A stretch of DNA of 64,000 nucleotides from Nitrososphaerota archaeon (lineage in GTDB: Archaea > Thermoproteota > Nitrososphaeria > Nitrososphaerales > Nitrosopumilaceae): contig JAGWFT010000001.1 of assembly GCA_028867755.1 (NCBI GenBank), positions 1,092,727 through 1,156,726 of the forward strand, read 5' to 3'. The first letter of the stretch is position 1. Every line of letters begins with the position of its first letter. This document shows, one piece after another, positions 1 through 64,000 of the stretch. Below the pieces are notes generated by a model. The model worked only from the letters and a program-made list of their open reading frames with translations, had not been told where the DNA came from and did not search any database. A program made the translations under genes and the position numbers.

Positions 1-5
1 CCATA

Positions 6-1241
6 ATGCCTGGAATTTACGAAGGAAAACAAGTCACAGTTCAAGACGTTTACGAAGCAGTAGGGGCATATGATGCAGGACAGCTAACTCTTGAGGCGCT
101 CAAGAATTTGGAGAACGTAGCATGCCCAAACGCTGGCTCTTGTGGAGGCATGTACACTGCAAATACAATGGCATCGATTAGTGAAGCCATTGGAATTGCA
201 TTGCCTGGAAGCGCATCTCCTCCTGCAGAAGATCCTAGAAGAGAGAAAATTGTCTACCAAAGCGGCAAGGCAGTCATGAACTTGCTTGAAAATGGAATAA
301 GGCCAAAAGACATTCTTACATATGAGGCATTTGAGAATGCAATAACTATTGCTAATGCCATAGGTGGTTCTACAAATGCAGTATTGCATCTTCTAGCACT
401 ATCTAGAGAAATCGGCATAAACTTGACCCTTGAAGATTTTGAAAAAGTGAGAAAACGCACACCGCATATTGCAGATATGAGGCCTGGGGGATTTTATGTC
501 ATGCTAGATCTTGATAAGATAGGCGGAATTCCTCTAATAATGAAAAGTCTGCAGAAAAAAAATCTCTTAAATGGAAATGCATTGACTGTCACAGGAAAGA
601 CAATGAAGCAAAATTTGGATTCCATACAACTTTCTTTTGATGAGAATCAAAAAGTACTAAAACCTATAGAAGCACCAATTCACAGTGTAGGAACTCTAAC
701 CATACTTCGAGGAACCCTTGCTCCAGATGGAGCTGTTGTCAAAGTAGCTGGAATGCATACAACAGAATTTCGAGGAAAAGCCAGAGTATTTGACAGAGAG
801 GAAGATGCATTTGACGCAATATCAAAACGCGAGATTAAGGAAAATGATGTAGTTGTTATCAGGTATGAGGGTCCAAAGGGTGGCCCAGGTATGAGAGAGA
901 TGCTCGGAGTCACAGCTGCACTGGTTGGACAAAAATTAGGTGAGAAGGTAGCACTTGTTACAGATGGAAGATTCTCAGGTGCCACTAGAGGTTTAATGAT
1001 AGGGCATGTATCTCCAGAAGCTGCAGTTGGCGGAAACATTGCATTGGTAAAAGACGGCGATGAAATTATAATCAACATTGAAAAGAACAGTATAGATATC
1101 ATGGTACCAGAAAATGAACTTGCAGAACGCAGAAAGCAATGGAAGCCAAGAAAACCAAATTATGAAAAAGGCGCATTGGCAAAATTTGCCTCACTTGTCA
1201 CCTCAGCATCTGAAGGGGCAATAACAAAACCCAAGTGGTAG
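6..1241 (+). CDS. ilvD: Dihydroxy-acid dehydratase, 5'-truncated by the window edge
   Basis: [38 protein letters not shown] and TDGRFSGAT motifs of the IlvD/Edd family. Confidence 0.95.
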
Positions 1242-1255
1242 TCTACATTACATCT

Positions 1256-1471
1256 TTAGTACTTTGGAATATGGTATTGACAGAAAAAGCGCATCTTTTG
1301 CCCTGTCTGTTTGGCAGTTACTGAAATCCCATCTTCTAGGCCTTTATCACATATAGTACATACTGCCTCTTTCACTGTTGTTTTTACTGACGCTTTTCTT
1401 TTTAAGAAATATAGATCTTGAAAAAGTAGAGCATTACTACTATTTGCTCGCCGAGCCAGTACCTGAGACAT
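1256..1471 (-). CDS. Small putative zinc-binding protein (CxxC...CxxH)
   Basis: 71-aa ORF with CTIC and CQYH, filling the gap between ilvD and the trp promoter region; start uncertain. Confidence 0.55.
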   Translation of the reverse strand: MSQVLARRANSSNALLFQDLYFLKRKASVKTTVKEAVCTICDKGLEDGISVTAKQTGQKMRFFCQYHIPKY

Positions 1472-1544
1472 GCATTATAGATCGTCCCCAGCGCATATAA
1501 AGGTACCGTACCATACCGTAACTTCCACTTGTAAGGTAGCTTAA

Positions 1545-1553
1545 TTTTAAATA
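1545..1553 (+). promoter_or_regulatory. Probable archaeal TATA box of the trp operon
   Basis: TTTTAAATA about 27-35 nt upstream of the trpE GTG. Confidence 0.45.
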
Positions 1554-1579
1554 TAGATAGAACCGAATGATTCGTATGG

Positions 1580-2935
1580 GTGGCCACATTTGGACATTCG
1601 AACCTTAAGATAGTACCCCTAGATTATTCTGGCTCCCAATTTGATCTGTATAACAAAATCTCTAGGAACTTTGAGTATTCATTTCTCTTTGAATCATTAA
1701 CTGGACCTGAAGAGCTAGCAGAAACATCAATCATGGGGTTTGACCCTTCAGTTATAGTCAAAGGTTTTGCAGATAGAATAACACTTCATTACAAAAATGG
1801 TACAACTACTGTCATCAAGACAAAAGATCCACTATCAGAGATCAAAAAATTACTTCATCAGGTTCCAGATCAGAAATACAGATACGTTGGCGGAGCAGTA
1901 GGGGTCATCAACTATGACGCTATCAGATTGTGGGAAAAAATTCCAGATTCACATAACAAAAATAACTCACCTGTAATGGAATTTGGAATTTATGATGACG
2001 GGATTATTTATGACAATAAAGAAAAAAAATCATTTTATCTCTATTATGATATAAACAGAATACAAAGACTTTCTTACAACGATACCAACTTTGGAGAGTT
2101 TTCCATGTCAGACGTTGAAGAAAATCTAGACAAGGAATATTTTGAGAACATGGTAAAGAAAGCAAAAAAGTACATACACGATGGAGATATTTTTCAGGTC
2201 GTACTTTCAAGAAAATTTAATTTTAGTGCTAATGGGGATTTACTGAAAGTCTACAAATCACTCAGACAAGTTAATCCATCTCCCTACATGTATCATATAA
2301 AATTAAACAATAAAACCATGATAGGATCTAGTCCAGAAATGTTATTACGTATTACTGGAAACACTGCTGAAACTTTCCCTATAGCTGGAACAAGGCCAAT
2401 TACAGACGATGAAAAAAAGAACGAGTCTATGAAGGAAGAATTACTACATGATGAGAAAGAATTAGCAGAACATACCATGTTAGTAGACCTAGGTCGCAAC
2501 GATATTGGACGGGTTTGTAAATACGGCTCGGTGCACGTAAAGGATCTCATGGCAGTAAAGAGATTCAGCCATGTACAGCACATAGTTACCCACGTAGTGG
2601 GTACACTTGATAAAAAATACGACATGTTTGACGCAGTCAAGGCAGTATTTCCCGCTGGTACTGTTTCTGGTGCTCCAAAGATAAGGGCAATGGAAATAAT
2701 AGATGAATTAGAACCAGATGCAAGAGGCCCTTATGCTGGAGCTATAGGATATTTCTCTTTTAATGGATGCTGTGATTTTGCAATTGCAATAAGAACAATT
2801 TTCATGGATGGAACTCAAGGTTTTATCCAAACAGGTGCAGGAATTGTTTCTGATTCAGTATCAGAGAATGAATGGATGGAAACTCAGCACAAGGCAAATG
2901 CAATGATATCAGCCCTAAAGGAGGCCACCAGATGA
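1580..2935 (+). CDS. trpE: Anthranilate synthase component I
   Basis: GDIFQVVLS, SPYMY, GSSPE, PIAGTR, EHTMLVDLGRND, FPAGTVSGAPK motifs; first gene of the trp cluster; GTG start. Confidence 0.93.
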   Translation: MATFGHSNLKIVPLDYSGSQFDLYNKISRNFEYSFLFESLTGPEELAETSIMGFDPSVIVKGFADRITLHYKNGTTTVIKTKDPLSEIKKLLHQVPDQKYRYVGGAVGVINYDAIRLWEKIPDSHNKNNSPVMEFGIYDDGIIYDNKEKKSFYLYYDINRIQRLSYNDTNFGEFSMSDVEENLDKEYFENMVKKAKKYIHDGDIFQVVLSRKFNFSANGDLLKVYKSLRQVNPSPYMYHIKLNNKTMIGSSPEMLLRITGNTAETFPIAGTRPITDDEKKNESMKEELLHDEKELAEHTMLVDLGRNDIGRVCKYGSVHVKDLMAVKRFSHVQHIVTHVVGTLDKKYDMFDAVKAVFPAGTVSGAPKIRAMEIIDELEPDARGPYAGAIGYFSFNGCCDFAIAIRTIFMDGTQGFIQTGAGIVSDSVSENEWMETQHKANAMISALKEATR

Positions 2936-3519
2936 AATTTTTAATCATTGATAATTATGATTCGTTTGTGTATAACATAGCTCAGCTTTTAGGCGAACTT
3001 GGAGTAGATTCTGATGTAATTAGAAATGACAAGATAACGCTAGACGAAATTAGAAAAGGAAATTATGATGCAATAATTATTTCACCAGGGCCGGGAACAC
3101 CAGAAGATGAAAAATATTTTGGAATTTGCACCAAGGTGATAAGAGAATTGGGCCCAACAAAACCAATCCTAGGGGTTTGCTTGGGTCATCAGGGAATAAT
3201 ACACGCATTTGGAGGAAAAGTCGTAAATGCAGTAAATGTGCGACATGGAAAAACTAGCCCTGTAAAACATCATGAATCTCCATTATTTGAGGGAGTTCAA
3301 AATCCATTCAGAGCTACAAGATATCACTCACTTGTAGGAGACAAAACAATAATTCCTGATGAGCTTAAAATTACTGCAGTTGCACAAGACGATGAGGAGA
3401 TAATGGCCATAAGCCACAAGAAATATCTCATCGAGGGAGTTCAATTCCACCCAGAATCAATCATGACAGGAGAGGGCAAAAAAATATTGAGTAATTTCAT
3501 AAAGTTGATCAAAAAATGA
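2932..3519 (+). CDS. trpG: Anthranilate synthase component II (glutamine amidotransferase)
   Basis: IDNYDSF, SPGPG, GVCLGHQ, QFHPES; start moved to the ATG at 2932, which overlaps the trpE stop (ATGA). Confidence 0.95.
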   Translation: MKFLIIDNYDSFVYNIAQLLGELGVDSDVIRNDKITLDEIRKGNYDAIIISPGPGTPEDEKYFGICTKVIRELGPTKPILGVCLGHQGIIHAFGGKVVNAVNVRHGKTSPVKHHESPLFEGVQNPFRATRYHSLVGDKTIIPDELKITAVAQDDEEIMAISHKKYLIEGVQFHPESIMTGEGKKILSNFIKLIKK

Positions 3520-4562
3520 TTTCAGAAACAATAACAAAACTTTCGCATAATCAAGATCTTAGCTACGATGAGATGCTCAATGTCATGAATGAGGTACTTG
3601 ATGGCAAGATCTCTGTTCAAGAGACTGCGAATTTTCTCAAAAATCTTACTGCAAAAGGCGAATCAAATGAGGAGCTCTTGGCGATGCTTGATACAATGCA
3701 AAAATACGCCATACACATAGAACCAAAATGCCGTGGAAGGATAATTGATGTCTGCGGTACTGGAGGAGACAAAATGCACACATTTAACGTATCAACGACT
3801 GCTGCATTTGTTATTGCAGCAGGAGGAGTAAGTGTAGCAAAGCATGGAAACAGGTCAACTTCCGGTATAAGTGGTAGTGCTGACATATTCGAATATTTTG
3901 GATATGATATCAATATGGAACCAAAGAAAATTAGAGAGATAATTGAAAAATTCAATATTGGTTTTATGTATGCACAAAAATTTCATCCAGCCATGAAAAA
4001 TGTTGCAGAGGCAAGAAAGTTGTTAGAAGTAAGAACTGCTTTTAACTTACTTGGTCCCCTGAGTAATCCTGCCCAAGTCAGAAATCAACTTGTAGGTGTA
4101 TTCTCACCAGACTATTTGCAACGAATCGTAACACTACTGCAGTCAAGAGGAGCAGAGAATGTAATGACTGTAATCTCTAATGATGGACTAGATGAGCTAT
4201 CAACCACTTCAAAAAATCAAATATATCTTTTAAAAAATTCCGAAACTCACAATTTCATACTAGATCCAGCAGAACTTGGATTAGCAAAAGCAAATCTTAA
4301 GGACATACAAATATCAACAAAAGACGAGGCAATTAGATCATTTATTTCAGTTCTAAATGGAACCGGAAAAAAATCAATGATAGATATTACAGCGTTAAAT
4401 GCAGCAGCTGGATTTATTGTGGGAGGCATATCAGATAAGTTTGACGAGGCTTTGGAAATTGCATTTGACGTAATACATACTGGAAAGTCATTTGACCTTT
4501 TTAGGAATTTTATCAAATATTGTGGAAATATTAGCAAAGTGGAGGAGCTTGAGAACAAATGA
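3516..4562 (+). CDS. trpD: Anthranilate phosphoribosyltransferase
   Basis: DVCGTGGD, FNVST, KHGNRS, RTAFNLLGPL, GLDE motifs. Confidence 0.95.
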   Translation: MISETITKLSHNQDLSYDEMLNVMNEVLDGKISVQETANFLKNLTAKGESNEELLAMLDTMQKYAIHIEPKCRGRIIDVCGTGGDKMHTFNVSTTAAFVIAAGGVSVAKHGNRSTSGISGSADIFEYFGYDINMEPKKIREIIEKFNIGFMYAQKFHPAMKNVAEARKLLEVRTAFNLLGPLSNPAQVRNQLVGVFSPDYLQRIVTLLQSRGAENVMTVISNDGLDELSTTSKNQIYLLKNSETHNFILDPAELGLAKANLKDIQISTKDEAIRSFISVLNGTGKKSMIDITALNAAAGFIVGGISDKFDEALEIAFDVIHTGKSFDLFRNFIKYCGNISKVEELENK

Positions 4563-5335
4563 AAAATGTTCTAGAAAAACTTGCAGAAAACTCCCGAAGA
4601 GCGATAGATGAAGAAGTGTACAACATAGAATACCGACTGGAAAAATCAGATAAAAACATCATAAATGAGATTAAAAAAAATCCGCATGCATCACTCATAA
4701 CAGAGGTGAAATTTTCATCTCCATCGCTTGGCGACATACGACAAGTTTCCAACCCCTCCACAATTGCAAAGACAATGATTGAAGGAGGCGCCATTGGACT
4801 TTCAATTTTGACCCAGCCGTATCTTTTTAATGGATCGCCGAAGTACTTTGCAGAAATTAGAAAACAGATCAAAGCCCCCTTGTTGATGAAAGATATAGTT
4901 GTAGACAAGGTACAGATTGAAGCAGCAGAAAAACTGGGTGCAGACGTGGTGCTTTTAATTCAATCAATCTTTGACAAAAAGTACGCAAAAGAAATCGACG
5001 AATTTATAGAATATGCACATAAAAAGAATCTTCTTGTATTAATAGAATCACACACAAAAAAAGAATTTCTTGATTCTGCCAAGACGCAAGCTGACATACT
5101 TGGAATAAACAACCGTAATTTGGACACACTAGAAATCGATCTAAAAACTACAGAAACAATACTCAAAGACCAAAAAAAAGATGGTAGAATAGTCATATCT
5201 GAAAGTGGCATAGAAACTCCACAAGATATTATATTTCTCAGGCAATATGGTGCAGACGCCTTTCTTGTAGGTAGCAGCATCATGAAGAGTAAAGATATCA
5301 AGGGATTAGTTTCAAGTCTGGTGTCAGCAATATGA
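4559..5335 (+). CDS. trpC: Indole-3-glycerol-phosphate synthase (no TrpF fusion)
   Basis: [38 protein letters not shown]; 258 aa. Confidence 0.94.
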
Positions 5336-6534
5336 AATTGGGATACCCAAAAAATGGCAAATTTGGAGAGTTTGGTGGTCGGTTTATACCTGAAACCTTG
5401 GTACCTGCAGTCGAAGAGCTAGAGCAGGCATATCTAAAATTCAAAGATAACAAGGATTTCAGACAGGAATTAGATTACTATTTAAAAGAATATGCTGGAA
5501 GACCCACACCACTTTACTTTGCCAAAAATCTCACCGAGTCTATCGGAGGCGCCAAGATATACCTAAAAAGAGAAGATCTTTTGCACGGCGGAGCACACAA
5601 GATCAACAATACCCTAGGACAAGGGCTATTAGCAAAGAGGATGAATAAGAAAAGAATCATCGCAGAAACAGGAGCTGGCCAACACGGAGTAGCAACTGCA
5701 ATGGCATGTGCATCCCTTGGACTACAATCCGAAGTGTACATGGGCTATAAAGATACACAGAGACAAAAATTGAATGTTTTCAGAATGAAACTTTTGGGTT
5801 CTATAGTACATCCTGTAAAAGACGGAACGCAGACACTCAAGGATGCTATCAATGAAGCCATACGAGATTGGATTACAAATGTAAAAACTACATATTATCT
5901 TTTAGGATCAGCAGTTGGGCCTCATCCATATCCGGTGATGGTCAGAGACTTTCAATCAGTGATAGGCAATGAAATATTATCACAGATGAAAGACTTGGAA
6001 AAGAAATCTCCTGACTCTGTAATAGCATGTGTGGGAGGAGGATCAAATGCAATTGGGACATTTTATCCACTCATTGACGAAAACACTCTCATGTTTGGAG
6101 TTGAAGCTGGTGGAGAGGGAATAAACACAGAACATCACTCTGCAACACTTGTAGCAGGATCTAAAGGAATTCTTCACGGCATGCTAACTTATCTTTTACA
6201 AGACAAGTACGGACAGATAAGAGATACACACAGCATAGCAGCAGGGTTGGATTACCCCGGAGTGGGTCCGGAACATTCCTATCTTAAAGATGCAAAGAGA
6301 GTAAAATATGATACAGTAAGTGATAATGATGCAATCCAGGCCTTCTTGATGCTTTCAAAACATGAAGGAATTATACCAGCCTTGGAATCATCGCATGCAG
6401 TAGCATATGCGATAAAGCAAGCAAAAAATATGTCAAAGAGTGAAACCATTGTAGTAACGCTATCTGGACGTGGTGACAAAGATGTTGAAGTCGTAGAGAA
6501 ATATTTGATGGAAAATGCCAAGAATTCAAGATAA
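5332..6534 (+). CDS. trpB: Tryptophan synthase beta chain
   Basis: [15 protein letters not shown] (PLP lysine), [26 protein letters not shown]. Confidence 0.97.
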
Positions 6535-7321
6535 ACTTTCAGAGATGAAATCCAAGAACCAGAAGGCGCTTATAGCCTATGCTATGGCAGGCTATCCTAG
6601 TGAAAGCGGTACAATATCCATGGTTCGAGGACTGGTGCAAGGAGGAGCAGACATCATCGAACTCGGACTGCCATTTTCAGATCCTCTAGCAGATGGCCCA
6701 GTAATACAAAATGCAAGTTTTCTGGCATTACAGAAAGGCATGAATCTTGACAAATTTGTAAATCTAGTAAAAAAAATTCGAAAGGAAGCAGATATTCCAC
6801 TTGTCTTGATGACGTACGCAAATCTTTTGTATAGTCGCGGGTATGACAAGTTTATCTCAACTGTAAAAAAAGCCGGAATTGATGGCATCATATTACCAGA
6901 CATGTCAATCGAGGAAGCAGAAGGGTATCTTGAAATAGTTCATAAAAACAACATGGATGCCATCTTTCTCATATCCCCTAATACCTCAGAAGACAGGATA
7001 AAGAAAATTTCTGGTATGTCATCGGGTTTTATGTACCTAGTTTCCATATATGGCACAACTGGAGCACAGCAAAAATTTCAACAGTATACGCTTGACGCGA
7101 TAAGAAATGCAAAAAAGACATTAGGCGGCAAGATGCCTCTAGGAGTAGGTTTTGGGGTAAATAACGCAGATCAAGCAAAATTAATCCTGCAAACAGGCGC
7201 AGATGCAATAATTGTAGCAAGTGCATTTTTGCGATTAATTGAAAAAACGCCTCAAGCGAAGATCCAATCTAAAATCGCCTCATTTGCAAAAAATCTAAAA
7301 AAAGCAACTATCTCAGAATAA
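6515..7321 (+). CDS. trpA: Tryptophan synthase alpha chain
   Basis: [27 protein letters not shown]. Confidence 0.96.
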
Positions 7322-7352
7322 GAAATAAAAATAGCATCAATCCATCATAGAT

Positions 7353-8960
7353 ATGCAGACAGAAACGAGGTATATTTTTGTAACAGGCGGAGTCATGTCT
7401 GGACTTGGCAAGGGCGTAGTATCATCCTCTATTGCAAAACTCCTTCAGCTTTCAAACCAAAAAGTTTCTTGTATCAAGATTGACCCCTATCTAAATTACG
7501 ACGCAGGAACCATGAATCCAATTGCTCATGGCGAGGTATTTGTCACTGACGATGGCGGTGAATGCGATATGGATATTGGAAACTATGAGCGATTCCTAAA
7601 TCAAAGCATACCAAAAACCCACAATATTACTACAGCCCAGATATATTCAAGTGTAATAGAGTCTGAAAGACGAGGTGAATACTTGGGTGCTTGTGTCCAG
7701 ATAATACCTCATGTGACAGATGCCATAAAAGATAGAATTAGAAATATTGCAAAAAATGAAAACTTGGATGTCCTAGTGGTAGAATGCGGTGGAACTGTTG
7801 GCGATATTGAAAGCCTACCATTCCTAGAAGCGTTAAGACAGATGAGATTAGAGGAAGGATCAGATAAGATCATTTTTGTACATGTCACTCTAGCACCGTC
7901 TCTTGATGTAGTTGGCGAACAGAAAACAAAACCTACACAACATAGCGTACAAGAACTGAGAAGAATTGGTATCCAACCTGACTTGATGGCAGTAAGATGC
8001 AGCAGATTACTTGATACATCGGCAAAGAGAAAAATATCATTATTTTCTAATGTTTCTGAAAAAGACGTATTCTCGTGTCACGATGCAGAGTCCATACTGA
8101 CAGTACCACAAATGTTGTATGACCAAGGAATTGTTGATGTAATTTTTAAAAAGTTTGGCAAAGTAGGACTTGTAAACACATCAGCAAATTGGGACAAGTG
8201 GAATTCCATAGTAAATTCATTTGTCAATCTAAAAGACCAGGTAAGAATAGCTATGGTAGGCAAGTATGTCAAGTTAGCCGACAGCTATGTCAGTGTAAAT
8301 CACGCACTCAAACATGCCGGAGCAAAGATTGGCAAAAACGTTGCAATAGACTGGATTGACTCTGAAGAACTAAATGGCAGCATAGACAAGCTTTCCCAGT
8401 ATCAAGGAATTATCGTTCCAGGAGGATTTGGGGAAAGAGGGGCAGAAGGAATAATTAAAACAGCAAACTTTGCACGAGAAAAGAACGTACCATATCTTGG
8501 CATATGTTTTGGATTCCAGCTTGCAGCTGTTGCCTTTGGGCGTTATGTGTGCGGTTTATCAGATGCAAACTCAACTGAGATTAATCCAAATACAGAAAAT
8601 CCTGTCATTGATCTCCTACCAGAACAAAAATTCATCGAAAACAAGGGCGGGTCTTTGAGATTGGGAGCAAATGAGATCAAAGTGGACGATAGCACTCTTG
8701 GATTCAAACTCTACAAGTCAGCTACAATCTTCAAAAGACATAGACACAGATACGAATTTAACCAAAAATATCTAGAACTATTCAATACTAAGGGCCTCAG
8801 GTTTTCAGGATACAGTGACAACAAAAAACGTATGGAGATTCTTGAGATACCAAATCACAAGTTCTACCTAGGAGTTCAATTCCATCCAGAATTTAGTAGC
8901 AGACCAGGATATCCCGAAGAATCCTTTGAAGCCTTTATACGAGCAGCTTCTAGTGCCTAA
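7353..8960 (+). CDS. pyrG: CTP synthase
   Basis: TGGVMSGLGKG, KIDPY, GGTVGDIES, GICFG, RHRHRYE, QFHPEF. Confidence 0.97.
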   Translation: MQTETRYIFVTGGVMSGLGKGVVSSSIAKLLQLSNQKVSCIKIDPYLNYDAGTMNPIAHGEVFVTDDGGECDMDIGNYERFLNQSIPKTHNITTAQIYSSVIESERRGEYLGACVQIIPHVTDAIKDRIRNIAKNENLDVLVVECGGTVGDIESLPFLEALRQMRLEEGSDKIIFVHVTLAPSLDVVGEQKTKPTQHSVQELRRIGIQPDLMAVRCSRLLDTSAKRKISLFSNVSEKDVFSCHDAESILTVPQMLYDQGIVDVIFKKFGKVGLVNTSANWDKWNSIVNSFVNLKDQVRIAMVGKYVKLADSYVSVNHALKHAGAKIGKNVAIDWIDSEELNGSIDKLSQYQGIIVPGGFGERGAEGIIKTANFAREKNVPYLGICFGFQLAAVAFGRYVCGLSDANSTEINPNTENPVIDLLPEQKFIENKGGSLRLGANEIKVDDSTLGFKLYKSATIFKRHRHRYEFNQKYLELFNTKGLRFSGYSDNKKRMEILEIPNHKFYLGVQFHPEFSSRPGYPEESFEAFIRAASSA

Positions 8961-9953
8961 TTATTTTGGGACTTCGTAGATTCGTTGCCTAGTATCTCGA
9001 AGTGACACCCTTCTTTTTACATAGCCTTTATCAAGTAAATGCCTCAAGGCCAGTCTTACGGTTCTATCTGGAAGAAGAGTTTTTGTAACTAGTTCCTTTT
9101 GAGTAAGAGATCCTTCGTATTCTAGTGTTTTAAGTAACAATTTTGAGCTTGGTGGCATGTTTAAGAGATCGTCTGCAAGTTTTACTTTTTTTGTCAAGGC
9201 AGAAACTGTGGTCGAGTCTTTTTTCATACGAATGACATTGGCTGTCTGTGGAAATTTTGTAAATTCCACAATTTTATCAACCTTGAATCTATCTTTTCCA
9301 TCCATTACAACTTCACATCTTAGACTAGACGATATATCATCAACCTCGACAAAATTATCTTCTGGAACTATCAATGGTCGCCTTGTTATATCAAGAGAGT
9401 TTACTGAAACAATACAAAGCACCTTAGAGCCTTGATAGATTGCTGGCCCTCCAGCAGACATGGAATATGCAGAAGATCCAATAGGAGTCGATATTATCAA
9501 ACCATCACTGCTATCATGCCAAAACTCTTCTCCGTTTACTCGTAAAACGTGTTCTACCAGAGTAGCACTTTTTGAAGAAAAAATTGCCACGTCGTTTAGT
9601 GCTGGGTAGACATTTTTTCCATCAATCTTAACCCCAATTCTAGTCAAGTTCTCTATTGTAAAATCTCCTTTTTTTAGCCTGTTAAGATAAGTTGGAAATT
9701 CTTTAAGATCAGTTTGAGCAAGATATCCACTTGATTCAAACTCATTAATTCCTAAAACTGGAATTGTGCTGTTTATGAATCGATGAAAATATGATCTTAC
9801 CCCTCTATCTCCACCAGTTACAACCACATAATCAATCTCTTTTCCAAATGTTTTGTTAGTAAGAACATGTGATTCTATGCCGTGGCTTTCAAGCGATAGC
9901 TTAACTGATTTTACAGTCTGGTCTTGTTCTTGACTATAGATAGCCACTTTCAT
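8961..9953 (-). CDS. NAD-kinase-like domain fused to a C-terminal winged HTH
   Basis: GGDRG (variant of GGDGT), ALND, STPIGSSAYSMSAGG; last ~65 aa look like a MarR/TrmB-type wHTH; ATG at 9953 preferred. Confidence 0.85.
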   Translation of the reverse strand: MKVAIYSQEQDQTVKSVKLSLESHGIESHVLTNKTFGKEIDYVVVTGGDRGVRSYFHRFINSTIPVLGINEFESSGYLAQTDLKEFPTYLNRLKKGDFTIENLTRIGVKIDGKNVYPALNDVAIFSSKSATLVEHVLRVNGEEFWHDSSDGLIISTPIGSSAYSMSAGGPAIYQGSKVLCIVSVNSLDITRRPLIVPEDNFVEVDDISSSLRCEVVMDGKDRFKVDKIVEFTKFPQTANVIRMKKDSTTVSALTKKVKLADDLLNMPPSSKLLLKTLEYEGSLTQKELVTKTLLPDRTVRLALRHLLDKGYVKRRVSLRDTRQRIYEVPK

Positions 9954-9984
9954 ATCAAAGATGCAGTCCTTGCACAATAAAAGC

Positions 9985-10863
9985 CTAAACTTGAGAGAAC
10001 TTTACGAGGTTATACAAATAAGCAGCATTTTGTTGTATGGCACCAGAATTTGGGATTTTTGATAAACCTGTAGCTTTAGTGTCTAATGCAGCTTGAGCTG
10101 CTCCAACTGCAAAACAAATAGCCCATAGAGAATCTTTCTCTTTAAGATACGAACATGCAAATGCCGCACAGAATATGTCTCCTACGCCAGTTGTATCACC
10201 AATCACCATATTTGGAATGGTGAGATTATACAGCCTATCTTTCACTAGCATCGTTATGCTTTGTTTATTTGTGTAAAGAACATGTTTTACTCCTTTTTTT
10301 TGTAATGCAAGCATTGCCTCTTTTTCTCTTAGTCCAGTAAGATAGAAGGCTTCATCAGGATCTGTTTTAATTGCCGTTATTTTTGAGAGATCAAGTAATG
10401 TTTTTTCAAGATAAATTTTATTGTTATTATCAATTCTTCGTAAGAAACCTTGCGGATCAAATAGAAAAAAATCAGAATTGTCTCTTACTTGATCAAGTGT
10501 TTCTTCAGATACTTCATCAAAGACAGGGCTTACAATAAAACCATCAGCGTCAGAATTACTAAATTCTATTTGATCACATTTGGCTTTGAGATACAATTCT
10601 CTTTCCGTACCAGCAATATTTAGTAAAAAATGCGTAGTTGGATTACTAGAAGAAGAATTTGGCAGAAAAGTTAATCCTTTATTTTCAAGATCATGCTTGA
10701 ATTTAAAATCTGGGCCAACTCTAGTGTGTAATTCCACATCAAATTTCATATTTTTTGTAGTAAGTCCACAATAGGAAGCAGGTCCCCCAGGTGTTTCTAC
10801 TGTTTGCCCATTTCTTGATATCTCATCAATAGTGCAATGTGACAATATTGCAAGCTTCATCAA
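9985..10863 (-). CDS. PfkB/ribokinase-family kinase
   Basis: PGGPASY N-terminal motif, FLFDPQG, DTTGVGDIF anion-hole motif. Confidence 0.88.
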   Translation of the reverse strand: MMKLAILSHCTIDEISRNGQTVETPGGPASYCGLTTKNMKFDVELHTRVGPDFKFKHDLENKGLTFLPNSSSSNPTTHFLLNIAGTERELYLKAKCDQIEFSNSDADGFIVSPVFDEVSEETLDQVRDNSDFFLFDPQGFLRRIDNNNKIYLEKTLLDLSKITAIKTDPDEAFYLTGLREKEAMLALQKKGVKHVLYTNKQSITMLVKDRLYNLTIPNMVIGDTTGVGDIFCAAFACSYLKEKDSLWAICFAVGAAQAALDTKATGLSKIPNSGAIQQNAAYLYNLVKFSQV

Positions 10864-10885
10864 TTATTTTCAGATACCTTTCCAT

Positions 10886-10996
10886 TTAGTCCTTCTTCTG
10901 ACGCTGTCTTTGAAGGCATGGAAGACAGATTATCTGACGTTTTTCTATCACTACCTCCACATTGGAACTAAGACATACGTGGCACAAGCCCCGCAT
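10886..10996 (-). CDS. 36-aa CxxC...CxxC microprotein, not in the ORF track
   Basis: My translation: MRGLCHVCLSSNVEVVIEKRQIICLPCLQRQRQKKD*; ATG at 10996, TAA at 10888-10886. Confidence 0.55.
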   Translation of the reverse strand: MRGLCHVCLSSNVEVVIEKRQIICLPCLQRQRQKKD

Positions 10997-11106
10997 GTCA
11001 TGGTCTATGATATAGATACTTAAATTTCTTAATGAAGAATCAGACATTTATCAGAAAATTATCAGGCCGAATGCGTTTATTTAGTGGCATATTACAGTTA
11101 TATTAT

Positions 11107-11394
11107 ATGCCATTAAAGCGTGCAAGTAGAGGCAGGAAGAAGGGAGGCAAAGGATCCTCTGATCGTGTCCAATGCTCTAACTGTGGTGCAACCGTACCAC
11201 GTGACAAGGCAAAGAAAGTCACATCAAGACTAAATTTGGTAGAACATAGCTTAGCAAAAGAGCTTAGAGCACAAGGAGCATACATTGCCTCACCAACAGT
11301 ATTGAAACACTATTGCATTTCATGCGCAATTCATTTTGGCATATTAAAGATTAGATCAGCAGACTCTAGACGCCAAACTGGCAGACTCCGCTAG
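11107..11394 (+). CDS. rps26e: 30S ribosomal protein S26e
   Basis: MPLKRASRGRKKGGKG, QCSNCG...VPRDKAKK, YCISCAIH; ATG at 11107. Confidence 0.93.
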   Translation: MPLKRASRGRKKGGKGSSDRVQCSNCGATVPRDKAKKVTSRLNLVEHSLAKELRAQGAYIASPTVLKHYCISCAIHFGILKIRSADSRRQTGRLR

Positions 11395-11969
11395 TCGTTT
11401 ATCTTTTTGGCAGTAGCAATTATTCTTTGAATAAATGTAATTCCTGCTATGATGATTACTATTATGACAGCGTAATTGAGAAAAACCGCGCCTGCCATTC
11501 CAACAATTGCTATTACAAGTAATCTTTCTGCTCGTTCACCTATTCCAATTCCTTGAAGCTGAACACCTAACGATTCTGCCCTTGCCCTAGTATAACTTAC
11601 AAGCAATGACAAAGTAATTGCTAAAAGAACCAAGTATCCTTCGGAATAATTTCCAATCAATATGCCAAGAAATATTGCCACTTCTGCAATCTTGTCAAAA
11701 ACAGAATCTAGGAATGCTCCTTTTTTTGATACCTTGCCAGTTATTCTAGCTACTTGGCCGTCTACAATGTCAAAAAATCCTGATACTAGAAGAAGAATGC
11801 CACCAATTACAAATGAATACTGAAAATGAATTCCATAAACTATAGCTGATGCAAATGCAAATGCAAGACCAATCGCAGTCCAGAAATTTGCAGAAAGTCC
11901 AGTAGAAGCAAACGCTTTGCCTATACTTTGAAGAGTTGGTTTGAGGCCTTCTCTTAAATTGTTAAGCAT
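11391..11969 (-). CDS. CDP-alcohol phosphatidyltransferase (archaetidylinositol-phosphate-synthase-like)
   Basis: DIVDGQVAR...GAFLDSVFD signature, SYTRARAE, GERAER; hydrophobic. Confidence 0.9.
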   Translation of the reverse strand: MLNNLREGLKPTLQSIGKAFASTGLSANFWTAIGLAFAFASAIVYGIHFQYSFVIGGILLLVSGFFDIVDGQVARITGKVSKKGAFLDSVFDKIAEVAIFLGILIGNYSEGYLVLLAITLSLLVSYTRARAESLGVQLQGIGIGERAERLLVIAIVGMAGAVFLNYAVIIVIIIAGITFIQRIIATAKKIND

Positions 11970-12058
11970 TTGACTCTCAATCGCTCTTTGGAATTAAAGC
12001 GTTTACGATACATAAATGGACCAAAAATACTCAAATAATATAGTGTAGAAGGTCTTGC

Positions 12059-12271
12059 ATGGGCATCATAGCAAAAGGTGCAAAGTGTAATGTTATTGGT
12101 TGCGATAAAGATGGGGTTCGCTCATTGACTACCTCAAAGGTAGAAGGCACCGGCTTGAGTATCACAGGTGTCGGAAAGAAAACTGTTCTATGCAAAGAAC
12201 ATTACAAAGAATGGAAAAAAGCCACAAAAGAAGACCGCGATGTAGAACGTGCCAGATACGACAGGTTTTAG
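12059..12271 (+). CDS. Small putative zinc-binding protein (CxxxxC...CxxH)
   Basis: 70-aa ORF with CNVIGC and LCKEHY, filling an intergenic gap. Confidence 0.65.
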   Translation: MGIIAKGAKCNVIGCDKDGVRSLTTSKVEGTGLSITGVGKKTVLCKEHYKEWKKATKEDRDVERARYDRF

Positions 12272-12376
12272 CTCCTATCCTTAAACCCCGCAAGAATATA
12301 GCAAACAGACCTTATTCTATATTAGAGAAATACAATTCTTTCACGCTAAAAACCGAGGCCTTTATAATGCCCCAAT

Positions 12377-12976
12377 TTGTCAAACAATCCGATGAAGTCA
12401 AAACCAATGGGCGCACTATTTGGTGTTTTGGCTCTAGTTGCCATCATCGCAATAGCTCAACCAGCTTATGCAGCAAACGTCCCAATAACAATTAGCAAGG
12501 GCGCAAGTGCTACAAACGGAACATGCTCAGCAACAACCTGCTTCAATCCCCAAGTTGCAAACATCAACGTTGGAGACACTATAACCTGGACAAATGCTGA
12601 TACCGTTGGACATACTGCAACAAGCGGCAAGCCATCAGACAATCAGACAGGCACTGTCTTTGACAGTAGTTTGATTGCAGCTGGCAAATCTTACACGAGC
12701 ACTGCTTTCAATACAGCAGGCACATACAACTACTTTTGCATGGTTCATCCATGGATGACAGGCCAAGTAATTGTCGGAGCAGCCGCAACTAGTACACCAC
12801 CACCCACTAACGCGTCTTCAGGAAGCATGTCTGGAACGAACATGACTGGAAACAGTACCATGTCAGGAAATCAGACTGTACCAGAGTTTGGTCCTGTGGC
12901 CTCACTAGTTCTTGTAATTGCAATCATTAGTGTCGTCGCATTCACCGCAAAGACTAGAGGATTACCAAAACTCTAA
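12377..12976 (+). CDS. Exported plastocyanin/azurin-type blue-copper protein with PEFG-CTERM
   Basis: Signal peptide; GHTATSG and YFCMVHPWMTG type-1 Cu ligands; Ser/Thr/Asn linker; VPEFG + TM helix + basic tail; start could be a later ATG. Confidence 0.92.
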   Translation: MSNNPMKSKPMGALFGVLALVAIIAIAQPAYAANVPITISKGASATNGTCSATTCFNPQVANINVGDTITWTNADTVGHTATSGKPSDNQTGTVFDSSLIAAGKSYTSTAFNTAGTYNYFCMVHPWMTGQVIVGAAATSTPPPTNASSGSMSGTNMTGNSTMSGNQTVPEFGPVASLVLVIAIISVVAFTAKTRGLPKL

Positions 12977-13142
12977 ATCTTCTATTTTTCTATTTTTAAT
13001 TCACAACATCTAGATGTATTTTTCTTATTTTCAAAATATGCAAGATCTTTGCAATACTTTCTCAGTGCATATTGAAGATTCTTGATTTTCTAGGTTTGTC
13101 AGTGTGTAATACACAATTACACTATACCAACACAGTTTTTGG

Positions 13143-13265
13143 TTATGAAGCAGCTAACTTGACTTCTGTTGCATAGTGCCGAGATACTTCATCATGCATG
13201 ATAACATGAGATTGTTCTTTGAAAACCAGGTTACATCGATAACATTTCCATGCTGTCATGCTCAT
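13143..13265 (-). CDS. 40-aa classical C2H2 zinc-finger microprotein, not in the ORF track
   Basis: My translation: MSMTAWKCYRCNLVFKEQSHVIMHDEVSRHYATEVKLAAS*; fits C-x2-C-x3-F-x5-hydrophobic-x2-H-x5-H. Confidence 0.7.
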   Translation of the reverse strand: MSMTAWKCYRCNLVFKEQSHVIMHDEVSRHYATEVKLAAS

Positions 13266-13408
13266 TACTCACATAATGCAATTTTACTATATAAGACACA
13301 CTCATGATTTGTACTGTTGATAATTACCTAAAACAATTAACATGACTTGAAGTGAGCATTTGGTTCTTGTCATATAGTATTTTAATAACAACAAGGAACT
13401 CGATGTAG

Positions 13409-15181
13409 ATGCGCCCTTTTAAGATAGGCAAGTGGAACCTAAGTGAACTTGTAGTTGATCCATATTCCCCCGAGTTTAAGAGAAGGCTTGGTGCAATAGA
13501 TCTCAGAGTTAAAGAATTTGAAAAGAACAAGAAAAATCTAACTCCAAGTATTTCAGAAAAAAAATTCACAGCCATGCTTCATGATTTGGAAGAAATATCA
13601 GAAAAGTTCGGCATTGTGGCAGGTTATGCATCACTAGAATACTCCTCTGATACCCAGTCTGATAAGGTAACCTCACTTCTTACTAAAATGAGAAAATTTG
13701 GAGCAGAAGTTGACAACCGCACTTTATTTTTTGATCAATGGTGGAAAAAACAACTTGATGAAAAGAATGCAAAAAGACTAATGCGGCACACGGGAGAACT
13801 GCATGAATTTCTCAAACATAAGAGAGTGCTGGCACGATATTCGTTGACAGAACCTGAGGAGAAGATAATAAACACACTAGATGTCACAGGCCATTCTGCC
13901 CTCGTAAAGATATATGACAAAATTACAAATGCGTTCCAATTTACAGTAAAAGTGGATGGAAGAACAAGAACCTACACACGAGAAGAGCTTACTCAACTTG
14001 TGAGAAGCCCAAAGGCAAAAACAAGAGAGATTGCATACAAATCACTACTATCTCAATTTGACAAAAACAAAGGTGTTCTAGGTGAGATATATCAGAACAT
14101 TGCCACAAATTGGAGAGATGAGTGTATTCAAATCCGAGGATACTCTTCACCCATATCTGTCAGAAACATTGGAAATGACGTAGATGACAAAACTGTAGAG
14201 TCACTTATTTCGGTATGCAGGAGGAACTCTGATGTATTTCGAAAGTTTTTTTCATTAAAAGGCCGCATTCTAAAAGTAAAAAAACTCAGAAGATATGACT
14301 TGTATGCCCCTATTGAGAAAAAAGAGGAGAAAAAATACACATATGACAATGCAGTCAAAACTGTGCTTCAGACTCTTGGTAACTTTAGTCCCACACTGGG
14401 GGAGTTTGCAAAAAAAGTATTTGTGGAAAACCATGTTGACTCGCAAATAAGACCTGGAAAAAGAAGCGGTGCTTTTTGCAGTACAATTGCACCAAAGATA
14501 ACACCATTTGTTTTACTGAATTTCAAAGGAAGAACAAATGATGTCTTTACCATGGCGCATGAACTAGGACATGCAATACATAGCATTGCTGCAGCAGATA
14601 AATCAATTTTCATTCAGGAAGCACCACTGCCACTGGCTGAAACTGCATCTACATTTTCTGAGATGTTGTTATTTGATAGAATCTCAAATCAGGTCTCAGA
14701 GAAAGAACAACAACCAATTCTAGTTGAACACATAGATGATCTTTATGCCACGGTTGGAAGACAGGCCTACTTTACAGTTTTTGAGATAGCCGCACACCAG
14801 AGAATAGGGGAAAGCACAACAATACAAGACATCTCTGAAGAATACATGAGAACATTAAAAGAACAGTTTGGATCCTCGCTTTCAATTTCTCAAGACTTTG
14901 CAGTAGAATGGACATGTATCCCGCATTTCTTTCATTCTCCCTTCTATTGCTATTCATATTCATTTGGCAATCTACTGTCACTTTCTTTGTTCCAGAGATA
15001 CAGAAAAGAAGGACAATCATTTGCACCAACTTACGTAAAGATACTTTCTGCGGGAGGGGCAAAAAAACCAGAAGAGTTGCTCAGAGAACACGGAATAGAT
15101 ATAACATCTGAAAAGTTCTGGCAAGAAGGTTTTGATTATATCAAAAGTCAGATCAAAAGGCTTGAAAAAGTAGTATATTAA
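13409..15181 (+). CDS. pepF: Oligoendopeptidase F (M3B)
   Basis: HELGH zincin motif, GKRSGAFC, LAETASTFSE, PHFFHSPFYCYSYSFG. Confidence 0.92.
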   Translation: MRPFKIGKWNLSELVVDPYSPEFKRRLGAIDLRVKEFEKNKKNLTPSISEKKFTAMLHDLEEISEKFGIVAGYASLEYSSDTQSDKVTSLLTKMRKFGAEVDNRTLFFDQWWKKQLDEKNAKRLMRHTGELHEFLKHKRVLARYSLTEPEEKIINTLDVTGHSALVKIYDKITNAFQFTVKVDGRTRTYTREELTQLVRSPKAKTREIAYKSLLSQFDKNKGVLGEIYQNIATNWRDECIQIRGYSSPISVRNIGNDVDDKTVESLISVCRRNSDVFRKFFSLKGRILKVKKLRRYDLYAPIEKKEEKKYTYDNAVKTVLQTLGNFSPTLGEFAKKVFVENHVDSQIRPGKRSGAFCSTIAPKITPFVLLNFKGRTNDVFTMAHELGHAIHSIAAADKSIFIQEAPLPLAETASTFSEMLLFDRISNQVSEKEQQPILVEHIDDLYATVGRQAYFTVFEIAAHQRIGESTTIQDISEEYMRTLKEQFGSSLSISQDFAVEWTCIPHFFHSPFYCYSYSFGNLLSLSLFQRYRKEGQSFAPTYVKILSAGGAKKPEELLREHGIDITSEKFWQEGFDYIKSQIKRLEKVVY

Positions 15182-15185
15182 AATC

Positions 15186-15262
15186 GCCTGGCAGTCAAGC
15201 GCCCTCAACTGCCAGGCATGTTCCCCTACGGTTTGAACCGATGTCAGTGACTAGAGAGATAC
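15186..15262 (-). ncRNA. Candidate structured small RNA of unknown class
   Basis: GC-rich block between two convergent gene ends; 14-bp hairpin 15186-15217 (G-U pairs on the minus strand only), CGG-TTCAAA-CCG hairpin 15229-15240, TATA-like TTATAA/TTTAAA at 15264-15275. Confidence 0.45.
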
Positions 15263-15366
15263 ATTATAATTTAAACTATTGGGAGCAGATCTGAGCTATT
15301 TGTTGAGATGTAGGTTTGTTGCTAAAAATGTGTGAAGAATGGGTTTTTGCACTATCTTTCAATTTT

Positions 15367-16671
15367 TTAATTATTGATTAATTGTCTTTTTTTATATCGT
15401 ATTACAAACAGAATTGTGATAACAGAAATTATGCCTCCCACAATCAACCAAAGGTTGTTTGGCAGAGTCATTTCAGACTGAGTTCCAGTTGTCTTGTCCA
15501 TTAGTTCTAAAACTCCATGTGATGACGGTATTGACATGGTTGTTCCAGAAGGCCAAGATAACGCATAAAATGTACTACATGCAGAATTATTATTTCCAGA
15601 ACATGCTGATGCCTTTAACGAAATGCCATATCTATCTAAATTATGCAAAAGAGATAGTGGTATTCTAAATTCATATAGTCTGTGATCATAGTTTGATTCA
15701 ATAGGATCATTTGTGCTTGAGAACCCCATACTTGAATTATAACCTGAGGGTGGCACAAGGTCAATCGGATTACTTTGATTATCATATGTCCATACTTCGC
15801 TTCCAAAATTGGTACTCATTTTGGTTCCATTTAAGAAAGCATAGCTTGTTCCAACTCCTGTTTCGTTGACACTAAGAAAATTTCCCTGGGAGTTGCCTGA
15901 ATCAAAGATCATCAAGAAATGATATCCTAGTACAGGGGCGTAAGATGAATTTGTTTGGTCAGTCACAACATCAGCAAGAACGTAAAGAAAATTTGAATCA
16001 TGTTGTGCAAGGACATACATCTTGGACCCATTTCTCTCTGTGCTGACAGCTTTTGATGGATCCCACTCTGTAGTCCACTTTCCATTAATGATAGGAGGAG
16101 TATCGGTAAATGAAGCCTCCAATACTTGTGGTTTTCCAGACAAGGTAAAATTTTGAGCAACAGATCCTGCTGCAAGAGGGGCTTGTGTGAGCATCTGACT
16201 GCCTGTAATCTGAATCTCTTCTATTCCTTGATTGAATGCAATTTTTAAAATTCTGTTTGAAGGAGTTGTAGTCTCTTCATAGCCTAATCCGTGATTATTT
16301 CCACGTACCACAAAATGTGTCTCCTCGCCGTTCTTCGTGGCATCTATCAAAGTTCTTGGCAGATTTATTGTAAAGTTACCGTTCTTTGTTGTTTGTAAAG
16401 ATATGACAATAGAGTTGGATGTAGTATTGGCGTTTATTGAAACTAGTTTTCCTCCTGTAATATCATAGTTAACTGACATATTAGTTCCATTTACGCTAGC
16501 AAGATTATTCAAGTTGGCAGATGGCATCTGTTGACCAAATACAACTTGAGATGAGATGAAAATAGCAGTTAGTATTATAAATATAATCAAAACTCTACTG
16601 TTTTGGAAAATGTGTGTTTCAATATTAGATTTTGGGGACAATTTATTAGAAGGGTAAAATGAATCTATCAT
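15367..16671 (-). CDS. Membrane-anchored exported protein: conserved thaumarchaeal beta-domain plus CBM9/DOMON-like domain
   Basis: N-terminal TM helix, many N-x-S/T sequons, PPIINGKWTTEW and YEFRIPLS typical of DOMON/CBM9-like folds, C-terminal TM + KKR; start trimmed to the ATG at 16671. Confidence 0.65.
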   Translation of the reverse strand: MIDSFYPSNKLSPKSNIETHIFQNSRVLIIFIILTAIFISSQVVFGQQMPSANLNNLASVNGTNMSVNYDITGGKLVSINANTTSNSIVISLQTTKNGNFTINLPRTLIDATKNGEETHFVVRGNNHGLGYEETTTPSNRILKIAFNQGIEEIQITGSQMLTQAPLAAGSVAQNFTLSGKPQVLEASFTDTPPIINGKWTTEWDPSKAVSTERNGSKMYVLAQHDSNFLYVLADVVTDQTNSSYAPVLGYHFLMIFDSGNSQGNFLSVNETGVGTSYAFLNGTKMSTNFGSEVWTYDNQSNPIDLVPPSGYNSSMGFSSTNDPIESNYDHRLYEFRIPLSLLHNLDRYGISLKASACSGNNNSACSTFYALSWPSGTTMSIPSSHGVLELMDKTTGTQSEMTLPNNLWLIVGGIISVITILFVIRYKKRQLINN

Positions 16672-16753
16672 ATTAAGAATTCGAAGCAAAAAAAGATTAC
16701 TAGATCCTCGCAACAGTTTTTCAAAATGATCGGACCTTATGGTACTTGAACAT

Positions 16754-17191
16754 TCAACCTGAAAAATAGAATGTTGTTTGAGATGTAACATTAGACGAAC
16801 CATATTGTGCTGATACAGCATATGTCCCACCAAGCTTCCAAATAGCAGGGGTAGTCATGATTGTAGCTTGAAATCTACCATCTAGAGAAACAGGAATTCG
16901 TTCAGCTTGTAAAAGTAAATTATTTGGATCAAGAATCAAAATTGTTACTGGAGTGCCAGCAACTGGCGATTTAACCATACCTGAAATTACGATTACATCG
17001 CCCATACTGTAAGAGGACTTGTCTGTGATAGCAGTGATAGAAGTCGGAGTAGGTTGGTTACTTGATTGTGTTATGCTGGATGTGGAATTGTTGACAGTGG
17101 TAACCTTGAATTCACCTTGTTCAAGATAGAGGATTATCGTTGTTATGACCACAATCACGACACATACTGCAATCAGGATTTTTCCATTCAT
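16754..17191 (-). CDS. Membrane-anchored Ig-like (MG2-type) protein
   Basis: N-terminal TM, Ser/Thr linker, TDKSSYSMGDVIVISGMV beta-sandwich pattern. Confidence 0.7.
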   Translation of the reverse strand: MNGKILIAVCVVIVVITTIILYLEQGEFKVTTVNNSTSSITQSSNQPTPTSITAITDKSSYSMGDVIVISGMVKSPVAGTPVTILILDPNNLLLQAERIPVSLDGRFQATIMTTPAIWKLGGTYAVSAQYGSSNVTSQTTFYFSG

Positions 17192-17221
17192 GATTTAACT
17201 ATCCTACATTTCACGTATTAT

Positions 17222-18274
17222 CTAATGGCTAAATCTGACTCTGAAAATCAACAAGGAGATGATGGCAACCGTTAGAGTGACAAGAGTCGTGGTACCAAAT
17301 TCAGGAACAGTAGCTTTTTTCTGGGCACTGGAAGTTTGATTTTCTATTGAAAATTTTTGTACGGTGGGATGATATGGATTGCTGTCAGACACATACACAT
17401 TGCCCTCAGAATCAACTGTGATGCCTGTTGGCGACAAGAACTGGCCACTATCGGTTCCATTGGTTCCCCATGCGGTAACAAACTGTCCATCGTTTGTAAA
17501 TTTTTGTACATTTCTATTGCCAGCATCTGTGATGTATATATCATCATTTGAATCAATTGTGATTCCTATTGGTCTAGTAAATTGTCCATTTCCTGTACCT
17601 GAAGAACCCCATTTTGTTAGAAACTGGCCATCGTTTGTAAATTTCTGTATGCGATCGTTATTTGTATCAACCACATACACATTACCATTTTTGTCTAGCG
17701 CTATACCACTTGGGGTATCAAATTTTCCATCGTCGGTTCCAAGTGTCCCCCATGTGTTAATGGCATTACCATTGTTTGCAATTTCAAAGACAGAATTTTT
17801 TGATTGTTCTGTAAAATACATATTACCAGCAGAATCAACAGCAATACCAACAGGATACAACTGAGAAACAATAAATGATTTAACATAATTTCCTGAACTA
17901 TCAAATTCTTCGATCCTATTATTTGACTGATCAGTTACATAGATGCTTCCAGATGAATCAGCGGCAATATTTGTCGGTAAATTAAATTGCCCATAACCTG
18001 TTCCATATGTACCCCATGCAGAAAGAAACTTGCCATCATTTGAGAATTTCTCAACACGGTTATTGTTTGTATCAGTTACATACACATTATCATATGAATC
18101 CACTGCAACACCTACTGGTTCATTTAACATACCTTCAGAGTTACCTAAGGAACCCCACGAGGTAACAAAAGAGTATGTCTGTTGTGCAAGTGCAAATGCA
18201 AATGAAAAACCCGTACTAAAGTAAATCAATACACAGCCAATTATCAATAAAACCCAGGTCTTTTCTAATCTCAT
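17222..18274 (-). CDS. Secreted NHL-repeat beta-propeller with PEFG-CTERM
   Basis: Six P.GIAVDS.GNVYV.D..N.RVQKF repeats; signal peptide; VPEFG + TM tail. Confidence 0.93.
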   Translation of the reverse strand: MRLEKTWVLLIIGCVLIYFSTGFSFAFALAQQTYSFVTSWGSLGNSEGMLNEPVGVAVDSYDNVYVTDTNNNRVEKFSNDGKFLSAWGTYGTGYGQFNLPTNIAADSSGSIYVTDQSNNRIEEFDSSGNYVKSFIVSQLYPVGIAVDSAGNMYFTEQSKNSVFEIANNGNAINTWGTLGTDDGKFDTPSGIALDKNGNVYVVDTNNDRIQKFTNDGQFLTKWGSSGTGNGQFTRPIGITIDSNDDIYITDAGNRNVQKFTNDGQFVTAWGTNGTDSGQFLSPTGITVDSEGNVYVSDSNPYHPTVQKFSIENQTSSAQKKATVPEFGTTTLVTLTVAIISLLIFRVRFSH

Positions 18275-18654
18275 TTTTTAACTGACAAATTCTGGTTTTT
18301 TATTCTTTATTAAAGTTCGCCAACATGATAAAAACACAGATGAAGAAGAATGAGAAGTAAATCTGTAAGATGTCCTATTCTCTAAAATTGGATTTGATAA
18401 ATTGTTGATTTGTTTATCATGATGACAAAATACAGAATTGGGCGAATGAGTAGATGTAAAAAAACTCCAGTTTTTGCCAGATATGAACCAGTCAACGACA
18501 AACAAAGACATATCTAAAAGATAGAAAACTATGGAAAAAGAAGCCTAGTTCTCCAGCATGCATAGTTTTGCACGTTTTGTTCGTAATTCAAGTATAAAAA
18601 ATGCAATCAGCATAGCAAAAGCTATTTTATTTTACAATGCAAACTAATTTGTAA

Positions 18655-18810
18655 GTGAAATACCCCAGATGTTGCAATAAGGAACCAGAATATTTGATTA
18701 CATATGATTGTGGCCCAGATCCACAAGAGACCATGCTTGTATGCAAAGAACATTTCAAAGAAGAACCATTCCAGAGATTTGCAGTCAAGATAGAAAAACT
18801 GCGTGGGTAG
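18655..18810 (+). CDS. 51-aa Cys/His microprotein (CC...C...CxxH), not in the ORF track
   Basis: My translation from GTG: MKYPRCCNKEPEYLITYDCGPDPQETMLVCKEHFKEEPFQRFAVKIEKLRG*; stop lies 32 nt before the next gene. Confidence 0.55.
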   Translation: MKYPRCCNKEPEYLITYDCGPDPQETMLVCKEHFKEEPFQRFAVKIEKLRG

Positions 18811-18842
18811 ACTTAATAATTCGAGCTAAAAAGTTGCATTAA

Positions 18843-20021
18843 ATGAAATATGTTGTCGTATCTTTATTTATCGTTACAGCTCTGATTAGTTCGATTACAA
18901 GCGTCTATGCACAACAGCCCCAGCTTGCAACATACAGAGAAACGGCACATGTGCTTGTAGATGATGTTTCTCAGAATCGAACTTCTGCCTTCATAACATT
19001 ATCCACTGACAGTAATCTAGAAATGCAAGTCCCAACATCTCTTGATAAAGAAATACACGATGCCCAAAATGTCACATCTGTTGACATAACAAATGTACCA
19101 AACTGTGTTTTAGGTGTACCGAGTAATGTAGGCTGTGTGGTAATAACAATGATAAATCCTTCATTGGTAGAATCACATGATATAGGAAAGATACAAGCTA
19201 ACGGACAAAAAGTTGGTGATTCAATTATAAAAGAAATAAACAAAGAGTTTAGTCTTGATTCTCAACTTTGGCAAGTTTATGTCAGACCTACACCTAAAAC
19301 AGAATTAAGTGCAACTCCCGGAACTTCTAACTCTTCTGCAAATATTTCAATTAATGCAGTATACACATTTTCGACTACCAAGACAGATTATCTGTTTGAT
19401 GACTTTTCTTCGGTGCTTTTAGCTAAACAGATTTCACATGCTGGAGGGTTTTATGATGTTGCAAAGACAATGGCAAGTAACAATGATTCAAGTATAACAT
19501 TTGCAATAATTCCTCAAAACAATACCTCACTTTATCAACTACAGGTTGCAAGATACTTTTCCTTGAATGAAACACTGCCCATCATAAAGCCCTTACAATT
19601 GTTTGGCATTAATCAATTAATTAGATCATCATATTTTGACGTTGGTTTCTTCCCTCTCAACTCGCTTCTAGATGTAACAATATTATCAAAACATGATTTA
19701 ACAATAACAAACCACGGAGGAGAACTTGTACCAACTACTATAAGAAACGGTCAACAAATACCAACTGTTCTTTCACAACCTGGCTGGATTTTTGACCCTG
19801 GTTCAGGAAAAAGCATTTTTGCAGTGTATCTCTTTGGAACAAACACGACAGCATCAAATGATGAGCTAACATTAACCATAGGTAACTCAACTGGACAAGT
19901 AGGTCCAACTCAAGGCACAGCAGCTACAAGTCAGTCAGGAACTGACTACTCAACGTATGCACTAATCGGAATTGTAATTGCAGGTGGCGCTGCAGTTTAT
20001 CTTTTCATTAAAAGAAAATAA
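18843..20021 (+). CDS. Exported, C-terminally anchored hypothetical protein
   Basis: Signal peptide, sequons, C-terminal TM + KRK. Confidence 0.75.
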   Translation: MKYVVVSLFIVTALISSITSVYAQQPQLATYRETAHVLVDDVSQNRTSAFITLSTDSNLEMQVPTSLDKEIHDAQNVTSVDITNVPNCVLGVPSNVGCVVITMINPSLVESHDIGKIQANGQKVGDSIIKEINKEFSLDSQLWQVYVRPTPKTELSATPGTSNSSANISINAVYTFSTTKTDYLFDDFSSVLLAKQISHAGGFYDVAKTMASNNDSSITFAIIPQNNTSLYQLQVARYFSLNETLPIIKPLQLFGINQLIRSSYFDVGFFPLNSLLDVTILSKHDLTITNHGGELVPTTIRNGQQIPTVLSQPGWIFDPGSGKSIFAVYLFGTNTTASNDELTLTIGNSTGQVGPTQGTAATSQSGTDYSTYALIGIVIAGGAAVYLFIKRK

Positions 20022-20022
20022 T

Positions 20023-20592
20023 CTAAAGTATCAAAACTGCGGCTGCAAATACAGTAGTCCATCTTCCGTGTGGGTCTCCAATAGCACTTTGAGTGATGTT
20101 TCTTGTTTTGTATATTTGGTTTGATATTTTCCACTGTTGTTTTTTCTCATCCCAGCTCTTGTTTACATCAAATTCTATTCCTAATGAAGATGCCAGCATC
20201 TGAGCAGCAATATCTTCAGCATACTCACCGGCTTCTTTTTCAGTCTCACCAAAGGAATGATACTCAGAAAGATAACCGTACTTTGTTTTGTCTTTTGGTT
20301 CTGCAATTCCTACTGATGAAGCAATAAGTCTGTGAGGCTCATTAGTATCATTTCTTGCATAAATTACAAATTGTATACTTCCAGGCCTTATCAATTTAAG
20401 ACCTTCAGCTTTTGAGATCAGTTTTGCACCAGGTGGAAAAATGCTAGAAATTAGAACAATGTTAGTGCCTGCAATTCCAGCATCACGAAGAGCATATTCA
20501 AAGCTTGTCAGTCTATCTTGATGTACACCCTTACCTCTGGTAAGAAATAGTTTTTTTGCAACAAGATCAAGCACATTCCATTCTAATTCCAC
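20023..20592 (-). CDS. pdaD: Pyruvoyl-dependent arginine decarboxylase
   Basis: SFEYALRDAGI...N...ISSI.PP, GYLSEYH self-cleavage site. Confidence 0.88.
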   Translation of the reverse strand: MELEWNVLDLVAKKLFLTRGKGVHQDRLTSFEYALRDAGIAGTNIVLISSIFPPGAKLISKAEGLKLIRPGSIQFVIYARNDTNEPHRLIASSVGIAEPKDKTKYGYLSEYHSFGETEKEAGEYAEDIAAQMLASSLGIEFDVNKSWDEKKQQWKISNQIYKTRNITQSAIGDPHGRWTTVFAAAVLIL

Positions 20593-20624
20593 ATCTTTAA
20601 AAATTTATTGAAAATAAGGAAAAA

Positions 20625-21083
20625 TTAGTTCAAAGACTGTAATGCCTGGATAATTTCTTGTCCATGAGATTCGACGTTAACATCTCGAAATATCTTGGCA
20701 ATTTTTCCATCTTTATCTATGACAAATGTAGAACGTTTTGCAAGTCCAGCCAAGTTCAGCCCTGCGTAGATCTTACATGTAGATTTCGCAGTATCGCTCA
20801 GATGTAGGTAAGGAACCTTGTACTCATTAACGAACTTTTTCTGGTCATCAATTGTATCTACAGATATTGCAAAAAGCTCGGCATTTTGTTCCACGATTTT
20901 AGGATAAGCCCTTATAGTGGTTTCTGCCATCTGGAAAATTTTTTTTGACGGACATGCAAAGAGGTGGTTTTTTGGATAAAAACACAGTACGACATTTTTT
21001 CTTCCTCTAAAAGAGCCAAGTTTTATGGTATTTCCGTCATTTGCAACAAGTTCGAAATCAGGTGCAGCGTCCCCTTCTTTCAT
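20625..21083 (-). CDS. Peroxiredoxin-like (BCP/AhpC-TSA), atypical active site
   Basis: [35 protein letters not shown]. Confidence 0.82.
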
Positions 21084-21140
21084 GTAATAGTTTCACGCCA
21101 TGGGTTTATGACTATTTTGGATTTAGACAAATATGTGCGA

Positions 21141-21683
21141 TTAGATGAGATATGACTTTTTGAAGGTCTTTTGATAAAGTTTTACAGAGTTAATCACGAC
21201 CTTTTTTGCACTTGCGGCATTCTTCCAGCCCACAATCTCAACTTTTTTTCCTTCTAGTTGTTTGTAAACCTGAAAAAAGTGAGCTATTTCTTTTAGATGA
21301 TGTTTTTCTAGATCTCCGATGTCTTTTAGACTTGCATATCTTGGATCATCTTTTGCTACACAGAGAATCTTACTATCCATTTTGTTTGAGTCCTTCATTC
21401 TTAGCAAACCAATTGGTCTTGCCTCTATTAGAATTCCTGGAAAAGTAGGATTTGTAACCAAAACCAACGCATCTAATGGGTCGCCATCTTCAGCATAGGT
21501 CTGTGGAATTATTCCATAATCTCCAGGATAATACAGTGGAGAAAAAAGAACCCTGTCTAGTTTGATAATGTTATTTTTTTTATCATACTCATACTTGTTT
21601 TGAGAACCTTTTGGTATCTCGACTATCACATTCAAAATTGATGGTACTTTTGAGCCTGTTTCAATATCATGCCACAAATCCAT
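21141..21683 (-). CDS. ppa: Soluble inorganic pyrophosphatase (family I)
   Basis: EIPKGSQNKYEYD, LDRVL, YPGDYG, DGDPLDALV, DSKI; ATG at 21683 preferred. Confidence 0.95.
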   Translation of the reverse strand: MDLWHDIETGSKVPSILNVIVEIPKGSQNKYEYDKKNNIIKLDRVLFSPLYYPGDYGIIPQTYAEDGDPLDALVLVTNPTFPGILIEARPIGLLRMKDSNKMDSKILCVAKDDPRYASLKDIGDLEKHHLKEIAHFFQVYKQLEGKKVEIVGWKNAASAKKVVINSVKLYQKTFKKSYLI

Positions 21684-21899
21684 AATGATTACTGTCACAA
21701 AAAAAGCCTAATTTAATTGCCATCTAGTAATAAGATATCTTACATTACCAATGTTTTTTGATTTTTTAATCCATGGGTGTTATTTTCACTCAATAGATCT
21801 TAAATTCAAGATAAAATAGATCATCTTTTAAAAAACATTCAAATAATTACGGAATCTTAAATCAGAGAATACAAATAAGAAAGGATTCAGGATTATAAC

Positions 21900-22940
21900 A
21901 TGAAAGCAGCTTATGTAAAAGGGCCATCAAATGTAGAGATCAAAAATGTCGAAAGACCACAAGTCGGAAGTAGCGACGTCATAGTGACAATGAAGGCATG
22001 TGGGGTATGCGGATCAGACCTGGAAAAAATTTACGGGCAGTACAGTCAGCCATCCATGAGACTGGGCCACGAGCCATCTGGAACAATATCTCAAGTGGGA
22101 ACCAATGTAAAAGAATTCAAGAAAGGAGACAGAGTTTTTGTCCATCATCACGTACCATGTTACTCGTGCCACTTTTGTACGCACGGAAATGAGACAATGT
22201 GCCAGAAATATTCCGAGACAAATCTTAGTCCATGCGGTCTTGCCGAGGAATTTCTTGTCCCTGATTGGAACGTCTCCCACGGAGGAGTAATAAAATTACC
22301 AGATCACATAAGCTTTGAAGAGGCGTCCATGATAGAGCCCCTTGCATGTTGCATTAGAGCATGGAACAAAGTCAAGTTCAAACATGGAGACTCGGTTGCA
22401 ATTCTTGGGGCGGGCCCAACAGGTATGATGCATGTAATGCTAAGCAAAACTTTTGGAATAAAAGACATCTTCTGTTTTGACATAAACAATTTCCGACTAG
22501 ACTTTGCCAAAAAACTTGGAATAACGGATGCTATCCATTCTACCGACCCAGAAGCACATCAAAAAATTCTTGCCGGAACTGAAAATAGAGGAGTAGATAT
22601 AGCAATAGTGGCCACTGGAAGTCTTGGTGCAATTTCACAGTCAATTGACATAGTTAGAAAAGGCGGAACAGTAGTTCTTTTTGGCGTACCTTCAAAAGAT
22701 GCAAAAATGCCTATTGATGTTAGTAAAGTGTACTCAAAAGAGATAACTATAACACCAAGCTATGCTGCATCCGAAATCGATACAAATTCTGCGCTCAAAC
22801 TAATAGAAGAAAAAATAGATGTGAACAGATTGATTACACATAGGTTTGATCTTTCTGAATCTGCAAAAGCACTAGAATACGCTCATCAAGGAAACGATTC
22901 AATGAAGATAGTTGTAACAAATTCAGAAAGGCTTAACTAA
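21900..22940 (+). CDS. Zn-dependent medium-chain dehydrogenase (threonine/sorbitol DH-like)
   Basis: CGVCGSD, GHEPSG, CYSCHFC...C structural Zn, GAGPTG. Confidence 0.9.
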   Translation: MKAAYVKGPSNVEIKNVERPQVGSSDVIVTMKACGVCGSDLEKIYGQYSQPSMRLGHEPSGTISQVGTNVKEFKKGDRVFVHHHVPCYSCHFCTHGNETMCQKYSETNLSPCGLAEEFLVPDWNVSHGGVIKLPDHISFEEASMIEPLACCIRAWNKVKFKHGDSVAILGAGPTGMMHVMLSKTFGIKDIFCFDINNFRLDFAKKLGITDAIHSTDPEAHQKILAGTENRGVDIAIVATGSLGAISQSIDIVRKGGTVVLFGVPSKDAKMPIDVSKVYSKEITITPSYAASEIDTNSALKLIEEKIDVNRLITHRFDLSESAKALEYAHQGNDSMKIVVTNSERLN

Positions 22941-22950
22941 GGCAAATTTT

Positions 22951-23817
22951 TTGGAAGAAGATATGGATTGGGGATTAAAAAATCGACTTGCACGCATAAT
23001 AAAACATCATGATAACCGAGGAGTAATGCTTGCTGTAGACCATGGCTATTTCCTAGGACCTACAGAAAGATTAGAAAATCCAAGAAAGACGATTGCGCCT
23101 TTGTTGCCTCATGCTGACTCATTAATGCTTACACGTGGGGTTTTGAGAACATCGGTAGATGCGTCATATCCTATTCCTGTAGTGCTTAGAGTTTCAGGTG
23201 GCTCTAGCATAATTGGCAAAGACCTCTCAAACGAAAAAATAACCACATCAATAAAGGAGGCAATTAGATTAAACGTGTCAGCACTTGCAATGTCAATATT
23301 TGTAGGCGCGTCTCATGAGCACGAATCACTTGTAAGCCTTGGCAATCTAGTAAACGAAGGCGAGGAATATGGAATACCAGTTCTTGCTGTCACAGCAGTA
23401 GGAAAGGAATTGGAAAAACGAGACGCAAGATACTTGGGTCTAGCATGCAGAATAGCTGCTGAATTTGGCGCACACCTAGTAAAAACATACTATTGTGAGA
23501 ATTTTGAAAAAGTTGTAAACGCTTGTCCTGTACCAGTCATAATTGCAGGAGGCCCAAAACTAGCAACAGAGTTAGATGCGTTAAAACTTACCTACGATGC
23601 AATCCATTCAGGTGCTGCTGGAGTAGACATGGGAAGAAACATTTGGCAATCAGATCATCCAGTTGCAATGCTCAAAGCTGTCAAAGCTATAGTACACCAG
23701 AATTTAACAGTAAAAGAAGCCTATGAGATATTCAACAAGCTAAAACATGTTGAAAAACCAGCAGCAGCAACAAAGCCTGCCACTAAATCTGGCCAGAAAT
23801 CTAGTCGGAAATCTTAG
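22951..23817 (+). CDS. LsrF-like class I aldolase/thiolase (DhnA family)
   Basis: MDWGLKNRLARI, MLAVDHGYF, RIAAEFGAHLVKTYY, IAGG, GVDMGRNIWQSDHP resemble LsrF. Confidence 0.85.
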   Translation: MEEDMDWGLKNRLARIIKHHDNRGVMLAVDHGYFLGPTERLENPRKTIAPLLPHADSLMLTRGVLRTSVDASYPIPVVLRVSGGSSIIGKDLSNEKITTSIKEAIRLNVSALAMSIFVGASHEHESLVSLGNLVNEGEEYGIPVLAVTAVGKELEKRDARYLGLACRIAAEFGAHLVKTYYCENFEKVVNACPVPVIIAGGPKLATELDALKLTYDAIHSGAAGVDMGRNIWQSDHPVAMLKAVKAIVHQNLTVKEAYEIFNKLKHVEKPAAATKPATKSGQKSSRKS

Positions 23818-24292
23818 ACAGATGCACGTGTACAATCTTCCATTTTTGGGACTTTACTAAAACAAATGTTCCTCGGCTTTCCATTGAAAGATGCTGGCCT
23901 CGAAAGCTATAGTTATCAACAATCATTCCAGTTTGTCTTATAACAAAAGTTACCACTGCGCAATTCTCAAATATGTCTACACGTGTATTTTTAATTTCAT
24001 GTTCATAATCAGATATACTAACAAACCTTAGCTGTTGTAATGCAATGGTAGTAGCATAGTCTTTCAAGTCAAAAGGCGGAACATCACTATAACTTGAAAA
24101 TCTAGGATCATCAAGTTGGATTGCACTTAGTGGTGCCAAGTTCTTTGTCTTTCCAGCGTTGAAGAAAGTTGCAACTATATCAATTATCTCGTCTTTATCG
24201 CCCAAAATCGATATGGTTTGAGATAATTCTAGTTTAAGTCTTGTGAAACGTAGACCAAATCTGTCACTAGTGTTGAAATATTCATGAGGCAA
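23801..24292 (-). CDS. SnoaL/NTF2-like domain protein
   Basis: C-terminal RGTFVLVK...WKIVHVHLS pattern. Confidence 0.75.
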   Translation of the reverse strand: MPHEYFNTSDRFGLRFTRLKLELSQTISILGDKDEIIDIVATFFNAGKTKNLAPLSAIQLDDPRFSSYSDVPPFDLKDYATTIALQQLRFVSISDYEHEIKNTRVDIFENCAVVTFVIRQTGMIVDNYSFRGQHLSMESRGTFVLVKSQKWKIVHVHLSKISD

Positions 24293-24334
24293 TAATGGTA
24301 TTTTTGATAATTTTATTCGTTTTCACTAGCAATA

Positions 24335-24342
24335 TTTATAAA
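24335..24342 (+). promoter_or_regulatory. TATA box (palindromic, possibly bidirectional) for the ilv/leu operon
   Basis: TTTATAAA ~32-39 nt upstream of the ATG at 24374 and upstream of the divergent gene starting at 24292. Confidence 0.55.
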
Positions 24343-24373
24343 TTATTTCAGAGGGAAAAATCATAGACTAAAA

Positions 24374-24436
24374 ATGAAGTTAGGAGGTTCGGCAAGCATT
24401 TCTTGTATTCTGCTGCTAGTCGACCTTCTGCTGTAG
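24374..24436 (+). CDS. Putative branched-chain amino acid leader peptide (20 aa)
   Basis: My translation: MKLGGSASISCILLLVDLLL*; 10 of 20 residues are Leu/Ile/Val, 8 of the last 9; directly upstream of ilvB. Confidence 0.6.
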   Translation: MKLGGSASISCILLLVDLLL

Positions 24437-24453
24437 ATTACAGCAAAGTTTTT
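24425..24453 (+). terminator. Hairpin plus U-tract (attenuator-like) in the ilvB 5' leader
   Basis: CTT-C-TGCTGTA-gat-TACAGCA-AAG followed by TTTTT. Confidence 0.45.
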
Positions 24454-24466
24454 GGAGTTAAAAATT

Positions 24467-26155
24467 ATGGAAAAAATGTCAGGTGCTAGGTCTTTAATGG
24501 TTGCCCTCGAGAAAGAGGGTGCAAACATAGTCTTCGGACTACCCGGAGGCGCAAATCTTCCAATTTATGATGAGCTTTACAAAAGCAACATCAGACATAT
24601 TCTTGTCAGACACGAGCAGTCTGCATCACACATGGCAGACGGTTTTGGAAGAGTCAGCAGAAGACCTGGAGTATGTTTTGCAACTTCAGGTCCTGGAGCA
24701 ACTAATATCGTAACGGGAATTGCTACTGCACAGGCAGATTCTGCCCCGATGATTGCAGTTACTGGACAAGTACCTACAAAAATGATTGGAAAAGATGCAT
24801 TTCAAGAAAGCGATATCATCGGAATTACAAACCCCATAGTAAAATATGCATTTCAGCCCATGACTGCAGCAGAAATCCCCGAAGTGGTAAAAAAAGCATT
24901 TTACATTTCATCTACAGGTAGACCTGGCCCTGTGCTAATTGATATTCCAAAAGATGTTCAACAAAATGAAGCTGAGATGGTATTTCCTTCAGAAGTAAAA
25001 ATAAGAGGATACCATCCATGGGTAGACCCAGACATTCGAGAAATTGAGCGAGCAATAAACATGCTACTTGCTGCTGAAAAACCAGTAATCTTGGCAGGTG
25101 GTGGTGTAATAATTTCTGGAGCCTTTGCAGAGCTCCAGTCAATAGCAGAATTATTAATGATTCCAGTAGTAACAACATTCAAAGGAAAAGGCTCATTTCC
25201 AGAAAATCATCCTCTTTCCCTAGGACCAATAGGAATGCACGGACATGCAGAAGCCAACAAGATCATGGTCGAAGCTGACTGCGTACTTGCATGTGGTTCT
25301 AGATTTTCAGATAGGTCTGTAGGAACATTTGAAGAATTTGAAAGAAATCTCAAGATAATACACATGGATGTAGACCCAGCTGAGATAGGAAAAAACCAAA
25401 CTACTCACATAGCAGTAGTGGGCGACATCAAGGCCTCGCTTAGAATAATGGTAAAAATGTTAATCCAAAAGGCCACCAAGCGACCTGGAGATAATCCATG
25501 GTTAAAGCGTGTGAACGAGACTAGAGAGTACTTTAGACAAAATCTAAAGCTTCATTCTCACCCATTGGGGGCAGCAAAGGTTCTAAGAAAATTAAGAGAG
25601 GTGCTCCCACCACAATCAATTGTAACAACCGAAGTAGGACAACATCAAATGTGGGCGTCATTATTTTTTGACGTTATACATCCAGGGACATTTTTTAGCT
25701 CCACTGGTCTTGGCACAATGGGTTGGGGTTTTCCTGCTGCGATTGGCGCCAAAGCTGCCAAGCCAGAAGTTCCAGTAGTAGACATAGCAGGAGAGGGAAG
25801 TTTTAACATGACTGAGAACTCACTTGCAGTTTCAGTATTAGATGACTTGCCTGTGATAGTATTTTTGTTAAACAACTTTTCACTTGGAATGGTTGCCCAG
25901 TGGCAGAGGACATTTTATGACAGACGCATGATAGGAATAGATCTCAAGAATTGCCCAGACTATGTCAAATTAGCCGAGTCTTACGGAGCCCAAGGCATAA
26001 GAGCACAGAGCATAGACGAGATTGGAAAGGCAGTTCAAACTGCACTAAAAAGCAACATAGCCACAGTAATTGACATTCCAATCGACCCTCAAGAAGATGT
26101 CTTGCCATTTGTGGCCCCTGGAACATCACTCAAGGAAATGATATTGCCATCATAA
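24467..26155 (+). CDS. ilvB: Acetolactate synthase large subunit
   Basis: FGLPGGA, RHEQ, TSGPGATN, TGQV, EVGQHQMW, GLGTMG, GEGSFNM; ATG at 24467 after GGAG. Confidence 0.95.
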   Translation: MEKMSGARSLMVALEKEGANIVFGLPGGANLPIYDELYKSNIRHILVRHEQSASHMADGFGRVSRRPGVCFATSGPGATNIVTGIATAQADSAPMIAVTGQVPTKMIGKDAFQESDIIGITNPIVKYAFQPMTAAEIPEVVKKAFYISSTGRPGPVLIDIPKDVQQNEAEMVFPSEVKIRGYHPWVDPDIREIERAINMLLAAEKPVILAGGGVIISGAFAELQSIAELLMIPVVTTFKGKGSFPENHPLSLGPIGMHGHAEANKIMVEADCVLACGSRFSDRSVGTFEEFERNLKIIHMDVDPAEIGKNQTTHIAVVGDIKASLRIMVKMLIQKATKRPGDNPWLKRVNETREYFRQNLKLHSHPLGAAKVLRKLREVLPPQSIVTTEVGQHQMWASLFFDVIHPGTFFSSTGLGTMGWGFPAAIGAKAAKPEVPVVDIAGEGSFNMTENSLAVSVLDDLPVIVFLLNNFSLGMVAQWQRTFYDRRMIGIDLKNCPDYVKLAESYGAQGIRAQSIDEIGKAVQTALKSNIATVIDIPIDPQEDVLPFVAPGTSLKEMILPS

Positions 26156-26164
26156 GGTATATTC

Positions 26165-26656
26165 ATGTGGTCCATAATTTCCGTACTTGTAGAAAATAAA
26201 CCTGGAGTGTTATTCAAGGTTACACATCTCTTCAGATCAAGAAATTACAACATAGATAGCATATCGGTTGGCATAACAGAAAATCCAGAATTTTCTAGAA
26301 TGACGATTACAACATCTGCTGACGAGAAACAACTCAACCAGATAATCAAACAACTCGATAAAATGATAGATACGGTAGAAGTAAAATTATTAGATGAGAA
26401 GAAGAGCATATACCGTGAGCTAGTACTAATGAAGATAAAAATAACAAAACCATCAGACATAATGGAGATAACTGATCTTGCAAACGCCTTCAAGTGTAAT
26501 GTACACGACGTAAGAAAGTCATCAATCATCGTGGAGATAACAGCAACACCCGACAGGATCAGTGCATTTGAAGATCTAGTCAGAGGATACGGTATACTTG
26601 AGATAACAAGAACCGGACTTTGTTCACTAGAGCGAGGAGTTGGAAATGAAAGTTAG
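26165..26656 (+). CDS. ilvH: Acetolactate synthase small (regulatory) subunit
   Basis: VENKPGVL...FRSRNYNIDSISVG ACT domain, EITRTG. Confidence 0.93.
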   Translation: MWSIISVLVENKPGVLFKVTHLFRSRNYNIDSISVGITENPEFSRMTITTSADEKQLNQIIKQLDKMIDTVEVKLLDEKKSIYRELVLMKIKITKPSDIMEITDLANAFKCNVHDVRKSSIIVEITATPDRISAFEDLVRGYGILEITRTGLCSLERGVGNES

Positions 26657-28163
26657 AATTTTTGATACTACTCTAAGAGATGGGGAACAAACACCTGGCG
26701 TTGCATTAACCCCAGAACAAAAGCTTTCAATTGCTCAGAAATTAGATGAATTGGGAGTGGATGCCATAGAAGCAGGCTTTCCAATAATCTCAGATGGCGA
26801 GAGAAAGGCGGTAAAAGATATAGCCCATGCTAATCTTAGGGCAGAAGTTTGCGGCTTGGCAAGAACTGAGAAAAAAGACATAGATGCCGCAGTGACAGCT
26901 GGGTTGAAGTACATACACACATTTATTGCAACATCTGACATTCACCTAAAATACAAACTCAATCTTACACGAGAGCAGGCAGTGGCAAAGGCAATCGAGG
27001 CAGTAGAATATGCAAAATCATGTGGATTACAAGTTGAGTTTTCTGCAGAAGATGCAACAAGAACTGACAGAGAATTTCTCAAAAAAGTTTTCAAAGCAGT
27101 AACAGAAGCTGGTGCCGATAGGATAGACATACCAGACACAGTGGGCTATTCTACTCCGCAGTATATAGCTTCAATTACAAAAGATGCGATTGATGTTACT
27201 CATTTACCTGTCAGTGTTCATTGCCACAATGACTTTGGTTTAGCTGTGGCAAATGCAATATCTGCAATTCAAGTGGGAGCACAGTGTGCACATGTTACAA
27301 TAAATGGCATCGGAGAAAGAGCAGGCAATGCATCACTTGAAGAACTTGTCATGGCACTACAATGCTTACAGTTTGATAAGAAATTTGAGACAAACATCAA
27401 TACCAAACTTCTCTATGAGACATCACGATATGTTTCAAAGATCGTTGGAGTCCAAGTACAACCAAACAAGGCCATAGTGGGAGAAAATGCATTTGGGCAT
27501 GAATCTGGAATTCACACCCATGGAGTATTGAATAATCCATTAACGTATGAACCAATCAGCCCAGAACTTGTAGGTAGGACGCGTTGGTTCCAGGTAGGAA
27601 AACATGCTGGAGCACATGGCGTTGCTGCAATGCTAGAGGAATACGGCATCCAGCCATCAAAGGAGCAGACACATGAGATACTAGAGAGAGTCAAGAAATT
27701 AGGAGACCAAGGAAAGCACGTCACAGATGTAGAATTACTATCAATCTCAGGTGAAGTTATGCATCAGGAAGGATTGAAAAGACTAGTCCACCTAACGGGA
27801 TTTTCAGTATCTACTGGAATTGGCAACATGCCATATGCATTTGTCAAACTAAACATAGAAGGAAAAGACTTTGTTGGCACAGATCATGGTGTTGGGCCTG
27901 TAGATGCATCAATTAATGCAATACAAAAAATCACTGGGGAGATTGCCAAAGTCAGAATAAAAGAATACAAGCTAGATTCAATTTCCGGCGGATCAGAGGC
28001 ATTATGTGAAGTAACAGTAAAGGTAGAGGATGCATATGGAAATCAGGCTTCTGCAAAATCTATTGGGGAAGATATTGTAATTACTAGTGTTCAAGCTATG
28101 ATAGATGGCATTAATAGAATAATGCTCAAAAAAATTCTTAAACAAAAAAACTTGGGACACTAG
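26646..28163 (+). CDS. leuA: 2-isopropylmalate synthase (LeuA/CimA family)
   Basis: FDTTLRDGEQ, HCHNDFGLA, GIGERAGN, HESGIH, C-terminal regulatory domain; citramalate synthase not excluded. Confidence 0.85.
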   Translation: MKVRIFDTTLRDGEQTPGVALTPEQKLSIAQKLDELGVDAIEAGFPIISDGERKAVKDIAHANLRAEVCGLARTEKKDIDAAVTAGLKYIHTFIATSDIHLKYKLNLTREQAVAKAIEAVEYAKSCGLQVEFSAEDATRTDREFLKKVFKAVTEAGADRIDIPDTVGYSTPQYIASITKDAIDVTHLPVSVHCHNDFGLAVANAISAIQVGAQCAHVTINGIGERAGNASLEELVMALQCLQFDKKFETNINTKLLYETSRYVSKIVGVQVQPNKAIVGENAFGHESGIHTHGVLNNPLTYEPISPELVGRTRWFQVGKHAGAHGVAAMLEEYGIQPSKEQTHEILERVKKLGDQGKHVTDVELLSISGEVMHQEGLKRLVHLTGFSVSTGIGNMPYAFVKLNIEGKDFVGTDHGVGPVDASINAIQKITGEIAKVRIKEYKLDSISGGSEALCEVTVKVEDAYGNQASAKSIGEDIVITSVQAMIDGINRIMLKKILKQKNLGH

Positions 28164-29180
28164 ATGTACAAAATATCTCTTATAACTGGAGATGGCATAG
28201 GTCCCGAATTATCCGAATCTGTTATAGACATACTGCATGCGATAAATGACAAGATTGGACTAAAGATAGAAATCAATACAGTTGAAGCAGGTGATGCTGC
28301 ATTAAAAAAAACTGGCAAGGCACTTCCCGATTCAGCTCTGGATACAATAAAAAAATCTGATACATGCCTAAAAGCTCCAGTAGGAGAAAGTGCTGCAGAT
28401 GTCATTGTGTTTTTACGAAGAGAGTTGAACCTTTATGCCAACATAAGGCCTGCAAAATCATATCCCAACATGCCTGCCCTTAAAGAAAACATTGACTTGG
28501 TCATAGTACGAGAAAACACAGAAGACCTCTACACAGGAATGGAGTTTGAGGTAGACAACTCTGCAATTGCATTGAGAACCATATCAGAATATGCTTCAAA
28601 CCGTATTGCAAAATATGCCTGTATTGTTGCAAATCAAAGAAATAAGCAAAAAAGGGTAACCTGCGTTCACAAGTCAAATGTCATGAGAAAGACAGATGGC
28701 CTTTTTGCAAGATCATGTGCTGCGGCAGCAAAGGACTTTCCCAATATCACGTTTGACCAGATGTATGTAGATGCATGTGCCATGAACCTCATCAGACAGC
28801 CAGAGTCTTTTGATGTCATAGTGACAACTAACTTGTTTGGAGACATTTTATCTGATGAGGCTGCTCAAGTAGTTGGTGGGCTTGGTATGGCACCTGCTGC
28901 CAACATTGGAGATAATTTTGCCTTGTTTGAGCCTGTCCATGGAGCAGCTTTTGATATTGCAGGAAAACAAGCTGCCAATCCGTCTTCTTTTATCCTATCT
29001 GCAAAAATGATGTTTGAGTGGTTAGGAATGAAAAACAATGATGCAATGTCTTTTACTGTGGCAAAGAAGATAGAAGAGGCGGTGTATGGGGTCGTAAGAG
29101 AAGGAATCAAGACTAGAGACATTGGCGGAAACAAAACAACCAAAGAATTTACTCAGCATGTAATTTCAAAACTTACTTGA
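28164..29180 (+). CDS. leuB: 3-isopropylmalate dehydrogenase (isocitrate/isopropylmalate DH family)
   Basis: GDGIGPE, RENTEDLY, NLFGDILSD, EPVHGAAFDIAG; operonic with leuA. Confidence 0.82.
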   Translation: MYKISLITGDGIGPELSESVIDILHAINDKIGLKIEINTVEAGDAALKKTGKALPDSALDTIKKSDTCLKAPVGESAADVIVFLRRELNLYANIRPAKSYPNMPALKENIDLVIVRENTEDLYTGMEFEVDNSAIALRTISEYASNRIAKYACIVANQRNKQKRVTCVHKSNVMRKTDGLFARSCAAAAKDFPNITFDQMYVDACAMNLIRQPESFDVIVTTNLFGDILSDEAAQVVGGLGMAPAANIGDNFALFEPVHGAAFDIAGKQAANPSSFILSAKMMFEWLGMKNNDAMSFTVAKKIEEAVYGVVREGIKTRDIGGNKTTKEFTQHVISKLT

Positions 29181-29514
29181 GATCTGATACTGGGGGCTCT
29201 CTTGACCAAAAAAACATTGCAAAGCCAATTGGTATCATTATAGTTACTGCCACACCAAAACATACCCAATAAAATGTAGGGTCGATGCCTTTGATTAGAG
29301 GCACTGGAAATACAGTATAGGCCCACACAAAGGCAATAAACCCGAGAATTATCTTATTTTTCTTAAAAACTCTCCATCCAAGTTTTCGTTTTGTTATATA
29401 ACATTTTTTGCATCGTGTCCTGTCATCTGTCATGCATGAGTTACAACAATGCTTTTCACAAAAATAGCATGTGTGGTCGCCAAAACCAGAGCCGCAAAAA
29501 TCACACTGCTGCAC
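29173..29514 (-). CDS. Small Cys-rich zinc-finger membrane protein
   Basis: CDFC, CYFCEKHCCNSC, CKKC followed by two TM helices. Confidence 0.7.
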   Translation of the reverse strand: MQQCDFCGSGFGDHTCYFCEKHCCNSCMTDDRTRCKKCYITKRKLGWRVFKKNKIILGFIAFVWAYTVFPVPLIKGIDPTFYWVCFGVAVTIMIPIGFAMFFWSREPPVSDLK

Positions 29515-29546
29515 AGGTAACTGTTGTAAGATCCAGATTTATCTTT

Positions 29547-30836
29547 TTACGGAAACAGCCTTTCTGGATCTCTTGGATAGAGAACAACTTCCCTTACATT
29601 ATCAATCTTAGTCAGGACTGACATTAATCTGTCAAGGCCCAGACCCCATCCAGAATGTGGAGGCATACCCCAATCAAATGCCTTGAGGTGATCTTCGAAT
29701 TGAGACGGGTTTAGTCCTTGTTCGGTCAATCTTTCCCTAAGCTTGTTTGGATCGTGCAGACGCCTTCCACCTGATGATAACTCAAGATACCCATATTGCA
29801 AATCAAATGACTTGGATAGTGATTGATCATCTTCTTTTTCGTGTATGTAAAATGGCTTGAGCTTCATAGGCCAGTCTATCAAAAAGTAGAACCCGGAATG
29901 TAGTTCTCCAAGTTTTCTCAAATGAGAGTCTAGTAAATCGTCACCATTTGCAAGACTAATGCCTTCTTTGCCAAGTTCTTCGATAGCTTGCTTGTAAGTT
30001 ATTTTCTCAAATGGCGTCTTGGGTTTTTTGATATCAATTCCTAGAATTTTTTGTTCGTCTATACAGTTCTTTTCAACATATTCAAAAACATTGGTCACAA
30101 GTTTTTCTAGAATTTCTGCAACATCAAGATAATCCATGAAATCAGCTTCAATGTCTACACTTGTAAATTCGGTAAGATGTCTAACGGTATGCGATTTTTC
30201 TGCCCTGTAAAACGATGCTATTTCAAAAACTCTTTCAAGCCCAATTGTTAGCTGCTCTTTGTAAAGTTGCGGGCTCTGTGCAAGATATGCTTGCTTGTCA
30301 AAATATTTCAGAGAGAACAGGTTTGCACCCCCTTCACTGGCGCTTCCAATTATTTTTGGTGTATTTACTTCAATGAAACCAAGATCTACCAAAGTTTTTC
30401 GCATTGATTGCAATACATGGTGGCGCATTTTGAAAATGGCCGCAGTTTTCTGATTTCTTAGATCAAGCGCTCGTGCATTTAATCTATTATCAATATTACT
30501 TTCTAACCTTCCTATTGGGTCAATTGGTAAAGGATGTACTGCACGTGACAAGATTTCTATCTTTTCTGATTTTATCTCAAATGGAAAATCTCTTGATTTA
30601 GTGTCTTGTATTGCACCAGTGATTCTCACTACACTTTGCCTATTGAGGTCTTTTACTTGCTTGATGCCCGCTTCTCCAACCACCACCACTTGGGCAACTC
30701 CTGTAACGTCTCTGAGTGTGAGAAAAGTGAGTTTTCCCAGTTCACGAAGGTCTTCTACCCAGCCTCCAACCACTACCTTTTGACCTTTCAGGGACTGGTT
30801 TATGCTACCAATATAGTGTGTCCTTTTCAAATCCAA
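29547..30836 (-). CDS. aspS: Aspartyl-tRNA synthetase (archaeal, probably non-discriminating)
   Basis: OB-fold N-terminus, EGGANLF, LAQSPQLYK, FYRAE, GMPPHSGWGLGLDR. Confidence 0.95.
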   Translation of the reverse strand: MDLKRTHYIGSINQSLKGQKVVVGGWVEDLRELGKLTFLTLRDVTGVAQVVVVGEAGIKQVKDLNRQSVVRITGAIQDTKSRDFPFEIKSEKIEILSRAVHPLPIDPIGRLESNIDNRLNARALDLRNQKTAAIFKMRHHVLQSMRKTLVDLGFIEVNTPKIIGSASEGGANLFSLKYFDKQAYLAQSPQLYKEQLTIGLERVFEIASFYRAEKSHTVRHLTEFTSVDIEADFMDYLDVAEILEKLVTNVFEYVEKNCIDEQKILGIDIKKPKTPFEKITYKQAIEELGKEGISLANGDDLLDSHLRKLGELHSGFYFLIDWPMKLKPFYIHEKEDDQSLSKSFDLQYGYLELSSGGRRLHDPNKLRERLTEQGLNPSQFEDHLKAFDWGMPPHSGWGLGLDRLMSVLTKIDNVREVVLYPRDPERLFP

Positions 30837-30845
30837 CTAGTTTTC

Positions 30846-31355
30846 TCACTTTCTTTCAAATTCAACAACTAGTTCTATCTTTCGCAGGTGTTGTGATATT
30901 ACGATTACTTTGTCTATATCAATTGGGAATCTTGGTGTCCTTCTTCCTGAAACTATGACCTTTGTCTTCCTAACTCCTCCAGGTGCCCACAATTGATTAA
31001 CTGCTAATATTTTGATTGGAAAGAACATGTCCTCAATGAACTTTTTATCATCACATCCTATTTCAACAAGCCAGATTTTGCCGATAAACTCGCCTTGAAG
31101 TATCCTGTAAAGTTCCCTACTTTGCCTTATAGTCATGATATCTGTACTGCTAAGATACAGTACGTAATTTCCGTTTGATTCCTGGCAGGAATTCAATGTG
31201 AATTTTTCAATTGGAGGTATTTTTTGGGATAGTTGAACTAACTTTATTGAGGCATCAACATCTGCCTTTGTGAGTTGTCCCGAGTCTAATTTGGACTCGC
31301 ATTGAGGACAAAGGATGCCATTCATAGCATCAAAGCTGCAAATAGGCGTCCTCAA
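30846..31355 (-). CDS. Archaeal NusA-like KH/zinc-finger protein
   Basis: ICSFD...LCPQCESKL N-terminus, KH-like C-terminus; TTG start. Confidence 0.65.
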   Translation of the reverse strand: MRTPICSFDAMNGILCPQCESKLDSGQLTKADVDASIKLVQLSQKIPPIEKFTLNSCQESNGNYVLYLSSTDIMTIRQSRELYRILQGEFIGKIWLVEIGCDDKKFIEDMFFPIKILAVNQLWAPGGVRKTKVIVSGRRTPRFPIDIDKVIVISQHLRKIELVVEFERK

Positions 31356-31494
31356 GGAAATCGATTTTTTGCTTACTTGAACTGGAAGATAAACTATGCG
31401 ATATCGGGCACTGTTGCGTTGTCAGGTGATCATTGATTTTCACTCAAAAATTCTACGTGTTACAGGTCGGGTGATAATAAAAATAATTAGGCAA

Positions 31495-31632
31495 TCATCT
31501 GCATTCTTTGCACCATGATTGCACCATTCTTACGCCCCCATTATTACGAATCCCGAAAAGTTCTTCTACTTTCGCAGAAGTATTGGCAACCTTTCCACAC
31601 TTGGGACATTCTGCACGGTCAAATTTTCCCAT
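31495..31632 (-). CDS. 45-aa C4 zinc-finger microprotein, not in the ORF track
   Basis: My translation: MGKFDRAECPKCGKVANTSAKVEELFGIRNNGGVRMVQSWCKECR*. Confidence 0.7.
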   Translation of the reverse strand: MGKFDRAECPKCGKVANTSAKVEELFGIRNNGGVRMVQSWCKECR

Positions 31633-31740
31633 AAAAAATAATGATCGCATATTGATATAAAGATCATGTTAATTCAACTTTATCTTTTAGTCAAGTGATC
31701 CTCAAACCGCTGGTTTTTTGATCACTCTGAAAGCAAGTCC

Positions 31741-31965
31741 ATGATGAAAAGGAATGAAAATAGATTCTTTTGGCGTGGTATCAAGCATGACATTCCTTTA
31801 TGTTGCATAATGTTCTTTGATTCAGCATGGGAATCCATTAGAAAAGATGTAAGAGAGTATGGTCAAACTATGTCTTTTCTAACTGATAATCAAGGTATAA
31901 TCATGTGTCCTGAATGTTTGCAAAAAAAACTCATGAGTTCAACTTTGCGTTCTGAATTAGCGTAA
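31741..31965 (+). CDS. Small hypothetical protein (CC...CxxC)
   Basis: 74-aa ORF with PLCCIMFF and MCPEC; 3' end overlaps the transposase remnant. Confidence 0.55.
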   Translation: MMKRNENRFFWRGIKHDIPLCCIMFFDSAWESIRKDVREYGQTMSFLTDNQGIIMCPECLQKKLMSSTLRSELA

Positions 31966-32209
31966 TCCATTTGTTATCTCCCTCTATCTTAATCCCTGCA
32001 ACTTCCGAAGGTGTCTTTCCATCTAAACTCATATGCGGTCTGATATAGTTATGATAGATTTGATAACCTGTAAGAATTGGCGTATCGGATTTCTTTAATC
32101 CTCTCATAACCTTCTCACGGTCACGAATTTCGCCGTTTAACCTCTCCATCATATTGTTATTCCTATCTCCTTTGAGAGTGATGTGAGATTCATGAACTAC
32201 TCTAGGCAT
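31931..32209 (-). mobile_element. C-terminal remnant of a DDE transposase (IS6/IS240-like)
   Basis: NNNMMERLNGEIRDREK...YHNYIRPHMSLDGKTP; in-frame stop shortly upstream, no N-terminal domain, no terminal inverted repeats seen. Confidence 0.75.
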
Positions 32210-32241
32210 TGACTCCGTCAGGTTTAGAGTCTAGTTAGAGT

Positions 32242-32478
32242 TTATGGGATTGTATGGTATTGGCGCCCAGCGGCTCCAAATGCTATAGCACAAGCAACTA
32301 CACCTACCACCATAATTACTGCATACTGTTGTGCCGTAGCTAATGGTGTGCATCCAATGTATCCGTAAGCTTGTTCTCCACATGGTTGTTGTGCAAAGGC
32401 TAGGTTAGTGCCTGAAATAGCAACTATACCTACCACCGTAATGATTCCAGCCAGTTTTGCGGGACCTAGGTTAACCAC
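32242..32478 (-). CDS. Small exported/membrane protein
   Basis: Signal-like N-terminus (AFA|QQ), Cys pair, C-terminal TM. Confidence 0.55.
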   Translation of the reverse strand: MVNLGPAKLAGIITVVGIVAISGTNLAFAQQPCGEQAYGYIGCTPLATAQQYAVIMVVGVVACAIAFGAAGRQYHTIP

Positions 32479-32639
32479 GCCATAAATAGGACACCATAAT
32501 ATTTACGCTTTAATTAGAAGCTAGTTTTTCATCAAAACAGGTCACAGGAAATCCCACTAATTTACCAGTGTAATGATTCAGACACTGTTCGACCCATGGT
32601 TGATCTTCTTTGTGTTCATTTTAGGTTGAAGAACAAAAA

Positions 32640-32927
32640 CTAACTTTCCATGATTTTGAAAAAATCTGCCATATCTTTTTCAGCAATTAGGTCGTCTCCT
32701 AAATGTAATTTGATCTCATCTATAATAGAATTGTAATCTTCCTTGTATACTTCTTTAAGCACAGTTTTTAGATATTCAGGATGTTCGTAACAATCCGTAA
32801 TTGTCACGTCGTAATGTGCATTGAGTTTGGCTACTACCAAGTTATAGTCAGTATTTCTCCTCCTCATTAGAACAACTTCTATGCACGATATTAGAGCAAT
32901 TTTATGTTGTTCCCCCACGCTCATCAC
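32640..32927 (-). CDS. Thaumarchaeal small helical protein (NitrOD-like output domain, tentative)
   Basis: LNAHYDVTITDCYEHPEYLKTVLKEVY pattern recalled from Nitrosopumilus output-domain families. Confidence 0.6.
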   Translation of the reverse strand: MMSVGEQHKIALISCIEVVLMRRRNTDYNLVVAKLNAHYDVTITDCYEHPEYLKTVLKEVYKEDYNSIIDEIKLHLGDDLIAEKDMADFFKIMES

Positions 32928-33020
32928 AATTCAATAGAAATTTGTGGTTTTAACTATTTCCAAAAATTAGTCAAATTGACTATGTTTTCTTATATTTTGG
33001 ACAATTAATCCATTATTCAT

Positions 33021-33030
33021 CCCCCCCCCC
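33021..33030. repeat. C10 homopolymer
   Basis: cccccccccc in an AT-rich intergenic region. Confidence 0.9.
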
Positions 33031-33091
33031 AATCTCTACAATTCTCATCTTGGAGTTTAATCTTAACTGATAATTATCAATGATCTTCAGA

Positions 33092-34078
33092 TCATTTTAA
33101 TCCGTTGATTATCAGTGTGATTACAAATGCTACTGATGCACTAGCAGGAATTGTTATTATCCATGCCCACACAATTCGTTTTCCTACACCCCACCTAACA
33201 GCAGATAATCGTCGCACTGCCCCAACACCCATTATACCTCCAGAAATTGCATGGGTTGTACTTGCCGGAATTCCAGCCCAAGCAAGAGTTGCAAGAATAG
33301 TTGCAGCCCCTGTCTCTGCAGAAAAGCCCTGATATGGTCTGAGATTAGTTATTTTCATGGCCATTGTCTTAATTATTCGCCACCCGCCAAAAAATGTTCC
33401 AAGACTCATTGCAGTGGCAGCCATTATGATCACATAAGATGGAATTTCAAATTTAGTTATGACACCTTGCGTGAGTAAGATAAGGGCTATCACACCCATT
33501 GTTTTTTGTCCATCGTTTGCACCATGAGTTAGTGAAAAATATGTAGAAGAAACAAGTTGTAACTTTCCAAAAACAGAATTTACTGTATGCGGTTTTGTTT
33601 TTGCAAAAAACCGCATTATCAACAATGCTACAAGAAAAGATATTGCTAGTCCAGCTATTGGCGAGATCACTATACCTGTCAATACAGTTTGAAGTCCACC
33701 AAAAATCAAGGCTTTAGAGCCCGCCCCTGCAAGACCAGCACCTAGAATGCCACCGACAAGTGCATGGCTACTAGAGGTTGGAAGCCCCAAAATCCATGTT
33801 ATGATATCCCATACTATTGCACCAGCCAGAGCACCTATGATTATGTTAAGTGTGACAAAATCAGGATGTATGATACCTTTTCCTATCGTAGTTGCAACAG
33901 CCACACCAAAAAGAAATGGGCCGACAAAATTTGCAAATGCTGCTATACCAACTGCTGGAAGAGGTTTGAGAATTCTAGTTCCAACAATAGTAGCAATGGA
34001 GTTTGCAGCGTCATGAAACCCATTTAGAAAATCAAAAACTAGTGCAGCTACTATAGCACCTATGGCAAGTCCTATCAT
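33092..34078 (-). CDS. pitA: PiT-family inorganic phosphate transporter
   Basis: NGFHDAANSIAT, GLPTSSSHALVG, HGANDGQK, PASTTH. Confidence 0.93.
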   Translation of the reverse strand: MIGLAIGAIVAALVFDFLNGFHDAANSIATIVGTRILKPLPAVGIAAFANFVGPFLFGVAVATTIGKGIIHPDFVTLNIIIGALAGAIVWDIITWILGLPTSSSHALVGGILGAGLAGAGSKALIFGGLQTVLTGIVISPIAGLAISFLVALLIMRFFAKTKPHTVNSVFGKLQLVSSTYFSLTHGANDGQKTMGVIALILLTQGVITKFEIPSYVIIMAATAMSLGTFFGGWRIIKTMAMKITNLRPYQGFSAETGAATILATLAWAGIPASTTHAISGGIMGVGAVRRLSAVRWGVGKRIVWAWIITIPASASVAFVITLIINGLK

Positions 34079-34085
34079 ACAAAAT

Positions 34086-34718
34086 CTACGTGTATTTTAG
34101 AACGACGTCTTCTATAGAATCAGCAACGTCAAGACATCTGTCAGAAGCATCTTCTAGTGCCTCGTAGATATCCTTCAGTTTTATAATATTGATAACATCA
34201 GTTGTTTCTAGCAAATCTCCGACAGCCTTTCTGTATACATCATCTGCGTGATGCTCTATCTCGCTAATTGCACGACAGTGTTCTATGATAGATTTGTTTA
34301 CCTTTAGCTTGTTCAGACTTGTAATCATGAGGTTAATCTCCTTTGTAGAGTGTTGAATATCTTGTGCTAACTCCAGCATGTAAGGAGGTGGTGATTTTAT
34401 CTTGAAATTAACAATTCTTCCAGATATGCCTTCAATGTAATCAATAATATCATCAGCTTTTGATGCAATTCTTGAAATATCTTCCCTATCAAGTGGAGTG
34501 ATGAATGTTTTGTTTAGTTCTTCAAAAACAGAGTGTGTCAACCCATCAGCTTCTCGCTCGATCTTTTTTATTTGGGAGTGGTTTTCGTTTAATTTATCGA
34601 AATTAGCAAATATGTCTACGAGCAGCTTTGATGCTTCTTCGGCCTTGCAGGCCAGACCATTTAAGAGTGACAAGATTTCTTTTTCATTTGATTTTATCCA
34701 CGACATCCATTGATTCAT
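34086..34718 (-). CDS. DUF47/PhoU-like Pit accessory protein
   Basis: IEREAD...FITPLDREDI...IEHHADD; adjacent to pit. Confidence 0.9.
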   Translation of the reverse strand: MNQWMSWIKSNEKEILSLLNGLACKAEEASKLLVDIFANFDKLNENHSQIKKIEREADGLTHSVFEELNKTFITPLDREDISRIASKADDIIDYIEGISGRIVNFKIKSPPPYMLELAQDIQHSTKEINLMITSLNKLKVNKSIIEHCRAISEIEHHADDVYRKAVGDLLETTDVINIIKLKDIYEALEDASDRCLDVADSIEDVVLKYT

Positions 34719-34851
34719 GTAGCTACTCTAAAATCTCATAGTTAAATGTCTGATGTATATAGCCCACATGATCTATATAGTTAGAAAATTTAATTGCGAT
34801 CAGGCAATTCCAAAAGGCAAATCTACTTGCATACCATAACCTAATTGTAAC

Positions 34852-35781
34852 ATGTTTGCTATTAATGACCTAATAGTACAATACCAATTACGAGGCAAGA
34901 TAGTCCATGCTGTAGATAGAGTCTCCTTTTCTCTTGAGAATAACGAATCATTAGGCATTGTAGGAGAGAGTGCATGTGGAAAAAGCACTCTAGGACTTGC
35001 AATAATCAGGTCTGTCATGGGTGGAAAAATTATTTCTGGAGAGATACTGCTTGATGGACAAGACATATTGAAAATGTCAGACGAAGAATTTACCAAAAAT
35101 ATACGTTGGAAGAAGATAGCCATGGTATTTCAAGGAGCCATGAACTCGCTAGACCCAGTTTTTTCAATCAAGCAGCAGTTCGAGGAGATTCTCAGAACGC
35201 ATGATTATAGTGGAAATCGCCTAGAAATGATAAATGAGGCTATTGCTTCAGTCGGCTTGCCTTCATCTGTATTGAACAAGTTCCCTCACGAACTTAGTGG
35301 AGGCATGAAACAAAGAGCAGTGATTGCCATGGCGTTGCTTTTGAAACCAGAACTAGTAATTGCAGATGAACCTACTACCGCACTTGATGTATTGGTACAA
35401 GCCCAAGTCTTGAGTTTACTTAAAAAACTCAAAAAGGAAGGCATGTCACTTGTGCTGATTTCCCATGATCTTGGAATAATATCAGAGATAGCTGATAAAG
35501 TTGCGATAATGTATGCAGGAAAGATAGTGGAGTTTGGTACTTTGCAAGAGGTTTATTCAAATCCCAAACATCCCTACACAAAGTCATTGCTAGAGTCTGT
35601 ACCAAAAATTAAAGGCAAGTCAGATTTGATGTCTTTGAAAGGAAATCCACCTGACTTGGCAAACCCTCCTGAAGGATGCAGATTTTACGACAGATGTTCT
35701 CAGGCCATGGAAAAATGCAGAAAAGACCCACAGAAAACCAAGACCAAATCTGGGTACGTATCATGTTGGCTCTATGAATAA
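34852..35781 (+). CDS. Oligo/dipeptide ABC transporter ATPase (OppD/DppD-like)
   Basis: GESACGKS, LSGGMKQR, IADEPTTALD, HPYT, C-terminal GCRFYDRC. Confidence 0.92.
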   Translation: MFAINDLIVQYQLRGKIVHAVDRVSFSLENNESLGIVGESACGKSTLGLAIIRSVMGGKIISGEILLDGQDILKMSDEEFTKNIRWKKIAMVFQGAMNSLDPVFSIKQQFEEILRTHDYSGNRLEMINEAIASVGLPSSVLNKFPHELSGGMKQRAVIAMALLLKPELVIADEPTTALDVLVQAQVLSLLKKLKKEGMSLVLISHDLGIISEIADKVAIMYAGKIVEFGTLQEVYSNPKHPYTKSLLESVPKIKGKSDLMSLKGNPPDLANPPEGCRFYDRCSQAMEKCRKDPQKTKTKSGYVSCWLYE

Positions 35782-35808
35782 GTAAATAAAAATTAAAAAA
35801 TTCTAAGC

Positions 35809-36723
35809 TTAGTGAGAGTATCTTGTCTGATTAAGACCGTTGCTTGGATAGTATGAATTGTAGATATTGAGTGCATTTTGTAATGCTTGTTGACTTGCGC
35901 TTGCTATTGAAGCATTTCTATCGTTTGAGTTTTGCTCATCGGTAGTTGTGCTAGTAAGACCTGCATATTGTGTAGATTGTATTTCTGTAAGCTTCTTTGC
36001 ATGAATCTCTTGGAATATTTGGATTGCCTTGTTTAATGAATCTGCATGTGCTGCATCTAGTTGACGACCTACAGTGTTCTCGTTAGTAGTACCACCTGAT
36101 TGAAGATTCAGGTAATTAGTGTCAATCTTTGTTATATCATTTACAAGTGCTGTTGCTTGTGCTTCCATAGCATTCCATGTCTTTTCAATTTGAGCTTGTC
36201 TGTCAATAGACTGCTCACTTGTTGTTCCTAGACTTTGTAGATTAGTATAGGCTGCATTTATTTTTGATAATTGTGAGACGATAGCTTCTGACTCGCTCAG
36301 TGATTGATCTGCTGCTTGAGCAATCATAGTAGTTCTGTTTCTTCCTTGCTCATCAGTTGTAACACTAGTCAAGCCTGTATAGTTAGTAGACTGGATATAT
36401 TGAAGCTGTCTGGCATGAATTTTATCAAACTGTGACATGGCATTTTCTAAAGATACCTGTGTTCCTGTAGTCAGGTCACGACCTTTAGTAGTCTCATCTG
36501 TTGTAGTAAAGGCCAGATTAGACCAGTCTCGTTGTGATTCGTTCATATTGTTAAATTGATACTTGTTAGAATAGACCAATGCTGCTCTTTGTTGAGCAAC
36601 AAGTTGTCGCTGAGCAATATCAGACCATTTATCATCCGCAAATACCATCTTACTTAGGTATAGAGAACTTCCGCTTAGGACTAAACCGCTGATCATTACT
36701 ACGGCTAGGAGTTTTACGTTCAC
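35809..36723 (-). CDS. Secreted protein with ~40-aa internal repeats
   Basis: Signal peptide; recurring TTTDE/TTDEQ/TTSEQ/TTNEN..R units; Gln/Thr/Ala-rich. Confidence 0.75.
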   Translation of the reverse strand: MNVKLLAVVMISGLVLSGSSLYLSKMVFADDKWSDIAQRQLVAQQRAALVYSNKYQFNNMNESQRDWSNLAFTTTDETTKGRDLTTGTQVSLENAMSQFDKIHARQLQYIQSTNYTGLTSVTTDEQGRNRTTMIAQAADQSLSESEAIVSQLSKINAAYTNLQSLGTTSEQSIDRQAQIEKTWNAMEAQATALVNDITKIDTNYLNLQSGGTTNENTVGRQLDAAHADSLNKAIQIFQEIHAKKLTEIQSTQYAGLTSTTTDEQNSNDRNASIASASQQALQNALNIYNSYYPSNGLNQTRYSH

Positions 36724-36879
36724 GTTTGAGTATCATATATCATAGCCTTTAAAACTTTGCGATAATAGGAATTTGACCAAGTGATCGCCTAATGCCTAAA
36801 TTATTCACCAGACGATCAGGTATGGGATCAGCAAAAAATCCATTTTTCTACGGTTGACCCATGCACACTTACAGTTTTC

Positions 36880-37872
36880 TTGATATACATGACAAACGAC
36901 CTAACTGTAGTGGAAGAGATCCTTTCTATAAAAAACTTGAAAAAGTACTTTGTAAAAGGAAGAGAATTTTCTCGCCAAAAAGAGACAATAAGGGCAGTGG
37001 ATGGGATATCATTTTCAATTACACGTGGCCAAACTTTTGTCCTTGCTGGAGAGTCTGGATCAGGTAAGACAACAATTGCCCGTTTGATATTGCGTGCGCT
37101 AGAACCTGACTCGGGTGAGATATTTTTTGACGGCACTAAAATAACTAATGATGTATCAAGTCTAAAAAAGATAAGAACTGAATGTCAAATGATACATCAA
37201 GACCCTTATGCATCAATTGATCCTAGAATGACGGTTCTTGACATAGTAAAAGAACCACTAGACATACATAACATTGGCAAATCAAACAAGAGAAGGGATT
37301 TAGTTTTTGAAGCATTAAGAGATGTGAAATTAGAGCCTGATGAGATTGTTTCAAAATATCCACACATGTTATCAGGTGGCCAAAGACAACGTGTGGCAAT
37401 CGCAAGAGCTATTGCAACAAAACCCAAACTAATCATAGCTGATGAGCCAGTATCTATGCTTGATGTTTCAGTTAGAGTCGGAATTTTGGAGTTGATGAGA
37501 GAGTTGCAAAATAAATACGGAATTTCATTTTTTTATATAACTCACGACTTGTCCACTGCAAGATATGTTGGACAGACGATTTTCATATTATATCTTGGCA
37601 AAATTGTAGAGATGGGCCCTATCAATGACGTATTATCACGACCGCGGCACCCATACACACAAGCATTATTGGATTCTATTTCAGAACCAACCCCAGACAA
37701 TTTACAAAAGGAAAAGAAAATTCGCATCAATGATCCTATTGATATCAATGTGTATCAAGGGTGCAGATTCAGAGCAAGATGTCCGTATGCTATTGAAAAG
37801 TGTAAACAAGAACCCAGTCTTGAACAAATTGATGGTCAGAGATCTGTTGCGTGTTTTGTGGAGATAAACTAG
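36880..37872 (+). CDS. Oligo/dipeptide ABC transporter ATPase (OppF/DppF-like)
   Basis: GESGSGKT, LSGGQRQR, IADEPVSMLD, HPYT, GCRFRARC. Confidence 0.92.
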   Translation: MIYMTNDLTVVEEILSIKNLKKYFVKGREFSRQKETIRAVDGISFSITRGQTFVLAGESGSGKTTIARLILRALEPDSGEIFFDGTKITNDVSSLKKIRTECQMIHQDPYASIDPRMTVLDIVKEPLDIHNIGKSNKRRDLVFEALRDVKLEPDEIVSKYPHMLSGGQRQRVAIARAIATKPKLIIADEPVSMLDVSVRVGILELMRELQNKYGISFFYITHDLSTARYVGQTIFILYLGKIVEMGPINDVLSRPRHPYTQALLDSISEPTPDNLQKEKKIRINDPIDINVYQGCRFRARCPYAIEKCKQEPSLEQIDGQRSVACFVEIN

Positions 37873-40800
37873 TTTGCAACTTCTTGTGGCATGCTAGAAA
37901 TTCTATGTGACACAACATGTGAAACTCCATTTCTTGGAAAGACACCGTAAATCAATTTTGCTTTTTTCACTACAGAATCCTTCAATGACACCATGATAAT
38001 TTGACTTCCTCCAGACCTATCTTCAAGTATTTTGGATAGTCTTTCTGTATTTAGTGCATCCAGGTGAGCATCAACTTCATCAAGAAGATAGAACGGAGAG
38101 GGCTTTAGTTTCTGAAGAGCAAGTAGGAATGTAATTGCAGCAAGTGTTTTTTCTCCACCGCTGATTGATGTTGATTCACGCTTTGGTTTGTTTGGGAATT
38201 GTACCAGATATGAAATTCCAGATGAAAATATGTCATCTTCATTTTGAATCTCAAGCCAAGCATTACCTTCAGTCATCTTGTTGAATATCTCACGTATGTC
38301 TTTATCCACTTTATCATAAGATTCCAAAAATGTTTGTCTCTTGTCTTTGTCTATTTCTTCAATGAACTTTACAATAGAGTTCCTTTCAGATTCGAGTTCA
38401 TTTTTCCTAGTGGACATTGAACGATACCCATTTGAGATCTCAACATATGTCTCAGGAGCCCTTGTATTGAGAGAGCCTGACATTTTTTTCTTTTCAGACT
38501 CTAGTGCTACAAGGATTTGATCGACATCAAATGAATCAAGCATGGCATCATAGCCATATGAGAGAAGGGTTTTGTTAATTCTTTCTTCATTTTCACTAAG
38601 ATCTTTGATATCACGTAATATAGAATCAGATTGCCTTTCCATACTGTTGATTTCTTTTGTAAGTGTACGCTCAGATTCATCGAGAATCTTCAATTTGGCG
38701 TCATATTCTTTGAGTGTGGATACTGAAGTACCAGATGTCGATATCAACTGCTGCTCTTTTTCTCTTAATGACACAAGTAATGCATCAGCACTTTCTTTTT
38801 CCTTTGATAGTGCCCTTGACTGCACATCAAGATCGTGTTTTTCATGGTTTAGCGAGGATTGTTCTTCGGATAGACGACGCATGTTTGCCTTGTGCACACT
38901 TTCTTCATTGGTAAGCTCTGTCAATCTTGCAGTTAGTTCACGAAATTCAGTAGAAATAGTACTTTGTGCACTCAGCAAGGCCGCTCTTTTCTCATTTAAT
39001 GAGGAGATCATGTCAGCAATTCTTGCTTGTTCTTCTTCAGCATAGTTTTCTTTAGTTAGAGATATCCTCTCCTCTAAAGATGCGATATAGGACTCTGTCT
39101 TTGATAGCTCAACTAGAATAGTTTCTTCTCTGCGCCTGAGTTGCAAAATCCTTGATGAAATTTGCTCTAGTGATACAGATATTGTCTTAAATTTTGATTT
39201 AACGTCAGTAAGACTAAGGTCTACGTTTGCAAGCCCAGTCTCTGAAGAACCATACCTACTTTCCAGGCTTCTTGTTATCCTTTCAATTTTCTTTAGTTGG
39301 CCTTTCTTGTTTTGAATGAATTTCTTTAGCAATTCAAGTGATTGTACCAGTCCATCTACAGATGTACTAAGAAGAATTATCTTTGTAAGATTGGAAACTT
39401 TGGAGTTAATGTCCACAATCACAGCACTTGCATCTGCCTCAAAGAATTGACCGTCAAGCGTGACTGCTTTATGTCCTTTTTTTGATAGGGCATACGCTGC
39501 CTCTGTAGAAGAAGCAAGACCTATGCTTCCAAAGATAAAGTTCTTGAGAGACTCTAATCTTTGATCGCATTTTATAAAATCAGAGAGAACTCCAAATATT
39601 CCATCTTCTTGTTTTATTGTTGGCTTGAAATCTGATACGGCATCTAACGGAATAAGCCTAATTTTTGGGAGTTTCTTTTGCTGAGCAAATTCAGCTATAC
39701 CAAGAAGTGTGGCAAAGTCATTTACAACAAGAGCTTTTAGCCAGTCAGAACCAACAGATAAAATTGCTCTCTCATATTGTTTGTCCCAAGAAAGCAATTC
39801 GTAAACAAGGCCTTGGATTCCCAACCTCTTGGAATCCTCTTTTAGTTTTGCGATAGAATAGTCTTCATGCATCACATCTTTTACAACTTTTATTTTTGCT
39901 TCGTATTGTGCAGCAGCTTTGCTTGCTTTTTCAAAAATTATTGTAGTTTCTTCAACATCTTTTTCTATCTTCGCACGCTTGTCACGCAAATCTGATATTC
40001 TTGATTTTAATTCATGAATAACAGACTCGTGACCTTCTTGCACTTGCTTGAGTTTTTGTTCAAAATTGAGCAGTTTTTCTTTTTCATCTGATAATGCTTT
40101 TGCCCTCAGTGAGTTTTGATCAACTTTACTTTGAATGTCTAAATGTTCTTGTTCTAACTTTGAGCTGGAAAGTTTTGCTTCACTTAGTGTAGCGGTAAGA
40201 TTTCTTACTTTTTCATCAACTTTTAGCTTGTTACTTGTAACCTGAGATTGTTGCTTTAAAGTTTGATTGATCTCAGAGTCAACAGACGTAAGATCAGTGT
40301 TAGTACTCTTTTTTGATTCGTTAACAGCGTTAATAGAATTTTTCAATTCTAAGACTTGAGATTCTAAAATAGAACGCTTTTCGTGCAGTCCTGTCAGTTC
40401 AGTTTGAATTTCTGGCAACCTGGTCTCTATTTGTGCAGTTCTCCTTGCATCTGTAGCCAACTTGCTATTTGCCGCTTCTGATTGGTGCATTGCAACAGAA
40501 AGTTCAGAGTCAATTGAGGCCTTTGCAATATTATACGCATTGACTTCTTCCATGAATTTTTGTTTCTCTTCTTCGAGTTTTTTTATCTCATCTCTTAACT
40601 GGACACGTTGTTCGTCAAGTTTTTTAGATTCAGACTGGATAGCGTTAAAACTTCGTTCTTTTGACACTTTTTGAGTATCAATGTCTCTAAGCTTGTTTGA
40701 GGCCTGAATGGCATAGAGTCTCTTTAGTTCACGGTCTAGAAAGTCATATCTTAGTTGGCTGTTTCTTTCCTCTTCGAGCTCATCAATACGCTTCTTAATC

Positions 40801-41396
40801 TCATCCATTCTTGCCAGTGCAATCTCCAGTCTTCTATCGGCCTCATCTAGTTGCTTTAACGCCTCTGTCTTTTTCTCGTCAAAATAGGCAAGCCCTATAA
40901 TATCTTCTATTATTCGTCTTCGCTCTTCTGCATTAAATTCGGAGATTCTAGTGATTGTACCCTGTTGTACAATATTCAATTTGTGAATACCGCAATTTGC
41001 TATCTCCAAAAGATCTAAAATATGGTTTCTTAGCACCTTTTTTTGGTTCAAATAATAGATATTTTCCCCTGATTCGTCCATCTCTCTTGTGATTGTTACA
41101 GTGTTAGAGTCAACTGGTATCTTTCGATCAAAATTATCAAAGTGACAGCTAACTCGTGCTATCTTTGCACCATGGTGTGCATTATCTACATCATGTAATA
41201 GCGAACGTAATTTGTCTACTCTCATAACCTTTGGTGCATTTTCACCTAGAGCAAACGAGATTGCATCAAGAATGTTGCTTTTGCCAGATCCGTTGGCACC
41301 AGAAATAGCTACAAGACCGGGTTCAAAGTTAACTATACTGTTTTTGTACCCAAATGATTTGAATCCAAAGATCTCCAGCTTGCGTATATGAACCAA
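37869..41396 (-). CDS. smc: Chromosome segregation protein SMC
   Basis: Walker A GANGSGKS, long coiled coils with a hinge, ISGGEKT signature, LLDEVDAHLD. Confidence 0.95.
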   Translation of the reverse strand: MVHIRKLEIFGFKSFGYKNSIVNFEPGLVAISGANGSGKSNILDAISFALGENAPKVMRVDKLRSLLHDVDNAHHGAKIARVSCHFDNFDRKIPVDSNTVTITREMDESGENIYYLNQKKVLRNHILDLLEIANCGIHKLNIVQQGTITRISEFNAEERRRIIEDIIGLAYFDEKKTEALKQLDEADRRLEIALARMDEIKKRIDELEEERNSQLRYDFLDRELKRLYAIQASNKLRDIDTQKVSKERSFNAIQSESKKLDEQRVQLRDEIKKLEEEKQKFMEEVNAYNIAKASIDSELSVAMHQSEAANSKLATDARRTAQIETRLPEIQTELTGLHEKRSILESQVLELKNSINAVNESKKSTNTDLTSVDSEINQTLKQQSQVTSNKLKVDEKVRNLTATLSEAKLSSSKLEQEHLDIQSKVDQNSLRAKALSDEKEKLLNFEQKLKQVQEGHESVIHELKSRISDLRDKRAKIEKDVEETTIIFEKASKAAAQYEAKIKVVKDVMHEDYSIAKLKEDSKRLGIQGLVYELLSWDKQYERAILSVGSDWLKALVVNDFATLLGIAEFAQQKKLPKIRLIPLDAVSDFKPTIKQEDGIFGVLSDFIKCDQRLESLKNFIFGSIGLASSTEAAYALSKKGHKAVTLDGQFFEADASAVIVDINSKVSNLTKIILLSTSVDGLVQSLELLKKFIQNKKGQLKKIERITRSLESRYGSSETGLANVDLSLTDVKSKFKTISVSLEQISSRILQLRRREETILVELSKTESYIASLEERISLTKENYAEEEQARIADMISSLNEKRAALLSAQSTISTEFRELTARLTELTNEESVHKANMRRLSEEQSSLNHEKHDLDVQSRALSKEKESADALLVSLREKEQQLISTSGTSVSTLKEYDAKLKILDESERTLTKEINSMERQSDSILRDIKDLSENEERINKTLLSYGYDAMLDSFDVDQILVALESEKKKMSGSLNTRAPETYVEISNGYRSMSTRKNELESERNSIVKFIEEIDKDKRQTFLESYDKVDKDIREIFNKMTEGNAWLEIQNEDDIFSSGISYLVQFPNKPKRESTSISGGEKTLAAITFLLALQKLKPSPFYLLDEVDAHLDALNTERLSKILEDRSGGSQIIMVSLKDSVVKKAKLIYGVFPRNGVSHVVSHRISSMPQEVAN

Positions 41397-41477
41397 TGAA
41401 ATCGGTGGTTTGACATCTGAAATAACAGATTATTGACAAGTTTCATTGACTAGGCTAACAATAATTACAATGTGTGT

Positions 41478-42545
41478 CTATTTGTCACGTTTGCCTTCAA
41501 CAAACTCTGTGAAGGCTTTCTTTGCATCAGTGTACGGCATCTGTATTGGAGGATGCTTGAAGCAGTAAGATGAGATGCTAGTCATAGGACCTGAGAGATT
41601 TCTATCTAATGCTATCTTTAGCCCACGTATAGCATCAATCATTATTCCTGCACTGTTATACGCATCAATTACCTTAAGCTTTAGATCTAGTTTAATTGGG
41701 ATTTTACCAAAGTATTTGCCTTCTATGTTGATATAACAGATTTTTTCATTATCAATAAAGTCAACATAATCGCTTGGTCCTATTCTCATTGGAATATCAT
41801 AATCAGCCATTGCCTTTACTGCACTTGTCTTGCTTATTCTCTTGTCCTCAAGTCTCTCCTCATCGAGCATGTTGAAAAAGTCCATATCGCCTCCAATGTT
41901 CAATTGATATGTGCCGTCGATGAGTACACCTCTATCTACGAAAAGCTTTACAAGCGTTTTATGTACTACAGTAGCTCCAAGTTGACTCATCACGTCATCT
42001 CCAGCTAGAGGGAGTTTCTTTTCTGCATACATTTGCTGCCATTTTGGTTCTGATGCGATAAACACAGGAATTGCGTTAAGAAACCCGATACCTGCCTCAA
42101 GAGCTTGACTTGCATAGTTTCGTACTGCTTCTGTGCTTCCAACCGGAAGATAGTTGACAAGCATCTCTGCACCTGTATCTTGTAATACTTTTTTGACATT
42201 AACCTCAGGCTCTGGGGAAGGCGTTACTATACGGCTTAGATGTCTTCCTAGACCGTCTTTTGTAGGTCCACGCTGTACAGTTATCCCGGTACGAGGAACC
42301 TCTGCAACTGTAATAGTATTATTTGGTCTTGCGTATATTGCCTCAGAGATGTCCTTTCCAACCTTTGTATCTGCCACATCAAATGCTGCCACGACTTCAA
42401 TATCTCCTGGCTCATACCCCCCCAAGTTGTAAGCAGTCAATCCTACAATATCATTAGGGTTATCTGAATAGTATTTTGAACCTTGAATAAGTGCAGAAGC
42501 ACAATTGCCTACACCGGCTATAGCAATCTTGATCTTCTTTCCCAA
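41478..42545 (-). CDS. ino1: Myo-inositol-1-phosphate synthase
   Basis: GVGNCASAL, NYLPVGS, GDDVMSQLGAT, QLNIGGDMDF, NSAG. Confidence 0.93.
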   Translation of the reverse strand: MGKKIKIAIAGVGNCASALIQGSKYYSDNPNDIVGLTAYNLGGYEPGDIEVVAAFDVADTKVGKDISEAIYARPNNTITVAEVPRTGITVQRGPTKDGLGRHLSRIVTPSPEPEVNVKKVLQDTGAEMLVNYLPVGSTEAVRNYASQALEAGIGFLNAIPVFIASEPKWQQMYAEKKLPLAGDDVMSQLGATVVHKTLVKLFVDRGVLIDGTYQLNIGGDMDFFNMLDEERLEDKRISKTSAVKAMADYDIPMRIGPSDYVDFIDNEKICYINIEGKYFGKIPIKLDLKLKVIDAYNSAGIMIDAIRGLKIALDRNLSGPMTSISSYCFKHPPIQMPYTDAKKAFTEFVEGKRDK

Positions 42546-42672
42546 CTTGACCGACAGCTACCAAATTATACCTACATATTAATTACTTGCCATTCATAAG
42601 AGCAGTAGATTTCATATCTCAAACTTGATTCCAGTCATTATCTATTTCTATATTCTAGACTATTTTCCAAAA

Positions 42673-43398
42673 TTAAATAGTATAGATATTTTTTTGATAA
42701 ATCTCTTTGAACCCTTGTTTCAAGTAGAAATTAACCAATTCGTCTTTACGATATGTTTCAAGCATCAACAATTCCAAGTTTCGTTTCTTTACTTCACTTA
42801 GAGCAAAGTCAATTAGAGACATGGCAAGGCCCCTCTTTCTCATACTTGGAATTGTTCCAAGACAATAAAGCCCCAACATTGAATCTTTTTCATATAATGC
42901 CACGCAAGAACTAGCTGATTCATCAACATAGTACTCTATTGACTGGATGGATTTTTTTACTATCTTATCCACAGATGTGACCCAATCTTGACAATCATAT
43001 GCATCACAGAATGTTTTTGACCACAACATAGATTCATCGCTAGATATCATATGAATTTTTGTTGCTTTTGTAGAGTTGGGTGTTTTTACAAGCACGTGTT
43101 GAACATCGTAAAGTTTGAAATTTTTTTTGAGTAATTTGTCTTCAAGATCTGCATAATTTAATGTGTAGATATATGGGGCTGTACCATATTTGGCAAAAAG
43201 TGCCAACGCATCGTCTATCATTTTGTCGTTGATGCATGATATGTTTGTGAGCTTGTCAAAAAAGACATCATTTGTGAGATCTTGATTGAAAAACAATGTA
43301 CCACACTGAAGAGGTATAGAATTTGTCAACAGACCAGTAAAATCAAGGTCTATACCTTCTAGTCGTGATATTAGGTTGTTATTCCCAGTACCTGACAT
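42673..43398 (-). CDS. GNAT acetyltransferase (intact C-terminal domain, possible degenerate N-terminal domain)
   Basis: LGTIPSMRKRGLA acetyl-CoA motif A, FYLKQGF motif B; overlaps the upstream gene by 28 nt. Confidence 0.85.
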   Translation of the reverse strand: MSGTGNNNLISRLEGIDLDFTGLLTNSIPLQCGTLFFNQDLTNDVFFDKLTNISCINDKMIDDALALFAKYGTAPYIYTLNYADLEDKLLKKNFKLYDVQHVLVKTPNSTKATKIHMISSDESMLWSKTFCDAYDCQDWVTSVDKIVKKSIQSIEYYVDESASSCVALYEKDSMLGLYCLGTIPSMRKRGLAMSLIDFALSEVKKRNLELLMLETYRKDELVNFYLKQGFKEIYQKNIYTI

Positions 43399-44528
43399 AT
43401 TCGTTCAAAATCTCTGTAACTGATATTGCTTCCTGCAATTATCTGGGAGCAAATGTTTTCAAATATTTCAATTGCTTTTTGAGAATTAAGATCATCGTCT
43501 AATGCAGCAAGAAAATCATCTACTAATTTAGAAATTTCCGAGTCAGTTTTTTCTGATGTTTTTGTGCCGGCAAGATGGATTTTTTCTAAAAGCTGTTTTT
43601 TTTCAGCAATTTTATTTTCATCGAAATTCACATCCTTACGATAATGAGTAGAGAAAAGATAAAGACGCAATAGGTTTTGCCCATATTTTTGTATCAGATC
43701 TCTCGACCATACAACATTGCCAAGCGATTTGGACATTTTTTCACCATTTGAAAGAACAAGGCCTACATACATCCACGCTTTGACCGGATTTTCATCTGTT
43801 GAAAACATCTTGTATTGGGCTAAATGCGCTTCGTGATGTGGATATGCAAGCTCCCTTGCACCACCGTGAATGTCATAATTTGTACCAAAGTTTTCCAATG
43901 CAACAGTTGTATCTTGCATGTGCCACCATGGAATGCCTTTCCCAAATTTGCTTTTCCATGAAAAGTCAAAATCCTCAGAACAGTTCCATAACATTATGTC
44001 CTCCTGGTTTTTCTTGCTAGGCCCTATATCCAATCTATGAAGTTGGAGTTGAGCCCTAGACTGCTTAGATAACATACCGTAGGTGTTAATTTTTGAAGTG
44101 TCAAGATAGACATTTCCATTTGCATAATATGCAACTTTTTTATTCAACAATTCAGATATGTGACTCTCCATATAATCAACATAATCTGAAACGTATGCAA
44201 GTCGGTTTATGCTTTTGATGTTCAATAAATTTAGATCTTTTGCAAATTCTTGTGCATAGAATTTAGCAATTGTAGCATAGTCTTTTGATTCATCTTTTGC
44301 CTTGTTGAATACATTTTGATTGATATCTGTCATATTTACTAGTACATCAGTTCTGTATCCTCTTTCGTGTAAATGTCTGCACAAAAGGTCGTACGTAAGA
44401 AAAATTCTTGCATGTCCTAAATGAGTATAATCATACAAGGTAGGTCCACAGATGAATACACGTGCCATATTTTTCTGAAATGGTTCAAAAGTATCTATAA
44501 CTGAAGAAAATGAATTGAATATTCTCAT
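43371..44528 (-). CDS. CysRS paralogue lacking the anticodon domain (MshC-like architecture)
   Basis: CGPTLYDYTHLGH, DIHGG, PHHE, KMSKS, AALDDDLN; ends at 385 aa; WHIEC changed to WHMQD. Confidence 0.85.
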   Translation of the reverse strand: MRIFNSFSSVIDTFEPFQKNMARVFICGPTLYDYTHLGHARIFLTYDLLCRHLHERGYRTDVLVNMTDINQNVFNKAKDESKDYATIAKFYAQEFAKDLNLLNIKSINRLAYVSDYVDYMESHISELLNKKVAYYANGNVYLDTSKINTYGMLSKQSRAQLQLHRLDIGPSKKNQEDIMLWNCSEDFDFSWKSKFGKGIPWWHMQDTTVALENFGTNYDIHGGARELAYPHHEAHLAQYKMFSTDENPVKAWMYVGLVLSNGEKMSKSLGNVVWSRDLIQKYGQNLLRLYLFSTHYRKDVNFDENKIAEKKQLLEKIHLAGTKTSEKTDSEISKLVDDFLAALDDDLNSQKAIEIFENICSQIIAGSNISYRDFERICQVLGITT

Positions 44529-44538
44529 GGCGTAATTG

Positions 44539-44784
44539 CTATCTTCCGCCTTGAGATAATATTGGCGTTAGTGTTACAGTGGAACGAATCTTTGAGATTC
44601 TTCGTATCTTGTAAGTCACTATCTCTTCTAAAATGGCATTCGAGTCAGCTTGAATTTTGACAAGGATATCATATATCCCATATGTTCCTCTGACTTCTTT
44701 TACTTCTGGAATTTTTGCAAGTTCGCTTATGATTTGCGTTTCCGATCCCAAGTCGCAGTTTATGAGTATGTATAATGTTTCCAT
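44539..44784 (-). CDS. Lrp/AsnC ligand-binding (RAM) domain protein
   Basis: YILINC...V.EVRGTYGIYDILVKI...IRSTVTL; no HTH. Confidence 0.88.
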   Translation of the reverse strand: METLYILINCDLGSETQIISELAKIPEVKEVRGTYGIYDILVKIQADSNAILEEIVTYKIRRISKIRSTVTLTPILSQGGR

Positions 44785-44853
44785 GTACACCAATAATATT
44801 TGATGCATAAAATGATATCCATGATTTAAAAGGATGTAACGGCATGATATTTT

Positions 44854-45567
44854 GTGGATAACGAGATAACAATTAGAGAGTTAAAACCAATTAACATAGA
44901 AGGCGGATTTGTCATAGATGGTTTTCCTTATGCAGGACTTGCCAACGCAATAGCGACAGAATCTTTGATAAACACAACATCTCAATTCAAATTGGCAGGT
45001 GTTCTTGATTCAGAACTTTTTCCTCCAATTAGTATCATAAGAGATGAAACACCTAATTTTCCTGCAAGAATATTTGTAAATGAGGATCTCAAGGTTGCGG
45101 TATTTTCAGCATATTTAACACCCCATGAATCGCTTCACAGAGAGGTTGCAAGAACCATGTTAAAGTGGGCAAATGATCACAAATGTTCGCTCATAGTAAG
45201 CAGTGCAGCTGTAAAGGCTGAAGAAAAACCGTTTGTCATAGGAGTTGCAAGTACAGAAAATGCAAAGAAACGATTGACAGATTCAGAAATTCCAATACTT
45301 AAGAATGGTACTGTCCCCGGCATTCCCGGAATTTTGTTAAATGAAGGCTCCATCACAAACACCAACGTAATTGTTCTTTTATACAAAGGCCAAGAAAACG
45401 GGCCAGACTTTAGAGCAGGTGCAGAGATTTGTATGGCAATGTCAAAACTTGTCCCTGGTGCAGCATGTGATTTCCGAACCTTGATGAGCGAAGCAGAAAA
45501 CATAGAGCAAAACATGAAGCAGACAGAGCAAGAAGCAGGTCCACTACGAGATGCAATTTACGGATGA
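44854..45567 (+). CDS. PAC2-family (proteasome assembly chaperone-like) protein
   Basis: GFPYAGLAN, PPISII, GIPGILL, PDFRAG. Confidence 0.8.
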   Translation: MDNEITIRELKPINIEGGFVIDGFPYAGLANAIATESLINTTSQFKLAGVLDSELFPPISIIRDETPNFPARIFVNEDLKVAVFSAYLTPHESLHREVARTMLKWANDHKCSLIVSSAAVKAEEKPFVIGVASTENAKKRLTDSEIPILKNGTVPGIPGILLNEGSITNTNVIVLLYKGQENGPDFRAGAEICMAMSKLVPGAACDFRTLMSEAENIEQNMKQTEQEAGPLRDAIYG

Positions 45568-45812
45568 GCTACCAAGAACGAGAAATCTCAAAAGATAGCT
45601 TGCCAAAACAACTCAGAGTTTTAGATTCTGACGAAGGAGTAAGAATAGAGAGCGAAACAGGATTTATTTTTATCAACAAAACATCTAGACGATATTGTAT
45701 TGACATATCAAAGAATGGTTCTGACGAGTTTTTCTATATGAATAGTGTTGATGACGTACTGAGTTTTTTAACAAATAAGATGGACGCGTCATCAAAAATT
45801 TTCTCATACTAG
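45564..45812 (+). CDS. Small hypothetical protein
   Basis: 82-aa ORF translationally coupled to the PAC2 gene (ATGA overlap). Confidence 0.65.
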   Translation: MSYQEREISKDSLPKQLRVLDSDEGVRIESETGFIFINKTSRRYCIDISKNGSDEFFYMNSVDDVLSFLTNKMDASSKIFSY

Positions 45813-45831
45813 TTTACTGCAACATATCTAG

Positions 45832-46449
45832 ATGACACCAATACTAGAATTTGCATTGACTGTAATTACAATTTCAGTCTCTGGAGTCATGTCTCCAGGA
45901 CCTCTTTTTGCAGCAAATGTTGCATATGGTACAAGAGGTGGTTGGAAGACCGGAATTAGAATGGCATTTGGACATACAATAGTTGAACTTCCACTTGTGA
46001 TACTTCTTGGAATTGGTGCAATCTCACTTGTGGTCTTGCCACAATTCAGAGAATACACATCAATACTTGGTGCTATCAGTCTCTTTGTTTTTTCAGGACT
46101 GCAAATTAGAACTGCGATGATGAAATCTTCATCCAGTCAGTTACCAAAACATGGTCCATTTATCATGGGAATTTTGTTGAGTGCATTCAATCCGTTTTTC
46201 TTGATTTGGTGGTTCACAATAGGCTTTAAACTAATTTCAGATGCATTACTTTTGTACTCATTTATTGGAATAGGGATAATGTTTGGGCTCCACATATGGA
46301 TGGACTATGCATGGTTAGGTACGGTAGGATTTTTGTCTAGTCGCGGAAAAAAGATCCTCTCAACTAAAAACTACAAGATTTTCATGATTGCACTAAGTGG
46401 GGTTCTTGTCTATTTTGGAATAAATTTCTTGATTCAATCTTGGCATTAA
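45832..46449 (+). CDS. LysE-family translocator
   Basis: SPGP, GHTIVE, NPFFLIWW motifs; hydrophobic. Confidence 0.88.
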   Translation: MTPILEFALTVITISVSGVMSPGPLFAANVAYGTRGGWKTGIRMAFGHTIVELPLVILLGIGAISLVVLPQFREYTSILGAISLFVFSGLQIRTAMMKSSSSQLPKHGPFIMGILLSAFNPFFLIWWFTIGFKLISDALLLYSFIGIGIMFGLHIWMDYAWLGTVGFLSSRGKKILSTKNYKIFMIALSGVLVYFGINFLIQSWH

Positions 46450-46685
46450 CCACAATCAAGTATTTCCAAGCCACCTTTGCACTCATTGTCAAATTTCGAT
46501 ATCTTGTCATTTAATTGTGAACATAACTCAGGATCTTTTGTTTGATCATATTTTTTGAGATCAGAGTTGATATCAATTTGTTTTACAGGACAAGTATTAA
46601 CAAACCCGAGATGATACAATGCAACGATTACAGTTATGCCAACTAGTACTATTAGTATTGAGCGCTTTAGGAACTTGCTAACCAT
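46446..46685 (-). CDS. Small membrane-anchored Cys-containing protein
   Basis: N-terminal TM, four Cys; ATG at 46685 overlaps the alba stop. Confidence 0.6.
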   Translation of the reverse strand: MVSKFLKRSILIVLVGITVIVALYHLGFVNTCPVKQIDINSDLKKYDQTKDPELCSQLNDKISKFDNECKGGLEILDCG

Positions 46686-46965
46686 CTTCAGGTTTAGAAA
46701 CATCAACTTCAATTGTTGATACGTTTCTCTCTTTTCCATCTTTTGACTCCATCCTTTCGGAAAAAATTCTCACACCGCTGACTTTGTAGCCCACCGCATT
46801 CATTCTCTTAACTATCATTTGTGATACATCTACTGCTGCTGTTATGCTCTTTCCCCTTGCTTTTATTGTCACAGTAGGTTCATTTGCAAGTAGTGTTAAC
46901 GTGGCGTTCACGTATGTAAGAATTGGTTTTTTACCAATAAAGACAATATTTGGAGGTCTTGGCAC
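46678..46965 (-). CDS. albA: Chromatin protein Alba
   Basis: FIGKKP, IKARGKSITAAVDV, NVSTIEV. Confidence 0.92.
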   Translation of the reverse strand: MPRPPNIVFIGKKPILTYVNATLTLLANEPTVTIKARGKSITAAVDVSQMIVKRMNAVGYKVSGVRIFSERMESKDGKERNVSTIEVDVSKPEDG

Positions 46966-46989
46966 AGACCAACTCTTTTTGTGTTTTAT

Positions 46990-47244
46990 TTAATGGTTAA
47001 GATTCTTTTTTTCTATGTATTTTTCGAGAATATCATCCATATCTTCAGATTTGGATTGTTTTAGTTCATCAACAATTTCCTTTTCTTCGATTTCATAACA
47101 ATTTAAAAGATCATTTTTATCTTTGAAAAAAAGCATTGCCTTGTCTTGGTAAATACAGTAATACAGCTTGTCGACTTCCATTTTTTCTGGCTGCAGTTTG
47201 ATTCCTTCTTCTCCTATAGAAACTGGATAATCCACAATATTCAT
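46990..47244 (-). CDS. Small acidic hypothetical protein
   Basis: 84-aa ORF co-oriented with alba. Confidence 0.65.
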   Translation of the reverse strand: MNIVDYPVSIGEEGIKLQPEKMEVDKLYYCIYQDKAMLFFKDKNDLLNCYEIEEKEIVDELKQSKSEDMDDILEKYIEKKNLNH

Positions 47245-47400
47245 TGAAAAAGACGATATTTAGATGTAATTTGAAGAATTTGCCAAAAAGAAAGGTCATA
47301 AATGCGTGAGACAAAGCAAAAGGCAAATTAATTCATTTAATGTTTACTGTAAAATTATCTTACAATAACGTAATAAATAAAATAGAATAATAAAAAATCC

Positions 47401-48495
47401 ATGCAACAGCGAATTGTATTCCATGTTGATTTTGACTATTTTTTTGCACAATGTGAAGAACTAAGAAACCCCGAATTGAAGACAAAGCCAGTTGTTGTAT
47501 GTGTGTTCTCCGACAGGGGCGGAGACAGCGGCGCCATTGCAACTTCCAACTACTTGGCAAGAAGATATGGAGTAAAATCTGGAATGCCCATAAAATTTGC
47601 AAAAAGAAAGATGGAAGATGTTCCTGAAGCAGTATTCTTGCCTACTGATTTTGACTATTATTCAGAAATCTCTGAGAATGCAATGAATCTAATTAGGAAA
47701 TACGCCGATATTTTTGAGTATGTGGGAAGAGATGAGGCGTATCTTGACGTTACAAAAAGAACGGAAGGAAGTTTTTCAAATGCCGCACATCTGGCTCAGC
47801 AATTAAAGAATACCATACGTAGTAATACCAAACTTTCATCAACTGTTGGAGTCTCGACAAACAAAATTGTATCCAAGATAGCTTCTGATTTTAAAAAACC
47901 TGATGGCCTTACCGTAGTAGAGCCAGGCAAGATTGAGCATTTTCTTGATCCTCTGCCAATTAAGGTAATACCGGGAATTGGAAAAAAATCAGAAGAAAGG
48001 TTTAACGAAATGAAACTTCAAACCATATATGATCTAAAGAAAGTAGATGTATTCTCGCTTAACAGCATGTTTGGGCGAAAAGTTGGAACCTACATCTACA
48101 ATGCTGCAAGAGGCATTGATGATGAACCAGTATCGCCAAGAGCAGATCCAATACAATATAGCAGAATAATAACATTAAAGCAAGACAGCAAGGATTTTGA
48201 TTTTTTATCAAAAGATCTAGAACAGTTATGCGTAGATGTGCATGATGCCATTGTAAAAGACAGTATTGTTTTCAAGTCGGTGGGAATACAATTTGTGCAA
48301 GAAGACCTCTCAAATAGAACAAAGTCTAGAATGTTGAAAAACCCGACATCGAGTCTTGAAGAATTGAAAAAAACCGCACTTCAACTACTTAGAGAATCTC
48401 TTGAGGATCAAAGATTGCTTATCAGAAGGCTTGGGGTTAGAGTGTCTGATTTTTCAGAAGTAGCAGGACAGGTAGACATTACAAGATTTTTTTAA
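47401..48495 (+). CDS. dinB: Y-family DNA polymerase IV (DinB/Dpo4)
   Basis: HVDFDYFFAQ, SNYLARRYGVKSGMP, GRDEAYLD, KPDG, RRLGVRV. Confidence 0.95.
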   Translation: MQQRIVFHVDFDYFFAQCEELRNPELKTKPVVVCVFSDRGGDSGAIATSNYLARRYGVKSGMPIKFAKRKMEDVPEAVFLPTDFDYYSEISENAMNLIRKYADIFEYVGRDEAYLDVTKRTEGSFSNAAHLAQQLKNTIRSNTKLSSTVGVSTNKIVSKIASDFKKPDGLTVVEPGKIEHFLDPLPIKVIPGIGKKSEERFNEMKLQTIYDLKKVDVFSLNSMFGRKVGTYIYNAARGIDDEPVSPRADPIQYSRIITLKQDSKDFDFLSKDLEQLCVDVHDAIVKDSIVFKSVGIQFVQEDLSNRTKSRMLKNPTSSLEELKKTALQLLRESLEDQRLLIRRLGVRVSDFSEVAGQVDITRFF

Positions 48496-48977
48496 GGCTT
48501 TAGCCCTACGTGTGTTGCAAGCCTTTTGTGTTCGTCTTGAGTTATCCATTCTACTTCCAAATAATTCATTATCTCGTTGTGTTCCATGCCTAGTCTTTTT
48601 GCTTCTTTTACAGCTACAACATAGGCCTCGATTTCAGTAGGTCTATCCACATAAGAATAAGATTTATCATACAGGTCAAGGCCCTGTCTTTGTTGTTTTA
48701 CATGCACAAGCTCGTGTACGATATCAAGATAAAGAATTATCTTATCGGAGTTCTTCAAATGATCAAGCCCGATTACAATTGTAGCATCTTCGTTTTTTAC
48801 GTGCATGTATGTACTGCTTGTATCTACAACTACCTTTGTCTTTGAAAAAACATCATCTAGTTCGTTGCTTGAGCCAAAGATCTGTAGCAAAATTTCAACC
48901 TTTCTCAAGCCATCAAAAATATCTTCGATGCGGTATGTTCCAGGATTTATTTCTCTATTGATTTTTATCGTATTCAT
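48492..48977 (-). CDS. Putative zincin-like metalloprotein (HExxH)
   Basis: VHELVHVKQ and downstream EIEAY. Confidence 0.65.
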   Translation of the reverse strand: MNTIKINREINPGTYRIEDIFDGLRKVEILLQIFGSSNELDDVFSKTKVVVDTSSTYMHVKNEDATIVIGLDHLKNSDKIILYLDIVHELVHVKQQRQGLDLYDKSYSYVDRPTEIEAYVVAVKEAKRLGMEHNEIMNYLEVEWITQDEHKRLATHVGLKP

Positions 48978-49905
48978 GTTTTGCAATTTTTACTTCATTT
49001 TTTTTTAATCTCTTTGTCTCTACATATGTTACAATGAGCAAAAAGACAAAGAGCCAAGGAAGAAACATTATCTCACCTGCAATACCATGAAATGACTCAA
49101 ATTCATTTACGTTTGTTGACACCTTGAGTACAAACAATGAAAGAGAGAGTATTCTGATTACGTTTACTCCAATTGTTCCAATCACTCCTAGCACAAAGTA
49201 ACCAGCCTTCCTGTTTCTTCGAATGTTCATCTTTAGAAGAAACGCCATCATGACAAGTGAGTAGATAATAATACTATGAACGCCTGCCGATGGCCAGAAC
49301 ACTTGAAGTGCGAATGGGCCATGGTCACCACTTAGGAACATAATATTACCGTGTGCACTGGCAATTCCCAAATGGAAAGTGGTTATCAAAAAGACATCCA
49401 GCTTTACAAGGTACGGTACAACATACTGTAAGGGACCAAGTGAATCATATGGAAAGAACGCATCAAGTGAGAGAATAATTGCAGTACCTGCGGCATAGAT
49501 TGGTCCTGCGGGGGATATTCGTATCCATCTCTTGCCAAAAAGTACAGTCAGCGTAGACGTGAAGAAAATTGCAATTACAATAAAGTCCCACATCCAATCC
49601 CATGAATCTAACAATAAAACATGAAACTGAGGTGCAACTGCAGCAAGATAGCTTTTGAGACCAAATTCTACAGCCACAAGATATGCAATAGCGACACCTG
49701 CTAACGGAATTGCAGCATAGAGTCGCTTCTTTGGAATTTCAAGTTTGATTCCTATCAGCTCAGCTGCAATAAACGCCATGGCAAAGAGAAATCCCCCTCT
49801 GCCTTGATTCCAGCCAAGACTAAAGGTATCTGGAAAGACAGCCAGTGCAAATATTATTGGAGACGCAATAATGGCTATTGCGATTATTATGCTTCGATTT
49901 TGCAA
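48955..49905 (-). CDS. Thaumarchaeosortase (archaeosortase/exosortase family)
   Basis: Multi-TM; WPSAGVHS (Ser at the usual Cys position), VNVIRI (Arg), FHGIAGE (His). Confidence 0.85.
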   Translation of the reverse strand: MQNRSIIIAIAIIASPIIFALAVFPDTFSLGWNQGRGGFLFAMAFIAAELIGIKLEIPKKRLYAAIPLAGVAIAYLVAVEFGLKSYLAAVAPQFHVLLLDSWDWMWDFIVIAIFFTSTLTVLFGKRWIRISPAGPIYAAGTAIILSLDAFFPYDSLGPLQYVVPYLVKLDVFLITTFHLGIASAHGNIMFLSGDHGPFALQVFWPSAGVHSIIIYSLVMMAFLLKMNIRRNRKAGYFVLGVIGTIGVNVIRILSLSLFVLKVSTNVNEFESFHGIAGEIMFLPWLFVFLLIVTYVETKRLKKNEVKIAKHEYDKNQ

Positions 49906-49939
49906 CGATTTAGGTGCAAAGTGCGTTCAATAAAAACTC

Positions 49940-51100
49940 TCAGAAATAATCTTTTATCGATTTTTGATTTCTTGCTTTTTGTAATTTACTTCTTGCAAGC
50001 CATTCTTTCTTGCCCACACTTAGGCCCTTGCATACAAGATCCAAGCCTTGTTCAAAATTTGGCATTACAGTTGGTTTTTGTTTTAACGCCATCCTTACTC
50101 CTTCTCTAACTTGCCAGACCCCTAGAGGAACTGCATATTCTGGCCTTATCTCGCGAAGCACCATAACTCCTGCCTGAACCTTGGCTCTCAAGAGATATTC
50201 TGCAACAGCAAGCCGCGATGCAAAATGTGCTCCTGCAGTCTCCGGATAGTGTGAAAGTCCCTTTGCATCTTCAAAATCTGATCCAAATCCAATGTTACCT
50301 TCTTGATCGTACCACGCCTCTTGCATCTCAAACATCCATCTGCGTGGAAACATGATTACGCCGTACAAATTTCCAAGGTTTTCATAAGTAAAAATCTGGC
50401 AGCAATCAATCTCAGAAAAATTCACAATTTCATCAACAATGGATTTAGAAATTATATCGTCAGTTGCAGTTATGCTCCATTTCGTAGGTACAAGTTTGCG
50501 GTCTTTTCCAAACATTCCTATACTGAAACACTTTTGTATTTTGCTTACCTCTATGCCACGATTATAAAGTTCAAAGACTGCATCATACGCCAGAACGTCT
50601 TTGTCGTAAAATAATCTCTGAATATTCTTGTCTGATGATGAATTTGAGAACTTGGCAGTTTTTATTTCTCCAATGGGGCCAAAAGGGGCATTTTCCCCAT
50701 CTACAAATAGAGAGGGTTTTGTATTTTTTACAAACTCTACTTCAGAATCAGTAGATCTAGAAGACATTGCAAGCTCTTGTAAGCTTTCGATGTATCTGCC
50801 CTGAGGGGCTTTTGCTGTAACTGCTTGTATTCCTCTTACTAGTGATAGTCTATAATTTACAATATCTTCCAGGCTCTTGCCTATCCAAGATTCTGGCAAG
50901 TCCATAGATAACGTGTTACCATGGATTGGAGGCACCATTGGTCCTACCAGTACCTTTGGATACCCATAAGATCCAACAAAGACTGACGGAGGACTAGAAC
51001 CCTCTACATAATTAGAAGAAAATAGATTGGCGTATTTTGACAGATATTCATTCCAGTTAGATTCTATAGCCTTTCGTATATCAGAAGCAGTTCTGGACAC
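49940..51100 (-). CDS. nreA: Nre-family DNA repair protein with C-terminal PIP box
   Basis: GSSPPSVFVGSYGYPKV, LVPTKWSITATD, GVWQVRE; C-terminal QKSIKDYF PCNA-interaction motif. Confidence 0.88.
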   Translation of the reverse strand: MSRTASDIRKAIESNWNEYLSKYANLFSSNYVEGSSPPSVFVGSYGYPKVLVGPMVPPIHGNTLSMDLPESWIGKSLEDIVNYRLSLVRGIQAVTAKAPQGRYIESLQELAMSSRSTDSEVEFVKNTKPSLFVDGENAPFGPIGEIKTAKFSNSSSDKNIQRLFYDKDVLAYDAVFELYNRGIEVSKIQKCFSIGMFGKDRKLVPTKWSITATDDIISKSIVDEIVNFSEIDCCQIFTYENLGNLYGVIMFPRRWMFEMQEAWYDQEGNIGFGSDFEDAKGLSHYPETAGAHFASRLAVAEYLLRAKVQAGVMVLREIRPEYAVPLGVWQVREGVRMALKQKPTVMPNFEQGLDLVCKGLSVGKKEWLARSKLQKARNQKSIKDYF

Positions 51101-51138
51101 CGTCTCTCAAACGACTTTTGCGACTAATAATATCTCTG

Positions 51139-51576
51139 ATGCAAATACTTTTGAGTTATATTCAACTATTTTCCAAGCAATATCAAAAATTGTCAGGTGC
51201 AGAATCTTTTGGTATTGAAAAAGGATACGGAAAACAAGCAGTAGACTGGATGAATGAAGAGGCAAAGAATATGGATTGGAAATTTGAAGCAAGGCTATAT
51301 GATTATGAGATAGATACCAAAAACTTTGGTGCGTTTGAGATGTTTTCATGGATGGGAGACTCAAAGGCTGCACGTGATTTAGTAGCAAGAGCAAGCAAGA
51401 GGTTTAAGATCAAGGTCATAGAAGGAGGATACAAAACAAGACAGTTGATTATTAAAACATCTAAAAATGAATATGGGATTGTACGAAAGGGAGATCGTGC
51501 AATAGGACAGATTGAGTTTACTTCATCTAGATTAACAAATAGCAAGTGGGTTGTAAGCAAAGAAGAGCGAAAATAG
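51139..51576 (+). CDS. Hypothetical protein
   Basis: Open frame with protein-like composition between nreA and DUF99; start uncertain. Confidence 0.65.
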   Translation: MQILLSYIQLFSKQYQKLSGAESFGIEKGYGKQAVDWMNEEAKNMDWKFEARLYDYEIDTKNFGAFEMFSWMGDSKAARDLVARASKRFKIKVIEGGYKTRQLIIKTSKNEYGIVRKGDRAIGQIEFTSSRLTNSKWVVSKEERK

Positions 51577-51580
51577 AAAA

Positions 51581-52156
51581 TTAGCGTAAAGAACTTAGCT
51601 CTGCCTTGGCAAGAATTTGTGCTACACGTAATGGTTCAGGCATGGCTCCTTGTAACGTGAATGTATCAAGCAGTTTTTTTGCTTCCTTTAATTCACATCC
51701 TTCCACTCTTAGGTATAGATCATGTTTTGTATGCAATGATATCTTGGTCCTAGTGCCAAGGTTCTGATATTGTTTTATTTTAAATTCATAGGAATTAGGA
51801 AAATGATGTCTAATTGCATCTTCCATTCCGTCAGACTCTTCATATGTCACACCAATAATTGGCATCTTGACTTTTTTCCATAGTTTTTTGATATCAACGA
51901 TATTGTATATGGAGATAATCAATCCTGAGACCAGAATGAAGCTAATGTCATCACGATTTAGATTCTCATACATTGAGATAATTGCATCAGTGGCATCATC
52001 ACCTCCTATAGTAGCCATCCCAAAAACAAATCCATCAATTACAAAATCTCTTCGCATCACAACTCCTGCTAATTTTGATTTTAAATCATTCTCGTGGAAG
52101 CTTTCTGCTATTGATAGCCCGCGCAGACCTTTTTTCTCAAGTCGTAGATGGTTCAT
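51581..52156 (-). CDS. DUF99 family (endonuclease V-like fold)
   Basis: GLSIAESF, GGDDATD, YNIVD, PEPLRVA. Confidence 0.82.
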   Translation of the reverse strand: MNHLRLEKKGLRGLSIAESFHENDLKSKLAGVVMRRDFVIDGFVFGMATIGGDDATDAIISMYENLNRDDISFILVSGLIISIYNIVDIKKLWKKVKMPIIGVTYEESDGMEDAIRHHFPNSYEFKIKQYQNLGTRTKISLHTKHDLYLRVEGCELKEAKKLLDTFTLQGAMPEPLRVAQILAKAELSSLR

Positions 52157-52264
52157 TTTTATTTCGAAATTTTTTATAAACTAGCCCAGTTACAACCATA
52201 AAAATAGCTGTGATAGTGGACCAAGAGATAATGGCTACAATATCAAAATGAGTCATACAACAAA

Positions 52265-53185
52265 TTATACAATAATTGGCCCGCTTCCTACTATTCGTAT
52301 AGTCTGCGACTCGGGTTTTAGAATCACGCATATATCATTTTTTATAAATGCAACTGGTTTGTTAAGAGAAAGCTTCATGGGGTTAAGAGATACTATTTTT
52401 GCAGCTCTTGTCTGCAGACCTATATTTACAAGAAATGTCTGGTTTTCTGCCACTTTGTCCTTGAAGAATTTGTTTTGTAAATAATCCAATGCAACATCTT
52501 GCATCACATGGATTCCATCACCAATGCACAATTGGTCTCCCCTTTGTACATCATCAGATACAACTCCCTTTACAGCAAGACCGACTCGTGCTGGAGACAC
52601 AGCTTCTTCCACCGGATCGTCATGCATTTGAATGGATTTTATTATAACCTCGTCTCCTTTGGGCAACAGTTTGAGTTTATCATATGCTTTGATTTTTCCT
52701 TGTGCTACCTTACCAAGTATAACCGTGCCTACCCCTTTTACATCAAAACAATGATCAATTGGAATCCTAGCATCGCCTTCATTTGATACAGGTTCCAAAG
52801 AATCCATTTCCTTTTTGAGATCAGATAGTTCTACTAGTTTGTATTGTTCCACAACGGTTCCTTTTATCATAAGAAGAAGTTTTTCATGATCTACTTCGTA
52901 AGAATGAGTTAGTAATCCCTTATTCTTTTTGAGAACATCAAGTGCAACAATTTGTTCTCCTGTGAATTTGTCAAGCTTAGAGACACAAAAAATAACATAT
53001 TCACCCATGTTTATGGCTTGAAGAAGCGGTTGGATCTTTTCTGGAAAGCCTGTTGGCATGGTCCATGTTTTTACAAAGCCTGCATCTTTTTTATCATATA
53101 TTGTAAGATCAGTAGCAGTGCCTTTTTTGCCAAAATCTTTGGCTATTGATTCATCTCCAAGCAATACATAATTGATTGATTTCAT
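52265..53185 (-). CDS. aSelBL: SelB/EF-Tu-like factor with a degenerate G domain
   Basis: IDHCFDVKGVGTVILG, KSIQMHD, RVGLAVK (EF-Tu domain II); no GxxxxGKT P-loop. Confidence 0.82.
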   Translation of the reverse strand: MKSINYVLLGDESIAKDFGKKGTATDLTIYDKKDAGFVKTWTMPTGFPEKIQPLLQAINMGEYVIFCVSKLDKFTGEQIVALDVLKKNKGLLTHSYEVDHEKLLLMIKGTVVEQYKLVELSDLKKEMDSLEPVSNEGDARIPIDHCFDVKGVGTVILGKVAQGKIKAYDKLKLLPKGDEVIIKSIQMHDDPVEEAVSPARVGLAVKGVVSDDVQRGDQLCIGDGIHVMQDVALDYLQNKFFKDKVAENQTFLVNIGLQTRAAKIVSLNPMKLSLNKPVAFIKNDICVILKPESQTIRIVGSGPIIV

Positions 53186-53272
53186 TTTATTTGTGAGAAC
53201 CCATAACTAGTAAAATATCTTGTGGAGACGGTACAAAAATTAACGATGTGTTTGTCAAGTTAAACAGAAAGA

Positions 53273-54166
53273 TTAACCTCTAGGATCATTTTTTGTTGCA
53301 TTCTGACCAAGAATTAGGTCAACTTTATAGTTCAAACTTAATCGTGAATTCATGTTTAACTTCCATGGAATAAAGCTTGGTTGGCTTGTTCTTCTAATTA
53401 ATTTGAATCCAGACTGCCTCAGATACAACCTTAGTTCATCTGGACTTATTTTGGATTTTACAGATGCCTTTCCTCGCTCAAAGTCATATGGATCAGATAT
53501 CATGAGAAACTTTTTGGATTGATGCGAGACAGCCTGCAAAAGCTCACGCGGCTCTACAATATCAAGCAGGTTTAGGACAACCACCAGATCAAATTTTCTG
53601 CTTCCAAAAGGAGAGTTTAATGAGTCTGCCACAATGAAATCCAAATTTTTTCTTTGATGTTTTTTTGCCTCTAATATAGCATAAAATGATTTGTCTATGC
53701 CAAATACGAGAGAATTTTGCTTTGCAAGATGTGCTGTTAGGTGTCCTATAGAGCACCCATGCTCCAATACAAAATCACATCTAGGTAACTTGTGAACCAA
53801 GTTTTTTACATGGACATAGAACTGCGAATGTATACTACGCTTGTAGATTCCAACCCAGTTTCTTTCAAGTTCAGAAGTGTCTTCTAATACATGTTTTATC
53901 TTTCCCAGCATTTCTTTTACAAACAACTTCATTTTGGAAGACTTGGCCATCAGCATCAACTCACCACCAAGTGCCATCCTAATTGCAAGATAAGATGAAA
54001 AATCTTCCAGCAAAAAAGGCACAGACGATATTACAGGATATCTGTGATTGCATTTTGTGCAACTTAGAAAACCCTCCTGAACTTCGTCACCACATGTCAA
54101 TGGCTCAATGGATAATGCAGACTTGCAGATTACGCATCGCAGATATTTAGCAGTGGATTCAAACAA
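53273..54166 (-). CDS. Class I SAM methyltransferase with an N-terminal Trm112-like zinc knuckle
   Basis: LRCVICK...LSCTKCNHRYPVISSVP; VLEHGCSIG motif I. Confidence 0.8.
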   Translation of the reverse strand: MFESTAKYLRCVICKSALSIEPLTCGDEVQEGFLSCTKCNHRYPVISSVPFLLEDFSSYLAIRMALGGELMLMAKSSKMKLFVKEMLGKIKHVLEDTSELERNWVGIYKRSIHSQFYVHVKNLVHKLPRCDFVLEHGCSIGHLTAHLAKQNSLVFGIDKSFYAILEAKKHQRKNLDFIVADSLNSPFGSRKFDLVVVLNLLDIVEPRELLQAVSHQSKKFLMISDPYDFERGKASVKSKISPDELRLYLRQSGFKLIRRTSQPSFIPWKLNMNSRLSLNYKVDLILGQNATKNDPRG

Positions 54167-54208
54167 TGAGATTTTAGAATATGTTGTAGATTAAATTTAT
54201 ACCGTTAC

Positions 54209-55015
54209 TTATTCATGAATTTTACTTTCTTGAAATGAATCAGAATTATACCAACAGTATCTAAAATAGTCCAAACACCATTCATGAAATAGAGGATCTT
54301 TGCTGTAAAACATTTCACGCATGTCTGCAACACCGTCCAATGTTGGAAATCCAATACATGCCTCTTTCTCATTTAACACAACAACCACATTTGTGCCTGT
54401 TCTCATTTTTCTCTCAACCAGGCCTTTTTCGATTAAATCTTTCATACCTAATTTATTGAGTAAATCTTTTCGTCCCTTAGGAACTATGACTGATTCTGAA
54501 AAGATGTAATTTAGTTTAACTCCCTGTTTTACTTTGGTTAATAATGGTTCGATTAGATCAAGCGGAACTTCAGTGAAGATTTCATAGATAAATTCATCCG
54601 CATTTTTATAAATTGACTTCCATTGTTCTAGAGATTTGACAAATCCTTTGATTTGTTGCCCCCCAGCAAGTGCACCTATCCTTTGTATGAATTTCATAGG
54701 AACATCACCGAAATCATGATTTTCAAAATATTTTCTATTCTTAGAGAGAAATAACAGAGACGGAACTTGGGTGCACATGGTTTTGCCATACGTGGTAAGA
54801 TCATACAAGCCATCCCTATCTTTTATAACCAATCCTGCATCTGCAAGTCGCTCAAAGTTCCTGTGAACCTCCTGAACTGTGGCGTGAAGTTCTTTTGCCA
54901 TATTTGAGATCTTGGATTTTTTCTCTAAAAGTTTGAAGATTATGTTCAGACGTTGTTCGCTTGCAAGCTCAAGAAAGTCGTCTGCTGCATTTTCATATAT
55001 GTTATCCATTGACAA
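54209..55015 (-). CDS. ArsR-like wHTH transcription regulator with a C-terminal sensor domain
   Basis: LASEQRLNII...EVHRNFERLADAGLV; C-terminal DPLFHEWCLDYFRYCW. Confidence 0.8.
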   Translation of the reverse strand: MSMDNIYENAADDFLELASEQRLNIIFKLLEKKSKISNMAKELHATVQEVHRNFERLADAGLVIKDRDGLYDLTTYGKTMCTQVPSLLFLSKNRKYFENHDFGDVPMKFIQRIGALAGGQQIKGFVKSLEQWKSIYKNADEFIYEIFTEVPLDLIEPLLTKVKQGVKLNYIFSESVIVPKGRKDLLNKLGMKDLIEKGLVERKMRTGTNVVVVLNEKEACIGFPTLDGVADMREMFYSKDPLFHEWCLDYFRYCWYNSDSFQESKIHE

Positions 55016-55183
55016 TAATGCTTAGAATTATTTATGTAAATCTTTGCTCTATTCAACTATTTTCAACAAGCGAGTAACGCGTATCAAATTTTTATTTCAC
55101 GGTATTAAGATAGGTGTGTACAAAAAGGATTAGGTAACTTAGTTAAGTAATCCATTAAATCAAAGAAGTGAGATCAAGAAGCA

Positions 55184-55450
55184 TTGGCAGTAACTTTCAA
55201 TATTAGTGACGAGGTAATGCAAGATCTTTTGTCAGACAAAGTCAGTAGAATGATTTTAGAATCGATCAGGACAGTCCCAAAATCTACAAGTCAACTCTGC
55301 ATAGAATGTAACATACCCACAAGCACTGCTTATAGAAAGATGCAAAAATTGTCAGATTACAAAATAATACGTAAGATTGGCACCATAAATGAGGCAGGAA
55401 AAAGAGAGATACTCTACAAGAGTACCTTTTCTGTTTTTGAGAAGATTTGA
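55184..55450 (+). CDS. Small wHTH transcription regulator
   Basis: KSTSQLCIECNIPTSTAYRKMQKL HTH; TTG start. Confidence 0.75.
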   Translation: MAVTFNISDEVMQDLLSDKVSRMILESIRTVPKSTSQLCIECNIPTSTAYRKMQKLSDYKIIRKIGTINEAGKREILYKSTFSVFEKI

Positions 55451-55503
55451 AAGGAATAAAAGTTTGTTAAACTAAAATACAGTATCATTTTTGCATATAA
55501 GCT

Positions 55504-55872
55504 GTGATTACGGTTAACTGTAGAGATATTCCGTCCATAAAATCGCCACTGGCAGTATATACCTCAGACCAATTAGGAGCTGTTCCAGCCCTAAAACTTC
55601 ACGAGTTTGTTCTTGCGCCTATAGAAGATGAAGAGATAGACCCAGCAAATGTAATTACAGCAATCAAAATGTTCCTAGCATCAATAGGATGTGAAAGGCA
55701 TTTTGCAGTAATACAAAAGAATGATACAATTTCAGTGGTATCGCTTGATGGATACAAGATAGAGTCACCCACACAAGGAAAAACAGACCAGTTTTTTTCA
55801 TGCATCCATTGCGGTCATGTGACCCAATTTGAAACAGTACACAACAATCACATGAAGATTCATTATTTATGA
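55504..55872 (+). CDS. Hypothetical protein with a C-terminal C2H2-type finger
   Basis: CIHCGHVTQFETVHNNHMKIH. Confidence 0.72.
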   Translation: MITVNCRDIPSIKSPLAVYTSDQLGAVPALKLHEFVLAPIEDEEIDPANVITAIKMFLASIGCERHFAVIQKNDTISVVSLDGYKIESPTQGKTDQFFSCIHCGHVTQFETVHNNHMKIHYL

Positions 55873-55894
55873 TTTGAATTGTGCCTAGAGATTA

Positions 55895-56179
55895 TTAATT
55901 AGCAACTACTTCATAGAAGACTGGTCTTGGCGGGACTTCCATGTATGAATGACCATTTGATTGAATTCTGAAATGCTCTTGTGTCTGATGCATTTTTTCA
56001 AACTTATCCTGGCTCTCAAACTCTACCAATATAGTATGCTTACCAGTACGTGTTGCCAGTAATCTTCTGTTAATGAATCCATCAAACTTTGCAAGATCTT
56101 TGTTTGATTCGTTTACCCATTTTTTGAATTCTTCTTCCATCCCTTTTTTTAGTTGAATCTCAACTACTACCACGAACAT
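55895..56179 (-). CDS. ABM (antibiotic biosynthesis monooxygenase) domain protein
   Basis: DGFINRRLL, VEFESQDKFEKMH dimeric alpha-beta barrel pattern. Confidence 0.8.
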   Translation of the reverse strand: MFVVVVEIQLKKGMEEEFKKWVNESNKDLAKFDGFINRRLLATRTGKHTILVEFESQDKFEKMHQTQEHFRIQSNGHSYMEVPPRPVFYEVVAN

Positions 56180-56294
56180 AGAATTCTTCGATGATTAATG
56201 GATTTAAGAGGATTTCTAATATTCTCATTCTCGGCAAACGAGATTACAGCACACTCAATAATGCTAAATACGGGATTACTTTCGATCAAAGTAT

Positions 56295-56552
56295 ATGAAT
56301 GAGAAACTTCTAATATTTGGCGCACTTGCCGCAGCAGTGGTAGTTATGACTACAGCGGTTTTTCCTTTCTGGAATCTCATTCCTAATACAGTAACCGAAG
56401 TAGTTACAGTAAAACAAGCAGACCAAAGCGGTTGCTATGTTGAAACCCATGATCATTTTGTCATAAAGATACCTCCATGCAATGCACAACCCGGACAGAA
56501 TATTACAGCAACATTTGATGCAAAAGTAAGAGATCGTGAAAAACAGATCTAA
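56295..56552 (+). CDS. Small membrane-anchored hypothetical protein
   Basis: N-terminal TM, Cys pair, small beta domain. Confidence 0.65.
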   Translation: MNEKLLIFGALAAAVVVMTTAVFPFWNLIPNTVTEVVTVKQADQSGCYVETHDHFVIKIPPCNAQPGQNITATFDAKVRDREKQI

Positions 56553-56905
56553 AGCAATTTCAAACTTTGAGTTACCTTATCAATCATATCTTCAGGTGCA
56601 GGGCCTATTGAGATACAAGTTACAGTCCCAGGCGCAATCTGAGTATGACCTGCATCTGTTACCTCAGACCATGGCAAATTAAGAGAGATGGCGTGTTTTT
56701 TTACATCTTCCAACTCAGATAAGCTAGAAACTTTGAGTACTACTTTTTCTTGGCCCAACTCTTCCCATTCAGTATACCATTCCCTATGGGATTTCCTCAC
56801 ATGTTCTGCACCTAAAACACATGCATGCCCCACTTGAGCTGCAATCTTTCCAGTCCCCATACCGAGGTCCTTTCGTACTACTATTACTTGCTTAATGTTA
56901 CCCAT
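56549..56905 (-). CDS. pth2: Peptidyl-tRNA hydrolase 2
   Basis: KQVIVVRKDLGMGTGKIAAQVGHA, KVVLKV, DAGHTQ, GPAP. Confidence 0.94.
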   Translation of the reverse strand: MGNIKQVIVVRKDLGMGTGKIAAQVGHACVLGAEHVRKSHREWYTEWEELGQEKVVLKVSSLSELEDVKKHAISLNLPWSEVTDAGHTQIAPGTVTCISIGPAPEDMIDKVTQSLKLL

Positions 56906-57036
56906 ATCAATTTGAAATAATAACCCAGTACATGTTAAACTTTTGAATTGAAAGTATTTTTCACTGTAAAAAGCAAAATACATTCACAAGATCTTGTTTT
57001 GTACAACGTTAGATGTTGATATAAATAAATGAGAAA

Positions 57037-58185
57037 ATGTATCAAAGTGTGGATTACGACGTAGTTGTAGCAGGTGGAAGCGTTGCTGGGCTTTTGTGTG
57101 CAAGAGAAATTGCAGGCAAAGGACACAAAGTTCTGGTAATAGAAGAAGACTATGAGATTGGTACACCAGAACATTGTGGAGGACTAGTAAGCATAATGGG
57201 CATTGATGATCTTGGAATCATTCCCATGAGAGCGACACTTGATAACAAGATAAGATCAGCACGTCTGATATCACCATCAGGAAAAAGTGTTACTCTTGAT
57301 GCAAGACCGCAGCAAGTCATAGTACTTGATAGAAGAGAATTTGATAAGCAAATTGCACATCAAGCCCAAACTAATGGCGCCGAGATACAAGTGAGAACTT
57401 CGCTTAGAGAAATAACCAAGGATGGTGTCAGGACAACTGATGGCAATATCAAATGCAAGATAATAGTGGACGCAAGAGGTGTGTCATCTTTGATTCACAA
57501 GGACCGTACTGGTACCATGCAGTCTGCACAATATGAGGTATATGCCGATTGGATTGACAAGGAAAGAGTTGAGGTGTACCTTGATCAGGAAAAATACCCT
57601 GGCTTTTTTGCATGGATTATACCAACTAGACGCGATGAAGCAAAAGTTGGCGTTGCTGGAAAAGGAATCAATCCAGCTGTAGTATTAGAAGATTTTTTGA
57701 AACAAAAAGGCAGCTATTCTACTGTAAGAAAAATATTTGCGCCCATATGGATAAAAGGTCCAATTAAGGAATTTGTCACAAAAAATGTAGTAATTGTAGG
57801 AGACGCTGCAGGACAAGCAAAGCCTACAACAGCTGGAGGAATTTATTCTTCAGGGCTTGGCGGAATACTGGCTGGAAACGCCATATCAAAATTTTTGAAA
57901 TCAGAGAAAGAAAAAGACTTGCAAGAATATCAGAAAGAATGGTTGGATAGATTTGGTAAAGAGTTTGAACGGATGCTTCTTGCTAGATCTCTTCTTGAAA
58001 GACTTGACAATAAATCAATTAACGTTCTTTTTGAATCAATAACTCCTCAAGTACTAGACGAGATTTCAAAAGAGGGAAGTTTTGATTTTCATACAACATC
58101 AGTTGCAAAACTTTTAGGGGTAAAAGGTTCTGTAAAAGCAATTCAAGCAATTTTAGGAAATGAGTTGAGACGATTACTAAGTTGA
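57037..58185 (+). CDS. Geranylgeranyl-reductase-family FAD oxidoreductase
   Basis: VAGGSVAG, PEHCGG, FAWIIP, VGDAAG...TAGGI. Confidence 0.88.
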   Translation: MYQSVDYDVVVAGGSVAGLLCAREIAGKGHKVLVIEEDYEIGTPEHCGGLVSIMGIDDLGIIPMRATLDNKIRSARLISPSGKSVTLDARPQQVIVLDRREFDKQIAHQAQTNGAEIQVRTSLREITKDGVRTTDGNIKCKIIVDARGVSSLIHKDRTGTMQSAQYEVYADWIDKERVEVYLDQEKYPGFFAWIIPTRRDEAKVGVAGKGINPAVVLEDFLKQKGSYSTVRKIFAPIWIKGPIKEFVTKNVVIVGDAAGQAKPTTAGGIYSSGLGGILAGNAISKFLKSEKEKDLQEYQKEWLDRFGKEFERMLLARSLLERLDNKSINVLFESITPQVLDEISKEGSFDFHTTSVAKLLGVKGSVKAIQAILGNELRRLLS

Positions 58186-58240
58186 ATGCACGTCGATCTA
58201 TAAGGAAGGTATAAATTCGGTAGAAAAATCAGCTTGTAAC

Positions 58241-58420
58241 ATGTCGTCATCTATTACTTTACCAGTATGCAGTTCGTGCCATAGACCAATAATGCCTAAT
58301 GATAAATGTGTAAAATTCAACTGCCCAGACTGTGGCTCTATGCTGCTTTGGCGTTGCGAGAGTTGCAGAGAGGCAGCCAGAACATACAAATGCAATTCAT
58401 GCAATTTTGAAGGGCCATAA
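58241..58420 (+). CDS. Four-CxxC zinc-ribbon protein (DUF1610/HVO_2753-like), not in the ORF track
   Basis: My translation: MSSSITLPVCSSCHRPIMPNDKCVKFNCPDCGSMLLWRCESCREAARTYKCNSCNFEGP*; lies 5 nt before aEF-1beta, the usual archaeal gene order. Confidence 0.9.
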   Translation: MSSSITLPVCSSCHRPIMPNDKCVKFNCPDCGSMLLWRCESCREAARTYKCNSCNFEGP

Positions 58421-58425
58421 AGAAA

Positions 58426-58707
58426 ATGCCACGACTAACATTACGAGCAAAGATTTTACCAACAGGTACGGAGATCGATCTAGATAATGCTGCTAAGAAG
58501 ATTGGTGCGTCTCTAAAGGATGGTATAGTACTCTCAAAATATACAAAAGAGCCACTTGCTTTTGGTCTCTACTTTATTAATGCAGAATTCTCCTTAGATG
58601 ACAAGGAAGGACAAATGGACTCGCTTGAAAATAGTGTACGTTCAGTTGAAGGCATAGGAGAGTTCGAAGTGCTTGGAGTAAGTCGAGCTTCTGTTGGCGC
58701 AAAGTAG
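58426..58707 (+). CDS. ef1b: Translation elongation factor aEF-1beta
   Basis: KILPTG, EPLAFGL, EGIGEFEV. Confidence 0.9.
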   Translation: MPRLTLRAKILPTGTEIDLDNAAKKIGASLKDGIVLSKYTKEPLAFGLYFINAEFSLDDKEGQMDSLENSVRSVEGIGEFEVLGVSRASVGAK

Positions 58708-58719
58708 GAGGAGTTCCTT

Positions 58720-60891
58720 TTGGTAAAAAAAGATGAACTGCTTCAGATGCGCGTTGGAGAAGCCAAGCAAAGAGACGTAGGTAAGAGACGAGCCAGAATA
58801 GAACCAGAGGCCATGGAGTTTTTAAAAGTAGAACCAGGGGACATGATAGAGATTATAGGAAAAAAGTCCAGTTGTGCAATAGTATGGCCAGCAGATGACG
58901 ACAACAAAGCTCCAGACATGGTTCGAATAGACGGACAGACTAGAAAGAATGTTGGTGTTGGAATAAACGACTTGGTCAACGTCAAAAAAGTCATTGCAAA
59001 ACCAGCAAAAAGTGTTGTACTTATGCCAGTCAACGGAAATGTCACAGTAGACAAGGAATTTACAGATTTTGTCAAGAATAGGCTAAAGGGTTTACCTCTT
59101 TCAGAAGGTGATGAGATATCAGTCATGATTCTTGGAAATTCAATGGACTTTAAGATACACAAGATTACACCAAAAAATGTCGTCAAAATAGAGCGCAATA
59201 CTGCACTTACTATTTTAACCGAAGCATCAGTTGACAAAAAGATTCGAGTTACATACGAGGAGATAGGCGGCCTCAGAGCACAAATAAACAGAATGCGTGA
59301 GATTGTAGAACTCCCCTTAAAACACCCTGAGGTTTTCAATAGATTAAATGTAGAACCACACAGTGGCATTCTTTTGTATGGCCCTCCAGGATGTGGCAAA
59401 ACATTGATTGCGAAAGTACTTGCAAGTGAATCAGAAGCTAACTTTTATTCGATAAATGGACCTGAGATAATGAACAAGTATTATGGAGAGACAGAGGCAA
59501 GGCTTAGAGATATTTTCAAGGAAGCAAAAGACAACGCCCCAAGTGTGATATTTGTTGATGAGATTGATGCAATTGCTCCAAAAAGAGAAGAAGCATACGG
59601 AGATGTTGAGAAAAGAGTCGTGGCTCAGCTATTGGCATTGATGGATGGCTTGACAGAGAGAGGCAATGTCATTGTACTTGGGGCAACAAATAGACCCGAG
59701 AGTGTAGATCCTGCATTAAGAAGACCAGGAAGGTTTGACAGAGAGATTGAGATCTCAGTTCCAAATGCAGACGGCAGGCTAGAAATTTTACAGATTCATA
59801 CACGTGGAATGCCACTTGCAGATGATGTTGATCTAAAACTTTTATCAGCAGAGCTTCACGGATACACTGGTGCTGACATCAAGTCTCTTTGCAGAGAGGC
59901 GGCAATGAAAGCTCTTAGAACCTTTTTGCCAGAAATTGAAATGGAAACTGAAAAAATATCTTCAGAGATATTGCAGAAAATGTCTATACGTCTTCAGGAC
60001 TTTTACGATGCAACACATGAGATTGTTCCTACTGCCATGAGGGAGTTCTATGTCGAGAGCCCAAAAATTTGGTGGAAGGACGTGGGCGGATTAGACGATG
60101 CAAAAAGAACCCTAAATGATAATTTGATTACAACAATAAAAGAGCCTGCAAAATTTCAAAAGATGGGGATTAAACCACCTAAAGGTGCATTGCTTTACGG
60201 TCCACCAGGATGTGGAAAATCATTGCTTGCAAGAGCGCTTGCAACAGAAAGTGGCGGCAACATGATACTAGTAAGAGGAGCAGAAATATTGTCAAAATGG
60301 GTAGGTGAATCTGAAAAAGCAATAAGAGAGATTTTCAGAAAGGCGAAGGCGTCGTCACCATGTATCATAATTTTCGATGAGCTTGATTCTCTGGCAAGAT
60401 CAAAGTCACTTGAAGAAGGAGGTGTGGGGGAGAGATTACTCAGCCAGTTGCTTACAGAAATGGAAGACGGCGGGGCTGCACGAGTAGTAGTAATAGGAAT
60501 TTCCAACAGACCTGATCTCATAGACCCGTCATTGCTAAGACCTGGACGTTTAGACTTGATACTATTCATCCCACCGCCTGAGGAAAAGGGAAGATTAGAG
60601 ATAATCAAGACACTTACCAGACCAATGCCACTGTCTGGAGATGTAGACTTGAAGGAGATTGCATTTGCTACAAAGGGATACACGGGTGCTGACTTGGTAG
60701 CTGTATGCAGAGAGGCAGCAGTGCAAGCACTGAGAACCAATGCACCAAAAATTAACAGTGTAGACTTTGCTGCAGCATTAAAGGTCGTCAAGCCTTCGAT
60801 TACTAAAGGCGTGGAAGACTGGTATACTTCAATCAAAGACAATATATCATACGCACTACCCAAGCCCATCGACAAGGCGTTTTATGGTTAG
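58720..60891 (+). CDS. cdc48: CDC48/VCP-family AAA+ ATPase
   Basis: N-domain plus two AAA modules ([16 protein letters not shown]), [13 protein letters not shown]. Confidence 0.95.
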
Positions 60892-60893
60892 AT

Positions 60894-61211
60894 ATGGCAA
60901 CAATACCTCTTAGAAACACAATATACGAGATAATAAAAAATGCCGGTGCTATGACAGATTCGGAACTCTCAAAGGCATTGACAAAAGCAGGAATTTCTAT
61001 TCCTGAAGATGAGTTCAACAAGACACTGCTAAATCTTGAGATTTATGGTCTCATCAAAGTGACGTGGCTAACAAAAGATGAGAGGCGAGTTGAGATTTTT
61101 GTAAAAGAAGCAGAAGAAGACGAGATAGAAAAACAAAATAGAGAAAGTCTAGAAAAAGAGTATGAAGCGGGATTTCCCGGCGTAGAACAAGAAACAGACA
61201 TCGAAGAATAA
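60894..61211 (+). CDS. Small wHTH-like protein with an acidic tail
   Basis: EFNKTLLNLEIYGLIKV wing pattern; 2 nt after cdc48. Confidence 0.7.
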   Translation: MATIPLRNTIYEIIKNAGAMTDSELSKALTKAGISIPEDEFNKTLLNLEIYGLIKVTWLTKDERRVEIFVKEAEEDEIEKQNRESLEKEYEAGFPGVEQETDIEE

Positions 61212-61212
61212 T

Positions 61213-62139
61213 TTATTTTATTACCGGAAAATGAAATGCCGCATCAAGTGCAATTCCTACAAATATTATTGTAAGATATGGAGCAGTTACCTTGTAGGCT
61301 TTCCATGCAAAGTCCGAAGTTGGGGTTTTTGTTAGTTTGTAATGATATACCAACATCAGACCGCCTGAAACTACAGCAATTCCTAGATAGACATAACCCA
61401 AACCAAATGCCACAAGCGCTATCGAATATGGAAGTAATATCGCGGTGTTAACAAGTATGTACTTTGATGTCTTTTGCATACCTATCAATACTGGCAACAT
61501 TGGAACATGTGCTTCTGCATAATCGTCCCTTATTTTCATTGCAAGACACCAAAAATGAGAAGGAGTCCATGCAAAGACAAGAACGCCTACAAGTGCTCCC
61601 AGTATGTCCATTGAGCCAGTAGCAGCAGACCATCCTGCCATAGCTGCACAGCTGCCAGCAAAGCCACCAATTACAATATTTGATGAGTTGGTACGCTTGA
61701 GCCATGCAGTATAGATTATCACATAGAAGAATATTCCAAGTGCGATGAGAAATGTAGAGATTGGATTTAGAGTAAACCATGCATAAATTACAGAGATTGC
61801 ACTTACAATTATACCATACAACAAAACATTTCTTGCAGACATTCTTCCTGATGGAATTGGTCTCTTGTTGGTTCGTTTCATCAATGGATCAATATCTCGA
61901 TCATAATAGTGGTTAAGAGCACTTGAGCCAGCAGAAGACAGCGATCCGGCTATAATTATGTGCAATAAACTGACATAGTTAAGTGGGGGACCTATCAGCT
62001 TGCTAGCCGCATACATTGATGTTACTGCAGTAATTACAAGTAAAACTACTATACGTGGTTTTGATATTTCCAGTATTTCTTTTAATCCCACAGGCCTTAG
62101 CGGGTCTTTTGGGAATTTAATTTCTTCGAAGTTTGCCAC
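61213..62139 (-). CDS. cyoE: Protoheme IX farnesyltransferase (heme o synthase)
   Basis: KPRI, NHYYDRDIDPLMKRT..RPIPSG, YTAWLKR, WTPSHFW. Confidence 0.93.
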   Translation of the reverse strand: MANFEEIKFPKDPLRPVGLKEILEISKPRIVVLLVITAVTSMYAASKLIGPPLNYVSLLHIIIAGSLSSAGSSALNHYYDRDIDPLMKRTNKRPIPSGRMSARNVLLYGIIVSAISVIYAWFTLNPISTFLIALGIFFYVIIYTAWLKRTNSSNIVIGGFAGSCAAMAGWSAATGSMDILGALVGVLVFAWTPSHFWCLAMKIRDDYAEAHVPMLPVLIGMQKTSKYILVNTAILLPYSIALVAFGLGYVYLGIAVVSGGLMLVYHYKLTKTPTSDFAWKAYKVTAPYLTIIFVGIALDAAFHFPVIK

Positions 62140-62185
62140 TAGAGGTCAAAAGAATTAAGTAGCTCACTTAATCGAACTACCACAG

Positions 62186-63283
62186 ATGAGTGACTGGGAT
62201 CTAATGATGCCTGGCATGGGTTTGACTGCAATAGGTCTTGGAGGAGTGATTTTGTCTTACTTGGGAATTGCCAATACTTTCCTCACAGGAATGCAGGCAC
62301 TTTCAGGTTTAACCATGTTTATGGGCATGGTGTTCTTGTCTGCCGGAATTCTAAGCGGTGGTGTTTCAACTAGTCCAAGAGCCAAAGCAACAACTCTTGT
62401 AATATTTGGAATTGCTGGCTCTGTTGGAGCTTATGCAATAAGTCTGAACACAGTCATAACATCATTGCCCAGATTCGTAGGAGTTTTAATTATCATAATC
62501 ATACCAACCGTTGTCATAGCATTTTCAGCTATGAAGGCACAGAAATATTTCAGGCCAATAACTGTGATATTTTTGGCTGCCATGGCAGTAGGAGTTGGTT
62601 CGTTTACAGCGTTTGGATTCATAGGACCTGGTGCTCAATTCTCATTGCATTCACAAAACATGACCAATGCTACAGAAGCAGCTAGTTCGACTTTACCAAC
62701 AGCCCCTGTGATAACAGTCAGCATACCAGTAAATGCATCCATCAAAGGAAATCCCAACTTTACACCAAATATTGTTACAGTTCCAAAAGGCGACATAATA
62801 GAATGGACCAATAACGACACAGTACCTCACACTGTTACAAATGCACCAGATGGTGCAATATTTGATTCTAGCCTAATTGCGGCTGGTAAGACATACTCAC
62901 TTGACACATCAAAACTAAACGCAACAGAATACGATTACATGTGCACGGTACACCCCTTCATGACAGGTAAGATAGTAATAACTCAGCCAGCTGTTGCAAA
63001 TGTGACAATCTCAAAAGGAGCATCTACACAAAGTGCTGGACAAAAATACTTTGATCCGGCAAGTCTTTCTGTCAAAGTTGGAACAACTGTAACTTGGACC
63101 AACCAAGACAGTGCAGCACATACTGTTACAAGTGGTGATCCAAGTGCAGGACCCTCTGGTACATTTGACTCTAGTCTAATCAAACCAGGCAACACATTCA
63201 AACATGCGTTTACAACTGCTGGTACAACATCATACTTCTGTACAGTTCATCCATGGATGACTGGAAAAGTAATAGTAGGATGA
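62186..63283 (+). CDS. Polytopic membrane protein with two C-terminal cupredoxin domains
   Basis: About five TM helices, then PHTVT...CTVHPFMTG and AHTVTSG...CTVHPWMTG type-1 Cu sites. Confidence 0.88.
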   Translation: MSDWDLMMPGMGLTAIGLGGVILSYLGIANTFLTGMQALSGLTMFMGMVFLSAGILSGGVSTSPRAKATTLVIFGIAGSVGAYAISLNTVITSLPRFVGVLIIIIIPTVVIAFSAMKAQKYFRPITVIFLAAMAVGVGSFTAFGFIGPGAQFSLHSQNMTNATEAASSTLPTAPVITVSIPVNASIKGNPNFTPNIVTVPKGDIIEWTNNDTVPHTVTNAPDGAIFDSSLIAAGKTYSLDTSKLNATEYDYMCTVHPFMTGKIVITQPAVANVTISKGASTQSAGQKYFDPASLSVKVGTTVTWTNQDSAAHTVTSGDPSAGPSGTFDSSLIKPGNTFKHAFTTAGTTSYFCTVHPWMTGKVIVG

Positions 63284-63693
63284 CATTACAAAAAAAGATA
63301 GTCCTTTCCAAAAATCACATCGATATTCTAAGAAATCACGCAAAACAAAATAAACCCAATGAATCTTGTGCCATACTTTTTGGAAAAAGTGACAGCAGTC
63401 AATTTTTGACATCAGATGTATTTCTAACAAAAAATTCAGAGCCCTCTCCTGTTAATTTTACCATATCAAACGATGATCTGATAAGAGCATATGAAGAATC
63501 TGAGAAGAGGAATTTAGAAGTCATAGGAATTTTCCACTCTCATCCAGATTCGATTGCTTATCCCTCCTCCACTGACCGCCAATACATGGAAGTAAATCCA
63601 GTTCCGTGGATTATCTATTCAAACACAAAAGATGAGTTTAGAGCATATATTTTAGAATCAGCCATCATACCAATAGATGTAACAATCCTTTAG
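63280..63693 (+). CDS. JAB1/MPN (JAMM) metalloprotease
   Basis: ESC, FHSHPDSIAYPSSTD (HxH-x7-S-x2-D); ATG at 63280. Confidence 0.9.
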   Translation: MTLQKKIVLSKNHIDILRNHAKQNKPNESCAILFGKSDSSQFLTSDVFLTKNSEPSPVNFTISNDDLIRAYEESEKRNLEVIGIFHSHPDSIAYPSSTDRQYMEVNPVPWIIYSNTKDEFRAYILESAIIPIDVTIL

Positions 63694-63695
63694 CA

Positions 63696-63797
63696 TTATT
63701 GTTTGTGTATGTTCTTTTTATGTCGCTCAAAATGCTCTTTATCTACAAAGGTTGCACTACAATCCTTACATTTGAATCCGGATTTTTGGCCCCACAC
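63696..63797 (-). CDS. ~33-aa C2H2 zinc-finger microprotein, not in the ORF track
   Basis: My translation ...GQKSGFKCKDCSATFVDKEHFERHKKNIHKQ*; GTG start approximate. Confidence 0.65.
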   Translation of the reverse strand: MWGQKSGFKCKDCSATFVDKEHFERHKKNIHKQ

Positions 63798-63830
63798 TGA
63801 CAAGTGATGCACGTAAGTTACGTAAAAGAA

Positions 63831-64000
63831 TTACTCTAGCCTAAACGTCGCCTTTGCACCATCATGGACTTTTTTCACAAATTCTCCATCAGTTGCACTT
63901 GTCTTTCCTATTACATTCACAGGAGAATACGGCTTTATCTCACCCTTTGAGCCAATAGGAGTCGGCCCAAAAAATAGACATATTGCCTTACCTTGTGGCC
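63831..64000 (-). CDS. C-terminus of a cyclophilin-like (DUF369) protein, cut by the window edge
   Basis: PQGKAICLFFGPTPIGSKGEIKPYSPVNVIG. Confidence 0.75.
   Translation of the reverse strand, partial: PQGKAICLFFGPTPIGSKGEIKPYSPVNVIGKTSATDGEFVKKVHDGAKATFRLE

Follow-up and report, generated by a model that had tools for sequence, protein, structure and literature searches.

A candidate Leu/Ile/Val-sensing leader peptide upstream of the ilvB operon in Nitrososphaeria

Introduction

The leader-peptide attenuators known for the enterobacterial ilv and leu genes are ivbL–ilvBN, ilvL–ilvGMEDA, and leuL–leuABCD. In the tnaC–tnaA system of E. coli, free tryptophan is sensed through the nascent peptide, and Rho is blocked. 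Archaeal gene regulation has been described almost wholly in terms of promoter-acting factors. Archaeal RNA polymerase terminates at oligo-U and does not need hairpins, and archaeal transcription–translation coupling and termination by FttA/aCPSF1 are currently being worked out.

Two further bacterial systems are relevant. In Corynebacterium, a conserved uORF that is rich in branched-chain residues precedes ilvB and forms part of the ilvBNC attenuator, or ilvB-II motif (PMC10272879, PMC11857589); the leader peptide of C. glutamicum is reportedly made without a ribosome-binding site (RBS) (Morbach et al. 2000). In the mycobacterial 'Cys ribulon', a ribosome stalled on a leaderless poly-Cys short ORF disrupts an RBS-sequestering duplex (10.1101/834739). 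For archaea, no example of transcription attenuation or antitermination was known to Blombach et al. 2021 (PMC8448881), and our full-text literature search turned up no account of a leader-peptide attenuator in archaea. An earlier note on the DNA analyzed here had stated that comparable ribosome-coupled attenuation is not known to have been demonstrated in Thaumarchaeota.

We analyzed a short ORF upstream of ilvB in a 64,000-nucleotide stretch of a Nitrososphaerota genome, that of a Nitrosotalea archaeon (GCA_028867755.1, contig JAGWFT010000001.1); the stretch is hereafter called the window. As in the enterobacterial ilv/leu attenuators, a short leader ORF rich in cognate codons lies directly before acetolactate synthase and leucine genes, the leader is separated from the first enzyme gene by a stem-loop and a U-run, and the presumed logic would be that ribosome speed reports tRNA charging. 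Unlike the enterobacterial cases, the locus is archaeal; its promoter is of the TATA/BRE type, and its leader ORF would be near-leaderless; its regulatory codons would be the C-terminus of the peptide, adjoining the stop codon and a hairpin; no exclusive antiterminator/terminator pair is present, the U-run is not conserved, and archaeal termination is not normally hairpin-dependent. With the corynebacterial ilvB-II motif it shares a uORF rich in branched-chain residues upstream of ilvB, whereas that system is bacterial, has a three-hairpin attenuator model and reporter data, and shows no sequence or Rfam relationship to the archaeal leader. The Cys ribulon likewise has a short ORF as its first cistron, in which consecutive codons for the amino acid being sensed control the operon in cis by stalling the ribosome, as they would here, but pairing between tail and RBS is not above chance in the archaeal leaders, and the partner conserved there is a free-standing stop-codon hairpin. 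The locus would resemble tnaC in that the decisive ribosome position lies at the end of the leader ORF beside the stop codon, masking downstream RNA from the termination machinery, and would differ from it in that the signal is tRNA charging and the putative factor, if any, is aCPSF1/FttA.

Results

The leader and the operon that it precedes are mapped in Table 1. The leader ORF translates to MKLGGSASISCILLLVDLLL. The TATA box, ATG, TAG, and ORF were all found at the positions reported in the earlier note, and the sequence bears out its description of the last nine codons as Ile/Leu/Val in all but one case; the ilvB ATG, which it had placed at 24468, is at 24467. The tail has six Leu codons, four of them CTG, which is rare in this genome (10% of Leu codons), and ARAGORN found a single tRNA-Leu(CAG) gene in the genome.

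Table 1. Features of the candidate leader and the downstream operon (positions in the window)
Feature	Position	Strand	Basis
TATA box TTTATAAA and BRE-like purine-rich hexamer, leader/ilvB operon promoter	24329..24342 (box 24335-24342)	+	Sequence
Predicted short 5' UTR, transcript start ~24365	24365..24373	+	Predicted from TATA spacing
Leader ORF, 20 codons and TAG	24374..24436 (ATG 24374, TAG 24434-24436)	+	Sequence
Leu/Ile/Val tail, codons 12-20	24407..24433	+	Sequence; 8/9 codons Leu, Ile, or Val
Hairpin 1, within the uORF, 3' arm being the Leu/Ile/Val tail	24382..24429	+	-16.8 kcal/mol, z = -3.0
Hairpin 2, 7-bp stem, 3-nt loop, includes the stop codon	24429..24445	+	-6.8 kcal/mol, z = -4.8
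U5 run (TTTTT) after hairpin 2	24449..24453	+	Sequence
ilvB Shine-Dalgarno (GGAG 24454-24457) and start codon (24467-24469)	24454..24469	+	Sequence
Downstream operon ilvB-ilvH-leuA-leuB, presumably controlled	24467..29180	+	ORF list
ilvB	24467-26155	+	Pfam: three TPP-enzyme domains
ilvH/N	26165-26656	+	Pfam: ALS_ss_C and ACT
leuA	26640-28163	+	Pfam: HMGL-like and LeuA_dimer
leuB	28164-29180	+	Pfam: Iso_dh

With the usual archaeal spacing between TATA box and start site, a box at 24335 places the transcript start near 24365; the distance from TATA box to ATG in the window is 39 nt. From this layout, a 5' UTR of about 9 nt with no Shine-Dalgarno is expected. The proposal that the leader is leaderless thus stands insofar as the ATG lies near the predicted transcript start, but a UTR of that length would make the uORF near-leaderless and not strictly leaderless. 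The leader is in frame with ilvB in the window, as had been pointed out; this is a coincidence, as close relatives show each of the relative frames 0, 1, and 2, and a leader–ilvB fusion by read-through or frameshift was ruled out on the same ground.

The composition of the tail is rare in the genome. Among 3445 short ORFs, defined as those 5–150 nt upstream of long ORFs, only four had a tail of at least 8/10 Leu/Ile/Val, the leader uORF included. The other three are not leader-like, and the idea that the genome has a regulon of such leaders was dropped: one lies within leuC in another frame, and two precede IF-2B-family and nuo/Mrp antiporter genes, which have no relation to branched-chain amino acids. 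No such leader uORF was found at ilvC, ilvD, or leuCD of this genome. An unbiased scan of the genome for leaders of other amino acids (Trp, His, Thr, and others) gave nothing convincing, and the genes downstream of the two such candidates that were checked had no Pfam match.

The 20-codon uORF was found in 19 Nitrosotalea genomes with the same start, stop, and length and with zero indels in 63 nt, while indels do appear just 3' of its stop codon. The same leader is present in Ca. Nitrosotalea devanaterra (LN890280.1). The peptide sequence is fairly conserved within the genus, and substitutions in the tail are mostly synonymous or exchanges among Leu, Ile, Val, and Met; codons 13, 18, and 19 show first-base changes across the genus, yet all remain Leu, Ile, Val, or Met. 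An Asp or Glu breaks up the hydrophobic run, and in some genomes codon 15 is CCA or CAA and no longer encodes Leu, with hairpin 1 largely retained. The BRE-like hexamer and TATA box, a TAGAC/TAGAT motif in the predicted 5' UTR, and GGAG or GGTG at the ilvB Shine-Dalgarno position are also conserved across Nitrosotalea. Conservation in relatives had been named beforehand as a test that could refute the leader; the branched-chain-rich uORF is kept throughout these 19 genomes and, as described below, recurs in most of the class, a clear outcome against refutation that supports the earlier claim of a Leu/Ile/Val-rich leader ORF upstream of ilvB-ilvH-leuA-leuB.

Across Nitrososphaeria, a uORF with a tail of at least 7/10 Leu/Ile/Val was present in 53 of 89 ilvB upstream regions, compared with 1 of 90 reverse complements and 17 of 450 shuffles (3.8%). 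The positives span at least 12 families and several orders, with Nitrosopumilus and Nitrosarchaeum genomes among them. The leader sequences are unrelated between families, yet with few exceptions a hairpin follows at the stop codon; the uORF length ranges from 9 to about 40 codons, and the N-terminal sequence is not conserved. In 18 of 25 lineage representatives, a TATA-like box stands 31–39 nt upstream of the uORF start codon, which would place the uORF at the 5' end of the transcript. The same test detected no Leu/Ile/Val-tail uORF in those ilvB upstream regions of Methanosarcinales that were retrieved.

The tails are specific for Leu, Ile, and Val and are not hydrophobic in general. These three residues account for 76% of tail residues and for 93% of the hydrophobic or small residues in the tails, in comparison with a share of 45% in hydrophobic windows of this proteome, and in the uORF heads they are at the background level (24%). 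Phe, Met, Ala, Trp, Gly, and Tyr are almost absent, at 13 of 250 tail residues.

Hairpin 1 pairs 24382-24398 with 24414-24429 exactly as previously described: its 15 pairs are interrupted by a single 1x1 mismatch and a single bulge. An equally good fold was reached by 2 of 200 shuffles. For hairpin 2, the core (24429-24435 with 24439-24445, loop GAT), the enclosed stop codon, and the TTTTT that follows were recovered, but the proposed CTT/AAG extension is absent from the minimum-energy fold. The overlap of hairpins 1 and 2 is therefore confined to nucleotide 24429, and the minimum-energy structure contains both; in these predicted folds they are adjacent and not truly alternative, contrary to the 'alternative hairpins' of the earlier note. 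Minimum-energy folds of the leader contained no mutually exclusive antiterminator/terminator pair and no alternative pairing for the terminator arm. Folded as a whole, the leader stands out only moderately (z = -2.1), and an Rfam search of 23800-25000 on either strand, with leaders, riboswitches, and T-boxes included, returned no match at E-values up to 10.

Within Nitrosotalea, the inner eight pairs of hairpin 1 are retained in the 19 genomes, and six pairs of hairpin 2 are unchanged in nearly all of them (98% of cells paired), with a variable loop. The covarying stems anticipated in relatives were not seen: no double-sided covariation occurs in the stems of the 19 genomes, and as the stems are mostly invariant, this speaks neither for nor against the structures. 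Relative to the stop-codon end, the start of a hairpin falls between -10 and +7 nt in all 25 lineage representatives; these hairpins are unrelated in sequence and vary between families in stem and loop length. Complementarity between uORF head and tail exceeded codon-preserving null models in 8–9 of 25 lineages (p = 0.04–0.06 in the window).

Hairpin 2 is weak, with a terminator-like geometry conferred by its stem, loop, and U5. The U-run of the terminator that had been proposed is not conserved. A run of 4–5 U follows hairpin 2 in most Nitrosotalea but is missing in the closest relatives (L002 and L004); a run of at least four U after the hairpin was enriched, occurring in 7 of 25 lineages compared with 8% of control windows, and was absent in 18. 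This DNA contains no excess of terminator-like sites (16, compared with 12.9 +/- 4.0 in shuffles), and bacterial-type terminators were dropped as a general feature of it.

The ilvB RBS lies 8 nt downstream of hairpin 2. Several minimum-energy folds suggested that the tail hides this RBS, and this was rejected as a general rule, because tail-to-RBS duplex energies across 25 lineages were no better than those of codon-permuted or synonymously recoded controls (median p ~0.6), with p < 0.1 in only 1–3 lineages. In the window, the ilvB Shine-Dalgarno is not paired with the leader and occurs only in a weak A-U hairpin.

Discussion

Judged from sequence conservation and composition, the uORF is probably a Leu/Ile/Val-sensing leader, that is, a cis-acting sensor in which ribosome speed reports the supply of branched-chain amino acids. 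With somewhat less assurance, we consider that a translated Leu/Ile/Val leader peptide may well govern the ilvB operon in Nitrososphaeria, ammonia oxidizers and their relatives, which would constitute ribosome-mediated, amino-acid-sensing attenuation in Archaea.

In the mechanism that we propose, transcription would begin about 9 nt 5' of the uORF ATG, as the TATA spacing suggests, and a ribosome would translate the 20-codon leader, in keeping with its coding-type conservation. A shortage of Leu-, Ile-, or Val-tRNA may make the ribosome linger on the nine-codon tail, with its four rare CTG codons. By geometry, a ribosome whose A site is at codons 16–20 covers the 5' arm of hairpin 2, and its occupancy there is presumed. 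Hairpin 2 and the U5 run could serve as a weak, conditional signal for premature termination before the ilvB RBS, possibly assisted by the archaeal termination factor aCPSF1/FttA, and while hairpin 2 was held unfolded, RNA polymerase would proceed into ilvB-ilvH-leuA-leuB. Relief of premature termination is the output that we prefer, but only tentatively, and this step is conjectural throughout.

The stall-and-release logic advanced earlier is in part consistent with this geometry, in that a ribosome stalled with its A site on codons 16–20 would mask the 5' arm. However, hairpin 2 is masked as well by a ribosome that has reached the stop codon, which poses a timing problem for the idea that release allows termination. 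In addition, a stall on codons 12–15 would leave hairpin 2 free and give the wrong polarity, unless RNA polymerase pauses.

A reading that avoids the timing problem keeps the same ribosome-dwell sensor on the Leu/Ile/Val tail and makes the output post-transcriptional, with no need for coupling to RNA polymerase. The stalled ribosome would either unfold hairpins 1 and 2 and so alter small-subunit access to the ilvB RBS, or shield the 5' end of the mRNA against 5'-to-3' decay. The position of the hairpin, which ends 5–8 nt before the Shine-Dalgarno in many lineages, agrees with such an output, as do its conservation without that of the U-run, the placement of the Shine-Dalgarno inside the hairpin in one family (L030), and the precedent of RBS sequestration by the mycobacterial leaderless poly-Cys short ORFs (10.1101/834739). 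The lack of pairing between Shine-Dalgarno and leader in the window and the control-level tail-RBS complementarity in the 25 lineages argue against it, and we regard a post-transcriptional output as somewhat less likely than relief of premature termination.

It is improbable that the conserved object is a translation-independent RNA or DNA element, such as an operator palindrome or a sequence bound by a protein or an uncharged tRNA, with the ORF incidental to a U-rich structured leader. Such an element would account for the conservation of both hairpins, for head-to-tail pairing beyond the codon-preserving null models, for the retention of hairpin 1 where the codon 15 Leu is lost, and for the hairpin 2 DNA, which is a perfect inverted repeat. 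It would leave unexplained a start, stop, and length fixed without indels, the persistence of an ATG-to-stop frame with a Leu/Ile/Val tail in unrelated sequences elsewhere and on one strand only, and a TATA spacing that places the ATG at the predicted transcript 5' end. The differences in hairpin sequence, stem, and loop length between families fit poorly with one protein operator, and the Rfam search gave no match.

More improbable again is that the uORF encodes a small hydrophobic peptide that acts by itself, for instance in association with the membrane or by binding acetolactate synthase, and is no codon sensor. The ORF is conserved with a hydrophobic C-terminus, and the peptide is kept fairly well within Nitrosotalea, but length and N-terminus vary between families, and ilvB is the only constant partner. 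A hydrophobic run of 6–10 residues, interrupted by Asp/Glu in the genus, is too short for a membrane span; a membrane peptide was rejected on this length and on a tail composition that nearly excludes Phe, Met, Ala, Trp, Gly, and Tyr. A functionless chance ORF with chance hairpins, which the shortness of the ORF, the AT-rich genome, and the modest whole-leader z-score might suggest, is very unlikely in view of the genomic rarity (4/3445), the recurrence (53/89 vs 1/90), the 19-genome conservation, and the tail specificity.

If the reading of the uORF as a ribosome-sensed leader is correct, the leader offers a short, concrete, and mutable element with which to probe communication between the archaeal ribosome, RNA polymerase, and termination or decay factors, and it occurs in cultivated strains such as Ca. 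Nitrosotalea devanaterra. For the annotation of AOA genomes, the gain is a previously unannotated small ORF together with a regulatory leader. Ribosome-sensed control of amino-acid synthesis would then exist outside Bacteria, in an architecture unlike the bacterial one, in which the sensor codons end a near-leaderless uORF beside a stop-codon hairpin.

Leader ORF, promoter, and hairpins

A 20-codon upstream ORF (uORF) precedes ilvB in the window, and eight of the nine codons at its C-terminal end encode Leu, Ile, or Val. The TATA box, the start codon, and this Leu/Ile/Val-rich frame had been described in an earlier sequence-based note and were found exactly where it had placed them, while its ilvB start was corrected from 24468 to 24467. 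The window's genome (1.64 Mb, 38% G+C) falls in the same genus as Ca. Nitrosotalea devanaterra (LN890280.1), and the two share 89% identity in ilvB. As the SnoaL-like gene upstream of the leader is divergent and has an AT-rich box of its own, no termination is needed at this site. In its longest frame, leuA starts with TTG, and its first 17 nt (26640-26656) are shared with the end of the small-subunit gene.

Features of the leader region and the ilvB operon in the window
Feature	Position	Strand	Basis or remark
SnoaL-like gene, divergent, upstream of leader	23801-24292	-	own AT-rich box closer to its start
TATA box TTTATAAA	24335-24342	+	sequence
Leader ORF, 20 codons, MKLGGSASISCILLLVDLLL	ATG 24374, TAG 24434-24436	+	sequence
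Hairpin 1	24382-24398 with 24414-24429	+	RNAfold: 15 pairs, one mismatch, one bulge
Hairpin 2	24429-24435 with 24439-24445	+	7-bp core, 3-nt loop, stop codon inside
U5 run, 3' of hairpin 2	24449-24453	+	sequence
GGAG (ilvB Shine-Dalgarno)	24454-24457	+	sequence
ilvB	24467-26155	+	ORF list, Pfam
Acetolactate synthase small subunit	26165-26656	+	ORF list, Pfam
leuA	26640-28163	+	ORF list, Pfam
leuB	28164-29180	+	ORF list, Pfam

The leader had been suggested to be translated leaderless; from the TATA position, the transcript is predicted to start at about 24365, so that translation would be near-leaderless rather than strictly leaderless, with a UTR of 9 nt that has no Shine-Dalgarno sequence. 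RNAfold reproduced the proposed hairpin 1 exactly (-16.8 kcal/mol, z = -3.0). For hairpin 2 (-6.8 kcal/mol, z = -4.8), the core with the stop codon and the U5 run after it were recovered, but the proposed CTT/AAG extension was absent from the minimum-energy fold. The two hairpins therefore share one nucleotide and coexist in that fold, rather than acting as the alternatives that had been proposed. The leader region matched no Rfam family.

Of the six Leu codons of the leader tail, four are CTG, which amounts to 10% of Leu codons genome-wide; ARAGORN detected a single gene for tRNA-Leu(CAG). The stems may account for some of this bias. Codons 16-17 (Val-Asp, 24420-24425) form the palindrome GTCGAC. 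In the alignment of 19 Nitrosotalea genomes, 18 retain GTCGA and one has GTTGA, and codon 17, amid the Leu/Ile/Val run, is Asp or Glu in every one. The bases of the palindrome have two possible partners: the 5' arm of hairpin 1 and, in a weak pairing, the U-run together with the initial G bases of the Shine-Dalgarno sequence.

Conservation within Nitrosotalea

The ilvB upstream regions of about 20 Nitrosotalea genomes were compared, with alignment counts over 19. The Leu/Ile/Val-rich uORF, whose conservation the earlier note had put forward as a check, is retained in all 19 with identical ATG, 20-codon length, and stop position, and is also present in the named public strain Ca. N. devanaterra. 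The 63-nt uORF is free of indels, whereas the stretch from the hairpin to the Shine-Dalgarno sequence has several. Codons 13, 18, and 19 keep their middle T but have C, T, A, or G as first base, so that the residue stays Leu, Ile, Val, or Met. The N-terminal half varies freely, and the stop alternates between TAG and TAA.

Six pairs of hairpin 2 are constant in almost every genome, with 98% of cells paired, around a variable loop, and its non-coding 3' arm is as conserved as its coding 5' arm. In hairpin 1, the inner eight pairs are retained, with A-U to G-U changes, and the outer seven are limited to the window's subclade. The 19-genome alignment contained no double-sided covariation, and thus it neither proves nor disproves the stems. 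In one genome (L006), the 5' arm of hairpin 1 has been replaced, yet the tail and hairpin 2 remain, so that these two look like the core of the element. Unpublished genomes supplied two of the loci (G017 for L002, G011 for L020), and both are rows in the alignment and codon table; no conclusion rests solely on either, and G010 was searched and contributed no locus.

Recurrence and specificity across Nitrososphaeria

Each of 89 usable ilvB upstream regions of the class was scored by its best Leu/Ile/Val count over the ten C-terminal residues of uORFs whose end lies 0-160 nt upstream of ilvB. A count of at least seven was reached in 53 of 89 regions, 1 of 90 reverse complements, and 17 of 450 mononucleotide shuffles, counts that are descriptive because the lineages are related and not independent trials, with ilvB starts approximate in some genera. 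Positives comprised most Nitrosopumilaceae genera, seven more families of the same order, and families f18, f21, f22, and f26 of other orders; their leaders are unrelated between lineages in nucleotide and N-terminal peptide sequence. The signal was weak or absent in the AT-rich family f23 (1/10), f9, and a few Nitrosopumilaceae genera.

Over 25 lineage representatives, 76% of tail residues were Leu, Ile, or Val, and 13 of 250 were Phe, Met, Ala, Trp, Gly, or Tyr, the remainder being mostly Pro, Ser, Thr, Asp, or Glu. The Leu/Ile/Val share averaged 45% in hydrophobic 10-residue windows of the organism's proteome, and uORF heads were at background (24%). By composition, the tail signal is specific to Leu, Ile, and Val. 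Genome-wide, 4 of 3445 upstream short ORFs had tails with at least eight such residues; none of the other three resembles a leader, one lying within leuC and two before genes unrelated to branched-chain amino acids.

In 18 of the 25 representatives, a TATA-like octamer with a purine-rich BRE-like hexamer 5' of it lies 31-39 nt before an in-frame uORF start. With the usual archaeal TATA-to-start spacing, the uORF is predicted to begin 0-9 nt from the transcript 5' end. A second promoter would not fit into the 30-nt spacer before ilvB, a gene that carries a Shine-Dalgarno sequence of its own. All 25 have a stem-loop that starts -10 to +7 nt relative to the end of the uORF stop codon, with energies of about -1 to -16 kcal/mol and unrelated sequences and loop sizes; a ribosome positioned on the stop or on any of the final four or five sense codons must hence hold it open. 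Against controls with synonymously recoded heads or codon-permuted tails, head-to-tail pairing (hairpin 1) was stronger in 8-9 of 25 lineages, with about one expected; Fisher's combined p was 1e-5 to 1e-7, overstated by lineage relatedness, and the window's p was 0.04-0.06.

Other layouts were also observed. In family f15 (Nitrososphaeraceae-like; L023, L060, and L061), the conserved uORF is a different one, about 25 codons long, with much Ser, Thr, Cys, and Lys and only two or three Leu codons at its end; judging from these loci, the sensor part in soil AOA may be organised differently. In L064 and L079 (f21, another order), a uORF of 28-29 codons with a Leu/Ile/Val-rich tail ends in a TAG that shares bases with the ilvB Shine-Dalgarno sequence, and ilvB starts 12-13 nt after the uORF with no hairpin in between. 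The coupling is tight in this distinct layout, and a ribosome stalled there would sit over the start of ilvB. Loci L033-L044 and L089-L090 (Nitrosopumilaceae genera) share about 20 nt of conserved AT-rich sequence ending in ATG-GAG. In L033, the one locus checked, this ATG-GAG has the ilvB frame and precedes the aligned start by 33 nt. It is probably the ilvB start in these genera, and the uORF-to-ilvB spacer would then be about 22 nt, not 55.

Regulatory output and related systems

The leader is likely a Leu/Ile/Val sensor: the uORF would be translated, low charging of Leu-, Ile-, or Val-tRNA would stall the ribosome on it, and the stall would act on the ilvB operon. The anatomy is conserved, and its geometry places hairpin 2 under a ribosome that sits on codons 16-20. 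The earlier note had such a stall open hairpin 2 and release let it form; the first part fits the geometry, but a ribosome at the stop codon also covers the hairpin and one stalled on codons 12-15 leaves it uncovered, so the expected polarity would need an RNA polymerase pause.

Termination is a tentative choice of output. In its favour, a terminator consensus scan picked up the stem, 3-nt loop, and U5 just before the ilvB ribosome-binding site. A run of at least four U directly 3' of the hairpin occurs in 7 of 25 lineages, most of them Nitrosopumilaceae, versus 8% of control windows. Against termination, terminator-like sites were not enriched in the window DNA, archaeal polymerases terminate at oligo-U without hairpins, no antiterminator was found, the stem of hairpin 2 is weak, and the U-run is missing in most deep lineages, in the closest relative (L002), which also has a shortened hairpin 2, and in L004, whose genome is not flagged as unpublished. 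A post-transcriptional output is the somewhat less likely alternative. In its favour, many lineages have 5-8 nt separating the end of the hairpin from the Shine-Dalgarno sequence, and mycobacteria offer a precedent (10.1101/834739), but pairing of the tail with the ribosome-binding site, its obvious version, failed when tested.

In the window's genome, no uORF was found before leuC, ilvD, or ilvC. The leuC-leuD genes (contig C24, 628134-630141; L096) are preceded in the same orientation by a second aconitase-family large and small subunit pair, perhaps homoaconitase-like. A TATA-like box lies about 30-35 nt before the ATG of ilvD (L099, running into the window start, 1 to about 1400) and ilvC (C24, 881581; L097); these are probably leaderless mRNAs outside leader control.

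The leader is not a member of the classical attenuator family as defined; a test for the antiterminator/terminator pair found no antiterminator in its fold. The literature searched contained no archaeal leader-peptide attenuator; according to Blombach et al. 2021 (PMC8448881), no archaeal transcription attenuation or antitermination is known, and Haloferax ribosome profiling reported uORFs but not amino-acid leaders (PMC7261190). The leader resembles the mycobacterial leaderless Cys short ORFs in its predicted 5'-terminal position (10.1101/834739), and the mode of working proposed for this archaeal Leu/Ile/Val leader is that of the enterobacterial ivbL, ilvL, and leuL leaders and the Corynebacterium ilvB uORF (PMC10272879).
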